Virus record (IMG/VR): IMGVR_UViG_3300043464_002149
Source of the DNA: a virus
Taxonomy: Duplodnaviria > Caudoviricetes
Direction: 5' to 3' (one strand)
DNA: 64,000 nt
The notes beneath the pieces are model-generated. The model was not told where the DNA came from. It saw only the letters and a list, made by a program, of their open reading frames with translations, and did no database searches. The translations under genes were made by a program, and so were the position numbers. This document shows, piece by piece, positions 1 to 64,000 of this stretch; positions within the stretch are counted from its first letter, which is position 1, and every line of letters begins with the position of its first letter.

Positions 1-1403
1 ACACCGTTTGATCCGCCGTTACATGTTACGTTTGTTGTTGCGGATGCAGATACCGATATTGTTACATTCGTTATGTCAATATAAATTACTTGGCTATGCG
101 TCAAGCCGCCGGCATCCATACTACTAACTTTTATTATGTAAATGCTTTTTGTTTCATAATTAAAAACTGCTTTAGATTTTAAAGATGTGCCAGTAATAAT
201 AAAACTGTTATTATCTGGATATGTTGATGTATCAACTAGTGAATATGTAAAAGTATCTCCAGCATCAGGGTCATCCGATGATAACGTCCCAATTGTTGTA
301 CCTGTTGGCACATTTTCAGAAATTGAAGCCGAAGACAAATATATGTATGTTGGCGATTCATTAACATTTGCAATAGGTACTGTTACCAAACCATCATATG
401 TTAAACCACCAGAATCTGTTGTTCTTACATTTATTGTATAATAATTTTTTTCTTCGTAATTGAAAATTTCTTTTGATGTTAGTGTTCCTTCAGAAGTTAA
501 ATTAAATTTATTATTATCTGGATATGAAAAACTATTAATTAATTGATATGTAAAAGTATCACCACTATCAGTATCTAATGTTGATAAAGTACCAACTGTT
601 GTTCCTGTTGGACTATTCTCTGATATAGATCCATTAAGATTAATACCATATGGTGCTTCATTTACACTAGTAATATAAATTGTAAAAGTTTTATCATAAA
701 ATAACCCACCTTGATCTGTTGATCTAATTGAAATTGTATATGATGATCTAGCTTCATAATTAAATGATTGTGATGCTCTTAATGAATCATCAGAAATATT
801 AAATGAAGACCAATCTAAAGTTTGATTAATAGCATATGTGTGCGTATCACCAAATGTGTCAGAAGTAGTTAATGTACCAATAATCGTGTTTATTGAATTA
901 TTTTCATTAATGGTATCATTACTTAAATAAATATCTTGTGGCGCCGTGTTTGTTGGTGTCGGGGTTGGTGTTGGGGTCGATGTTGGTGTAGGTGTGGCTA
1001 AAATCACATCAATATCAAATGTACACGTTGGTGTAGGTGTAGCCGTTGGGGTGGGTGTTATTGTAGGTGTCGGAGTGCTAGTCGCTGTTGGCGTTGATGT
1101 AGCTGTTGGTGTAGACGTTGCTGTTGGTGTAGATGTTACCGTAGGTGTTGGGGTTGGTATTGGTAAAATATGTGTATCTGAAATTGAACAAGCAAGATCA
1201 GTATTGTATAATATTATTGTTGTAGCTTCGTTTGGTACCAATACAGAAACACCCTCTATTAATTCACTATATGTTAAACCTGTTGCTGGTAGTGAACTTG
1301 AATACAAATCAGCATAGTTACTAGGATTTACTGAATCATAGTAAACATTATATGGTCCTGGGGCGGTTCCTGATGTTATTGTTACATTAAACTGTCTAGC
1401 CAT
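1..1403 (-). CDS. Adhesin/tail-fibre protein, truncated by the window edge: Thr-Pro linker, three cadherin-like repeats, start of an SprB-like repeat
   Basis: Absent from the ORF track because its stop lies outside the window. Hand translation from ATG at 1403 gives MARQFNVTITSGTAPGPYNVYY..., then a TP tract with one [10 protein letters not shown]. Three repeats follow, of the form I-x-EN-x-x-x-x-T-x-[IV]GTL...F[ND]YE-x-x-x-x-Y-x-I-x-[IV]-x-x-x-D-x-GG. It ends ...ATTNVTCNGGSNG at the edge. Confidence 0.85.
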   Translation of the reverse strand, partial: MARQFNVTITSGTAPGPYNVYYDSVNPSNYADLYSSSLPATGLTYSELIEGVSVLVPNEATTIILYNTDLACSISDTHILPIPTPTPTVTSTPTATSTPTATSTPTATSTPTPTITPTPTATPTPTCTFDIDVILATPTPTSTPTPTPTPTNTAPQDIYLSNDTINENNSINTIIGTLTTSDTFGDTHTYAINQTLDWSSFNISDDSLRASQSFNYEARSSYTISIRSTDQGGLFYDKTFTIYITSVNEAPYGINLNGSISENSPTGTTVGTLSTLDTDSGDTFTYQLINSFSYPDNNKFNLTSEGTLTSKEIFNYEEKNYYTINVRTTDSGGLTYDGLVTVPIANVNESPTYIYLSSASISENVPTGTTIGTLSSDDPDAGDTFTYSLVDTSTYPDNNSFIITGTSLKSKAVFNYETKSIYIIKVSSMDAGGLTHSQVIYIDITNVTISVSASATTNVTCNGGSNG

Positions 1404-1417
1404 TACCTATATAATTA

Positions 1418-4400
1418 TTAATTTTGTACATTACAAAGAGATAAATTGTATCCCAAAGTATTCAAAGCGTTTATTATTGTGTCAGCATAATATTGTGCTG
1501 TAGATCCTGCTGTTACATCTGACACCCATGTTACCTCATTCTTATCTGATAAACCATTTGTTCCGCTATATGCGTTTGTTCCGTTTTTAACCGCTTGGAT
1601 AAATTGTCTAAACCCATCATAACTATTTGGACCAGTGTTTACTCTGAATATAATACCTCTATAATAATTACTATTTGGAACATTATCTAGTGTATTTCTA
1701 AATGCTGATATATCGGTACTATATTGACCTGCTCTTACGCTAGTATTAAAGGAACTACCATCTGCATTATATGGTGAAGATTCATCTTGGAATACCAAGT
1801 TTATAACTTTAGTTGTTGTTTGTGTTGTTCCTGTTGTATTCATCACATAGAACGTTCTTTCTGTACCTAATGATTTACTTGAGAAATTATTAACAGTTAC
1901 ATTTTGATCATACTTAGCATAATTTCCATTATAGAATTGCACTAAACAATCTCTAAGTATTGTATTTCTCATTGTTTCTAATGGTGACAATGTACTGTTC
2001 ATAGATCCCGAATCATCAAACCAAATGAAAATTTGTGTGTTTTCATCTATTTGAATTGGCGGAACCTCCTCAACTGCTGCATTAAATGAACAATCAGGTG
2101 TTGGTGTTGGTGTAGGAGTATCAGTAGCCGTTGGCGTTGGTGTACTAGTCGCCGTTGGTGTAGGTGTTGGTGTAGACGTTGCTGTAGGTGTTGGTGTAGC
2201 CAATGCTATATCAATGTCAAATGTACACGTAGGTGTTGGCGTCGCTGTTGGGGTCGGTGTTATTGTTGGTGTAGCGGTTGGTGTAGGTGTACTTGTCTCC
2301 GTTGGTGTTGGTGTACTAGTTTCAGTTGGTGTAGGTGTACTAGTTGGTGTTTCAGTTGCAGTCGGGGTTGGTGTTACCGTTGCAGTTGGTGTTGGTGTAA
2401 CCAATGCTATATCAATATCAAATGTACAAGTTGGTGTAGGTGTTTCAGTTGGTGTTGCGGTCTCAGTAGGCGTTGGCGTAGGTGTTTCAGTTACGGTTGG
2501 GGTTGGTGTACTAGTTGGCACTGGTGTAAGTGTTGGTGTCTCAGTTGGGGTTGGCGTAGGTGTTGCTGTTGGTAACACAACATCTATGTCAAATGTACAT
2601 GTCGGCGTTGGTGTACCCGTAGGTGTTGGTGTAGGTATGATTACATCCACATCAACATCAAACGTACACGTTGGTGTAGGTGTTGCTGTTGGTGTTGGTG
2701 TAACGGTTTCTGTTGGGGTTGGTGTTGGTGTAACCGTTTCTGTTGGTGTAGGGGTTGCCGTAGATGTGCCAGTTGGCGTAGGGGTTGGTAACACGACATC
2801 AATATCAAAAGTACAAGTTGGTGTAGGGGTTCCCGTTGGGGTTGGTGTAGGTATAACTACATCAACATCCACATCAAACGTACATGTTGGTGTAGGCGTA
2901 CCTGTCGGGGTTGGGGTTGGTATGATTATATCTACGTCCACATCAAATGTACAAGTTGGGGTTGGTGTTCCCGTCGGGGTTGGGGTTGGTATGATTATAT
3001 CTACGTCCACATCAAATGTACAAGTTGGGGTTGGTGTTCCCGTTGGCGTAGGTGTTGCCAACATAATGTCAATATCAAACGTACATGTTGGTGTCGGAGT
3101 GCCTGTAGGTGTTGGTGTAGGAATAATAATATCAACATCCACATCGAAAGTACATGTAGGTGTCGGTGTTCCCGTTGGTGTTGGTGTAGGAATAATTATA
3201 TCCACATCTACATCAAAAGTGCAAGTAGGTGTTGGTGTTCCTGTTGGTGTTGGGGTTGGTAATATAACGTCAATATCAAACGTACACGTTGGGGTTGGTG
3301 TTACAGTAGTTGTAGGTGTAGGTGTCGGTGTCGGCGTTGGAGTGACTGTTGGCGTCGGTGTAGCTGTCGATGTTGCAGTTGGTGTTGCTGTAGGTGTCGA
3401 AGTAGCTGTGGCAGTCGGTGTCGGGGTTGGGGTTACAGTCGGTGTTGGTGTTGGAACAAATATTGGATAACTGTCTCCACATGAAACCGCCGGTGTAATC
3501 ACACCACATTCTGTTGTATAATTTCTAATAGGATCTTCAACTGGTGATGTACAACATATTTGATCAGTATAGAATTGACTTATATTTTCATTTAATCTAT
3601 TAAATTTATCATAGGTATGTTGTGCTAATATTTGTGCACTATCATTACCATTAAAAATAATTAAGTTCTGTGGTTGTGTTCCATTAACATTTATATTGTA
3701 ATATAAATTATTTTCACAGTAATCTAAATTAACAGCAACAACCTCTAATAATTCACCTTTTTCGGTAATTAAAAAATCACCAGTATCGTAATAATCAGAA
3801 GGATAATAACAACAAGGCTCTTCTTTACTCTCCGGTTTTAATTGTAAAAATTCTGGAGATCTAGAATCAAAGAAATAACCATCTCTTTTTGTTACTCTAT
3901 ATTGTGTTTCATCAACTTCTTTATTTGTGTAAACTCTTAATTTTGTTGTCGGTAAAACTTCAATAACAACTTGAGCACCATTTACTGTCATAGCAGTAAT
4001 TGTACTTTTTTTAACCGACCCTAAACAATCAATATCGTTTATTGTGTATGTTGAATAATCATAAGAAAATGAATAATCATTATTTTCATTTGCATATTCA
4101 AATATACTTGATGGGAATGTTGAACAGCTTAAGTATGTTGCTCCTAATACAATATTTCCGTTAACTAAGTCTTTTACGTTCTTTCTAACTAAAGTCCCAG
4201 CGGATATATAATTTGTAATATCTGCAGGTGTTGTTGAACCGTTGATTGTAGCACCGCTAACAACTAAAACTTTAGTATTGTGTTTTAAACCATAATTAAA
4301 ACTATTTCTATATTGTACTTTTGGTACTAATGTATATCCAGTATTAACAATTAATGGATAATCTGGATTTTCAGTTGGATATTCAACATATCTAAGTGAG

Positions 4401-7400
4401 AGTCCTTCTATTTTTACTTTTTTATCACAGTTAGCTGCATCGGTAAAAACTAAATCAATAACATCATCTTCTCTTACGTTAGTTAATCTAAACTTACAGT
4501 TCTCATTAAGAACTAGTGAAAGATTTACATCAGGATATATTGAACTATAACCACTATAAATGTTATTACCAGGTGTACAATTTCTTTGTACATAAATTCC
4601 CCAACCATTATCATTTCCAGATTGTACTGTTGCACCAGTAACGGTAATGATAATATCTGAAATAACTTTACAAGTCGGATAACCACTATATGTGTGACAA
4701 ATCGTTTCAAACTGTAAATCTAAATCACATTTTGGTTCTGTATATTTGTAATCAACATCAAAATAGAAATCTAAATTATCTTTAACTAAACATTCACCAG
4801 AAGAATTTGTGTGTGCAATAAATTTAACTTTCTCAATACCATCACTATCTGTGAAAAATTCATGAGATATTAATTGTGTATATCCACTAGTGATTGCTGT
4901 TGTTGGAACATAAGTTGGTGTATTAAAAGCACTACTTTGTGTTTCTGTTTGATTAATTTGGTTAACTAATGAAGTTATTGCGCTCTTCCAAGAGGTTTTG
5001 ATTGTCGTTAAATCTAAATTAATCCAGTTTTTATATTCACATACAAGTGGTATCTTACTTGATGAGGATGTTAAAGTTGTACAACTTTCATTTACTGTGA
5101 ATCCTGTACCAAATAGTGTACTACCAGTTAAATTAACTTTAGTTGTTCCACTATAATCAGCACCATCAATATCAATGTGTAGCGTAAATGTCACACCACT
5201 AAATTCTATTAAACCTCTTAAGTTATCTGGATCACCAAGTATGGTTTCAAGATCTTCTTCAATAACTGTTTCAAAATTAGGATATAGATTTTCAACAACT
5301 TCTAATGGTTTACATGGTTTTCTATATGAAAACTTAGGTCTACCAAAAATATTATTCTCTATTAAATTTCCACCCATCCATAAGGTTGTCGATGGAATTA
5401 TTTGTTCCAACACACTAGACCAATATGGACTCATCTGATTAACGAAATCAGATGTTGAAATCATATCATATGTTGTGTATCCAGAAGCTGTTAATTGATT
5501 TAAATAATCTTGATATACATCTTCTAGTGTGATATAATTTTTCTTATACTTTACTAAATTTGAATTAGTGATTTGATTAGAAAAAGTATTTTGTAGATAT
5601 TCTGCAAACGTAAAACCAGTTTGTGGCTCAAGGCTATTAGTACCAAAAGTAACTTCTAATTCTCTGGATTTTCTCCAAATATCATAGTTAATAGCATTAG
5701 CCGCCGAAACAAATACGTTTATGTTTTTTCTGTTAAGAATTAAATTAGATAAATTTTCATCTTCTAATATTTGACCCTGTACATTATCTATTTCACTATT
5801 AATTGTGAAACCATAATCCAAACCAGAAAGTGTTCTATAAACATCAAAATAATCCTCACCATATGAATATGGTTTTGATTTTGTTAATAATGTTTTTGTT
5901 CTACCTGTTATAACTGATGATTCTGTATCTAAGATATCAGAAGATCTATGATCTAATGATACATTTGACCAACCAGATCCCATTTGGAAAAATATATTTT
6001 CCTGATTAGTCGTTGGGGATTTTGGTAATAAAGAAATATCGTTTACAGGATAATCACTTATCTGGTTATTTGTTGTTAAACCAGTTAATGATGATAATGT
6101 GTATGTGTATGTGCTACTATTAAAAGTTACACTATTACTTACTTGAATATTATTTAAGGTGTTTGTAATATCATCTAATGTAGATGATGGTAACGCACTA
6201 TTAACTTTATAAACAAATTCATCAATTTTAACCATCGGTTCCGGAGCACCGATGAACTTTAAGAAAAATTCAATACTGCTTCTGGTTCCTTTTGATTTAT
6301 ATATAAAAGCTAAGTTAACTAAAAGTCTTCTATAGAATTCTAATTCAGCATCAACTAAATTCTTACCAATGGATTGACCATCATATGTCACAGAAGATGC
6401 ATTATAAATTTGTTCTTCTAGTGATTTTTGATCAAATAAATTAATTGTGTTTAAACCAAGAGTGTTTGCTAGATTTTTAAGAAAAACATCTGGGATGTTA
6501 TCTATTGAATCATACGTAACATTTCTCATGTACGCAATATTATCAATATATGATTTTACTTTATCAAAGCTTTGACCATATAGTTGGAATATTTTGTCTA
6601 TTTTTTGATCTTCAGTATCGAATTCAAATAACTGTGGTGCAACTAAAAATCTTGTTACTAAATTAGATTTATAATTGTCAATCTCTGTCGCTAAGTCATT
6701 TAATCGAGTAAGATATTCATCAAACTTTAATCCGGTAATTTGTATATTGTATCCATCAGATGATGTAGGCCAATTTACTAATACTGAAACTAGTTCTGTT
6801 TTTGATTCATCTAGACTTGTTTTTGGTACAGTAAATCCTGCTTGGTATATCGGATATGTATCTCTATTTAATAACGTTTGTTCAAGATCATCTAAACCTA
6901 AGTAAAACTCTTCAACAACACTATCATTAGGTCTTAAAATAAAACTATCTGAATATGTTGAACCGGTAAAAGGTTTTCCGGTAACAGATAGTGTAACTTG
7001 ATTAAAACTATCAGGTTTTATGTAATTGCTTACATTATAGTTTTTACCATCAACAATTATGATATATTTCTTATATGAAGAAAATAGGTTTCTAATTTTA
7101 TTTTCAGAATTTATTGCTTCATTTGCTGTAGGCTGTATTAAAGCAATATCAAATGGATTAAAAAATCTACCAATTTGTACTGTAAATGATGTTCTATTTG
7201 TTGTAGGGTTGTATGTGATATTTTCTGCGGTATTATCAGTTACAACTGAAAGCGCGTCTTTATCAATTAAAATACCACCCGGGAAATTTTTGATTATTCG
7301 AGCAATAGAAACTCTAATTCTTTCTCTTAAAGAACCAAATAAAGATTTAGATGCATCTTTTTTGTTTGTATTAAATCTTACCGGTCGTTTCTTACCATCA

Positions 7401-7636
7401 GATTGTACAACTGTTGTAGGTACATCCTCTTCTATTTTAAGATTTTCAAGAGTTATAAAGTCTGAAAATGGCGCAGTTTGGAATTTTTTAGAGTCTTTCT
7501 CTGGCACAACCCTATCTAACGCAAAGTTCGTATTAGTCAATTGACTAGTACCGTCAGTAATTTGTCTTCCAACAATACTGTCGCTAAACGTCTCAAAACC
7601 ACTAGCTGCTTGACTCGGAACTTTTCTTTTTGCCAT
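1418..7636 (-). CDS. Giant virion structural protein (2072 aa): long Thr-Pro region with CTFD repeats and a C-terminal vWA-like domain
   Basis: ORF track. About 450 aa of PT linker; C-terminal [11 protein letters not shown] matches the vWA MIDAS DxSxS motif; lies in the baseplate-distal gene cluster. Confidence 0.8.
2095..3465 (-). repeat. Coding Thr-Pro tandem repeat with 12 CTFD[IV]D[IV] units
   Basis: Visible in the translation. Includes a perfect 2 x 69-bp duplication at 2904..3041. Confidence 0.95.
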
Positions 7637-8553
7637 TATTCTGTAATATCGTCAAAGTTTAACGTTTGGTCTATATCAGTCCTACCTTCACGAATTTCAT
7701 ATAACGTCTCATTAAATTCGTCTTTAACTTCATATAGGTTAAACTGTTTATAAATGTTATTAGCGCCATCATAAATGGTATAGATACCTGAAGATACCGC
7801 CTTACTTTGATTACCATAAAGGGCAAGAGCAAGTGTTGAAGCATCATGTTCAACCATTTCAACCTCAATAGTCGTTGGATTAAAGTAACTGTTTGTTAAA
7901 ATAATCTTTTGTAAAGGTTGACCAATAAAAGGAACCGTATTAGGTTTATTAGTTGGCGCAGAGGATGGGGTAACAGTTAAGAACATCAAATTCGTAGGCG
8001 AATCTGAATATCTATATCTAACAGATTTTTGTGTAGTATTTGTTAAATTTGTTGTTATTGGTTCACAATAAAAAGAAGATGTCACTATTTTATAAAAATT
8101 AGGTACTTTCTTATTATCGCTAACACTTATATATTCAACTCTATATCCAACTAATCCCTGAGGAATAAATTTTGATCTATCTTCTGTAGTAAGATTACCT
8201 AAATCAATAACAATCCCTCTAACAGACGGTAAAGAAGCAAGAACACCACAATCTGTGATTGATGTTCTAATTTGTTTTGGTCTTATATGTAATGTGTATA
8301 TTCCAATTTCAGAGAAAGCTGAACTTTCTAATCTCAAATTATACATACCACCCAAAACTTCCACATTTGGTGCGTTTGTGTCATCTGTAGTGCTTGAATT
8401 ATGATACAAGGGTGATAATATAGTAGCCGAATCCAACTTTGATATCGTTGAATCGGTTGTCGCCCCTCTATCAGCAGCATAATGAAGTAGTATTTCTACA
8501 TCCTCTGGTGACACATCTGCTGGTCTTATTGTTCCGTAACTTCCTACTGCCAT
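7636..8553 (-). CDS. Conserved hypothetical virion structural protein
   Basis: 305-aa ORF. TATTTAT box at 8566..8572 upstream; 1-nt overlap with the downstream gene. Confidence 0.7.
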
Positions 8554-8577
8554 AGTATTTTATTAATAAATATAATT

Positions 8578-9837
8578 TTATTGTTTTTTTACTACGAAAA
8601 AACCATTTCCGTAGATATCTAATTCACCTAAATTATCAATTTCACCTAATCTTAAATTAAATTCTGAAACACCCATCTTACCTCTTTCAACAAATATGTC
8701 AGAATAAACTTGTGGTTCAGAAACAAAACCTAAAAAATGTTCGTTTCTGGTTAACATTTTATTTGTCACATATTCTACCGCAAAGTCAGTACTTGAGTTA
8801 TATGATGTAAATCCGGTTGTTCCGTTTATAATATGATTTGGGACTTTTCCAGTGATATAAGTGACACCGTCAGAACAATCATAATAATCTAAACCATCAA
8901 CAGTATATTTTGAACAAGTTAATGTGGTGCCGGGTAATGACGTGGATGTTACCCCACTATATGTGTTACCACCATATAATTTTTTTTCTATTATTCTACT
9001 TTTACCTGCGGCAACAAATGTGAGAGATGATGGTGTTTTTGTTGATCCTGATAGAGCCACCCCATAATCTGTGTATGGGAATGTAAACGATAATGTACCC
9101 AAACTAGTCGGTGTACCAATTACTAAAGGTAATTTTATTGTTCTAGAAAGTGTTTGTACTGTCCACGGACTATTCATTGTAATTGAAATAGTTTTATTTC
9201 CAGCTGTTGAATATGTTTTTGTAACATTACCAAGTATCGTAATTGAAGAAGTTGTACTATCTCCCCAGTTAATCTGAAAAGTAGCGTCAACAACTCTTTT
9301 TAATGTATTTGTATTCGTTGTATTATAAACTGTAATTGTATTTCCACTAGCTTTATATGTGAAATTACAAAGTTGTTCTACTTGATCTATTTCACCATCA
9401 AACCCAACCATTACACCTAATTCATCAGATTTGGCATTTAATGTTATAGGTATTTCATAATCTGGGTATGCTGCAGATTTATTTTTTCCTATGTTTACCC
9501 ATAAAGTTCCATTCCATCTGTAATAATAACCTTTATCTACCCAAGTAACAGCTTCAGGTTGTTCAACCCAAAATGTTGGTTGTGCTGATGGTATTTTATT
9601 TAAATTTGCTGCTACTAGTGATTTATAAATTTTTCCGTTATAATAAATGGTGTCGCCGGCATCGTATGTAATATCACTATACCATTTAACATCCATTACT
9701 GTCGTTCCACTAGTAGGTGCTGTTGTTGCGGACCAAGGAACTAATTCTAAATTACGATCATACCAATATTGACCCGCATTGTATAAAACAACCGATAATA
9801 TATTTTTTTGTAATATTTCGTATTTATATTTTTTCAT
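8578..9837 (-). CDS. Structural protein with a CBM5/12-like carbohydrate-binding module and a PKD-like domain
   Basis: WYSDITYDAGDTIYYNGKIYKS...PTFW resembles the CBM12/ChtBD3 pattern. FQINWGDS...TKTYSTAGNKTISIT resembles the PKD WxFGDG...HxYxxxG pattern. Confidence 0.65.
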   Translation of the reverse strand: MKKYKYEILQKNILSVVLYNAGQYWYDRNLELVPWSATTAPTSGTTVMDVKWYSDITYDAGDTIYYNGKIYKSLVAANLNKIPSAQPTFWVEQPEAVTWVDKGYYYRWNGTLWVNIGKNKSAAYPDYEIPITLNAKSDELGVMVGFDGEIDQVEQLCNFTYKASGNTITVYNTTNTNTLKRVVDATFQINWGDSTTSSITILGNVTKTYSTAGNKTISITMNSPWTVQTLSRTIKLPLVIGTPTSLGTLSFTFPYTDYGVALSGSTKTPSSLTFVAAGKSRIIEKKLYGGNTYSGVTSTSLPGTTLTCSKYTVDGLDYYDCSDGVTYITGKVPNHIINGTTGFTSYNSSTDFAVEYVTNKMLTRNEHFLGFVSEPQVYSDIFVERGKMGVSEFNLRLGEIDNLGELDIYGNGFFVVKKQ

Positions 9838-9839
9838 TT

Positions 9840-10673
9840 TTATAATTTAAATGCAGTACCATCTACTAGATCACAATCTGTGTTAATTCCTCTGTTTATT
9901 TTATAACTATGATCAGTTCTTCTGAATGTAACCTGAAAATAAAAATCATTAACATCATCAACTGTGTCACTAAAATTCATTTCATAAAACTTAATTGGAT
10001 TAGCTTTCGTACCCACTCTTTCCCCGTTAACCAAACCAGAATTATCAATTGTTAGATCTTTATTTAAAAATCTTGTTGTGGTTCCATCTTCAGCATTAAA
10101 AAATCTAGCAGTCATAAAAAATGTCAAACCACTAAAAACTGTGTTGTCACCAAACCAAAACAAATACATGTTTTCGGTGTTTTTGTAATTATTACCATTA
10201 AAAACAGGTATTTTAATTCTATCTCTTAAGTTGACATCAAAAACTGTTTGACCTAATGGAATTGATAAATTCTTAGCAAACACTAATTTTTGTGTTTCTC
10301 TTTCTCTAGTTGTATAGAATTCTAATCTAAAAAAACTATTAACGGCCTGTTTTAATAGTTTAGCATTCTCTCTTGGACTTATTCCTATTAAATCATAATC
10401 TAAACCATTATCATAATCTCTTGGGGATTGGTTATTTAAAAAATAAAAATAATACCAAATATCACATTGAGTATCAAAAGCATTAGCTGTTAATCCGCTA
10501 TATGGTTCATGAATATACCTTATCGTTTCATAGTTTTCAACTGGGTTAATGATAGATCTTAAAACATCCTCTTGATATTCTAAAAAATTTTCTTCCCAAC
10601 CAGCATTAGTTCTAAAATCCGTTTCTGGATTAAAAATTAACGATTTATCAGTATTATTAAATAATATATTCAT
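9840..10673 (-). CDS. Hypothetical protein (structural cluster)
   Basis: 277-aa ORF tightly packed between neighbouring genes. Confidence 0.65.
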   Translation of the reverse strand: MNILFNNTDKSLIFNPETDFRTNAGWEENFLEYQEDVLRSIINPVENYETIRYIHEPYSGLTANAFDTQCDIWYYFYFLNNQSPRDYDNGLDYDLIGISPRENAKLLKQAVNSFFRLEFYTTRERETQKLVFAKNLSIPLGQTVFDVNLRDRIKIPVFNGNNYKNTENMYLFWFGDNTVFSGLTFFMTARFFNAEDGTTTRFLNKDLTIDNSGLVNGERVGTKANPIKFYEMNFSDTVDDVNDFYFQVTFRRTDHSYKINRGINTDCDLVDGTAFKL

Positions 10674-10674
10674 T

Positions 10675-12450
10675 TTAACAGTTTATATCTCTGAATCCTT
10701 TGAATCCATTATTTTTATTATTGTATTCTTTTTCATTTATGAAATAAAAATTAAAATCAGTTTTAACATAATGTTGACCATTTATGAATGGATAATCTGT
10801 TCCATTACCCTCATCATCAATAAATCCATGATCATATAAATCCCTCCATTTCCATAATTTTTCATCTGGAAAATATCTAGCATTATCTGGTAAGTCTAAG
10901 ATGTTATTAGTGTTAAATGTTTCAACATATTGAGACATCTGTCTTAACTTAACTCTATAATGTGGTTGATATAATAATCCCATTTTATTATTCGCCGAAA
11001 TTGTTCCGCCAAAAGTACTAGTAGGTAAATTTTGATCATGATCAAAAATTGTCAATGGTTGTACAATCTTATGTAAGGATTCTGATATTATTCTTTCTTT
11101 TAATTCAGATGGGTTATATTCAACAAATGCACCAGTTAAAATGGTGTTAACTGGGGTTGTAACACCAGATGTAAACGTAATAGTACTGCCACTTTTTGTA
11201 AATGTTGAACCGCTTAAATTTGTTTCTAATGCTGTTGTTCCACTAAAATGGTTATCAATCCAACCGTCATGTAAATGAAATTTATACCCAACTTTAGGTG
11301 GGTATTCAAAATAACCAGATCCGTTTTTAAATAAAACCGTAACATAAATTTCTGATGGGGTATAACCAAGATTGTTTGTTAAACCAGTTAAAATAAAACT
11401 ATTTTTAAAATCATATATTAATGATTCTGGTCTGTTTCTTTCAACAAGTACATCGTTGTTACCCGCGCTATCTTCAAATAATAATTTCTTTTCATCTTCA
11501 AAAATCGGTGATTCAAAACCAGCTTTATCTAAAATTAAATCGGTTGATGAAGTTAATATTTTATGTTTATGTACATAATATGTTGAAGTCGTACCACTAA
11601 TATTCCTATCATTAATACACCTTTTGATTGTTATTAACTTAGGTATTGTTGTACCACTAAACTGTTGCTTATTTAAGTTTATAACATACTTCTCAGAATC
11701 ATACTTATCATCACCTAAACTTGATACAGAATACGTAACACCGCTAATACTTGAGATCGATGATATTATAACAAATTCTTCTTCACTGATGCCATGAGGT
11801 ACCGGTGTTGTTAATTTATAATATGTTGGTTTTTCTTCAACCCTACATGGTATTCCACTACCGGCATTAAATTGTATATGTGTTATTTTATCATTGTTAA
11901 ATGCTGTAGACCCACTAAGAGTATATGACATTGTGAAACCAGTATCGTGACCACTAACATAACTTAAATGAAAATTCCAATTATGATATGGTGCATTCAT
12001 GTTAGTGATAACCTGATGCTTGTTTCTTGGTTTTGTTGGTTGTGAAAATGTTGGTGTGTATGTGCCATATGTACTTCCACTAATTGCTGGAATGTTTACA
12101 TCTTCTCTATATGTGTCGCGTCTTATAAATGCAAATTCGTCATATGGTAAATAACCTGTATTGTCACCGCTAGCGCCATCACCAAATAAATAAAGATATT
12201 CAGCTAGATTACCATATGGTGTTGTACCACTATACATGTTTCTAAAAATCATTTTTAGTTTACCATATATCTTATACTTCTTACTTTGAGCTCTTTCGTA
12301 ACTAAAATGTTCCTCTAAATCTAATACAATAGAGCGGTCACCTTCTCTTAATAATTCCTCACTACTTTCTAGACCAATTCTTGTTGATAAATCAACAGCT
12401 GGCGATTTGTGGTACCTTAGTTCTGGTAATATGATTGTTTTCTTTTCCAT
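10675..12450 (-). CDS. Hypothetical structural protein rich in SG[STV]T motifs
   Basis: 591-aa ORF, tightly packed with its neighbours. Confidence 0.65.
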   Translation of the reverse strand: MEKKTIILPELRYHKSPAVDLSTRIGLESSEELLREGDRSIVLDLEEHFSYERAQSKKYKIYGKLKMIFRNMYSGTTPYGNLAEYLYLFGDGASGDNTGYLPYDEFAFIRRDTYREDVNIPAISGSTYGTYTPTFSQPTKPRNKHQVITNMNAPYHNWNFHLSYVSGHDTGFTMSYTLSGSTAFNNDKITHIQFNAGSGIPCRVEEKPTYYKLTTPVPHGISEEEFVIISSISSISGVTYSVSSLGDDKYDSEKYVINLNKQQFSGTTIPKLITIKRCINDRNISGTTSTYYVHKHKILTSSTDLILDKAGFESPIFEDEKKLLFEDSAGNNDVLVERNRPESLIYDFKNSFILTGLTNNLGYTPSEIYVTVLFKNGSGYFEYPPKVGYKFHLHDGWIDNHFSGTTALETNLSGSTFTKSGSTITFTSGVTTPVNTILTGAFVEYNPSELKERIISESLHKIVQPLTIFDHDQNLPTSTFGGTISANNKMGLLYQPHYRVKLRQMSQYVETFNTNNILDLPDNARYFPDEKLWKWRDLYDHGFIDDEGNGTDYPFINGQHYVKTDFNFYFINEKEYNNKNNGFKGFRDINC

Positions 12451-15400
12451 TATTCAGCACTTGTAAAGGCGCCCTTATCGCCAAAATATTCTATAAATTT
12501 ATCTACACCAGTTTTTCCAACTCTCAATCCAAAATAAAACATAAACGGTGTTGATAAAATTTGTTTATTTCCAGTATAGTAGTCTTGTGTTTTTCTGATT
12601 ATAAAATCATCAGTAAAATCCCAGCTCTGCGAATGCCATGTTCCACCATTACCATATCTAGTATATAATGTACCGGTTAAAGGTTCAGCTATAGTTCCAC
12701 TGGTTACATATAAATAAGTAAATCCTGGATACTCAGAATCAAAGTTAGTATGTGAGTCTACGGTAGAGATTTGATCAAATTCAATATCGTTAGTTGCATT
12801 TCCTGTATTAACTGTTAAACCACTAAATGTATATGTCATAGGTAATAACAAATACTTGTCTGATGGATCACTTGTTGAACCTGTCAAATTATATGCATAT
12901 GTCATCCCCTGTAATGGTTGAACTTCAACATTACTATAATCCCAAGATTGTTTATCCATTTGGTTAGTTGCATAAGAACCAAATCCAGTACCCTTTTTAT
13001 TCCATAAATAAAATGGAACTCTTTGTGATGATTCTGTTAATCTACCTGGTTCATTTAAACACGCTCTAATCCTTTCACCATCGTCATCAAGATATAACGT
13101 AACAGGTAATGGCCCATAGTTTGCGTTTCCGTTTTTGAAAACACTTGGATATACTTCTGGATCTAATATTTGATATGAATAACCAAGATATCTAGGATTT
13201 TGTAAATCAAACTCTTCTATACCAGCTTCGTTATTGATAGATATAAGTTGTAATATATCCCCATCCAAAATTTCATTTGTATATGTAAACCCAGTATTGT
13301 CAAAAAATTGTTCTAATTGGAAGTCGTTATTACTAACATCCATTCTGTAGTTAATTGCTAAACCTAAAAGTTCACCAAAGCTTTGAAAAGATGACGACCC
13401 TATTGATCTACTAACTGAACAGTTTGGATCTAAAGATGGGTCTGTACATATTTCTTTTATAAATTCATCTCTAGGGCCTAAATCAACTATGGTTGTTGGC
13501 CTACCAAGTCTTTTAAAAGAACCTTTAGTTTCACCCCAACTACTTTCAGAAACATAGGGTGATGATCTATAATAGAATTTATCTTGTGGACCAACATATC
13601 TAATAACATCTCCACAATATTTTCCTTTTTTACCTTTAAATAAAAAGAAATATAAAGATCCAGATAACCAGTTATCAACAAAAGAATAATTTACAATACC
13701 ACCACAAAATAATTTACCAACTCTTTTTCTTCTATAATATTCTCTCAATATTTCCCAAACTCTTGTTGTTCTTTGTGTACCTGGAACTATTGTGAATACG
13801 CCGTTTTCAAACTCGGACATACCACTTCTAGTAAATCTATCATATTGTTCACCTTCAAAAGAAGGTATTAATGGTACCCCACTACTATTGTAATATTTAA
13901 TATCGGCAGATAATGTTGAACCGTATGTCCTAAGACCTTCGCCATATAATGTGCCGGTAATATTTGTTGCAACAACACTTGTTGTTCCTAAAACATAACT
14001 AGCTGGTGAAATCGTACCTGTCCAACCATAGCTAGTATAACCAGTATTAGGATAATACCAGCTAACCAAAGCTTCGTCATATGGTGTATCATATATATCA
14101 CAACCTTCTTCAACTGCATCTGTTATTGGTAAGTCGATAGCTTCTTTATCAGTTGTACTTCTTATTGTTAATGTATATGAACCAGGTTCACCAAAAAGAA
14201 CACCATCATCTTGAAATGTTATAGATGTATAGCTTATGGTATTTCCACTAACATCTGTTACGGGGGTTCCAGAAAATTGAGTACTTAAAGATGTGTTACC
14301 ATATGTTTCACTACTTAATTGATAATCTGATTGATTGTTAATAAAATACAATATACCGTCACCACCTGTTATTAAAGCAGCACCTAACGCTTCTAAATCT
14401 TCACCAGGACAATCACCAGTTGTGTCTGGTACAAATGTTAATGATGTTACAGATAATGTTCTACTATTTTCAAGATAATCACCGGTAATAGTTACACTAC
14501 CAACAGAACAAAAAGAACTAGAAGAAGCGTCATCTTGAAGTTCTGAACCTAAAGTGTTACCACCGTTACATTCTTCACATTCTGGATAATTTATTAAATA
14601 TAATCTTCTTTGACCATTTTCTTGTGCTCTAAATGCCGCTTTTTTTATACTTCTCGCTAATTGTCTAATAGGTCTAAAATCAGCAGCGTCTCCAATCGTA
14701 AATAATAAACGTACTAAAGAATTTGTAAACGTTAATGTTAATAGATTTATTAAATGTTCAATAAATAATAAAACAGAAGAAATTAATAATGAAAAAGTTC
14801 TATTTCGTTTTCCAAAATTTACAGGTGGTGTAACTATTTCGCTAGAACAATCCTCTTCTTCTGGTGGTACAATCTCTTTAATACCAACATATCTGTCATT
14901 TGTAAAAAACGTACTATTATAATGAATATTTTGAAAAGATGATACAGTATAAACTTTATTATATGTCATCCTATAAAAATAATCTCTAGGATAAAATTGC
15001 CCAAAGTCATTATATAAAATACCTTTATCCGGATCTGTTGATACTGCGCTTGTAGGATAATCACTCCAGGTAGTTGAAAAGGCATATGATTTATCTTTTT
15101 CTCCAGAATATTCTCTTATATTAGGAACCAAGAAGCTAGCTGTTTTTCTTACTCTTTCATTTCCGCTATCATCTAAACTAAAACGAAATCTATAACACGC
15201 TGCCGTTGCCACACCTTTATTTGGATCATTGGTTATTTCATTTTCACCAAACTCATTTGTGTATATAAATTCAGAATTCATTGGTACTGGTAAAACAAAA
15301 CCACCATCCTCTGAAATATCTTCATCGATTTCGTATATTTCTAATATTGGTCTATTTTGTGAATCCTTTTCAGCGGTGAATCTAATTGCCTCAATTGTTC

Positions 15401-16265
15401 CAGTTTTTGTGGTTAAATCACATTTTCTACCCATTTTTCGTCTAGGCTGACAATTTTTGTTTAAAGAGTTACTACCCTTATCGGTGTATGTACCGCCAAT
15501 TAAAAATGCTTTAGGTTCTATATTAACCCCTTGATCAGATAAATCAAAATCTGTTCTACTTATACCAATTTGACACAAATCTATGTTACCCCAAAAAGGA
15601 TAAACATCTATTGTTCTATCAAATGAAACAATTTGTGGTAAAGAATCTAAATCTTTTGATGCTTTATATGAATAGGTGTTTTTAAATGAATCGACACCCA
15701 TTCCTTGTCTAATAAAATCGTAAGGTCTTAATGAAAAACAACCTATGTCTGATAAATCAACATCAACGTGGATTGTTTGTTCCCCTAAAGGAACCCCCCA
15801 AATCATGAAATCGCCAGAACTGTTAGTTTTTACTGTGTATTTGTAATATTTTTCAAAAACTTCAAGGTATTCTTCTCTTGAAAGAATGTCACCTTGATCG
15901 GGGAATGTTCCGGTTGGCTCATGACCTCCATGTTGTTTTCTAGATGGTAAAAGATTATATCTATAACCATCTTCATTTTTGTCCTGAGCTAATTTATATG
16001 GGTATAATGATGATATAACGGGATCGTTTTCATCACTTTCTTGTAACGGAATGAATATAGAAACTCTCGCATTCGGAACCCCTAATCCATTATTAACACT
16101 TATTCTACCACAAACAACACCATAATCAGCACATAAAGACGTGTATACATCCTGTTGAGTGAATTTTAAAGATAAGATCTCTAAAAGATCATAATCCTGT
16201 TTTAACTCAACAGTTACTTTCTTATCCCCATTTAAACTGGTGTTGATTCTATGTTTTTGTATCAT
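12450..16265 (-). CDS. Large baseplate-associated structural protein (N-terminal prealbumin/carboxypeptidase-regulatory-like motif, internal hydrophobic segment)
   Basis: 1271-aa ORF containing YGVVCGRISVNNGLGVPNARVSIF. TATTTATA box at 16272..16279; directly downstream of the gp6-like gene. Confidence 0.65.
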   Translation of the reverse strand: MIQKHRINTSLNGDKKVTVELKQDYDLLEILSLKFTQQDVYTSLCADYGVVCGRISVNNGLGVPNARVSIFIPLQESDENDPVISSLYPYKLAQDKNEDGYRYNLLPSRKQHGGHEPTGTFPDQGDILSREEYLEVFEKYYKYTVKTNSSGDFMIWGVPLGEQTIHVDVDLSDIGCFSLRPYDFIRQGMGVDSFKNTYSYKASKDLDSLPQIVSFDRTIDVYPFWGNIDLCQIGISRTDFDLSDQGVNIEPKAFLIGGTYTDKGSNSLNKNCQPRRKMGRKCDLTTKTGTIEAIRFTAEKDSQNRPILEIYEIDEDISEDGGFVLPVPMNSEFIYTNEFGENEITNDPNKGVATAACYRFRFSLDDSGNERVRKTASFLVPNIREYSGEKDKSYAFSTTWSDYPTSAVSTDPDKGILYNDFGQFYPRDYFYRMTYNKVYTVSSFQNIHYNSTFFTNDRYVGIKEIVPPEEEDCSSEIVTPPVNFGKRNRTFSLLISSVLLFIEHLINLLTLTFTNSLVRLLFTIGDAADFRPIRQLARSIKKAAFRAQENGQRRLYLINYPECEECNGGNTLGSELQDDASSSSFCSVGSVTITGDYLENSRTLSVTSLTFVPDTTGDCPGEDLEALGAALITGGDGILYFINNQSDYQLSSETYGNTSLSTQFSGTPVTDVSGNTISYTSITFQDDGVLFGEPGSYTLTIRSTTDKEAIDLPITDAVEEGCDIYDTPYDEALVSWYYPNTGYTSYGWTGTISPASYVLGTTSVVATNITGTLYGEGLRTYGSTLSADIKYYNSSGVPLIPSFEGEQYDRFTRSGMSEFENGVFTIVPGTQRTTRVWEILREYYRRKRVGKLFCGGIVNYSFVDNWLSGSLYFFLFKGKKGKYCGDVIRYVGPQDKFYYRSSPYVSESSWGETKGSFKRLGRPTTIVDLGPRDEFIKEICTDPSLDPNCSVSRSIGSSSFQSFGELLGLAINYRMDVSNNDFQLEQFFDNTGFTYTNEILDGDILQLISINNEAGIEEFDLQNPRYLGYSYQILDPEVYPSVFKNGNANYGPLPVTLYLDDDGERIRACLNEPGRLTESSQRVPFYLWNKKGTGFGSYATNQMDKQSWDYSNVEVQPLQGMTYAYNLTGSTSDPSDKYLLLPMTYTFSGLTVNTGNATNDIEFDQISTVDSHTNFDSEYPGFTYLYVTSGTIAEPLTGTLYTRYGNGGTWHSQSWDFTDDFIIRKTQDYYTGNKQILSTPFMFYFGLRVGKTGVDKFIEYFGDKGAFTSAE

Positions 16266-16325
16266 ATTAACTATAAATAGAAACTCATCAATTTTCCTAT
16301 AGAAAAAAGATAAGTAAAAAAGACG

Positions 16326-18158
16326 TTAATATGTAGTCGTGCCTAATGTTTTTACCCTTATTTTAATATCTTTCTGAGGAAACCTGATTTGGAATATTTG
16401 GTTAGCCTTCATAAAGACTGTCATATCACTTTGTAGAATCTCTTTTGTAGCTGTATCTTTATAGGATTGTGAGACTTGTGAAGATGAATATTCGCCGCCA
16501 ATCTTGTTATAAACTCTCACATCTATCACGTTAACAACACCTGGAACATTATTCACATCTTTCATTAATTCACCAACAAATAATGGATCACCCATTTTTC
16601 TTTTATCAATTGAGAAATAATCTGTTGTTGCGCTAATCACATCTCTAATAACTTCACCCTGATTTTGATTTTTATCTAAAAGTAGGTCAATTTCTAATCC
16701 CATGTCAATAACCTCACCACTAACAATATCAATATAGTCGTTAATCATTCTATATTGTGAAAGGTAATTAAGAATATTTTGTTTTAATGTGTTAGAGACA
16801 ACACTTGTTAAATTACCGCTTTGGTCATATGAAAGTAATTTTACTCTTACTTTATTATCTTCCTCCATCACATTTACCTTAGCTGGCGCACCATAAGTAG
16901 CTGGCATTGTTTCAATCATTGATTTGTAATCATTTAATGTTACAGCTCTATTTTGAGCAGCAAAATTATAAGATACCATTGCTCTAAGCTCTTCTACTGT
17001 TGGTTGGTCTGAACCGCCCACAGCTGGTGTAATGTTTGTCACACTTAAAGATTGTGAAACTTGACTATTTGTATTTGAATTTGGACCTGTGATAATAAAA
17101 TCAGAGTTTTCTACGTTATTAATAACACCAACCCCAACATTACTTTCTTTACCCCCACCAATTCTATATTTTATAAACAACGTAGTATCTTGTTTTGGTA
17201 TAGAACCTAATGAAAGATTGTTCAAATATGATGATAAATTCACTTTTAATTTATCAGTAATATAATTGTCTAAATTATCTAATGGATCAACATTACCAGA
17301 ACCAAAAGTTAAAAAGAAATAACCTTCTGGTGTATATTCTGTGATAAATTTATTTTGTACAGCTACATATTCACCAGCTTTAAAATTAGCCCTATCAGAA
17401 ACTGAAGTTGTACTTGGTACGAAAACTTTATCTTGAACCAAAGATTGTACTTCATACCATTTATTTGGGTCACCAATAAATTCACTATATGCTGGATTAC
17501 CAACAAACGATGTACCTTCTTTATGAATTACCGCCGAAACACCTAAAACGTTTCTTTCTGGTAAAAATATTTTTAAGAATGGTCTTTGTTCTTGTTGTGT
17601 AATAACCTTTCTGAATATTTTTGTGACCCCATTAACAACAGCTTCTCTTTTTACAATAGTATATGAAATTAAGTTATTGTTGTTATCAATGTTTGGTAAT
17701 TTAAGTCTATTTGGCTCGCCTTTGCTATTGAATGGATTTGAAAAATCAATATCTTCAATTGTTTCAAAAATTTGTCCGCCCCCAGAAATTTGAGCTCCGG
17801 CTCTTAAGATACCTTCATATCTGTCATCATCTTTATCTCCCTTAACAGGAACGTTAATACTAAAATCACATAAAGCAACAGAGGGTCTTTGACCAGGGAT
17901 TCTTATACCATATGTTTTTGCAATATGAAATAATGATTGTCTTTTTTGAGCAAAATCTAACATGGTTTCTTGCCAAACCCTATCAATATGAAAATGAAGG
18001 TTGTCAGAAACCGCTGCATTTAAATCCAATAATACAGAGTAAATTGACGCGTCATTTGTATTCTGTATAATATCTGGATAATATTCTTTGGTTAAATTTA
18101 CTAGGTCTTGTCTTAGACCAGCAAAATCTCTATTAGTATATGCTATCTTTTTGCTCAT
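16326..18158 (-). CDS. Baseplate wedge subunit (T4 gp6 / baseplate J-like)
   Basis: N-terminal YTNRDFAGLRQDL and the AVGGSD...FAAQNRAVTLNDY motif typical of gp6/J; adjacent to gp25. Confidence 0.85.
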   Translation of the reverse strand: MSKKIAYTNRDFAGLRQDLVNLTKEYYPDIIQNTNDASIYSVLLDLNAAVSDNLHFHIDRVWQETMLDFAQKRQSLFHIAKTYGIRIPGQRPSVALCDFSINVPVKGDKDDDRYEGILRAGAQISGGGQIFETIEDIDFSNPFNSKGEPNRLKLPNIDNNNNLISYTIVKREAVVNGVTKIFRKVITQQEQRPFLKIFLPERNVLGVSAVIHKEGTSFVGNPAYSEFIGDPNKWYEVQSLVQDKVFVPSTTSVSDRANFKAGEYVAVQNKFITEYTPEGYFFLTFGSGNVDPLDNLDNYITDKLKVNLSSYLNNLSLGSIPKQDTTLFIKYRIGGGKESNVGVGVINNVENSDFIITGPNSNTNSQVSQSLSVTNITPAVGGSDQPTVEELRAMVSYNFAAQNRAVTLNDYKSMIETMPATYGAPAKVNVMEEDNKVRVKLLSYDQSGNLTSVVSNTLKQNILNYLSQYRMINDYIDIVSGEVIDMGLEIDLLLDKNQNQGEVIRDVISATTDYFSIDKRKMGDPLFVGELMKDVNNVPGVVNVIDVRVYNKIGGEYSSSQVSQSYKDTATKEILQSDMTVFMKANQIFQIRFPQKDIKIRVKTLGTTTY

Positions 18159-18159
18159 A

Positions 18160-18615
18160 TTATATGTTAATAATTACAAAGTCAGAACTAGAAAAAGTCC
18201 CATTATTTGTTGTGTAATCGATTCTTATTTTTGCTGTGTATGGTTTTGTAGATCCATCCCCAGTTCTAAATAATCTGATATCCTCATCCTCACTAATACT
18301 TGAGGCACCGTCTTCTGGATCAATATCAGGATTAGTTATTTTTATTGAGTTTATTTCTAAATTAGGTATATAAATTTTTACTGTTTCTCTAATCTCGTCT
18401 TCAATACTGGTATATGTAATTGAGTCATTTAGATCAAAAATAAATTCATATAATCTAGTTCCGAAATCTGGTAAAAAATATCTACTACCCTTTCTTGTCA
18501 ATAATAAATGAATAAGATTTGCTCTAATCTCTTCATCCTTATTAAGGGTCATTCTAGTATAGTCACCTAGGGTGCTATTTCTAAAAGGAAAATCTATGCC
18601 ATATTTAGTAACCAT
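18160..18615 (-). CDS. Baseplate wedge / sheath initiator (gp25/GPW-like)
   Basis: GIDFPF...IRANLIHLLLTRKGSRYFLPDFGTRLYEFIFD is the gp25 signature. ATG at 18615 is preferred over TTG at 18633 because the TATTTAT box lies at 18620..18626. Confidence 0.9.
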   Translation of the reverse strand: MVTKYGIDFPFRNSTLGDYTRMTLNKDEEIRANLIHLLLTRKGSRYFLPDFGTRLYEFIFDLNDSITYTSIEDEIRETVKIYIPNLEINSIKITNPDIDPEDGASSISEDEDIRLFRTGDGSTKPYTAKIRIDYTTNNGTFSSSDFVIINI

Positions 18616-18652
18616 AACAATAAATATAAACAATACTAAAATGGATATAAAT

Positions 18653-18688
18653 AAAAAATCGCGACACCTTCGTAAAAAAGCGTCGCGA
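18653..18688 (-). terminator. Intrinsic terminator after nrdA
   Basis: Minus-strand stem TCGCGAC...GTCGCGA, extendable with G-U pairs, followed by TTTTTT. Confidence 0.8.
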
Positions 18689-18698
18689 AATTTAAATA

Positions 18699-18790
18699 GT
18701 GACTTGATATTCGCACCCTGTATTAAATCAAGTCCTGGATGCTCAAGGTACGCCTTGACGACAGTTAGACTTTGAGGGCGCCACCCATTA
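18699..18790 (-). ncRNA. Candidate structured RNA (two hairpins plus a pseudoknot) in the nrdA 3' region
   Basis: Hairpin TCAAGG-CGTA-CCTTGA at 18743..18758; 8-bp stem GACTTGAT/ATCAAGTC at 18701..18708 and 18727..18734. The stem's loop AGGGTGC can pair with upstream GCGCCCT. Confidence 0.45.
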
Positions 18791-18792
18791 TC

Positions 18793-21234
18793 TTAGGAAC
18801 CACAACCCTCACATTCAAACGGAGAATCCGTTGGTCTTTCACTAGTCATTATAACTTCAGGTGTGTCTTCACTTATTATAGATTTTTGTGTTGTCTGATA
18901 TGTAACCAATTGCTGTTGTGTTTCAGCTGATTTACTTACAGATGTATCAACCCCTAATCCTTTTATTGGATCTACAGCAGAACGGGTTCTTAAGTAGTAC
19001 ATACCGGTTTTTAAGCCAAGTTTCCAACCAAATAAGTGTGCAGCTAATAATTTTGGTTTTGTAGCGTTATCAATGAATAAATTCAAAGATTGTGATTGAT
19101 CGATAAACACACTTCTATTTGCCGCCATTTGTAAAATTCTCTTTTGAGACATTTCCCAAACAGTTTTATACACTTCTTTGATTTCAACCGGTATTTCTGG
19201 GATATTTTGAATTGAACCATTTTCCATGATTAGCTTCTTTTTAAGTTCATCATTCCATAAGTTCAACTTTAATAACTCATTAACCAAGTGTTTGTTAACA
19301 ACAACGAACTCACCACCTAATGTTCTTCTTGAATACATATTAGTTGTAAATGGTTCAAACGCTTCGTTATTACCAAGAATCTGTGCAGTTGATGCTGTTG
19401 GCATTGGTGCAATTAATAATGAATTTCTAACACCGTTGTTAACAACTTCTTTTCTTAATTTTTTCCAATCCCATCTACCAGATAAATGTTTATCTTTTAA
19501 ACCCCACATTTCAAATTGAAAAATACCCTTCTCAATTGGTGAACCAACAATAGATTCATATGGGCCATATTCTTTTGCTAAATCATTTGATGATGTCATA
19601 GCAGCAAAATAAATCGTTTCGAAAATATCCGTTTGTAATTTATCAGCTTCTTCTGATTCAAATGGTAATCCTAAAATACAGAATACATCAGCTAAGCCTT
19701 GAACACCTAAACCAATTGGTCTGTGTTTAAAGTTAGAGTTTTTAGTTTCTTCTGTTGGATAAAAATTTAAGTTAATTACATTATTCAAGTTTTTTACAAC
19801 TTGATATGTGTATTCATATAACATATCATGACTGAATTCACCATCAATAATATATTTTGGTAAAGCAATAGATGCTAGGTTACAAACAGCTTGTTCAGTT
19901 GGCGAACTATACTCAATAATTTCAGTACATAAGTTTGAAGACTTAATTGTACCTAAGTTCTTTTGATTTGATTTATAGTTAGCTGGATCTTTATATAACA
20001 TATAAGGCGTTCCAGTTTCAATTTGTGCAGTTAAAATTGCATCCATTAACTTTCTAGCCTTAATTGTTTTTCTAGCTAAACCTTGTTGTTCGTAAGATTC
20101 ATATAATCTAGTGAATGCTTTATCTTCTGGACTATCATACGCATCAGATAAACCTGGTGCTTCGTCTGGAGAGAATAATGACCAATCACCATCTTGTTCA
20201 ACACGTTGCATAAATAAATCTGGTGTCCACATAGCTAAGAATAAATCTCTTGCACGCATTTCTTCTTTACCATGATTTTTTCTTAAATCAATAAATTCAA
20301 AAACATCTGCATGCCATGGCTCTAGGTAGATAGCAAAAGATCCTTTTCTTTTACCACCTTGATTAATCCAACGAGCAACTTCATTATAAGTCTTCATCAT
20401 CGGTAGAAGCCCATCAGACATACCACCAGTTCCTTTAATGTATGCACCTTTAGCTCTTACATCATGAACATGTAAACCAATACCACCAGCCCATTTAGAA
20501 ATCTTTGCAACATCTTTAATTGTATCAAACAATCCATCAATATCATCACCTTTATTTCCAATTAAGAAACAAGATGACATTTGTGCTCTGCGTGTACCAG
20601 CATTAAATAATGTTGGTGTTGCATGCGTATAAAAATGTTGTGATAAATCATCATAAATTCTAAGTGCCATTTGTACATCACCACCACAAATACCAACAGC
20701 AACTCTCATATACATGTACTGTGGTCTTTCAACAACTCTTTCACTAATTTTTAATAGGTATGACCTTTCTAATGTTTTAAATCCAAAATATTCAAAATCA
20801 AAATCTCTATTAAAAACAATAGCGCCATCAATCACCTCTTTATTTTCCATAACAAACTTGTAAACATTATCATCAATTAGTGATGATTCTTTACCAGTTC
20901 TAGGTTCTACAAATGAATGTAGTTCCTTAATTGCTTGAGAAAATTTCTTTGGTGTTGTTTTATGTAAATTAGTGACAGCTAATCTTCCAGCTAACTTCGC
21001 ATAATCTGGATGTGTAGTTGTCATAGATGCTGCGGTTTCTGCTGCAAGCACATCTAATTCTTTTGTTGAAATACCATCATATATACCTTGTGTAACTTTT
21101 AAGGTTATAAATGTTGGATCAACATAATCCATATTTAAATCTTCACAAAGAGCACTAATTCTTTTAGTGATCTTGTCATATCTCATTTCTTCTAAGGTAC
21201 CGTCCCTCTTTAATACTTTCATTTTTCTATTCAA
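18793..21234 (-). CDS. nrdA: Ribonucleotide reductase class Ia alpha subunit with N-terminal ATP cone
   Basis: ATP cone VLKRDG...; HATPTLFNAG; QMSSCF; SSNLCTEI (catalytic Cys); IAPMPTAST; GLKTGMYYLR; C-terminal CxxC (CEGC). Confidence 0.97.
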   Translation of the reverse strand: MNRKMKVLKRDGTLEEMRYDKITKRISALCEDLNMDYVDPTFITLKVTQGIYDGISTKELDVLAAETAASMTTTHPDYAKLAGRLAVTNLHKTTPKKFSQAIKELHSFVEPRTGKESSLIDDNVYKFVMENKEVIDGAIVFNRDFDFEYFGFKTLERSYLLKISERVVERPQYMYMRVAVGICGGDVQMALRIYDDLSQHFYTHATPTLFNAGTRRAQMSSCFLIGNKGDDIDGLFDTIKDVAKISKWAGGIGLHVHDVRAKGAYIKGTGGMSDGLLPMMKTYNEVARWINQGGKRKGSFAIYLEPWHADVFEFIDLRKNHGKEEMRARDLFLAMWTPDLFMQRVEQDGDWSLFSPDEAPGLSDAYDSPEDKAFTRLYESYEQQGLARKTIKARKLMDAILTAQIETGTPYMLYKDPANYKSNQKNLGTIKSSNLCTEIIEYSSPTEQAVCNLASIALPKYIIDGEFSHDMLYEYTYQVVKNLNNVINLNFYPTEETKNSNFKHRPIGLGVQGLADVFCILGLPFESEEADKLQTDIFETIYFAAMTSSNDLAKEYGPYESIVGSPIEKGIFQFEMWGLKDKHLSGRWDWKKLRKEVVNNGVRNSLLIAPMPTASTAQILGNNEAFEPFTTNMYSRRTLGGEFVVVNKHLVNELLKLNLWNDELKKKLIMENGSIQNIPEIPVEIKEVYKTVWEMSQKRILQMAANRSVFIDQSQSLNLFIDNATKPKLLAAHLFGWKLGLKTGMYYLRTRSAVDPIKGLGVDTSVSKSAETQQQLVTYQTTQKSIISEDTPEVIMTSERPTDSPFECEGCGS

Positions 21235-21242
21235 TTGTTTTT

Positions 21243-22220
21243 TTAGAAATCTACATCACCAAACGCAGAGTTTAAATCTTCAGACTCTGTTGTTTTATTT
21301 ACACCTGCTTTCTGATATTCAGCAACTCTTTTTTCAAAGAAATTTGTTTTTCCCTGTAATGCAATGTTTTGCATAAAGTCAAATGGATTTTCAGTATTAT
21401 ATACTTTAGAACAACCTAAAGCAACTAACAATCTATCTGTAACAAACTCTAAGTACTGTGCCATTAAATCAGAATTCATACCGATTAATCGAACTGGTAA
21501 CGCTTCAAGAATAAATTCTTTTTCAATTTCTAATGCACCACAGATAATTTCTTTAATCCTTTTTTCTGATATTTTATTTTCAATATGATTGTTAAATAAA
21601 TGACAAGCATAATCACAGTGCATACCTTCATCACGAGAAATTAATTCATTTGAGAAAGTTAAACCTGGCATTAATCCTCTTTTCTTTAACCAGAAAATAG
21701 AACAGAATGAACCAGAAAAGAAAATACCTTCTACAGCGGCAAAAGCAACTAATCTATCAACAAATGATTCTGAGTTAATCCATTTAATTGCCCAGTCTGC
21801 TTTCTTTTTAATTGCAGGGATAGTCTCTATTGCATTAAATAATTTATTTTGTTCTTCTTTGTCTTTGATATATGTGTCAATTAATAAAGAATAAGTTTCA
21901 CTGTGGATATTTTCCATCATAATCTGAAAACCATAGAAAAATTTAGCCTCAGTATACTGAACTTCATTAACAAAGTTCATTGCTAAGTTCTCATTTACTA
22001 TACCATCTGATGCCGCAAAAAAAGCTAAAACATGTTTTACAAAATGCTGTTCGTCAGCATTTAACTTATTATCCCAATCATAAACATCTTGTCCAAGATC
22101 GATCTCTTCGGCAGTCCAAAAACATGCTTCTTGTTGTTTAAATAACCTCCATAAATCATGGTGTTGGATAGGGAAAAGGACGAAACGTCCGGGATTGTCT
22201 ACTAAAATCTTCTCGGTCAT
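21243..22220 (-). CDS. nrdB: Ribonucleotide reductase class Ia beta subunit
   Basis: [58 protein letters not shown]. Confidence 0.97.
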
Positions 22221-22230
22221 GTTATTTGTT

Positions 22231-23622
22231 TTATTTATTAATTAATTCTTTTTGTTCTAGATACTCGTTGTAAGCTTTGTTCTTACGTTGTTTTGCTTCT
22301 TCTTGTTGATCTACTTTGAAGCCAAGTAATGTGTTCTGTTGATCCACATCAATTTCAAGAAATTCATTATTGAATTTACAATTATTAAACACAACACCAT
22401 CTCTACCAATTCTAGATTTTAATAAAGTAAGTGTTGCTAAATTCATTTCCTTTTGTTCAAGAGTTTTACCAATAGACAATACAACATGACCAATTTGAGC
22501 CTTCTTAATTGATCCACCCATTTGATCTGTTGTTACTACCTCACTCTTAATAGAATCTCTATTACCTTGTGTCGCAGTCCATATCGCAATATCAAATTCG
22601 GATGTCATAGATTCAAGTTGTCTCATGATTGCACCATCCCCTTTCCATTCCTCATTGTAGTTTGTCTTTTCTGGAGAGATACAATCAACATAGTCCAAAG
22701 TTACTAAATCTATTCGAAAACCATCAGCTTGCATCTTTCTTAATTTAGATTTTATTTCAGAAACAGTAACTGAATCACTAGGTATCTTCAATAATCTCAA
22801 TTCACCAGAAGATGATTTTTTTCTTTCTGTAACCATTCTTTCAACTTCTTCAGCCTGAAGTGGTTGTTCTTTTGGTGTTATTCCAGTCCAAATGGTAAAA
22901 TGTTTTCGTTTAATGTTATTAACGTTATCCTCAAAGAAAATTTGAACAACATTGTAACCTTGGTTAAATGCCTCATTTGAAAACTTGGTCAATAATGTTG
23001 TTTTACCTGTACCAGTTGGTGCTAAAACCACCCCTAATTCACCTCTACCTAAACCACCGTCTAACAAATTATCAATACCGACAACACCTGTTGGTATTGG
23101 TCTTCTATTATCCGCTTGTAAAGCTAAACTAATACTTTCAAAAATATCCACAACATCATTATCAGTTGCCCCAACTTGTAAGGCGTCTTGAATTAACTTT
23201 TCGATTTTGTGATATTCTTCAAATTCTCCTTTAGATGTAATCTCCTCTATTTTTTTAATGGTTTTCTTTAGAACTTGTTGTTTACAAAAGTTCATTGCCT
23301 TATCCTTAATAAGAGGAACACCACCCTGATCAATAACATGATCTTGTATATTCTTTATAGTGTCAATAAATGCCGTTCTAGCGGTATCTGAAACACTCTC
23401 AGAAAGAATTTTTTGTTCTAATGCAGAGTAAGAAGGGAGTGTTTGATACTTCTCATAACACTCCTTAATATTTTGCATTATAAATTTAAAACCATTATTA
23501 TCAAAGTAGTTTTGATCTATGACCTCAACAATAGATTCACCGAATTTACGGTCTTCTATTATAGTCTTTAATAAAGATATTTGATACGTGTGCCCTAAAT
23601 GGCCAAAGTTTTTTTCGGTCAT
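22231..23622 (-). CDS. dnaB: Replicative DnaB-like helicase
   Basis: Walker [33 protein letters not shown]. Confidence 0.92.
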
Positions 23623-23646
23623 AATATTATAAAATTATAAAATAAA

Positions 23647-24090
23647 TTAAAGTTGATACTGAAGATATGTCGTTTCTGGATTACCATATGACAAAACTTC
23701 AGTTAAATCTGCCAAAATTCTTCTTAATTTTGGTCGAATATCTACAGCATATCTAACCTTTGGATGATAGTAATGCGCTGCGAATATTCTTTGAATAAAT
23801 ACATCGTCACCTTGCTTAATTTGTAGCAAAAAGTATTGTTCTTCCGCTTCTTTTGGATCTTCCACAAAGTCATTATTCATAAAAAATCCTTGATTTTCGA
23901 TTAGGTATTCGGAACTTTTTATTTTTAAATCTTCCGAAATTTCTTCACAAATATTTTTTACTTCATAATGCAATTCCATAGATTTTCTCGTCACAGGATT
24001 AAAATCCCTAACGTTAAAAAATCTTTGGCAGATGATATTGCCGTCTAGTGTAAGTAAAAATTCAAACTTGTTTTGTTCTTGAATGTTCAT
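23647..24090 (-). CDS. Hypothetical protein in the replication operon
   Basis: 147-aa ORF between the exonuclease and the helicase. Confidence 0.7.
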   Translation of the reverse strand: MNIQEQNKFEFLLTLDGNIICQRFFNVRDFNPVTRKSMELHYEVKNICEEISEDLKIKSSEYLIENQGFFMNNDFVEDPKEAEEQYFLLQIKQGDDVFIQRIFAAHYYHPKVRYAVDIRPKLRRILADLTEVLSYGNPETTYLQYQL

Positions 24091-24102
24091 AAGTCTTAGT
24101 TT

Positions 24103-25122
24103 TTATTTAATTTTAAATTTAATTATGGTTTTATTTTTTTCTTTTGTTGTTAATCTGAGAAATGGGTTTAAGAATTTAATCCAGGCATCGTCACTTTTAG
24201 GTAGAACCGTGAAAATACCATCTTCTGTCATCATTTTCATGGCGTTTTTATAAGAACGGCCATCGGAATCAAGTCTGTCGGTTATTAAAGATTTAACCCC
24301 TTCTTTAGCTTCATCAGTTAGTATAGGATCATCAAGACATACCATTCTGTTATTCATATCAAAAAACTCATCACCATATACCCCTAACTTAGTTACCCCG
24401 GTAAGAAAATTAGCAATTAACTTATTGTGTTTATCTGCTTCAAATATTAGATTACCTTGATTTCTCACTTCTTCTAGACTTAAATGGCGAGTCTGCATCT
24501 CAGGAAAAAAAGAGATTAGTCTCTTAATTCCTAAATTTTTAATTCCAAAGATGTTATCTGATGGGTCCCCACAAAGTATTTTAACCAGTTTTACATTTTC
24601 AATAAGAATGTTTTCATGATCATATTCAATCATGTCATTCTTTTTGTAAACCTTTTTGTGAGCTGGGTTGTAAATGCTTACATTTTCATTTACTAACTGT
24701 GCTAGATCTCTATCTGAAGAATAGATTATCTTTTTTTCATTAGGGGAGTTTTGTGTGTAATAAGCGATACAATCATCTGATTCACAATATTCGAATTCAC
24801 CTTGTCTAACGTAGATTTCTTCTAAATATTGCTTGATTCTTGATCTTTGTCTTTGATAGGCGTAAATTTCTTCGTCCGTCTTGATTCTTGTTTTTCTATT
24901 CTCTTTATATGGACTATATATTTTTCTTCTAGATTGGCTACCATCTTTACCGTCCCAGAAGACCACGATCTTATCAAGCTGATAATTTTCAAATGATCTT
25001 CTGAGAGTATCGATAAAATGAAACAAACCACCGAAATGCTGTCCTTTATAAAAATGGGTTTTTAACCCGTAGAAACCAATGGTTAATAAGTTGTCCCCAT
25101 CAACCAATAATGTATTAGACAT
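24103..25122 (-). CDS. 5'-3' exonuclease / flap endonuclease (T4 RNase H or PolA 5' nuclease-like)
   Basis: LLVDGDNL, VVFWDG, RRKIYSPYKENR, ESDDCIA, SSDRDLAQL, LCGDPSDNIFGIKNLG (helix-3-turn-helix). Confidence 0.92.
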   Translation of the reverse strand: MSNTLLVDGDNLLTIGFYGLKTHFYKGQHFGGLFHFIDTLRRSFENYQLDKIVVFWDGKDGSQSRRKIYSPYKENRKTRIKTDEEIYAYQRQRSRIKQYLEEIYVRQGEFEYCESDDCIAYYTQNSPNEKKIIYSSDRDLAQLVNENVSIYNPAHKKVYKKNDMIEYDHENILIENVKLVKILCGDPSDNIFGIKNLGIKRLISFFPEMQTRHLSLEEVRNQGNLIFEADKHNKLIANFLTGVTKLGVYGDEFFDMNNRMVCLDDPILTDEAKEGVKSLITDRLDSDGRSYKNAMKMMTEDGIFTVLPKSDDAWIKFLNPFLRLTTKEKNKTIIKFKIK

Positions 25123-25149
25123 TTAGTCTATTCTTTAATAGTTAAACAA

Positions 25150-26181
25150 TTAATCCTCGTTGTCTTCTTCTCGTATTGGTTCGAACTTAATCTCCTCGAG
25201 ATTATCAACTTTTTCATCAAATAGTGAGCTGATATATAACAAATTATCCTTCACATAATCCTCTCTAGATTTTTTCTCTTCTGCAGCTTCTTTCGCTCTC
25301 ATAAATCCATGAGGTGTTACCATAATTTTACCATCACCGAATTGAATACCATTAACGTGGTTTTTCATAACTGTAATCTTGCTTCTTGTTGCAATAGTAA
25401 CAGTTCTTTTATTCTTTGTGATAGAAATTTTCGTTGTTCCAGCATTCTTCTCGTTACCAAATCTGAATACTAATGTTGAATTCAACCAAATAGATTCACC
25501 ACCTTTTGCTTTAATTTTTGGTTGACCAAATGGATTATCTGGTAATTCAACCCAAGGCTGATTAACAATAATTAAAGTGTTTGTATGGTCTTTATCTGCT
25601 CTTCTTGAGCCAGAAATTCTTTGGTTAATCCCCATACCAATCTTATCTGAAAGTACAGATGCGTTGTGTTGTTTACCACCCTTACCTTCCCAGGTCATTT
25701 TACAAGGCACAGAGCCTACAGAATCCCAAAGGAATAGTAAATCATACGGTAATTCACCTTTTTCTTGTAAATCAAGCATTTCATTGATAAAATCAGTTAT
25801 TTGCTCAATATATTCGAAATCATTTTTAAAAATGAAATCTCCTGAATAGGTAACTTCACCAGTTGATTGATCAACATCCTTTGTTACTGGGATGCCCATA
25901 ATTGCAGCATGATCAAAATCAAATTTTTGTTCTGTGATAATAAAAATTGGTAACATACCTTTTTTAATAGCATCAGCTGCTGCCCCAAGTAAAGCTGTTG
26001 TTTTACCTGTATCTGAGTGACCTAAAAACATATTAATGTGCCCTAATGCTGGACCTGGTAATCCACTAGCATCAAGAAATGCATCACCCAAATCTAAGAA
26101 ACGATCTGGTTTATATGTTGTCTTGCTTGAATATTTCGAAGCAAGTTGTGAAATTGAGAAATTTTGTTTCTTTATAGCCAT
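25150..26181 (-). CDS. recA: RecA/UvsX-like recombinase
   Basis: Walker A GHSDTGKTT, Walker B LFLWDSVGS, LIIVNQ, KGGES, KNHVNG. Confidence 0.88.
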   Translation of the reverse strand: MAIKKQNFSISQLASKYSSKTTYKPDRFLDLGDAFLDASGLPGPALGHINMFLGHSDTGKTTALLGAAADAIKKGMLPIFIITEQKFDFDHAAIMGIPVTKDVDQSTGEVTYSGDFIFKNDFEYIEQITDFINEMLDLQEKGELPYDLLFLWDSVGSVPCKMTWEGKGGKQHNASVLSDKIGMGINQRISGSRRADKDHTNTLIIVNQPWVELPDNPFGQPKIKAKGGESIWLNSTLVFRFGNEKNAGTTKISITKNKRTVTIATRSKITVMKNHVNGIQFGDGKIMVTPHGFMRAKEAAEEKKSREDYVKDNLLYISSLFDEKVDNLEEIKFEPIREEDNED

Positions 26182-26194
26182 AATAATAATTTTT

Positions 26195-26228
26195 AAAAAA
26201 GAGGGCTTTTGACGTTATCTCCAGCCCA
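26195..26228 (-). terminator. Probable intrinsic terminator/attenuator between ssb and recA
   Basis: Minus strand reads GGGCT-GGAGATAACGTCAAA-AGCCC-TCTTTTTT. Confidence 0.55.
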
Positions 26229-26233
26229 TTGGA

Positions 26234-27085
26234 TTAGAATGGCAGATTTTCGTCTGCTTCTTCGTCTTCTTGAGGATCTTCAATCGGTGCTACAACTGTT
26301 TGTTTTTTACCAACAAATGTGTCTTCACCATTACTAGCACCTGAAACCCATTTTTTACCGTCTGAGTCCCAAGTTGGTGTTTCACCTTTCGCAACCATTT
26401 CTAGATATTCTTCTGGTTTTTTAGAGTACACGTCTGACCATGTTAACTCGTCATTTACCCAACCTTTTGCTACAGAATCATCTGCGTGAAGTGGAGATGG
26501 GTCTTCAGGAATAATAGAATTAATTGTTGTGTATTCCTTACCATTACCTGACTTTGTCAAGCTTAGGAATAATGTTAAATCTCTACCAGTTTGTAGGTCG
26601 GTAATATCACCTTTCTTTTGGAAAAGAGGGAAAATCTTATCTAAGATACCATCTTGCTTTCCGTTGTGTTTAAATCTCCAGAATTTAGGCCCATCTTGCT
26701 CGTTATCGCGATCAATAACCTTAACAATATAGAACTTCTTAGAACGATACTGACGTGCATATTCTTTGTCAGCCTCAACACCGGTATTCATCAATACCTG
26801 ATATACTTCATTCAATGGAGAACGCTTACCTTCTTGTTTTGGATCAAAAAGCTTTACCCATTTACCATCCACTTGAATTTCGTGGAAATAAGCCTCTTTA
26901 AATGGTGTTGTACCATCGGCTGTAGGTAGAATACGAATTCTACGTTCTTCACCTCTAGAACCTTTTGGTAAAACCGTTGTAAAGTACTTTTTTAATCTGT
27001 CTTCACTCGATACCTTGTTACCGTTTCCGCTTGCGGATTGTTTGTTTTTTTCGTACTGTGCAAGTACTGCGTCTACTGTGCTCAT
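26234..27085 (-). CDS. Single-stranded DNA-binding protein (T4 gp32-like)
   Basis: RIRILP...FHEI...YIVKVIDRD...KFWRF...GRDL; acidic C-terminal tail ending DEEADENLPF. Confidence 0.85.
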   Translation of the reverse strand: MSTVDAVLAQYEKNKQSASGNGNKVSSEDRLKKYFTTVLPKGSRGEERRIRILPTADGTTPFKEAYFHEIQVDGKWVKLFDPKQEGKRSPLNEVYQVLMNTGVEADKEYARQYRSKKFYIVKVIDRDNEQDGPKFWRFKHNGKQDGILDKIFPLFQKKGDITDLQTGRDLTLFLSLTKSGNGKEYTTINSIIPEDPSPLHADDSVAKGWVNDELTWSDVYSKKPEEYLEMVAKGETPTWDSDGKKWVSGASNGEDTFVGKKQTVVAPIEDPQEDEEADENLPF

Positions 27086-27122
27086 AATTTTTGTTTTAAA
27101 TTGACAATAGTAAAATATAAAT

Positions 27123-27149
27123 AAAAAAACCCAGATTACAAAATCTGGG
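27123..27149 (-). terminator. Intrinsic terminator
   Basis: Perfect 8-bp stem cccagatt/aatctggg (27130..27137 and 27142..27149), followed by T7 on the minus strand. Confidence 0.8.
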
Positions 27150-27223
27150 CTTAAAAAATATTTAAAAAAATAAATTTATTTGGATAAAAGGGGTATCTGT
27201 ACTAAATTCAGTACCATTGTTTT

Positions 27224-27460
27224 TTAATCTTCCCAACTTATCATGTAATCGTCATATGTACCCATAAAAGAATTTTTAGCGGTAACCGTATAACCATATA
27301 CATTTCTTAATTCGTTTGCCATTGATTCGTTCATATGGCTATTACCAACAAGAATTCTATATAGACCTTGTGAAGTAGCACCGGTAACTAATGAGTTAAT
27401 ATATGAAAGAGATCCGGTTGTAGTATTTGAAGCTGATAATGCTGCTGACCCTGATATCAT
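27224..27460 (-). CDS. Small hypothetical protein
   Basis: 78-aa ORF with an A-rich leader, followed by a terminator. Confidence 0.65.
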   Translation of the reverse strand: MISGSAALSASNTTTGSLSYINSLVTGATSQGLYRILVGNSHMNESMANELRNVYGYTVTAKNSFMGTYDDYMISWED

Positions 27461-27474
27461 TTTTTAAAATTGTT

Positions 27475-27855
27475 TTATTCTAATGTAAGCAAATAAGCTA
27501 ATTTATTAATTGATCCTAACATCTCATCTCTAAGGTTTAAAAGATCTGAATCTTTTTCTTTTGACAATTCATTATTAAACCCTATAAGTCTATTTTTTGC
27601 TGTTTGTAAAAATTCGACAATATTAAGATCCGTAAGATTCACCATTTGGATAGTGTCTGTAGAGTTATCTAAAGTAAATCTACCGTGTTTACCCATACAA
27701 ACTTCAACATATTCATCAATAAGACCTCCTAGTGTGTCATAAATGTCACCAAAAGCCATATGTCTAGCATAACCTTTAGTTTGCCAATGTAATATTTTAA
27801 ATTGAAATTGTAAGCCTAAAAAAAAGTTTACATTAGAACTCAGATTGTTGTTCAT
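27475..27855 (-). CDS. Ferritin/Dps-like four-helix protein (DUF5856-like)
   Basis: KILHWQTKGYARHMAFGDIYDTLGGLIDEYVE resembles the Dps H-W...H...Y...D.xxE pattern; C-terminal NLRDEMLGSINKLAYLLTL. Confidence 0.7.
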   Translation of the reverse strand: MNNNLSSNVNFFLGLQFQFKILHWQTKGYARHMAFGDIYDTLGGLIDEYVEVCMGKHGRFTLDNSTDTIQMVNLTDLNIVEFLQTAKNRLIGFNNELSKEKDSDLLNLRDEMLGSINKLAYLLTLE

Positions 27856-28471
27856 CTTTATATGGATTAAAACTTTGTATTAAATGTTCTTTTGAATAAT
27901 TTTCAACTTCATTTTTTGTCAAAACATATTCATTTTTACCGCTAGCTCTCATTTCTTCTTGTTTATGAGTAAAAAACTCTTGTGGTTTCTGGCTGAAAGG
28001 ATATGAATCCAAAGAACGCATTTCTAATTTTTCCTCTGGGGTTGGCGGTTTCATCTCTTGAACCTTTGTACCCAATTCGTCAATTTTAGATAATATCGCA
28101 TCCATATTAGTTAATTTAGATTCTAAATCATCTAATTTACTAAATACGGTATCCATTTTTTGGATTACACCATCATGTTCCATTTTAGAACTTTCAAGTT
28201 CATTCTTGATGTTTTTAGTCATATTAACTAAATCTGTAACATCAACTTCTTCAGTTTCGCTCATTTCTGGGCTATCTGGTAATGGTGCTGGTGGCATCGC
28301 TGCTCCCATTTCTGGACTATCTACCGGCGCATCTGCTGGTGGTAAATCACCACCTGGTGCTGGAGGTAATGGCGCAGGCTCTGCTTGCTCATTGATTACA
28401 TAGTGCTTAGCAGCATTTCTGTTGATTTCTCTAAATCTATTTACTTCCTGTATAAGTTTTTGTTCTAACAT
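27833..28471 (-). CDS. Hypothetical protein (Pro-rich linker and coiled coil; possible scaffold or internal head protein)
   Basis: Start moved to ATG 28471 (MLEQKLIQEVNRFREI) to avoid overlapping the upstream gene. Confidence 0.65.
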   Translation of the reverse strand: MLEQKLIQEVNRFREINRNAAKHYVINEQAEPAPLPPAPGGDLPPADAPVDSPEMGAAMPPAPLPDSPEMSETEEVDVTDLVNMTKNIKNELESSKMEHDGVIQKMDTVFSKLDDLESKLTNMDAILSKIDELGTKVQEMKPPTPEEKLEMRSLDSYPFSQKPQEFFTHKQEEMRASGKNEYVLTKNEVENYSKEHLIQSFNPYKDEQQSEF

Positions 28472-28475
28472 AGTA

Positions 28476-28673
28476 TTAGTCTTGTAATAGTTGTCTACCG
28501 TCTTCGGTAATGTATTTTTTATTAATTCTTTCAACAATTCCGTCTTTTGATCTGATTACATAACATTCACCAGTTTGTAAATCACATTCTTCTCTTTCCA
28601 TTTTATCATTTGATACTGTTCTTGAAACTTTTGGTTGTAAGAACTGATCAACCGCTTTGTTTAACTTTTCCAT
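28476..28673 (-). CDS. Small hypothetical protein
   Basis: 65 aa with the motif ECDLQTGEC. TATTTATA box at 28693..28700. Confidence 0.7.
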   Translation of the reverse strand: MEKLNKAVDQFLQPKVSRTVSNDKMEREECDLQTGECYVIRSKDGIVERINKKYITEDGRQLLQD

Positions 28674-28725
28674 AGTGTTAAAATATATTACCTATAAATA
28701 CATCAATATTTATCTTTTTCTTAAT

Positions 28726-31700
28726 TTATATCTTAATATACTTGATATAAACAACATCACCTTCCACTAATTTTAGTTTTCTCATTAATGTTGGGCTAAG
28801 GGCTGCACCAAATTTACCATAAGTAGCATCACTGATACTTGGTCCATTATGAATAGGCCCCTCAAATAAACCAGCATTTGGATCTACACGTGTTTCTAAT
28901 TTATATTCTGTACCATTTTTTGGTGAATAGAAAACCGTATCATATTCAAAAATGGTTTCTTTATTCTTGTTTGTTACATTCGCTCTAATTGAATAGTTTT
29001 CATATAGTTCGTTAATAGTTGAAAGTTTAATAATCTTATTAGGGGATGCTTTCCAAGAACTTACAAGCGATAAGTCAGCCGGTGAACCATCTTTTAATGG
29101 TGTGTATTTACCAGCCCCTAAAACACAAACTTTAGTTCTTAACCATTCTTCATTCTTATGCGTTATTAACTGAATATATTGTTCAGGTTTACCGTCTATT
29201 TGTTGTCCGTTATAAGGTATTAAATCAGTAAACAAGAAACCAGATTTTTTAACTATATTATTTAAATCTTCTCCTCTTTCAGGCGCTCCCGGATCTATTG
29301 TAAATGATTTATTATCAGCAGTTGTTAATGTTTTAACTGATGTCTGTAACTGATTTGCTTGTTGTTTTTTCTTAACAGCAGCAGAAAGTATTCTACTAAA
29401 TAACGGTCTATAACTAGACATGAAGCTACTTTCAAGTGAAGGTAATGAGCTACTTGAAATTCTAACCCCAGTAAATGTTGTTTCGAAGGTACCCTGTTTT
29501 ATCGAATGACTAACATCAAATACCAAATATGTACCCATAAACATTGGTACATTTGCTAAATAAAAATACATGGTTGGCTGTATCATTGCGTTACCCATAC
29601 AAGTAACAGTACATTGATATGATGCTGTTTTGTAAATGTCGAATAATCCAATATCAACAGAATGGCTACCACCACCACCTTGTGATCTAGCTAATCTCTC
29701 TTGAGCTAAAGCACTCTCTGTTGTATTTTTATATGTACTTTGGTCTAATGAGATATTTTTAAATATGTTTTGAGCTTGGTCTCCAAAGTTTATCTCAAAC
29801 GAAACAACTCTATTTGATTTCGACAAATCCGCTTCCATGAATATTTTTGGTTCAATAAGAAGTGGGTTGCCGTTTGGATTTTTAATATCAAACCCATCAT
29901 TTTTAAATTTATATTCCTTACTAACTCTTGTCATATCAAGATACTGTGACGTTTTGTTAATATATTGAAGAATAATTTTTGGTGACGATTCTTGATAATC
30001 CACATCTAAGTGTGTACCAAATAATGTTTTAGCAATATTCTTGGAAGGTAAAATTTTCTTTTTGTTTCCAGAATTTGTTCCATAAAAATTAACATACGCT
30101 GGTAAAGGTCTTAAATCAAAATTAGTACCCTGAATTAATAACGAAACGGCGCTATATAAATCTATTTTAATATTTTTTTCGTCCGCAAGTGAAATTAGGC
30201 GTTCTAAACTAATATACGCCTCATCACCAATATCTCTATTTGCTCTATCTAAGAATAAGAACTCATCCATTAAACTTCTTTGACCAATAGCATTACCTGA
30301 TATCCATTTATCATTAAATGATTTGAAGAATTGATATAAGTCTAATAATGTGGTTTTGGTTTCATTAAATCCATGATATATTGTAACCTTACCTTGATTT
30401 GTTTCTTCTTTTAGATCTGTGAATTTTCTAATTAAATTACCTAAGTATATTTCACGTCTATTGATTTGTGGTAAAACTAATTTAGATTCCAAATAATTTT
30501 TAAAATCAGTATAGTTCGGGGAAAAGCCTGGGGTATCTTGTATTTGAGATTTAACCCAGCCAGCATATATTCTGGCTAGCTCTCTATGCTCATATATGTT
30601 TTCTGGTGTTACTTCAATATCACTTATTTGGAAAAAGTGATGATATAGATTAGTACTAATACCACTATAAGTTGCACCTGTAATATTTTGACCAACGTAT
30701 AATTCAATTAATTTTTGATTTGCTGTTGTTAACTGTGATGAATTAAATGAGTTTACTGTGTAAGTTTTAGTTCTACCAACATACCCAAATAAAACATAAT
30801 TATCGATTTGTCTTGGATTACCAATAGTTACTTTGTCTAATGCCCTAGTGTTTAAAAGTGCATTTGTTAGTTCTTCTAACTTTTTAGTTTGGTTTTCTTT
30901 TATTTTAGATTCATAACCCTCGGTATTAAAGTCTATACCATCTTTAGAAATACTTGTTATCTCTTTTAATAAACTTTGGAAAGAACCATAATCTATCGTT
31001 TCTCTTTTAGTGTCTAGATCTAAATCAAGTGACGCAAACTCAATAAACATTTTTTCAAATTCGTCTAAGATGTCTGGACCAAAAACAGCGATTAAATCCA
31101 TTACACGTTTTTTATTTCCGTTTAATGAATATTCATCGTTTATGTTTTCAAATTTCTCACCATAATTGGGGAAATATGCTGTAGAATATGATGGATTTGT
31201 TTTTAAACTATTAGAATCATATATAATTCTAAATGAATCTTGTGTTAATGGATTAAAGTTATTAACTATATCATCAATTTGATTTGCATTAAATGAAGGT
31301 AATAGTGTATAGCGATTATCCTTTGCTGAAAATTTAGAATTGTCAACTAAACAAGTAAATGTATTTCCAGAATTGTTAGTTGGTTTTGATATCACAAATT
31401 TAGTTATCCCAGATGTTACAGATGCTGAATATTGAGTAGCAGAAATTGCTGCTAATAGTAAACTACTTAAACCAATACTTTCTGTTTTTGTAAAACCTTC
31501 AGGATTGTAAAAACTATATCCATTAACAATTTGTGAATATAATCCATGATAATAAGGATATAGACCGGTATATAAATTACTGTTATATGTCGCTCCTGTT
31601 ATTGTATTTGTTATTCCGGTTTGATTTGGTGTTGTGTTTCCAGTTAAATTAAATAGAACATTTTTACCGTTATCAAAAAAAGTTGATCCACTAATTGGAA

Positions 31701-34572
31701 TTGTTGCTCCACTTATAATATCAAAATTATCAACTAGATTCCTTTTGTATCTATGATATTGTGCCCCCCATTTTAAAACTAAATGATGTGGGATATAATG
31801 TGTAGCACCAACTTCTTTAAGTAATGCAAACATAAATGTTTTCTTACCATCAAAATCTACAACATCATGTAAATCTTTATAAGGTAAAGAATTTAATAAA
31901 ATATATGCCGAACCAACATATCTACCTTCAGAACCACCCTTTAAAAAGTCATCATATAACTGTTTATGGAAATATGGCGTGTTTAATAAATTTCTAGTGA
32001 AAGTATCGTACTTTATTTGATTAGTAAATAAGTTTTTTTCAAATCCAGACTTAATCCATGCTTTTGGATTTATCGGGGAACTAATGAAATTTTGATCTTC
32101 ATTAACTGTAAAAATACCTCTGTACCCAATACCAGATCCAGCACCAAAAGCATTTAAAGCTAAATTACGAGAAACATAAGATCCATATAAATCAGAGTTA
32201 AAAGGAAATTCTTTTACTCTATATTCTGGTATCACATAAGAATCTAAAGCAGATTGTAATTTTTCAAATTCACTATCTTTTAAGCCATTAGATTCTGGTG
32301 TTTTTGTATAACTTTCAATTTTAAAGCTACTATCGGTGATACTTTTAATATATTCAACGGTAGGTAATTGATCTTGAAAATATGGGAATCTTTCTTTTTC
32401 AGCAAAATCTTTTAATGCTTTAGTTAAATCTGTTGTAGTTTTAATTTTGGTATTTAATAACGCTCTAATATCTGGATCATTTTTTGTTGACCCACTAATA
32501 TTTTTAAATTCATTTTTTACTATTTCATCTAACCCCTTACCATATTCAAAAGTATCAAATGATGTAATCATATTGGCTCTTTCAAATATTTCATATAAGA
32601 CATTTGAAATAGATTTATTTATATATGGTGTTAGTTCAGTTGTTTTTAACGCTGAGCTAACATTATATGTTTCTTTTGTCTCTTCATTTTTATCAAAAAC
32701 GTATAAAATTTCAGACGGAGATATTTCTTTAGCGGTTCCTGGGTCAACTCTTTTGACCGCAACACTGTTATATGTTTCAATAAATTCTACTTCCGGCCAA
32801 ATATTATAATCATTTCCTTTTGTTAAACCAACAATGTCTGGATCAGCAGGATAAAAAAATGTTGGCTTATCGTCTTTACCACTTTTCTTAACTTCCGGCC
32901 ATGGATATATAACCTCTTTTTGATCATCTCCACCTTTAGCAGAATATTTAATATTGTTTTTTCTTAAATCTGATTTCTGTATTGCTTTATTATGTACATC
33001 TTTCATTAATCTAATGTACGTATCGGCATTTGCTAAAATAACCGCAAACACATTTCTTATTGTGGGTTTAAAACCAAAACCAAGACTATCTGTTTGAATA
33101 ACCTGATTCATTTTTTCTTCGACAGCGTTTTCAACTTGGTCTCTTTGTGTTATAAAGGTATTTTGAACTATTTTAATTCTATTAATTAATTTTTCATTAG
33201 ATACTATAATTTGTCCATTACTGATTTTATAAAAATCATTAATATTTCTTATAGAATCTAATGCTATTGTTTTTGTTTCTATACCGTTTTGTAACTTAGC
33301 GCCGGGTAATTTACCAAATGCTAAGTTTTTTTCTAGTTCATCATTATAATATTTTACTATTGATGCTAACGAGTTATTTGTTGTTAACCCAGTAATAATA
33401 TCAAAATTTAATGGTCCTTTAGTTACCTTTGTGCTATCGTTGGTTACTTTATTTAATCTGTAGTAATTTACCGTCACACCAGTTTCAGAACCTATAAATG
33501 GTATCACTTCAAAATCAGGTGGCATATCTTCTTTTATAAGATATCTAGAACCCCATGAAATTATAGCTTTTTCAAATTTATCAAGTGTCTTATCATATTG
33601 TGCCACATCACTTAAAACAGCTGGTTCTATTGTTTGAGAAAATAATTCTTTTTCAATAATTGTATCCAATGCTGTTGCTGTCATTAACAAATCTCTAAGT
33701 GTTTTTACTGGGAAATTTTCTGGAATATAACCTTTAGCTTTGTATTCATCATAAACTGATTTTAATATTGAATATCCCTTTGTTGATTTTGAAACCTTTT
33801 TTTCAACAAAACCAGTTTTTTCATTGAACTTAAGATTTTCTGGTGTCTCAACCATATACATGAAAGGAGCATTTATGATATTTTGTAAAAGAATATCATT
33901 TAAGAATGCATAACTAGAACCAGTAAATTTTGTGGTTATTTCAAAATTACCCGTATTACCATTAAACTTAGATTTAAAATCAATTAATTGAAGTCTGTAT
34001 CTAATTGCTTTTCCATAAAATCCTTTAACTGTTAAATAAAATATTGGCCAGGGTTGGTGAAAGAAAGCTTTATATGGTGAATTGTCTGGTGCATCAAATA
34101 ATGTTTTTCCTCTAACGTCAATAAAATTAATACCAACTTGAGGAATATTATTAGCACCTTTAACTGTAATATTAATTGATTCTATACCAAAAGTTTGTGC
34201 GGATGGATCATAACTTACCCCCTCACCGGTTGTTCTACTTTTTGCCACATTATTATTGGAAACAAATGTCTCTGTCCAATTTGTATCAAAGTTATTTTCA
34301 AACTCGTTTGCTGAATTTTGATTCCTTAATAAATTAAAAGTACCCTCAGCAATAGAAGTTAATGTGTTAGTTTGAGATTCAGAATATAGTACGCTTCTTG
34401 GAACCAAATCGGCTTCAAGGTTAACATACATTACAAGATTTTCGTGATCAATAAATCTAGGCTGCAAATCACCGGATGACGACACTACAGTATTAGGATC
34501 AATGTGTACAATATTTTGTTGATCTACTAATACTAATATGTTTTCATTCTGATTAAGGTTATTATTCGCCAT
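28726..34572 (-). CDS. Giant baseplate hub / tail-tip protein (gp27/GPD-like segments)
   Basis: 1948 aa. TCMGNAMIQPTMYFYL..VPMFMGTYLVFDVSHSI...FETTFTGVR resembles the late-control-D/hub C-terminal pattern; located after the tape measure, tube-initiator-like and X-like genes. Confidence 0.65.
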   Translation of the reverse strand: MANNNLNQNENILVLVDQQNIVHIDPNTVVSSSGDLQPRFIDHENLVMYVNLEADLVPRSVLYSESQTNTLTSIAEGTFNLLRNQNSANEFENNFDTNWTETFVSNNNVAKSRTTGEGVSYDPSAQTFGIESINITVKGANNIPQVGINFIDVRGKTLFDAPDNSPYKAFFHQPWPIFYLTVKGFYGKAIRYRLQLIDFKSKFNGNTGNFEITTKFTGSSYAFLNDILLQNIINAPFMYMVETPENLKFNEKTGFVEKKVSKSTKGYSILKSVYDEYKAKGYIPENFPVKTLRDLLMTATALDTIIEKELFSQTIEPAVLSDVAQYDKTLDKFEKAIISWGSRYLIKEDMPPDFEVIPFIGSETGVTVNYYRLNKVTNDSTKVTKGPLNFDIITGLTTNNSLASIVKYYNDELEKNLAFGKLPGAKLQNGIETKTIALDSIRNINDFYKISNGQIIVSNEKLINRIKIVQNTFITQRDQVENAVEEKMNQVIQTDSLGFGFKPTIRNVFAVILANADTYIRLMKDVHNKAIQKSDLRKNNIKYSAKGGDDQKEVIYPWPEVKKSGKDDKPTFFYPADPDIVGLTKGNDYNIWPEVEFIETYNSVAVKRVDPGTAKEISPSEILYVFDKNEETKETYNVSSALKTTELTPYINKSISNVLYEIFERANMITSFDTFEYGKGLDEIVKNEFKNISGSTKNDPDIRALLNTKIKTTTDLTKALKDFAEKERFPYFQDQLPTVEYIKSITDSSFKIESYTKTPESNGLKDSEFEKLQSALDSYVIPEYRVKEFPFNSDLYGSYVSRNLALNAFGAGSGIGYRGIFTVNEDQNFISSPINPKAWIKSGFEKNLFTNQIKYDTFTRNLLNTPYFHKQLYDDFLKGGSEGRYVGSAYILLNSLPYKDLHDVVDFDGKKTFMFALLKEVGATHYIPHHLVLKWGAQYHRYKRNLVDNFDIISGATIPISGSTFFDNGKNVLFNLTGNTTPNQTGITNTITGATYNSNLYTGLYPYYHGLYSQIVNGYSFYNPEGFTKTESIGLSSLLLAAISATQYSASVTSGITKFVISKPTNNSGNTFTCLVDNSKFSAKDNRYTLLPSFNANQIDDIVNNFNPLTQDSFRIIYDSNSLKTNPSYSTAYFPNYGEKFENINDEYSLNGNKKRVMDLIAVFGPDILDEFEKMFIEFASLDLDLDTKRETIDYGSFQSLLKEITSISKDGIDFNTEGYESKIKENQTKKLEELTNALLNTRALDKVTIGNPRQIDNYVLFGYVGRTKTYTVNSFNSSQLTTANQKLIELYVGQNITGATYSGISTNLYHHFFQISDIEVTPENIYEHRELARIYAGWVKSQIQDTPGFSPNYTDFKNYLESKLVLPQINRREIYLGNLIRKFTDLKEETNQGKVTIYHGFNETKTTLLDLYQFFKSFNDKWISGNAIGQRSLMDEFLFLDRANRDIGDEAYISLERLISLADEKNIKIDLYSAVSLLIQGTNFDLRPLPAYVNFYGTNSGNKKKILPSKNIAKTLFGTHLDVDYQESSPKIILQYINKTSQYLDMTRVSKEYKFKNDGFDIKNPNGNPLLIEPKIFMEADLSKSNRVVSFEINFGDQAQNIFKNISLDQSTYKNTTESALAQERLARSQGGGGSHSVDIGLFDIYKTASYQCTVTCMGNAMIQPTMYFYLANVPMFMGTYLVFDVSHSIKQGTFETTFTGVRISSSSLPSLESSFMSSYRPLFSRILSAAVKKKQQANQLQTSVKTLTTADNKSFTIDPGAPERGEDLNNIVKKSGFLFTDLIPYNGQQIDGKPEQYIQLITHKNEEWLRTKVCVLGAGKYTPLKDGSPADLSLVSSWKASPNKIIKLSTINELYENYSIRANVTNKNKETIFEYDTVFYSPKNGTEYKLETRVDPNAGLFEGPIHNGPSISDATYGKFGAALSPTLMRKLKLVEGDVVYIKYIKI

Positions 34573-34882
34573 AATATAGTCTATACAATTCTACGCCCTT
34601 TTTATAATCTTGTAAAGAATTAACCAAAGGAAAAGGTATTCTAACAATCGAATTATCAGGAATTTCAAATTCTACTGAACCTAGTTTAGGATTTGCTGTC
34701 ATTATTAACCAACTGAATAATGGTGTACCATAATATTCTTGTGATATTTTATCTAAACGGTCTTTACCTTTTTTGTACTTAAAGAATTTGTCCGTTGACT
34801 TTTGTGGAATCTCTATACCAGGAACAATTTTATGTTCACCGTCTTCTAGAAAATAGTCATATCTATTAAAATATTGGTTCAT
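34562..34882 (-). CDS. LysM-like baseplate protein (P2 gpX / T4 gp53-like)
   Basis: YKKGKDRLDKISQEYYGTPLFSWLIMTANP...IRIP. Confidence 0.8.
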   Translation of the reverse strand: MNQYFNRYDYFLEDGEHKIVPGIEIPQKSTDKFFKYKKGKDRLDKISQEYYGTPLFSWLIMTANPKLGSVEFEIPDNSIVRIPFPLVNSLQDYKKGVELYRLYYGE

Positions 34883-37800
34883 TATTTACTTGGTTTTAAA
34901 AAGTTTAATTTAACACCATCGGATTTACTACTGGTCGCATGTACTTTATCAAGAATTTCAGCTTCTTGTGTGGTTAAACTTCCTGTTATTGTAATATCAA
35001 CTGGCTTTACTTCTTTTTTAAGTTTAGCTTCTTTGTACTTAAATTTATTTTTATCTGAATCTGATTTGTTATCTTTAATAAATCTCTCAACTCTTCTTTC
35101 AATCTTATTCACCGCATTTTTATCAAAAAACTTATCGTCGACTGAATCTTCATATAATTTTTTAATATCCGTAACGTTGTCCTTTATAATGAATGCAAGT
35201 ACTTTTTTATAAAGTGTATCATCAAAAGATGGTGAAGCAAAATTAATTGAAGTATCTATTTCATTTGTGAATAGAGAATGTTTATCTTTTATCAGTTTTA
35301 TTGCTTCGTCATATTGGTCATAAAATTTACCTCCATCAAAATTACTCAATGTGGCAACAACAGTATTCTTATTATCAAATTTAGCATCTTTACCATTAGT
35401 TTTCATGATAAAATTAAGTCTATCAACAGAATCTATTAATTTATTTCTGTTTTGTTCTAATTGACCTACAGACTTATCATCTTTAACCTTATTTAAAAAT
35501 TCAGTTACTCGAGTTTTAATATATGGATCAATAATCTCTCTAGATCTTTTATATTTTTCTTGTGAATTACTATTGATGTCTAAATCTAAAATAGCATTAT
35601 GATCTGATGAGTTAACTTTTTCTAATAATGACGATTCTAATCTTTGATAAAGGTTTGCAAAATCAACCAATTTAGCATATTCGCCTAAAAGATTAACTTG
35701 TATTGTACTTGATATTGTGTTTTGTACATCCAATTGATTAATCGTTCTGTATGTAGGTGAAATGAATATCGGTAAAATTTCTTTTCCGTAAGTATCTAAT
35801 AATGTTGTATATGTATTTTTAAATGTATTAAAATACTCATTTGTTGATTTTATCACCCCGCTAATAACTTCTTTGTAATCCATCTTAGTTTCACTTTGTG
35901 AACCAATGAATTTACCTTCAGCTTTAACTTTATCTTCTGTTGGGACTCCCGCAATATCTGGTGTCTTAATACCGGCAGTTAATTTTTCTAAGAAGTCCAC
36001 ATTGAATTTTTGTAAACTTTCTTGATCAACAGTTGAATCTGCTCTATAATCATACACCTCAGTGTTTGCAAAGAAGTTTGAACTTAACGCATTTTGAAGT
36101 TTAGCAACTGGTTCTTTAATTCCTTGACCACCAATAAAATTAACTTGTAATGTTACATCAGCAACCATTGGTTGTACACCAATACCTTCTGGGTTTAAAT
36201 CCCAAGTACTATTTTCATATGTTATATTCATGTTTGTGATGATTACTTTTGAATGGTAAAAATCACCTATTCTTAATACACAAACTGGTGGCGGACCAAA
36301 TGTTGTGTTTCTAGCATCAACAACGGTACCACTAATATCCGTACCTAATTTTTTAACCGGTATAGTATCACCTGGACGAATACATTGATGCAAGAATGTT
36401 AATCTAGCATTTAATCCTTCAGGTGTCATTGAGTGAAACGCTGGGTGAAAATATCTTAATTTTTCTTTTAAACTACCAAAAACAACAGGATCTGTCTCTT
36501 CTAATTTTTTAAAATAGAAGCATTCAGATAACGCTTTCATTATAAGTTTTTTTACAACATCTAATGGCGGTCTTTTTTTCTTAATAGTTGTATTTTCTGT
36601 AATAACGGTTTTTCCTGGGGTAATAGTTGTTGTACCAGGTATATATTTTGTTTCTTGATCCTTGCTTCCTTCCGTTGATGTTTTTTGTTCATATGACATC
36701 TTAAGACTAGCAGACCTACAGTAAAAAGTAATTGGAGCGTATTTTTTTAAACCAGTTTTATTTTTAATTTCTTTAGTATGACAATCAAATTTTTCTGGAC
36801 CAGTGGTTGTCGAATTTTCACCTTTATTAACAAATGAAACAACTAAACCACCTTCAATATCTTCTCCGTAACCTAATTTTTTAAGATCAATTGTTACGGT
36901 TTGTGTTGTTTGTTCTGGGTTTGAATCTAATTCACTAACTGTTTTATCCCATTTATAATCAGGAATACTACTAGGGTTTTTTGCTATAGATTTTAAAATA
37001 TATTTTATCAAACTATCAGATCTTCTGTGAGACAGTTTAATATTATATTTGTCATCAGCAACAAATGATGTTGATGATTCAATTGTTAATGATATTTGTT
37101 TTACATTATTTTTTTCTAATTCACCTTTAAGTGTTGCTGTTGCACCACTAATAACACCAAAATTTGTTTGTAGTTCAGTAAAAGCTTTTTCTATTTGAGT
37201 CTTTTTATCATTAATTAATGTTGATGTCGTTATAGTACCACCATTAGTTGGATCTTCTGAACCAAAAATAATAACTCTGTCATGCTTATTATCTTTAGTG
37301 TTAGTTGATAATATTGTATTCAGACCGCTAGCTAGATTGTTTTTAAAACTTTCTTTATCTCCATAGTATTTGTTATATACACCATCATATGGTGTATCAG
37401 CATATAAACTAGTTGATTGACCTGGAACATCATTTGGGAAATAAACTACGTTATCAGTAAATAAATCAACCAAACTACTACCGCCACTTCCAGGTGTTGT
37501 TTGTTGACTTGGTATTGGTTGTGGTTGTGTTGTAACCACATCTCCGGCAGTATAATTAAATTCTAAAGATGTTGTAATATCTTCTCTTTTGTTATCTCTA
37601 TAAAACTCAAGATAAGACATAATTAATTCTATATCAGATGGATCTAATGTTATATATTTTCTAACTAACGTATAAAAATCAACATCATAACATCCAGCAA
37701 AAAATGAATTTAAAAAGTTCTCAGCTTCTTCATCTGTTATTTCTTTAACTAAAAGATTTAAAATACTAGGATGATCCACAATAACCTTAAAAGATATTGT

Positions 37801-39681
37801 ACCACTTCTTTCAGTATTTTGATATGTGTATATTGGTTCTGGTCTTCCTAGAAAACTATTTTTATCCCAGTTGGCACTGTTGTTTTCATTTACCTTTAAA
37901 TCATAAGGTGGAAACCACATAACTCTACCCCCATTTTGTCCTCTTTCACATATTGGTAAATCATTAACTGTATATCCAAATTTGTTTGATGTTTTCCATG
38001 CTAGATTTTCTAGTGAAAACATATATTTTTTTGCTTTACCTTGTATACCATCAATGTTTGTTGATCCAACAAATGAACCATTACCATTTGACATTGGTGC
38101 TATGTTTAAATTCCAAGGTGTGCTTAAAACACTATCTTCAATTTTTCTAATAGTACCAGTTTTCTTCATGGTGTCTGAATAGTTCATATACGCCCTGTCC
38201 TTAGTCCATACTCTACAATATTCAGAACCATCTTGTGCTCCTGTGTTTTTATTTACATAAACAACCGCAGAACCTCTAGATATCATTTTTGTTCCTTCTC
38301 TAAAAATTCTAGATGTTTGATCAATAACATTAGCAACATGTGATCTAGCCTCACCACCATTTTTAGGTAGTGAATCTAATAACTGTTGTGTTTTACCTAA
38401 AATTGAATCCTCTCTAAAAGTGTGCTTGGTAGATAAACTATCTTCAAAAACACCTCTTTCTGATGAATACTCAACATTATCTTTACCTAATTTATTTTGA
38501 GAACTTCTACTATACCATGTCAACTTTCCAGGAATAGCACCTCTTTCTGAAATATTTTTTTCGTTTGAAAATAATTCAGTTGCTTTAGAATCAAATTTAT
38601 ATGAAAGATAATACGGACTTAATACTTTGTTTTGATTAAAGTCTTCTAAAATATTCTTAATATTATCTCCTCTATCGTCACCAATATATGCTTTACCTTC
38701 TGGTGCTTCTCTACCTAAAATTTTATTTACACCACCAGCAACACGATCAACAAAATTAAATAATTTACTTGTGTTTTGTGATCTAGCTCTTGTTGTGTAA
38801 TTCGGTGCGTATGTTGAATATGATAAGTTATCAAATAAAATATCTTTTTGACCATCACTTAAATATTCTATCATTAAGTCTGATGGTTTTCTACTTGGTG
38901 ATGGTCTTCTTTGTATACCTAATAGTGAACCTAATACACCTGTAGCGTCTTGAAATAATTTTCCTAACTCACTTTTTGGTACCGGTCTGTTTACAACTGG
39001 ATTTGCTGGATTAGTTAAATAATCACCAGGTATTTCAGAAAATGGAAATTCAACACCGCTTACTGTTTGTAAAAAATCAATAGCTTTACCTGGTAAAGTT
39101 CTTGCTACAGTAATTTTATAATTTTTTTCAATTAATCTTTCTCTACCTCTAACAATGTTAATTGCTGATGATAGATTACCATTAACAGCATCTATAATTC
39201 TTGCTCTACCTACTGTTGCTGTATATAAATTTTGTCTAATTCTTGATTGAACTGGACCATCTGGTGATTCTAATAAATGATAGTTAGCAAATTTTGCTAA
39301 TTGTGATTCAAATTCATAATTACCAGAATCTAATGCACCAATTAAACTTCTACCTAATATCCCACTTGAAATAGGGAAATATGGATATATTCCAAGATTA
39401 CCAGCAGGGTCAATTAAAACTCTAATATTTTCTAAAACTTCATATTGACTGTTTTCTGGGCCAAATCTATTATTGTTATCTGTTAAAACTAATTGTGACG
39501 CTCTAGATGTTTGATCATTTAATGTAACATCACCTTGATCTCTATTTGATTGATTCAAGGTATTTTGAATAGAATAGTTAGACGTGTTAAAAGTTTGTGG
39601 CCCATTTGGTTGTTGTAGGGTCTTGGCTAATAACGCATCTCTAAAGCTTTTTGTAGAATTAAAATCTAAGTAACTTGGCAT
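34882..39681 (-). CDS. Large baseplate / tube-initiator protein with an inserted OmpA-like peptidoglycan-binding domain
   Basis: Tube-initiator-like motifs FLGRPEPIYTYQNTERSGTISF and PPPVCVLRIGDFY. OmpA-like VYFPND...ESSTS...YNIKLSHRRSDSL...KGE. Confidence 0.7.
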   Translation of the reverse strand: MPSYLDFNSTKSFRDALLAKTLQQPNGPQTFNTSNYSIQNTLNQSNRDQGDVTLNDQTSRASQLVLTDNNNRFGPENSQYEVLENIRVLIDPAGNLGIYPYFPISSGILGRSLIGALDSGNYEFESQLAKFANYHLLESPDGPVQSRIRQNLYTATVGRARIIDAVNGNLSSAINIVRGRERLIEKNYKITVARTLPGKAIDFLQTVSGVEFPFSEIPGDYLTNPANPVVNRPVPKSELGKLFQDATGVLGSLLGIQRRPSPSRKPSDLMIEYLSDGQKDILFDNLSYSTYAPNYTTRARSQNTSKLFNFVDRVAGGVNKILGREAPEGKAYIGDDRGDNIKNILEDFNQNKVLSPYYLSYKFDSKATELFSNEKNISERGAIPGKLTWYSRSSQNKLGKDNVEYSSERGVFEDSLSTKHTFREDSILGKTQQLLDSLPKNGGEARSHVANVIDQTSRIFREGTKMISRGSAVVYVNKNTGAQDGSEYCRVWTKDRAYMNYSDTMKKTGTIRKIEDSVLSTPWNLNIAPMSNGNGSFVGSTNIDGIQGKAKKYMFSLENLAWKTSNKFGYTVNDLPICERGQNGGRVMWFPPYDLKVNENNSANWDKNSFLGRPEPIYTYQNTERSGTISFKVIVDHPSILNLLVKEITDEEAENFLNSFFAGCYDVDFYTLVRKYITLDPSDIELIMSYLEFYRDNKREDITTSLEFNYTAGDVVTTQPQPIPSQQTTPGSGGSSLVDLFTDNVVYFPNDVPGQSTSLYADTPYDGVYNKYYGDKESFKNNLASGLNTILSTNTKDNKHDRVIIFGSEDPTNGGTITTSTLINDKKTQIEKAFTELQTNFGVISGATATLKGELEKNNVKQISLTIESSTSFVADDKYNIKLSHRRSDSLIKYILKSIAKNPSSIPDYKWDKTVSELDSNPEQTTQTVTIDLKKLGYGEDIEGGLVVSFVNKGENSTTTGPEKFDCHTKEIKNKTGLKKYAPITFYCRSASLKMSYEQKTSTEGSKDQETKYIPGTTTITPGKTVITENTTIKKKRPPLDVVKKLIMKALSECFYFKKLEETDPVVFGSLKEKLRYFHPAFHSMTPEGLNARLTFLHQCIRPGDTIPVKKLGTDISGTVVDARNTTFGPPPVCVLRIGDFYHSKVIITNMNITYENSTWDLNPEGIGVQPMVADVTLQVNFIGGQGIKEPVAKLQNALSSNFFANTEVYDYRADSTVDQESLQKFNVDFLEKLTAGIKTPDIAGVPTEDKVKAEGKFIGSQSETKMDYKEVISGVIKSTNEYFNTFKNTYTTLLDTYGKEILPIFISPTYRTINQLDVQNTISSTIQVNLLGEYAKLVDFANLYQRLESSLLEKVNSSDHNAILDLDINSNSQEKYKRSREIIDPYIKTRVTEFLNKVKDDKSVGQLEQNRNKLIDSVDRLNFIMKTNGKDAKFDNKNTVVATLSNFDGGKFYDQYDEAIKLIKDKHSLFTNEIDTSINFASPSFDDTLYKKVLAFIIKDNVTDIKKLYEDSVDDKFFDKNAVNKIERRVERFIKDNKSDSDKNKFKYKEAKLKKEVKPVDITITGSLTTQEAEILDKVHATSSKSDGVKLNFLKPSK

Positions 39682-39720
39682 CTATTCTTTTATCTAATAA
39701 ATAGATAATTTATTATTTTA

Positions 39721-41664
39721 CTATGCGTAGGCTTTAGTGTTTTTAACAATGTTAGAAACAAACTCAGCTTTTAATTGTGGATTTTTTGATATTTCATCAA
39801 CAACAATTCCAGCTAGTTGGGTACTGCTACTATTAATATCAACTTTTATGTCAATTGAGCCAAAGAATTCTTTAGCATCTTTATACATTTCTTTTCCCTT
39901 TTCAACACCCTTTTCCATCAACTCTTTTGCTTTTGGAATATACTCATCAATAGTTTCCTGAGTTTTCTTCATTCCTTGTTGAGCAGCATCAATAATACCA
40001 TTATCTTCCGCAAATTCTTTAAATTTATCTAAATATGGTTGAGCACTAGCTTTAATAGCATCCATAGCTTGGTCTTCTGCTAAAGCTTTTAATTGTTTCA
40101 TACTCATTTTTGATGCATCGAATGTGTCATATAAAAAATCCGATCCAGCTTGAATTTTGTCTTTTGTTTTAACACCAAGGTCACTTCTTCTTAAATCACT
40201 TTGACCTCTTAGATATATTGAAGTAACAAGAGACATAATTTGTGTGGTAGCATTTAATTGTTGTCTAGCTATGTCTTTTGTTGATAGCTTTTCATTTTGT
40301 TCCTGTAACTTTTGTAGTTTTTCAACCTGATCAGATGATAAATCATCTATTGAAACAAAACCATCAACAAGATTGGTAATACCCATTTGAGCGGCCATAT
40401 CTTTTGGTAAGTCAAAACCAACTTTACCGTCTTTCATTGTTGCTAGATTTGAAACAAATTCTTTTTGTTCATCACTTAATTTAGGGAACATATCTAATTG
40501 AGACATTGCTTCGAACTTAGCAGCACCTTTAACGGCCATATTTGTCAGTTCGCCCATTGATATACCTAAAGCATCAGACATAGCTTTAGCACGTCTTAAA
40601 TTAGCCCCAGATACCTCAAATCTACCTTGTTCAGCGTTATATGTTGCTAAACTTCTAGCCGCCCCTATAATACTTGTTTGTAATGATTCAACATTATTTG
40701 TTGCATCATACATTAATTTAATTGGATCGCTTAAATCACCAAATGCTCCCCCAACAACTTGTAAATTTGCTGCAAGGCTGATAGCACTTTCTGGATCATA
40801 TAGTTTATCTGCAACCTTAAGCACATCATCCATATTAATTTTAAGTGATTGTGCTTCTTGAACCATTTTACCTAAACCTTTAATTCCGTTTTGAAAACCA
40901 TAAGCATTTAAAGCACCTAAATTTTTAATTAAAGTTTCGGAAGTTGCTTTGGCACTAAGACCCATATTAACAGATCTTTTTCCAATATCTTCAATTGCTC
41001 TTGCAGCATCACTTAATCCTAATCCAACATTTCTAAATCCCTCAGCATTTTCTAAAAGTATTCTAGAGTTTTTAGTATATGCCATTGAGGCTTCCATTCC
41101 AGCATAAATTGTGTTTTCGCTGTATAATGCCATTCTTTCTGAGTTTACCATTAAACTTTCAGTAGCATCTATAAAATCATTAACACTTACACCAAGTCTT
41201 GTTGTTGCAATCATAGCTTCATTAAGACCTTCTAACATTTGAGTACCAACTTCACCGACATAACCAGCAGAACCCCTTGTTGATTTAATTAAATCATCTT
41301 GTGTTTGTGCTAAATCACTCATTAAAGTTTTTGCGCCATCTAAACCTAAAGCCAGAACATTCTTAACCAATGCAATAGGATTTATTGCCATTGATTTATT
41401 TAAACCGTCAATAATACCTTTTACAGTATCAACACTAATTCTAGATTTAGTGGATGATAATCTATCATAAAACCCTGCAGCTGCAGCATCCCCCACTTTT
41501 TTTAATAAATTAGCATCTGGACCCGTAAAACTAGAACTAGAACCAGAACCACTTTTAGCGGCAGCATTTAATCTTTTGTTTAAATAATCATTGATTTCAC
41601 CAGGTGTATACTTGCCTGATTTTTCAGCTAATTCCCTTACCGCTTGATCTGATAATGTTGACAT
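39721..41664 (-). CDS. Tape measure protein
   Basis: Ala/Gly/Met-rich helical 647-aa protein (FESAI-like YDPESAISLAANLQVVGG) directly downstream of the chaperone pair and tube gene. Confidence 0.75.
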   Translation of the reverse strand: MSTLSDQAVRELAEKSGKYTPGEINDYLNKRLNAAAKSGSGSSSSFTGPDANLLKKVGDAAAAGFYDRLSSTKSRISVDTVKGIIDGLNKSMAINPIALVKNVLALGLDGAKTLMSDLAQTQDDLIKSTRGSAGYVGEVGTQMLEGLNEAMIATTRLGVSVNDFIDATESLMVNSERMALYSENTIYAGMEASMAYTKNSRILLENAEGFRNVGLGLSDAARAIEDIGKRSVNMGLSAKATSETLIKNLGALNAYGFQNGIKGLGKMVQEAQSLKINMDDVLKVADKLYDPESAISLAANLQVVGGAFGDLSDPIKLMYDATNNVESLQTSIIGAARSLATYNAEQGRFEVSGANLRRAKAMSDALGISMGELTNMAVKGAAKFEAMSQLDMFPKLSDEQKEFVSNLATMKDGKVGFDLPKDMAAQMGITNLVDGFVSIDDLSSDQVEKLQKLQEQNEKLSTKDIARQQLNATTQIMSLVTSIYLRGQSDLRRSDLGVKTKDKIQAGSDFLYDTFDASKMSMKQLKALAEDQAMDAIKASAQPYLDKFKEFAEDNGIIDAAQQGMKKTQETIDEYIPKAKELMEKGVEKGKEMYKDAKEFFGSIDIKVDINSSSTQLAGIVVDEISKNPQLKAEFVSNIVKNTKAYA

Positions 41665-41696
41665 ATTTTATATTAAACTATATAAGAATAAATAGT

Positions 41697-41831
41697 TTAA
41701 TCATTCTTTTCCATGAAATAACTAATAATACTATTTCTTTCATGTACAGGAAGGATTAAAACATCATGATATGTAAATCCTTTAGTTAGTAAAAAAAGTA
41801 TAGATTCAATCTGGTACTTTTTATATGCCAT
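41697..41831 (-). CDS. Small gp51-like / tail chaperone extension ORF (44 aa), probably reached by a +1 frameshift
   Basis: Absent from the ORF track (<60 aa). Translates to MAYKKYQIESILFLLTKGFTYHDVLILPVHERNSIISYFMEKND. It resembles the gp51-like Y-S-x-x-E-x-x-x-M-x-P-W-E-R pattern and overlaps the end of the upstream chaperone gene. Confidence 0.7.
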   Translation of the reverse strand: MAYKKYQIESILFLLTKGFTYHDVLILPVHERNSIISYFMEKND

Positions 41832-50252: not shown

Positions 50253-51365
50253 ATGAGTACTGTTATAAGCGCACCAGAAAAAGAAAAACTTTATAGTCAA
50301 ACATTACACCTTTTGGGTATGCCAGTAAGAGGTGTTGAGTTGACGGAAGAGCAAATGGACTCTTTTCTTGAATTATCTGTAAATGAATATGATCAACTAG
50401 TTAGTGATTGGTTAATAGAATCTCAATGGTCTTCTTTGGCTGGTTTAGATGTTGATACACAATCATTAACAAAGGCGTTTACAAATAGAGACATTAATTA
50501 CGAAACCCAATATACCTATTCCTATTCTAAAATCGTTGGTTTACAAGCCGGTGGATCTTGGGAATTGAAAAAAGATTATATAACCCTAAGTGGAAATACT
50601 CAAATATATGAAATCCCAGCCGGAAGAGAAATAAACGAATTATTATGGTTTACAAGAGCTGAATTAACAGACTCTATAGTTGACCCATTTTTAGGTGGTT
50701 TTGGTGGTCTTGGTGGTGTTGGTTTTGGTGGTGTGGGTGGTTTTGCTCAAATGGGGGCATCTGGTTCTTATTTCTTATTACCGGCATTCGATTTATTGTT
50801 AAGAATGCAAGATAGAAATATGAAAAACCGTTTAATTGGTGGTGATTTAACTTATAGAATTACTGCGGGCCCTAACGGTAAAAAATACATACACTTAATG
50901 AACGTTCCTGGTGGGAAATTTGATTTCGGTTCTATACAAACAAACAATAGAGTTTGGTATTGGTACTATGACACATTTGATAGGGACACATGTCTGAAAG
51001 AAAACAAAGATGTTGTTAAATTACCTTCAGATGTAATGACAGACGAACTTCAATGGGATGAATTGAATAAACCAGCACAAAACTGGGTAAGAAAATATCT
51101 AATGACTTACTGTAAAGAAGCATTAGGTAGAATTTATGGTAAATTCTCTGGAGATTTAAAAGTGCCAGATAGTGATGTTAAATTAGATTATTCATCATTA
51201 TTAACAGAAGCCAAAGACGAAAGACTTAAGCTTAATGAAGAATTAATGCAAAGACTAGAAAGACTTCGCCCAGATAAAATGCTTGAAAGAAAAGGGAATG
51301 AAGCTGAGAACCTTAATAAGGCTCTCAAGTTCAGACCAATGACAAATCCATTTAACGTTATCTAA
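50253..51365 (+). CDS. Neck / head-tail adaptor protein (T4 gp13-like)
   Basis: LGMPVRGVELTEEQ; WVRKY...KEALGRIYGKFSG; TATTTAT box at 50229..50235. Confidence 0.75.
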   Translation: MSTVISAPEKEKLYSQTLHLLGMPVRGVELTEEQMDSFLELSVNEYDQLVSDWLIESQWSSLAGLDVDTQSLTKAFTNRDINYETQYTYSYSKIVGLQAGGSWELKKDYITLSGNTQIYEIPAGREINELLWFTRAELTDSIVDPFLGGFGGLGGVGFGGVGGFAQMGASGSYFLLPAFDLLLRMQDRNMKNRLIGGDLTYRITAGPNGKKYIHLMNVPGGKFDFGSIQTNNRVWYWYYDTFDRDTCLKENKDVVKLPSDVMTDELQWDELNKPAQNWVRKYLMTYCKEALGRIYGKFSGDLKVPDSDVKLDYSSLLTEAKDERLKLNEELMQRLERLRPDKMLERKGNEAENLNKALKFRPMTNPFNVI

Positions 51366-54268
51366 TCTTCTATTGCCGCATGTAAAGCATAGTCGTGACC
51401 GTTCTTTTCAATTAGATCGTCTTCTTCATGTTTTTCTTTAACACTTTCAGCTTGAAATGAAACAACTTTTCTGTTGTACTCTACCCATTTTTGATCAACA
51501 TGTTTTAAACTATCTTCAACATACATAAAGAACGGATCTCTATTAATTCTATTCCAAAATAATACTTCACCATCAGATAAAGTCATTACTTCATCTAAAC
51601 TATCTTGCCCTTCTGCTTTTAAAGGAAATCCAGAAACTAATTCACATTGTTTCTTCGTGAAATAAACTCTATTAGATGGTTCATCAATTAAAATATCTTC
51701 TCTAATCTCTGGATTAAACACAACTAATAATGGTTCAATTCTTTTATTAAAATTGGTAATATAACGAGCAACATTATAATCACCAGTCATATCAGGATTA
51801 TTCATTAATTCACGTTCAGAAATCATGTAACAATTAATCTTGATGTAATCCGTTGGCATATTCTTACCATGAACCTCATAATATTCCTCTTGTTGCTTCT
51901 TTGTTGCTTTTGTAATTTTTTGAACATCCCCATCTGCTTTCTTAGTACCATTATTGACATAATATATGGTTTCACCAAGAGTTGCTGGATAATCTTTCTC
52001 AACAATTAATTCCATATGGGCTTGTCTAGCCATTGTTGCACCAGATTTTGTTAATTTCTTACAATGTTTTTTATAATCATCAACAGATTGTTTTACACGC
52101 GATTTATTTGCAATTTTTGCTAATGGTATTTCTTTATTATATAATTTTTCTATTGTTTCATAATAAAGATTTAAAAATTCAACACCATCACCATTAAGTA
52201 AATGTTTTAAACCTTCATCTAAAAATTCAACCACATATTGTTGTAGTTTTTTAGATTTAATTGTGTTACCAGTTAGTTTAATTTTTTCTTTACCCTTTTT
52301 AATTAATTTAATAATGTAATTTTTTCTTGATACGTTAATACAAGCTGGTGCATGATAATCAATATCAAGTCCCATTTCATTTCTCATGAATATATCATTG
52401 AATTCAGCGGTATCGGCATCGACACCAAAATATTCTTTACCCTTTTCAACTAATTCATTATTACCTAATCCAATATATCTGTGATCTGCAATATCTTCTG
52501 GTGTTTCAAAGTTTACACCATCAGTGTCCATAACGAGAGGTTTGTAACCTTTTTTCATGTAGAACATAATCATCATACGAAGACATTGACGACCAACACA
52601 TGTAATAGTTTCACCCATATTCATATCACCCCACGGAAATACTTGAGGTGCAGATAAAGAACCAAAATATGCGTTAATGAAAATTTTAATTGGTAATTGT
52701 TTTCTATCATACATTTCAGCTTGTACCGGATCTTTATCTTTTAAATCAGCGGCCAATCTTTTATATAAGATACGAATATTACGGAAGTATTTTAACATGG
52801 TTTTTTGTACTCCCATAATGTCACAATCTGGAAATACATCGTACACCAACTGAATTGATGGATATAGTGATGCATAGTCAAACTTAACAATATTTTTAGA
52901 ATACCCTACCGTCAATAATCTTGATAAACCTCCAGTAATACTTCTTTTTTCATCCTTAGCTGGTATTGCTAAATCGTTTTCAAACGACCAAGCTAACATG
53001 AGAATTTTCCAAAGAGTAGCGGTACCCATTGTTGCAATTCTTTCATATGTTGTTGGAATTACTTTTGATAATAAAAACGTTGATTGACTAAATGAATCAT
53101 CGACAACCATAGTTTCATATAAGTCATCATCTAGATATTGCTCAATGATTTTTCTACCTGGCCAAACCTCAAACTTACCAGGATATTTTTCTAACAACCC
53201 TTCAGTACCCGGCTCACCAATTTTTTTATAACCACCTGTTTTAGGGTTAATGTAGTATGATTCATTTTCTAAATATATTTTTGAAATGAAAGCACCATCA
53301 ACATACACACGATCCGGTTTTTCTTTTTCCAAATATTTGGTAATGTACTTCAAACCCCACGATTTGATTTCAGAATTAATTGCTTGTGCTCTACGAACAG
53401 AGTGTGCAATATCAACAATACTGAATCCCCATAAAACATACTGTGTAAACGGTTCTACTTCATTTGCCAATTTTAAAACACCCTCTTTGGTTTTAATACC
53501 ATCTGTGGTGAATATTTGTGTCAACTTTTTAATGTCTATACCTAAAATTTCAGCTCTTTTTAAAATAAATGGTAAGTCGAACGCAGCTGAGTTATAACCA
53601 CTTATGATTGTTGGTTTTAAATCTTTAATAACTTTAAAAAATTCTTCAATACATCTCTTTTCTCCATCCTCACCATATGCATCCAAAAGTTTTCTGTAAC
53701 CACGGTTATCCTTAATACCAATAAGAATTATGTTATTCTTTTCTGGCTCAAGACCCGTGGTCTCAATATCGAATACCATTCTGTGAACTTCATTATAATC
53801 CTCAATACCTTTAAATAATCTTTTTTTCTTCTGTATAAGATATTGTTCTACAGGTGTTAGTATAATAAATTGTGATTTAAACTTCTCCCCCCATGGATCG
53901 ATACCACCATCTTTAAAAAATCTTATAAGTTCCTGATATCCCTTAAGACTCTTAACCATGTATTTTAATCCGGCATCAAGTCTTTCATTATCACCCGTTT
54001 GTAACTTGGTACTTAAAATACCATATTCGCCCATCTTCTTTTTTTGAAGGGCTTTACTACCGCCATAAAAATTAAATTCACTTAAGTCTCCAGCCCACAG
54101 AAATGGTATAAAGGTGTCTTCTGTGACATACTTACCTCTTACTGGATCTTGTATAATTTTGTAGATTTTATTGTCTTTGTAATCATATTCAACACCGACA
54201 ATGTACTTCTCCGGATCGGAGCCATTCAAGAAGTCCTCGATAACTTCTTGAGAAATAATCTCTTGCAT
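51362..54268 (-). CDS. polB: Family B DNA polymerase with proofreading exonuclease
   Basis: ExoI FDIETTG, ExoII GYNSAAFDLPFI, motif A FDYASLYPSI, motif B KIFINAYFG, motif C MDTDG. ATG 54268 is preferred over GTG 54289. Confidence 0.95.
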   Translation of the reverse strand: MQEIISQEVIEDFLNGSDPEKYIVGVEYDYKDNKIYKIIQDPVRGKYVTEDTFIPFLWAGDLSEFNFYGGSKALQKKKMGEYGILSTKLQTGDNERLDAGLKYMVKSLKGYQELIRFFKDGGIDPWGEKFKSQFIILTPVEQYLIQKKKRLFKGIEDYNEVHRMVFDIETTGLEPEKNNIILIGIKDNRGYRKLLDAYGEDGEKRCIEEFFKVIKDLKPTIISGYNSAAFDLPFILKRAEILGIDIKKLTQIFTTDGIKTKEGVLKLANEVEPFTQYVLWGFSIVDIAHSVRRAQAINSEIKSWGLKYITKYLEKEKPDRVYVDGAFISKIYLENESYYINPKTGGYKKIGEPGTEGLLEKYPGKFEVWPGRKIIEQYLDDDLYETMVVDDSFSQSTFLLSKVIPTTYERIATMGTATLWKILMLAWSFENDLAIPAKDEKRSITGGLSRLLTVGYSKNIVKFDYASLYPSIQLVYDVFPDCDIMGVQKTMLKYFRNIRILYKRLAADLKDKDPVQAEMYDRKQLPIKIFINAYFGSLSAPQVFPWGDMNMGETITCVGRQCLRMMIMFYMKKGYKPLVMDTDGVNFETPEDIADHRYIGLGNNELVEKGKEYFGVDADTAEFNDIFMRNEMGLDIDYHAPACINVSRKNYIIKLIKKGKEKIKLTGNTIKSKKLQQYVVEFLDEGLKHLLNGDGVEFLNLYYETIEKLYNKEIPLAKIANKSRVKQSVDDYKKHCKKLTKSGATMARQAHMELIVEKDYPATLGETIYYVNNGTKKADGDVQKITKATKKQQEEYYEVHGKNMPTDYIKINCYMISERELMNNPDMTGDYNVARYITNFNKRIEPLLVVFNPEIREDILIDEPSNRVYFTKKQCELVSGFPLKAEGQDSLDEVMTLSDGEVLFWNRINRDPFFMYVEDSLKHVDQKWVEYNRKVVSFQAESVKEKHEEDDLIEKNGHDYALHAAIED

Positions 54269-54359
54269 ATTTTTAAATTTGAGTGACACATTAGCTTACG
54301 GATTAACCGTAGTTAGCCTTTACTCAGTAAAAATACGAAAATTTAATGAGAAAAAAAAA

Positions 54360-54728
54360 TTAAATAATGTTGATAAATAGTTTTTCCTTTACAGGGGTGA
54401 TAAGTTTTGTGGTTGGGTTGGAATTTGTATCTAAAAACTGCACAATAAATTTACCTTCAAACTTACCTATTTTTGATGTTTGAGCCTCAGTGAATCTATA
54501 TGTAATATAATATTCATCAGTGGTCTGATTGTATTTTTTAGTTCTTGTGGTTAACAATGCGGTACCATTTAAAATCTCTGGCTCACCGGTTTTATGATCA
54601 ACCATTTCAAATGTTATATCCGAATTCTCCAATAGATCATTGAACGACGACTTATCATTTTTGCCGTCGTCCACTAATCTCATCTTTAATATCGGGTCAG
54701 TTGCCCCTTGTCTGATAAAAAATTCCAT
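54360..54728 (-). CDS. BppU N-terminal-like baseplate protein
   Basis: MEFFIRQGATDP.LKMRL...YRFTEAQTSKIGKFEGKFIVQF matches the BppU-N/DUF2479 pattern. Confidence 0.6.
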   Translation of the reverse strand: MEFFIRQGATDPILKMRLVDDGKNDKSSFNDLLENSDITFEMVDHKTGEPEILNGTALLTTRTKKYNQTTDEYYITYRFTEAQTSKIGKFEGKFIVQFLDTNSNPTTKLITPVKEKLFINII

Positions 54729-54970
54729 TATTTAATTGTTAATAAAAATTGGTTTCCAGATTTAATTGGTGCAGTTTCACCTTCTTTCAATTCACGTGAC
54801 ATATAAAAGAATTGTTCTTTTACCACCTCAAATGGAAATTCAATTTCACCTTTAACCACACTCTTAATGTGTTCAATTGTTAACGGTTGGTCAACGTTGA
54901 AGGTTCTTTTATATCTTTTTAATTTCTTTTCGTTCTTAACGATTAAAACGTCTATATCTAATATTTTCAT
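54728..54970 (-). CDS. Small hypothetical protein
   Basis: 80-aa ORF with a 1-nt overlap with the downstream gene. Confidence 0.6.
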   Translation of the reverse strand: MKILDIDVLIVKNEKKLKRYKRTFNVDQPLTIEHIKSVVKGEIEFPFEVVKEQFFYMSRELKEGETAPIKSGNQFLLTIK

Positions 54971-54998
54971 AATCTATTTTATAATTTTTTTTTAATTA

Positions 54999-57098
54999 TT
55001 AATCGGTAAACCAGATGTAATCATTCTGTGTTGTTTCACCATCGTGGTCATCCATCATAACAGATGTTATTGTATCTTCACTAACTAAGAAAAACTTTTT
55101 AATTTCTTCAACTTGGAATACTACTGTAAATCTATCTTTTGCAGTATATACAGCATCCCAACTCGTATATTCTGTTGTGTAACTGTTTAATAATGTTCCT
55201 GTGAAATCATACAATCTTATTTTAATGTCACTATCTCCAGATTGATTATAAACCATCATAAACTTATCCACTCCAATAAAAAACGAGGCATTAAGATATT
55301 CAGGTACAATAAATTCTGAACTAATTCCACTATTGGTTAAAACTCTACCAGTTCCATTAGTTGATGACCTTAATAACATTACACTTGGTTCTTTGAACGT
55401 AGGTACAAAAAAACTGTTTGGAGTGTTGGTATTATTATAATAACCTGTTGAAGTAAATCCTGTACTACCACTGTAAACATAATATCCGTGTTGAACATTG
55501 TCACTTGTAACATAACTTAAATATGCTACGTCACCCTGGTAATTAAGATTATAAGTATAATTACCGTCTAATGTTGGATTTAAACTATCGAGAATTGTTC
55601 CATTTGCATCAGTTAAAAAGAAAAACCATTCAAGTCCATCATCAGTGGTAAAATATGATATTGACCTGTTCCCAATTGATTCGTCACTAAAACTTGTTAC
55701 TCCTGATACTGATTGATTAAAATCTGTAATTGTTACACCCGTGTTTGTAATTGATAACAAACCAAGAGTGTTACCCGTTGTTTCAATTCTAAACTTAATG
55801 TTATTACCGATGTCAGGGTTGGTTGTTATTAGTCTATTAGTACCATTTGTAACTACATATGTTGAAAATTGTGACTGACCATTTAACATATAAACAATGT
55901 CATAATGTGATCTTACCGATGTAAAATATTCTTCATTACTAGACACTGTTTTATAAAACGCAATCGAAACACTTCCATCAACAAAATCTTGAGGCCAAAA
56001 ACTATCATCACCTTCAAGGTCAACAGATGTGTAATTAACACCTCTAACGTGACTTGATAAAGTTAACGTTTCTGTTGTGTGATTATAATGAATTATTTTG
56101 TAATCGACACTATTGTCTTGAGAGTTCCAATAAACTACGCACATTTTATCTGTTCCAAGAAAAGTAAAATCTACAGAGGTATATGTTTCACCCGTAAGTG
56201 ATACAGTTTCTAAAATTTCACCGTCGGTGTTATAAATTTGTAAATTTGTGTATGTACTAATTTCACCCTGTAATCTAGTTTCAACAACAATAAAATCAGT
56301 TGATGGGGAAATCATATGGTCAACATATGTACCATCTTCCCAAGTCTTGAATGGGATAGTGGTACCATCGGATTTCATAATAATTGACACACCATCTCCA
56401 TTATGTGTCCATCCAGTTCCGGTTGGTACTTCCCATTCTTTTACAATAAAAGAATTATCACCCGTAACCGCTTCATAATCCCAATCAATATCGATATAAT
56501 GTGTTATGGGGTTCCAATCATAAGTGTATATCTCAGTACCGTTGAAATATTTTAATATCCCGTTATCTTCATCTTCAAATGTAATCCATTTACCATTTAA
56601 AGTACTAAAATTATATTCTTCAGTAGCGCCACTATATTGTCCAACTATGGCATTTGACGCATCTGTGAATACTATTAACCTTTCGTCCATATTGTCTATA
56701 CCTCTAAAAAGATAACCAAATCCAGATTCTGTCAATGGAAGAAGACCATCATTTTCCCAATAAGTTGAATCAACACCTAAGTTAATAACCTCGGCGGTGA
56801 AATCGTTAAAGTTTAATGTGGCAACACCATAGTTGTCTGAATTCCTCATTCTATTAGAATGAACAAATAGTTGTGAACTTAATACTGGTTCATCTACGGT
56901 CAACGTATATGTGTAATCATACTCTGGCAGGTATAAAGAATATACACCATACGGATGTGAGTTAATATTATTAAACGGAATCGTCTTAGTCCCAAGGTTT
57001 ACCGTGGTACCTGATGTTGTTCCTGTATATGGTGTGAATGTCACCGTTGCGGTTTTACCACTTAGATTTTCACTTAATATTCTTGCACCTATTGCCAT
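54999..57098 (-). CDS. Acidic beta-rich virion protein (possible beta-propeller)
   Basis: 699 aa; recurring [IL]Y[ND]x[DT]GxxL and DANG turns; TATTTATA box at 57120..57127. Confidence 0.6.
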   Translation of the reverse strand: MAIGARILSENLSGKTATVTFTPYTGTTSGTTVNLGTKTIPFNNINSHPYGVYSLYLPEYDYTYTLTVDEPVLSSQLFVHSNRMRNSDNYGVATLNFNDFTAEVINLGVDSTYWENDGLLPLTESGFGYLFRGIDNMDERLIVFTDASNAIVGQYSGATEEYNFSTLNGKWITFEDEDNGILKYFNGTEIYTYDWNPITHYIDIDWDYEAVTGDNSFIVKEWEVPTGTGWTHNGDGVSIIMKSDGTTIPFKTWEDGTYVDHMISPSTDFIVVETRLQGEISTYTNLQIYNTDGEILETVSLTGETYTSVDFTFLGTDKMCVVYWNSQDNSVDYKIIHYNHTTETLTLSSHVRGVNYTSVDLEGDDSFWPQDFVDGSVSIAFYKTVSSNEEYFTSVRSHYDIVYMLNGQSQFSTYVVTNGTNRLITTNPDIGNNIKFRIETTGNTLGLLSITNTGVTITDFNQSVSGVTSFSDESIGNRSISYFTTDDGLEWFFFLTDANGTILDSLNPTLDGNYTYNLNYQGDVAYLSYVTSDNVQHGYYVYSGSTGFTSTGYYNNTNTPNSFFVPTFKEPSVMLLRSSTNGTGRVLTNSGISSEFIVPEYLNASFFIGVDKFMMVYNQSGDSDIKIRLYDFTGTLLNSYTTEYTSWDAVYTAKDRFTVVFQVEEIKKFFLVSEDTITSVMMDDHDGETTQNDYIWFTD

Positions 57099-57161
57099 AG
57101 TTTGTTAATTTTTGTCTATTATAAATACTTTATTTTGTTGTATCTTTTATTATTTGTTATT

Positions 57162-59810
57162 TTATAGTCCATATTTTGATTTACTTGTATTGTAGTTACC
57201 CAAAACCTGAGATGCGGTCAATGCACTATTATACACTCTAACTATACCAACACTACCATTTAACCATTGAGGGAATTGACCACCGTTAAACGAACCAATA
57301 TATAATGGACTTGTGGTATTTTTAATACTATTAAATGTGTGTGAAGTACTTCCAATTAAACTACCATTAATATACAACGCTAAAGAATTTGTTGATACAT
57401 TTGTCCACACACCTACCACTTGATACCAAGTATTAATACTTAAAGTGGACGATGTTGATGTAACACCCGCAGAACCGTTTGCCATTTCCATATATGTATT
57501 ACCGTTGGAAAGAGTTCTCAAACCATACCCCCAATCCGCCGTATTACCACCATCAGTTTTTGCAATAAGAGTTCTAGTTGCTCCTGTAATTGTTGATTGA
57601 TTTACCCACATTTCTATTGACCAATCACCAGCTGTTGGTTCCAATATTGGATTGTCAGGAATTGAAATTTGTGAAGAGGTTCCGTTAAATGTAAAGTATG
57701 GTGATGTGAATGTTAAATTTGACATCGTTCCGTGCATACCCACACCACTTAAATCATTAATAGTTGTTCCGGTACCCGGATAAGATGATGTGTTAGATGG
57801 GTCATAATGTAAAATTAAACCATTTGTTGTGATACACGCAATAGTTATTGACTTCGCAATTATATTTGAAGGGTTTTCAGTTTCCCTTACAGCCACCCAA
57901 AACGTTCCACTTGATGCTGGAATTAATAAACCAGAGGCTCCACCAGTAATAGGTTGCCACGTAGATGCGTTAAGTGCAGCATTTTCTGTTGTAAACGTTC
58001 CATTACTATATTGGTAATTATTAGATGCCGAACCAACGAAATTACTAAATCTAATTGAACCATTATTTTCACAATTACCTGAAATTGAGAAATTTAATGG
58101 AGGTATGGTCGGTGTTACTGTAGGTGTGCTCGTTGCAGTCGGGGTCGGTGTACTCGTTTCAGTCGGGGTCGGTGTACTCGTTTCAGTCGGGGTCGGTGTA
58201 CTCGTTTCAGTCGGGGTCGGTGTACTCGTTTCAGTCGGGGTCGGTGTACTCGTTTCAGTCGGGGTCGGTGTTGGAGTGCTTGTTTCCGTAGGGGTCGGTG
58301 TTGGTGTACTCGTTGCCGTTGAAGTAGGGGTTGGGGTCGGTGTAGAACAAATCCAAGTAGTTACTGAACTATTATAGTTTTGTAAAACATCTGAAGATGA
58401 AATCGCACCATCCCATATTTCTAATCTACCAAATTTTAATGCAGAATATGAACCATCGCCTAAGTTTGTACTATCTGCGGTGCCTATTGCATAATATAAA
58501 CCATTACCACTTTGGTATGGTGCTTGTCTAACAACTGTTGATGAACCAGCACTTTGACCATTTACATATGCGGTTAAAGTTGTATTGTTCTGTACAAATC
58601 CAATATAGTACCAATTATTAAGAGGTGTCGATATTGATGATATTATTTCACTACCATATGGCCAAACACTAAACTTTAATGCTCCACTAACCATTTCAAT
58701 TTGTGAATCGTGCCAACCAATGTTTAAAACAGCACTACCTTGTTCACTCAATATTACACCATTATCTGTTAAATAAACCCAAAGAAATATAGATGTATCT
58801 GTAGAATCATAAAGTGTATTAATTGAGGTGTTGGTTAAAATATATTGACTGGTACCGTTCAACACTATTGACGAAGTACATCCATCATTTTGATATGATG
58901 GTGAACCAATTATACTTGCATTTGTGTTACCCAAAATGTCCGTAACCGTTGTTCCACTTCCAGAATATGATATTGAATCATTTATGTTTAAGTCAACAAT
59001 TTTGTTATATGGAACTATTGTCGGTGTTGGTGTCGGTGTTGGTGTACTCGTTGCAGTTGGTGTCGGTGTTGGTGTACTCGTTGCAGTTGGTGTTGGTGTA
59101 GGTGTACTTGTTGGGGTTGGTGATGGTTGTAATAATGAATAACTTAAATCGTTATTTGGTATTAATGTGTATGATAAATCTGTGTTTGGTATTAATGTAT
59201 AAGTAAAATCATTATTTGGAATAATGACATATAGTAAATCATTACCAGGAATAATCACATATGTGAAATCATTTTCTGGTATAGATGGTGTTACTGTTGG
59301 TGTTGGCGTTGCTGTAGGGGATGGGGTAGGTGTTGGTATTGAACAAGAAACATCACCACAATCTAAAACGACCCTTAAATCATCTAAATCATAATCAAAT
59401 TCTGAGCCTAAATCAAGACCTACAATTTCATAACATACACCATTTCCAAGACTATATATTATTCCTGTTAACCCACTTGTTAAACTTCTACCTATTTTAT
59501 TGTGTGTTTGATCACAATCCCTTAAAAAGTAATAATAATATGCTATTTGAGTTTCGGTTGGCGTCGGTGTAGGTGTCTCTGTTGCCGTTGGGGTTGGTGT
59601 AGAAGTCGCAGTTGGTGTTGGGGTCGGCGTTGGTGTTGCGGTATTTGTTGGTGTAGGTGTACTAGTAGCCGTAGGTGTGATAGTAAATGTAGGTGTAGGT
59701 GTTGGGGTAATAGTAAAAGTGGGTGTGGGGGTCGGTATGACTTGACCATCATTAGGTCTAACCACAAAAATTCTTGTTGCTCCAACTCTTGACGATATTT
59801 TACTAATCAT
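57162..59810 (-). CDS. Lectin-like tail/fibre protein with two LamG (ConA-like) domains and Thr-Pro linkers
   Basis: LNNWYYIGFV..N.TLTAYVNG...LEIWDGAISSSDVLQNY and INTWYQVVGVW...LALYING...GSVGIVRVYNSALTASQVLGNY. Confidence 0.85.
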   Translation of the reverse strand: MISKISSRVGATRIFVVRPNDGQVIPTPTPTFTITPTPTPTFTITPTATSTPTPTNTATPTPTPTPTATSTPTPTATETPTPTPTETQIAYYYYFLRDCDQTHNKIGRSLTSGLTGIIYSLGNGVCYEIVGLDLGSEFDYDLDDLRVVLDCGDVSCSIPTPTPSPTATPTPTVTPSIPENDFTYVIIPGNDLLYVIIPNNDFTYTLIPNTDLSYTLIPNNDLSYSLLQPSPTPTSTPTPTPTATSTPTPTPTATSTPTPTPTPTIVPYNKIVDLNINDSISYSGSGTTVTDILGNTNASIIGSPSYQNDGCTSSIVLNGTSQYILTNTSINTLYDSTDTSIFLWVYLTDNGVILSEQGSAVLNIGWHDSQIEMVSGALKFSVWPYGSEIISSISTPLNNWYYIGFVQNNTTLTAYVNGQSAGSSTVVRQAPYQSGNGLYYAIGTADSTNLGDGSYSALKFGRLEIWDGAISSSDVLQNYNSSVTTWICSTPTPTPTSTATSTPTPTPTETSTPTPTPTETSTPTPTETSTPTPTETSTPTPTETSTPTPTETSTPTPTATSTPTVTPTIPPLNFSISGNCENNGSIRFSNFVGSASNNYQYSNGTFTTENAALNASTWQPITGGASGLLIPASSGTFWVAVRETENPSNIIAKSITIACITTNGLILHYDPSNTSSYPGTGTTINDLSGVGMHGTMSNLTFTSPYFTFNGTSSQISIPDNPILEPTAGDWSIEMWVNQSTITGATRTLIAKTDGGNTADWGYGLRTLSNGNTYMEMANGSAGVTSTSSTLSINTWYQVVGVWTNVSTNSLALYINGSLIGSTSHTFNSIKNTTSPLYIGSFNGGQFPQWLNGSVGIVRVYNSALTASQVLGNYNTSKSKYGL
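58138..58270. repeat. Perfect 24-bp VNTR (about 5.5 copies) encoding TETSTPTP
   Basis: Unit gtcggggtcggtgtactcgtttca is identical at 58138, 58162, 58186, 58210 and 58234, with a partial sixth copy. Confidence 0.95.
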
Positions 59811-59816
59811 AATATA

Positions 59817-60398
59817 TTAACCAAATGTTGTAAACGTTCCTAAGATATTCCAAGATGATCCAACTCTAAGTGCTGTTAATCCTATTACATCAGTTTTATT
59901 TGAATTACCCACTGGTTGTTCATTATTTGCCCAACTAACAGTAACACTTTCATTATTTAATCTATATGAAGAAGCGATATATGGTGTTGATTCTTGTTTT
60001 ACTATAAATGTTAATGAAATTGCACTTAAATTTTCGGTTGGTACGTTTGATACATTATATGTGTTATTATTTAATGAATTTGTTAAATAATATACTGAAC
60101 CATCGTTATAATCAAATTCATATGTTGACGTTCCACCACTAACCTCAAGCACTATTTTTTCATTTACACTACCGATATTCAATGAACCACTAAAATTAAC
60201 ATTTTCTTGTACTGTTAAATTTCCATTTATAAATTGACTACCAGTGAAATGGTGTGATCCACTATCTACTAGTATTTGTCTAAGTTGATTTAAAGTGTGT
60301 TGATATGTTACCCCAGAATGAACAACGGGTGTTAATCCATTAAGCGGTAAACTTGCTAACGATCCGCTGGGTAATTGTGATATTTTTTTTCCTGCCAT
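59817..60398 (-). CDS. Tail-fibre-like protein
   Basis: N-terminal KKISQLP...PVVHSGVTYQ (fibre-attachment-like motif); C-terminal TDVIGLTALRVGSSWNILG. Confidence 0.6.
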   Translation of the reverse strand: MAGKKISQLPSGSLASLPLNGLTPVVHSGVTYQHTLNQLRQILVDSGSHHFTGSQFINGNLTVQENVNFSGSLNIGSVNEKIVLEVSGGTSTYEFDYNDGSVYYLTNSLNNNTYNVSNVPTENLSAISLTFIVKQESTPYIASSYRLNNESVTVSWANNEQPVGNSNKTDVIGLTALRVGSSWNILGTFTTFG

Positions 60399-60411
60399 TT
60401 AAATAAATATT

Positions 60412-64000: not shown

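Follow-up and report, generated by a model that had tools for sequence, protein, structure and literature searches.

Two adjacent adhesin genes of this phage carry, on Thr-Pro (PT) linkers, copies of a Cys-bearing strand of about ten residues, and the question is what such a small element does for the virion. We analysed the window, that is, the whole stretch of 64,000 nucleotides, and compared the strand (bead, from here on) with those of relatives of the phage. We give about even chances to the bead being an amphipathic strand that pairs and is then disulfide-linked, which would make a stalk of adjustable length out of a floppy thread; what we infer from the evidence below is that the strands pair, that a disulfide forms, and that the role is mechanical.

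At the motif level, translation and a regex scan retrieved 12 exact CTFD[IV]D[IV] units plus the degenerate DCSFNAAV in the 2072-aa protein P0001 (Table 1). These are the same copies that the earlier note had described, and the single unit that it had placed in the downstream cadherin protein (P0002) lies exactly there. A degenerate DNA pattern for CTFD[IV]D[IV] gave 13 matches in the window, all within the P0001 and P0002 genes, vs. 0 matches in 100 shuffles. One identical 12-residue spacer precedes 8 of the 12 units in P0001, in line with the recurrent exact linker noticed before. The array region (aa 1394-1855) contains 178 T, 110 P, 32 D, and 31 V, with no Cys other than the 13 of the beads. 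The window copies fall into two subtypes, a short one (CTFDIDVxL[PA]) and a long one (CTFDVDVD[IV][IV]IP), and TRF detected periods of 69 and 201 nt in the tether. At the position of the degenerate bead, relatives present DCTFEASF or NCDFTATV ahead of their heads.

Table 1. Coordinates of the bead-bearing genes, their parts, and neighbouring baseplate genes in the window
Feature	Position (nt)	Strand	Basis or remark
P0002 ORF	3-1403	-	downstream of P0001; runs off the window
P0002 second PT linker, then cadherin repeats	3..995	-	Pfam PF00028 x3
P0002 single bead (10 residues), aa 127-136	996..1025	-	translation, regex, DNA pattern
P0002 first PT linker, aa 84-126	1026..1154	-	translation
P0002 N-terminal beta-sandwich module (N-module), aa 1-83	1155..1403	-	lone conserved Cys72
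P0001 gene (core, bead array, C-terminal head)	1418..7636	-	ORF list, translation
P0001 C-terminal globular head, aa 1857-2072	1421..2068	-	DDSGSM (DxSxS-like) motif
Degenerate bead CSFNAAV	2072..2092	-	Cys = aa 1849; abuts the head, no PT linker in between
Thr-Pro tether with 12 Cys-strand beads, aa 1394-1848	2093..3457	-	translation, regex, TRF
Bead 12 core	2207..2227	-	aa 1804, short type
Bead 11 core	2408..2428	-	aa 1737, short type
Bead 10 core	2579..2599	-	aa 1680, short type
Bead 9 core	2648..2668	-	aa 1657, long type
Bead 8 core	2795..2815	-	aa 1608, short type
Bead 7 core	2864..2884	-	aa 1585, long type
Bead 6 core	2933..2953	-	aa 1562, long type; recent 69-nt duplicate of bead 5
Bead 5 core	3002..3022	-	aa 1539, long type; DNA identical to bead 6
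Bead 4 core CTFDIDI	3065..3085	-	aa 1518, short type
Bead 3 core	3134..3154	-	aa 1495, long type
Bead 2 core CTFDVDV	3203..3223	-	aa 1472, long type
Bead 1 core CTFDIDV	3266..3286	-	aa 1451, short type
P0001 conserved core, aa 1-1393	3458..7636	-	last 19 residues directly ahead of the first PT linker
gp6/J homologue	16326-18158		PF04865, 26.7 bits vs. 21.1; phrog_219
gp25 homologue	18160-18633		PF04965, 43.6 bits vs. 27.2

At the genomic level, family matches place the P0001 gene at the end of a T4-like contractile-tail baseplate module, with gp25/W and gp6/J adjacent and in the same orientation. The baseplate wedge families phrog_219 and phrog_6 were matched in the module, and the gene order of the region is shared with four relatives. 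The P0001 core has at least 197 homologues (42-97% identity, 1272-2974 aa in length), and many of them end with the core, at ~1412 aa. The core matched neither Pfam nor PDB sequences, PDB sequence searches with the C-terminal head gave nothing meaningful either, and an ESM Atlas feature search with the core returned only unnamed viral clusters (best 0.84, under the recognition level). The C-terminal head is putatively vWA-like; Pfam VWA matched neither P0001 aa 1850-2072 nor P0007, and the equivalent head of the homologue P0103 passes PF00092 (31.1 bits vs. a cut-off of 23.8). The sole PHROG match of P0001, phrog_15511 (function unknown), spans aa 1779-2021, i.e., the distal array end and most of the head. 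Plain, bead-free PT linkers also occur in this phage, in an 882-aa LamG protein.

No curated family (Pfam-A, PHROGs, PDB sequences) covers the bead or the array (aa 1394-1856). With E up to 0.1, P0001 matched no family of Pfam-A, which includes the PT repeat PF04886; phmmer against the PDB returned nothing, and we found no paper containing bead strings. The earlier note had recognised no family that explains the repeat, and these searches agree with it. The cohesin and dockerin families of Pfam had no match in P0001 or P0002, and we established no tie between the moraphage paper (PMC12619734) and this phage lineage.

Beyond the window, the family-wide bead reads [DN]-C-x-F-D-V-D-V-D-I-x-TPTP, and CTFD[IV]D[IV] is its local form; the family consensus, T-P-[ND]-C-[DE]-F-D-V-D-V-D-[IV]-x-T-P-T-P, alternates acidic and hydrophobic residues. 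Copy number does vary among related phages, a point that the earlier note had proposed to search for: of 121 homologues of P0001, 41 have beads (41 of the 84 with at least 1500 aa), with 1-13 copies, differences between strains, and core identities of 46-97%. Beads occur in neighbouring adhesin genes as well. C and F are invariant in the bead alignment. A segmentation blind to Cys yielded 406 non-PT islands, 361 of them with Cys; the remaining ones were window-type beads with their Cys assigned to the linker or low-complexity linker variants, and none of the 406 was a Cys-less bead. Among the 13 window copies, which are 60-87% identical in DNA except for one identical pair, synonymous sites are saturated (pS 0.71), whereas pN is 0.07 overall and 0 at C, T, F, D, and D. 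By this comparison the bead peptide is under purifying selection, and its conservation, which extends down to 46% core identity, is not limited to recent local duplication, as the refutation test of the earlier note would have had it.

These data bear on the view that the bead peptide has no specific role and is the remnant of a domain-end strand, amplified with its PT linker and kept mainly as a recombination joint for swapping heads. In N-modules the last strand, and in heads the first, does resemble a bead, one unit pair is a very recent duplicate, and arrays mark points of fusion and splitting between strains and lineages. However, C, F, and D never change despite saturated synonymous sites, a Cys-less bead is never seen, the bead outlasts much of the core identity, and the DNA identity between arrays (60-75%) is poor for homologous recombination. 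We consider this view quite improbable.

Bead copy number differs between strains with 97% identical cores, one head type was found both fused to the core and on a separate gene, and at about 2733-2864 in the window there is a junction interval, to which bead 9 was assigned, where a part like the relatives' gene A meets a part like their gene C. As judged from such comparisons, arrays are demonstrably joints for gene fusion and splitting between strains and lineages. Besides any role of the beads, arrays double as joints for head swap, fusion, or loss. The heads carried by array-bearing proteins include vWA, cadherin/SprB, discoidin, and LRR.

Bead variants are uniform within a phage and different between lineages. 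Within one phage, the same variant recurs in the arrays of different genes, yet these arrays are only 62-75% identical in nucleotides and their longest exact runs measure 21-44 nt, values that do not support recent gene conversion as the origin of the uniformity. A possible origin is that all adhesin genes of the block are inherited together as a single cassette. The bead is restricted to this phage group. Borrowing from host proteins was unsupported by scans of 185,579 species genomes, which gave two single matches (Saprospiraceae and Myxococcales), about chance level by our estimate, and one 248-kb contig with the motif that is a related phage itself.

The beads are irregularly spaced, 21-237 aa from start to start (median 39) and never less than 21 aa, and the spacing grows outward from the baseplate end in 25 of the 26 proteins with at least five beads. 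An age gradient behind this graded spacing was set aside as marginal (best unit match 0.79-0.82 for two distal units vs. ~0.85 for proximal ones). Moreover, single-bead proteins exist, namely the cadherin protein P0002 and P0008-type proteins. Single beads together with irregular spacing mean that a bead works alone and needs no fixed period.

This matters for an intrachain beta-spine. In such a spine, the beads of one chain would stack on each other as a parallel sheet or a solenoid, the PT segments would serve as return loops, and the product would be a rod, either compact or extensible. The best AF2 monomer model has eight beads as 9-11-residue strands that must pair mutually, and the shortest linker, at 11 aa, is about as long as a bead, which barely suffices for a parallel return. 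Like curli CsgA and other beta-solenoids, the array has short repeated strand units, of about 20-23 aa in its regular part, and AF2 stacks them into a sheet. Nevertheless, that model reached only pLDDT 52 and pTM 0.41 (the other four, 31-42), Asp ladders in a stack would need bound cations to offset their mutual repulsion, and single-bead proteins exist. Unlike in curli or solenoids, the period is irregular and widens along the array, linkers are Pro-rich, and Gln/Asn ladders are missing; the regular period of a beta-solenoid was not found. We regard a beta-spine as improbable.

At the structural level, the bead is a predicted 9-11-residue amphipathic beta-strand with C/F/V/I on one face and D/T on the other. 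AF2 predicts a strand for each bead, with low confidence in the array and ~78 pLDDT in the cadherin protein, which fits the strand nature claimed in the earlier note. We also agree with its claim that the unit is too short to fold alone, and for this reason a pairing and cross-linking node is its most likely role. Beads punctuate the Thr-Pro tethers that hang adhesin domains from the baseplate in a family of freshwater jumbo myoviruses, and each would pair by beta-sheet addition with a like strand. Two partners are conceivable, namely the same bead on sister chains and the small N-terminal sandwiches; the latter end in a strand with the Cys-x-hydrophobic signature of the bead. In oxidising lake water, the single invariant Cys would then form an intermolecular disulfide; the cytoplasm in which phage proteins fold is reducing, which leaves only a late stage for any disulfide. 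Bead number and bead spacing would set the reach and stiffness of the stalk. Disulfide-linked phage tails have been documented (PMC10811340, PMC13576161).

Some points weigh against this reading. By itself, pairing between identical sister chains leaves unexplained the lineage-specific residues shared across the beads of a genome, although cassette inheritance could account for them, and one Cys per chain cannot pair fully in a trimer. Plain PT linkers suffice in many homologues and in most N-module proteins, so beads are optional. A homotrimer prediction with three copies of a four-bead fragment, run without controls, scored 0.02 vs. a mark of 0.42, which speaks neither for nor against pairing between chains.

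Rather than pairing strands, the beads could be cation or metal nodes, with Ca2+ or a transition metal held by the Cys and the Asp row on the axis of an oligomeric stalk. The tip of the T4 long tail fibre, gp37, holds on-axis iron ions bound by His. The invariant Cys and a strand face made up of acidic positions throughout ([DN] at -1, D/E at +1, D at 3, 5, and 7) would suit such sites, but the window lineage has Thr at two of the acidic positions and no metal-site family matched, and we find metal nodes very improbable.

The other candidate partner is the N-module, found in 234 cluster representatives and nearly always N-terminal. In P0002 it stands ahead of a cadherin part that PF00028 matches in three stretches (80.2 bits vs. 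a cut-off of 28.8). A conserved Cys is present in 111 of 114 N-module sequences, and 101 of the 114 have exactly one Cys; the conserved one sits at the start of the last strand, in a C-x-hydrophobic-x-hydrophobic signature followed by P-TPTPT. AF2 predicts the module confidently (pLDDT 93-97) as a generic small beta-sandwich, and a VIA-wide structure search gave only FnIII and C2 type at Z about 5 (4.5-5.3). Foldseek of the model of N-module plus bead found no PDB match at E up to 0.001. In the 160-aa AF2 model of the N-terminal part of P0002, the bead forms a strand at aa 129-135 (pLDDT about 78, vs. 54-58 in the preceding linker), and the model weakly suggests that it is added to the protein's own N-terminal sandwich.

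On this basis, the scaffoldin-like docking proposed in the earlier note can be weighed. Beads would be donor strands plugged into the N-terminal beta-sandwiches of neighbouring adhesins and locked by Cys-Cys bonds, and the array would display many adhesin subunits, possibly branched. Hints for it are the AF2 strand addition, where the N-module strands are the only possible partners within the model, together with the lone N-module Cys at the start of a bead-like last strand. Where the model matches 8-stranded sandwiches in structure, the match runs from residue 1 to about 140, and bead variants that are uniform per phage and lineage-specific are what a co-evolving shared partner would produce. 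Array-less cores, too, end in a lone conserved Cys (18 of 20). We had considered these ends as a proto-bead, and rejected it: the termini read ...GQYYID..C....EPT.EEL....C, with a terminal Cys and no bead pattern.

Other results speak against beads as the obligatory docking sites of a scaffoldin. Only 8 of 150 N-module representatives bear beads, array-bearing proteins have heads of their own, and several N-module plus PT proteins are encoded even by phages with an array-less core, so N-modules must dock elsewhere as well. The N-module also has its own terminal strand already, AF2 readily pairs an exposed sheet edge with whatever orphan amphipathic strand is present, and the fold matches to donor-strand-complemented pilins were non-significant (Foldseek E 0.25-1, TM 0.15). 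Thus, scaffoldin-like docking seems unlikely to us, although it deserves more credit than a beta-spine. The same doubtful standing applies to a covalent plug-and-socket, where the bead, or the Cys-ended C-terminus of the core, would insert beside the last strand of the N-module and bond to its lone Cys.

Known systems resemble parts of this arrangement. PT/PTS linkers of cellulases and cellulosomal scaffoldins are also long, extended Thr/Pro spacers between a structural anchor and binding modules, vary in copy number and length between strains, and are modular and readily recombined; they lack an embedded conserved Cys-Phe strand, and docking relies on folded cohesin/dockerin domains, whereas the sites proposed in the phage are 10-residue strands. 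In the human IgG3 hinge, a Pro/Thr-rich extended segment and an example of Pro-rich hinges with periodic inter-chain disulfides in general, regularly repeated Cys join parallel chains, and the allelic number of repeats sets reach and flexibility. The hinge, however, uses CPxC pairs with no amphipathic beta-strand to join a dimer, while the bead has one Cys inside an acidic/hydrophobic strand. Gel-forming mucins have PTS tracts broken by CysD domains (folded, ~110 aa), and plant extensins are SPPPP rods cross-linked through Tyr. Both are Pro-rich rods interrupted at intervals by short or small cross-linking elements, as is proposed for the phage tethers, but they are glycosylated secreted proteins and not virion parts.

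For the docking readings, the closest parallels are the chaperone-usher donor strand and SpyTag/SpyCatcher. In both, an alternating-hydrophobic strand completes or extends the Ig-like sandwich of another subunit, with the captured strand covalently locked in SpyCatcher, and the AF2 model of the phage protein adds the bead to a small sandwich. In contrast, the phage N-module is confidently predicted alone, there is no usher, chaperone, or isopeptide residues, and the structure matches are generic only (Foldseek E at least 0.25, Z 4.5-5.3).

The range of hosts within reach of a phage depends on its tail-fibre and baseplate adhesins, and the bead bears on the question of how very large aquatic phages construct 'fishing lines' that are long and adjustable. 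The bead is compact and strictly conserved, with one Cys, one Phe, and an Asp row in ten residues, and it recurs hundreds of times across a large group of uncultured phages. It merits the definition of a family, so that these proteins are no longer annotated as low-complexity 'hypothetical proteins'. If the plug-and-socket were true, interchangeable adhesins could be assembled on the baseplate into a bush that is multivalent and possibly branched, and a 10-residue strand would be the basis of a phage counterpart to cohesin-dockerin or SpyTag-SpyCatcher; a bead that docks to the N-terminal sandwiches would interest protein engineers as a natural plug-and-socket of minimal size. If it is instead the cross-linking node that we favour, it would represent a new route from a disordered linker to a tunable stalk.

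The 2072-aa baseplate-region protein P0001 and the cadherin protein P0002, encoded by the next gene, share a short Cys-Phe acidic unit carried on Thr-Pro (PT) linkers, hereafter the bead. Translation and motif counts agreed with the earlier note in every countable detail of this motif. A degenerate DNA pattern of the motif matched 13 times in the window, only within these two genes, and not once in shuffled sequence. The units are of two subtypes, short CTFDIDVxL[PA] and long CTFDVDVD[IV][IV]IP, and the same exact 12-residue spacer precedes eight of the 12 in P0001. The cadherin repeats of P0002 matched PF00028 in Pfam (80 bits). Two plus-strand ORFs, 2214-3470 (418 aa) and 946-1317 (123 aa), were rejected as genes: their translation reads VGVGVGV..., a mirror-frame artefact of the repeats that encode Thr-Pro.

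Positions of P0001 and P0002 features in the window and of two C-terminal endings in homologues
Feature	Position or protein	Strand	Description
P0001 gene	window 1418-7636	minus	2072 aa in three parts (translation)
P0001 core	residues 1-1393		non-repetitive
P0001 bead array	residues 1394-1848		178 Thr and 110 Pro broken by 12 exact C-T-F-D-[IV]-D-[IV] units
P0001 degenerate unit	after the array		DCSFNAAV, adjoining the C-terminal globular head
P0001 C-terminal globular head			~215 aa
P0002 gene	window 3-1403	minus	next downstream, leaves the window; 83-aa N-terminal module, PT linker, one unit, cadherin repeats, in this order
P0002 single unit	window 996-1025	minus	
Array-less homologues with terminal Cys	P0051-P0090		~1412 aa, ending ...EPTNEELS.S..GC
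Acidic C-terminal peptide	L001/L002 (Ga0181343_1000216, contig nt 2391-2520), L017:2060-2175, P0003, P0005, P0006, P0047, P0049		~40 aa

At the family level, a search with the core retrieved at least 197 homologues (42-97% identity, 1272-2974 aa). Many end with the core at ~1412 aa. In others the core is followed by a PT linker that leads to a head of variable type (vWA, cadherin/SprB, discoidin, LRR or DUF285), and in further ones the last element is a short acidic tail that is conserved. Only the closest lineage has the strict CTFD string. When generalised to [DN]-C-x-F-[DEV]-[VI]-[DT]-[VIL]-[DN]-[IV]-x-TPTP, the unit is carried by 41 of 121 proteins (41 of the 84 with at least 1500 aa), at 1-13 copies each, and is kept down to 46% core identity. 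When nine arrays were aligned, neither the Cys nor the Phe column varied, and in the bead consensus an acidic face lies opposite a wholly hydrophobic one (C, F, V, V, I). When the extensions of homologues were segmented into PT and non-PT islands without using Cys, 361 of the 406 short non-PT islands contained Cys and 321 contained C-x-F. The Cys-free islands were window-type beads with their Cys labelled as linker, or Ser/Ala/Gln linker variants, and no Cys-less bead was present among the 406.

Pfam, PHROG and PDB sequence searches returned no family match for the bead, in line with the earlier note, which had recognised none. A literature search found no bead strings in papers, and pattern scans of 185,579 species genomes found no arrays of cellular origin. 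Exact bead strings in a Saprospiraceae MAG (L020, in a protein of 1932+ aa) and a Myxococcales MAG (L021) were set aside as coincidence, their number being about that estimated by chance; they are single and lie inside giant bacterial surface proteins, apparently at the ends of Ig-like repeats.

Among the 13 window copies, pS is 0.71 (near saturation) vs. a pN of 0.07, which falls to 0 at C, T, F, D and D. Unit-to-unit DNA identity is 60-87%, with the sole exception of units 5 and 6, which are identical and therefore represent a recent 69-nt duplication. Together with the occurrence in homologues, this is conservation outside recent local duplication, on which the earlier note had made its reading depend. 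From these coding differences, we conclude that purifying selection is acting on the bead peptide itself. The idea that beads are pure linker debris or a recombination joint is hard to hold given these selection data, and we consider it very unlikely.

Each bead has one Cys, and the pattern extends to its neighbours. The N-module, the small N-terminal beta-sandwich of P0002 and neighbouring adhesin proteins, has exactly one Cys in 101 of 114 sequences. It falls in the same column in 111 of 114, at the start of the last strand, and that strand carries the bead signature (C-x-hydrophobic-x-hydrophobic, then P-TPTPT). Array-less cores have a Cys among their last three residues in 18 of 20 cases; this lone terminal Cys, unusual on a baseplate protein, may be a covalent attachment point. 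Being single, conserved and boundary-placed in virion surface proteins, these cysteines point to disulfides between molecules or, possibly, metal sites. Phage tails linked by disulfides are on record (PMC10811340, PMC13576161). Our first-ranked reading, to which we give an even chance, is that the bead is a pairing and cross-linking node; that beads are metal-binding nodes ranks last and seems highly improbable.

The structure predictions bear on the pairing partner. An AF2 model of eight array beads (9-row alignment) made every bead a 9-11-residue strand, in a fold that is unreliable (pLDDT 52, pTM 0.41). For P0002:1-160 (114 homologues), the N-module sandwich reached pLDDT 93-97, the first linker 54-58, and the bead, a strand at aa 129-135, ~78. 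N-module strands are its only possible sheet partners, and structural matches to eight-stranded sandwiches cover residues 1 to ~140; thus, the model adds the bead to the N-module. Since a bead is present there in only ~9 alignment rows, its confidence does not come from misaligned passengers. The P0002 bead is thus predicted to join the N-module as an added strand, by a method that readily pairs orphan amphipathic strands with sheet edges.

This strand addition and the lone cysteines favour the earlier note's proposal of a scaffoldin-like system with each bead as a docking site. However, beads are optional, and phages without arrays still encode N-module proteins, so we rank this proposal second and hold it to be unlikely. 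Across 234 cluster representatives, the N-module is nearly always N-terminal and ends in ..IILYN..C plus ~8 residues, usually followed by PTPTPT; only eight of the best 150 representatives have beads. Phages with an array-less core encode several N-module and PT-linker proteins adjoining it, which is evidence that N-module docking would not require beads.

In each phage examined, the big protein and the neighbouring N-module proteins use one bead variant: the two genes of L022 both carry NCDFDVDLNIATPT and ENCEFVVTVDIATPT, and those of L023 both carry LDCNFDVDVDI. The arrays of one phage are only 62-75% identical in nucleotides. Bead type does not follow the core tree, and the window type is less like the NCEFVIDTVAVI of sisters with 83-89% core identity than like the DC[NLT]FDVDVD of cores that are 50-64% identical. 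Both a common partner constraining all beads and adjacent adhesin genes moving as a cassette fit this uniformity.

Bead start-to-start spacing ranges from 21 aa (the bead plus 11 linker residues) to 237 aa. Across the family, the intervals grow longer with distance from the core in 25 of the 26 proteins that have at least five beads (P0004, P0021, P0047, P0059, P0103 and others; sign test 8e-7, on proteins that are kin to one another). A stiffness gradient or linker growth with age could cause this. An intrachain beta-spine, third in our ranking and distinctly unlikely, would account for no more than the proximal stretch of the array, where the units are regular.

In pattern scans of IMG/VR and JGI metagenomes, strict-motif arrays came up only in close relatives (Ga0181343_1000216, which is one record with the IMG/VR contig, JACCDP010292420.1 and Ga0181343_1000545). 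In these, the locus comprises three genes. Gene A encodes the core followed by 9-10 beads and then an acidic tail (...CDMTYEIVE...GESFIGDEN..IIEE), and the next gene is fibre-like, at 493 or 266 aa. Gene C encodes an N-module of 75 aa, 4-5 beads and DCSFNAAV, and it carries the head also present in the window. The window gene joins the start of gene A to the end of gene C within units common to both arrays (~2733-2864), and the window as a whole contains neither the acidic tail nor the fibre gene nor the N-module of gene C. A repeat-collapse misassembly is possible; against it, fused genes with core, array and vWA-like head occur independently in other lineages (P0007, P0060, P0103 and a 248-kb phage contig). 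The copy-number variation in related phages that the earlier note proposed to search for was found: the cadherin protein has two beads in the relatives and one in the window, and the array of P0003 (core 97% identical) differs in unit count and order.

Headless arrays end in a conserved acidic peptide (..CDMTYEIVE.xQGIITENGESFIGDEN.NI.IEE), and similar tails (..LLQEDNG.I.DE.G.NL.QE) finish some tiny N-module proteins (P0165, P0219). The acidic tail would fit an attachment site for the next fibre-like protein, both being missing from the window. In a distant relative, a gene related to the missing fibre gene (L022:16311-18497) encodes a fibre-like protein after the big protein, with a conserved N-terminus MALIKVSELN followed by >100 aa of collagen-like G-S/T-S-G triplets (GSSGTSGSSG...).

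At the genomic level, P0001 and the cadherin gene lie distally in a T4-like baseplate module, whose order is gp25-like (PF04965), gp6/J-like (PF04865, phrog_219), proteins of 1271, 591, 277, 419 and 305 aa, P0001 and the cadherin protein. Upstream are genes for ribonucleotide reductase and a DnaB-like helicase, and GC content is ~31%. The closest isolated phages are Flavobacterium myoviruses with only 27% gp6 identity, and metagenome contigs with homologues reach 345 kb; thus, this is an uncultured freshwater jumbo myovirus. Its host is probably a member of the Bacteroidota. The 248-kb CBFHJJ010000001.1 (L026/L027), from a 'Flavobacteriaceae bacterium' MAG, has the same baseplate core, 14 beads, a vWA-like head and N-module proteins. 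This contig is the genome of a related jumbo phage, and its binning with that MAG either is contamination or hints at the host.

The window also encodes an 882-aa protein (57162-59810, minus strand) that combines two concanavalin/LamG-like domains (PF13385, E 1e-32) with three long Thr-Pro linkers and repeats a 'DL.Y.LIPNN' segment. This protein explains a GC bump at 58-60 kb. It has no beads; thus, plain and beaded PT linkers coexist in one phage.

The nearest analogies to the beaded tether are PT linkers, the IgG3 hinge, mucin PTS/CysD, extensins, donor-strand complementation and curli, as functional comparisons only; no membership test placed it in any of them. Given the differing bead counts and the fusion and splitting at arrays, arrays rapidly gain and lose units and are where heads are exchanged. 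As a pairing and cross-linking node, the bead would, by pairing with some partner strand, turn the PT tether into a structured stalk whose reach can be adjusted.
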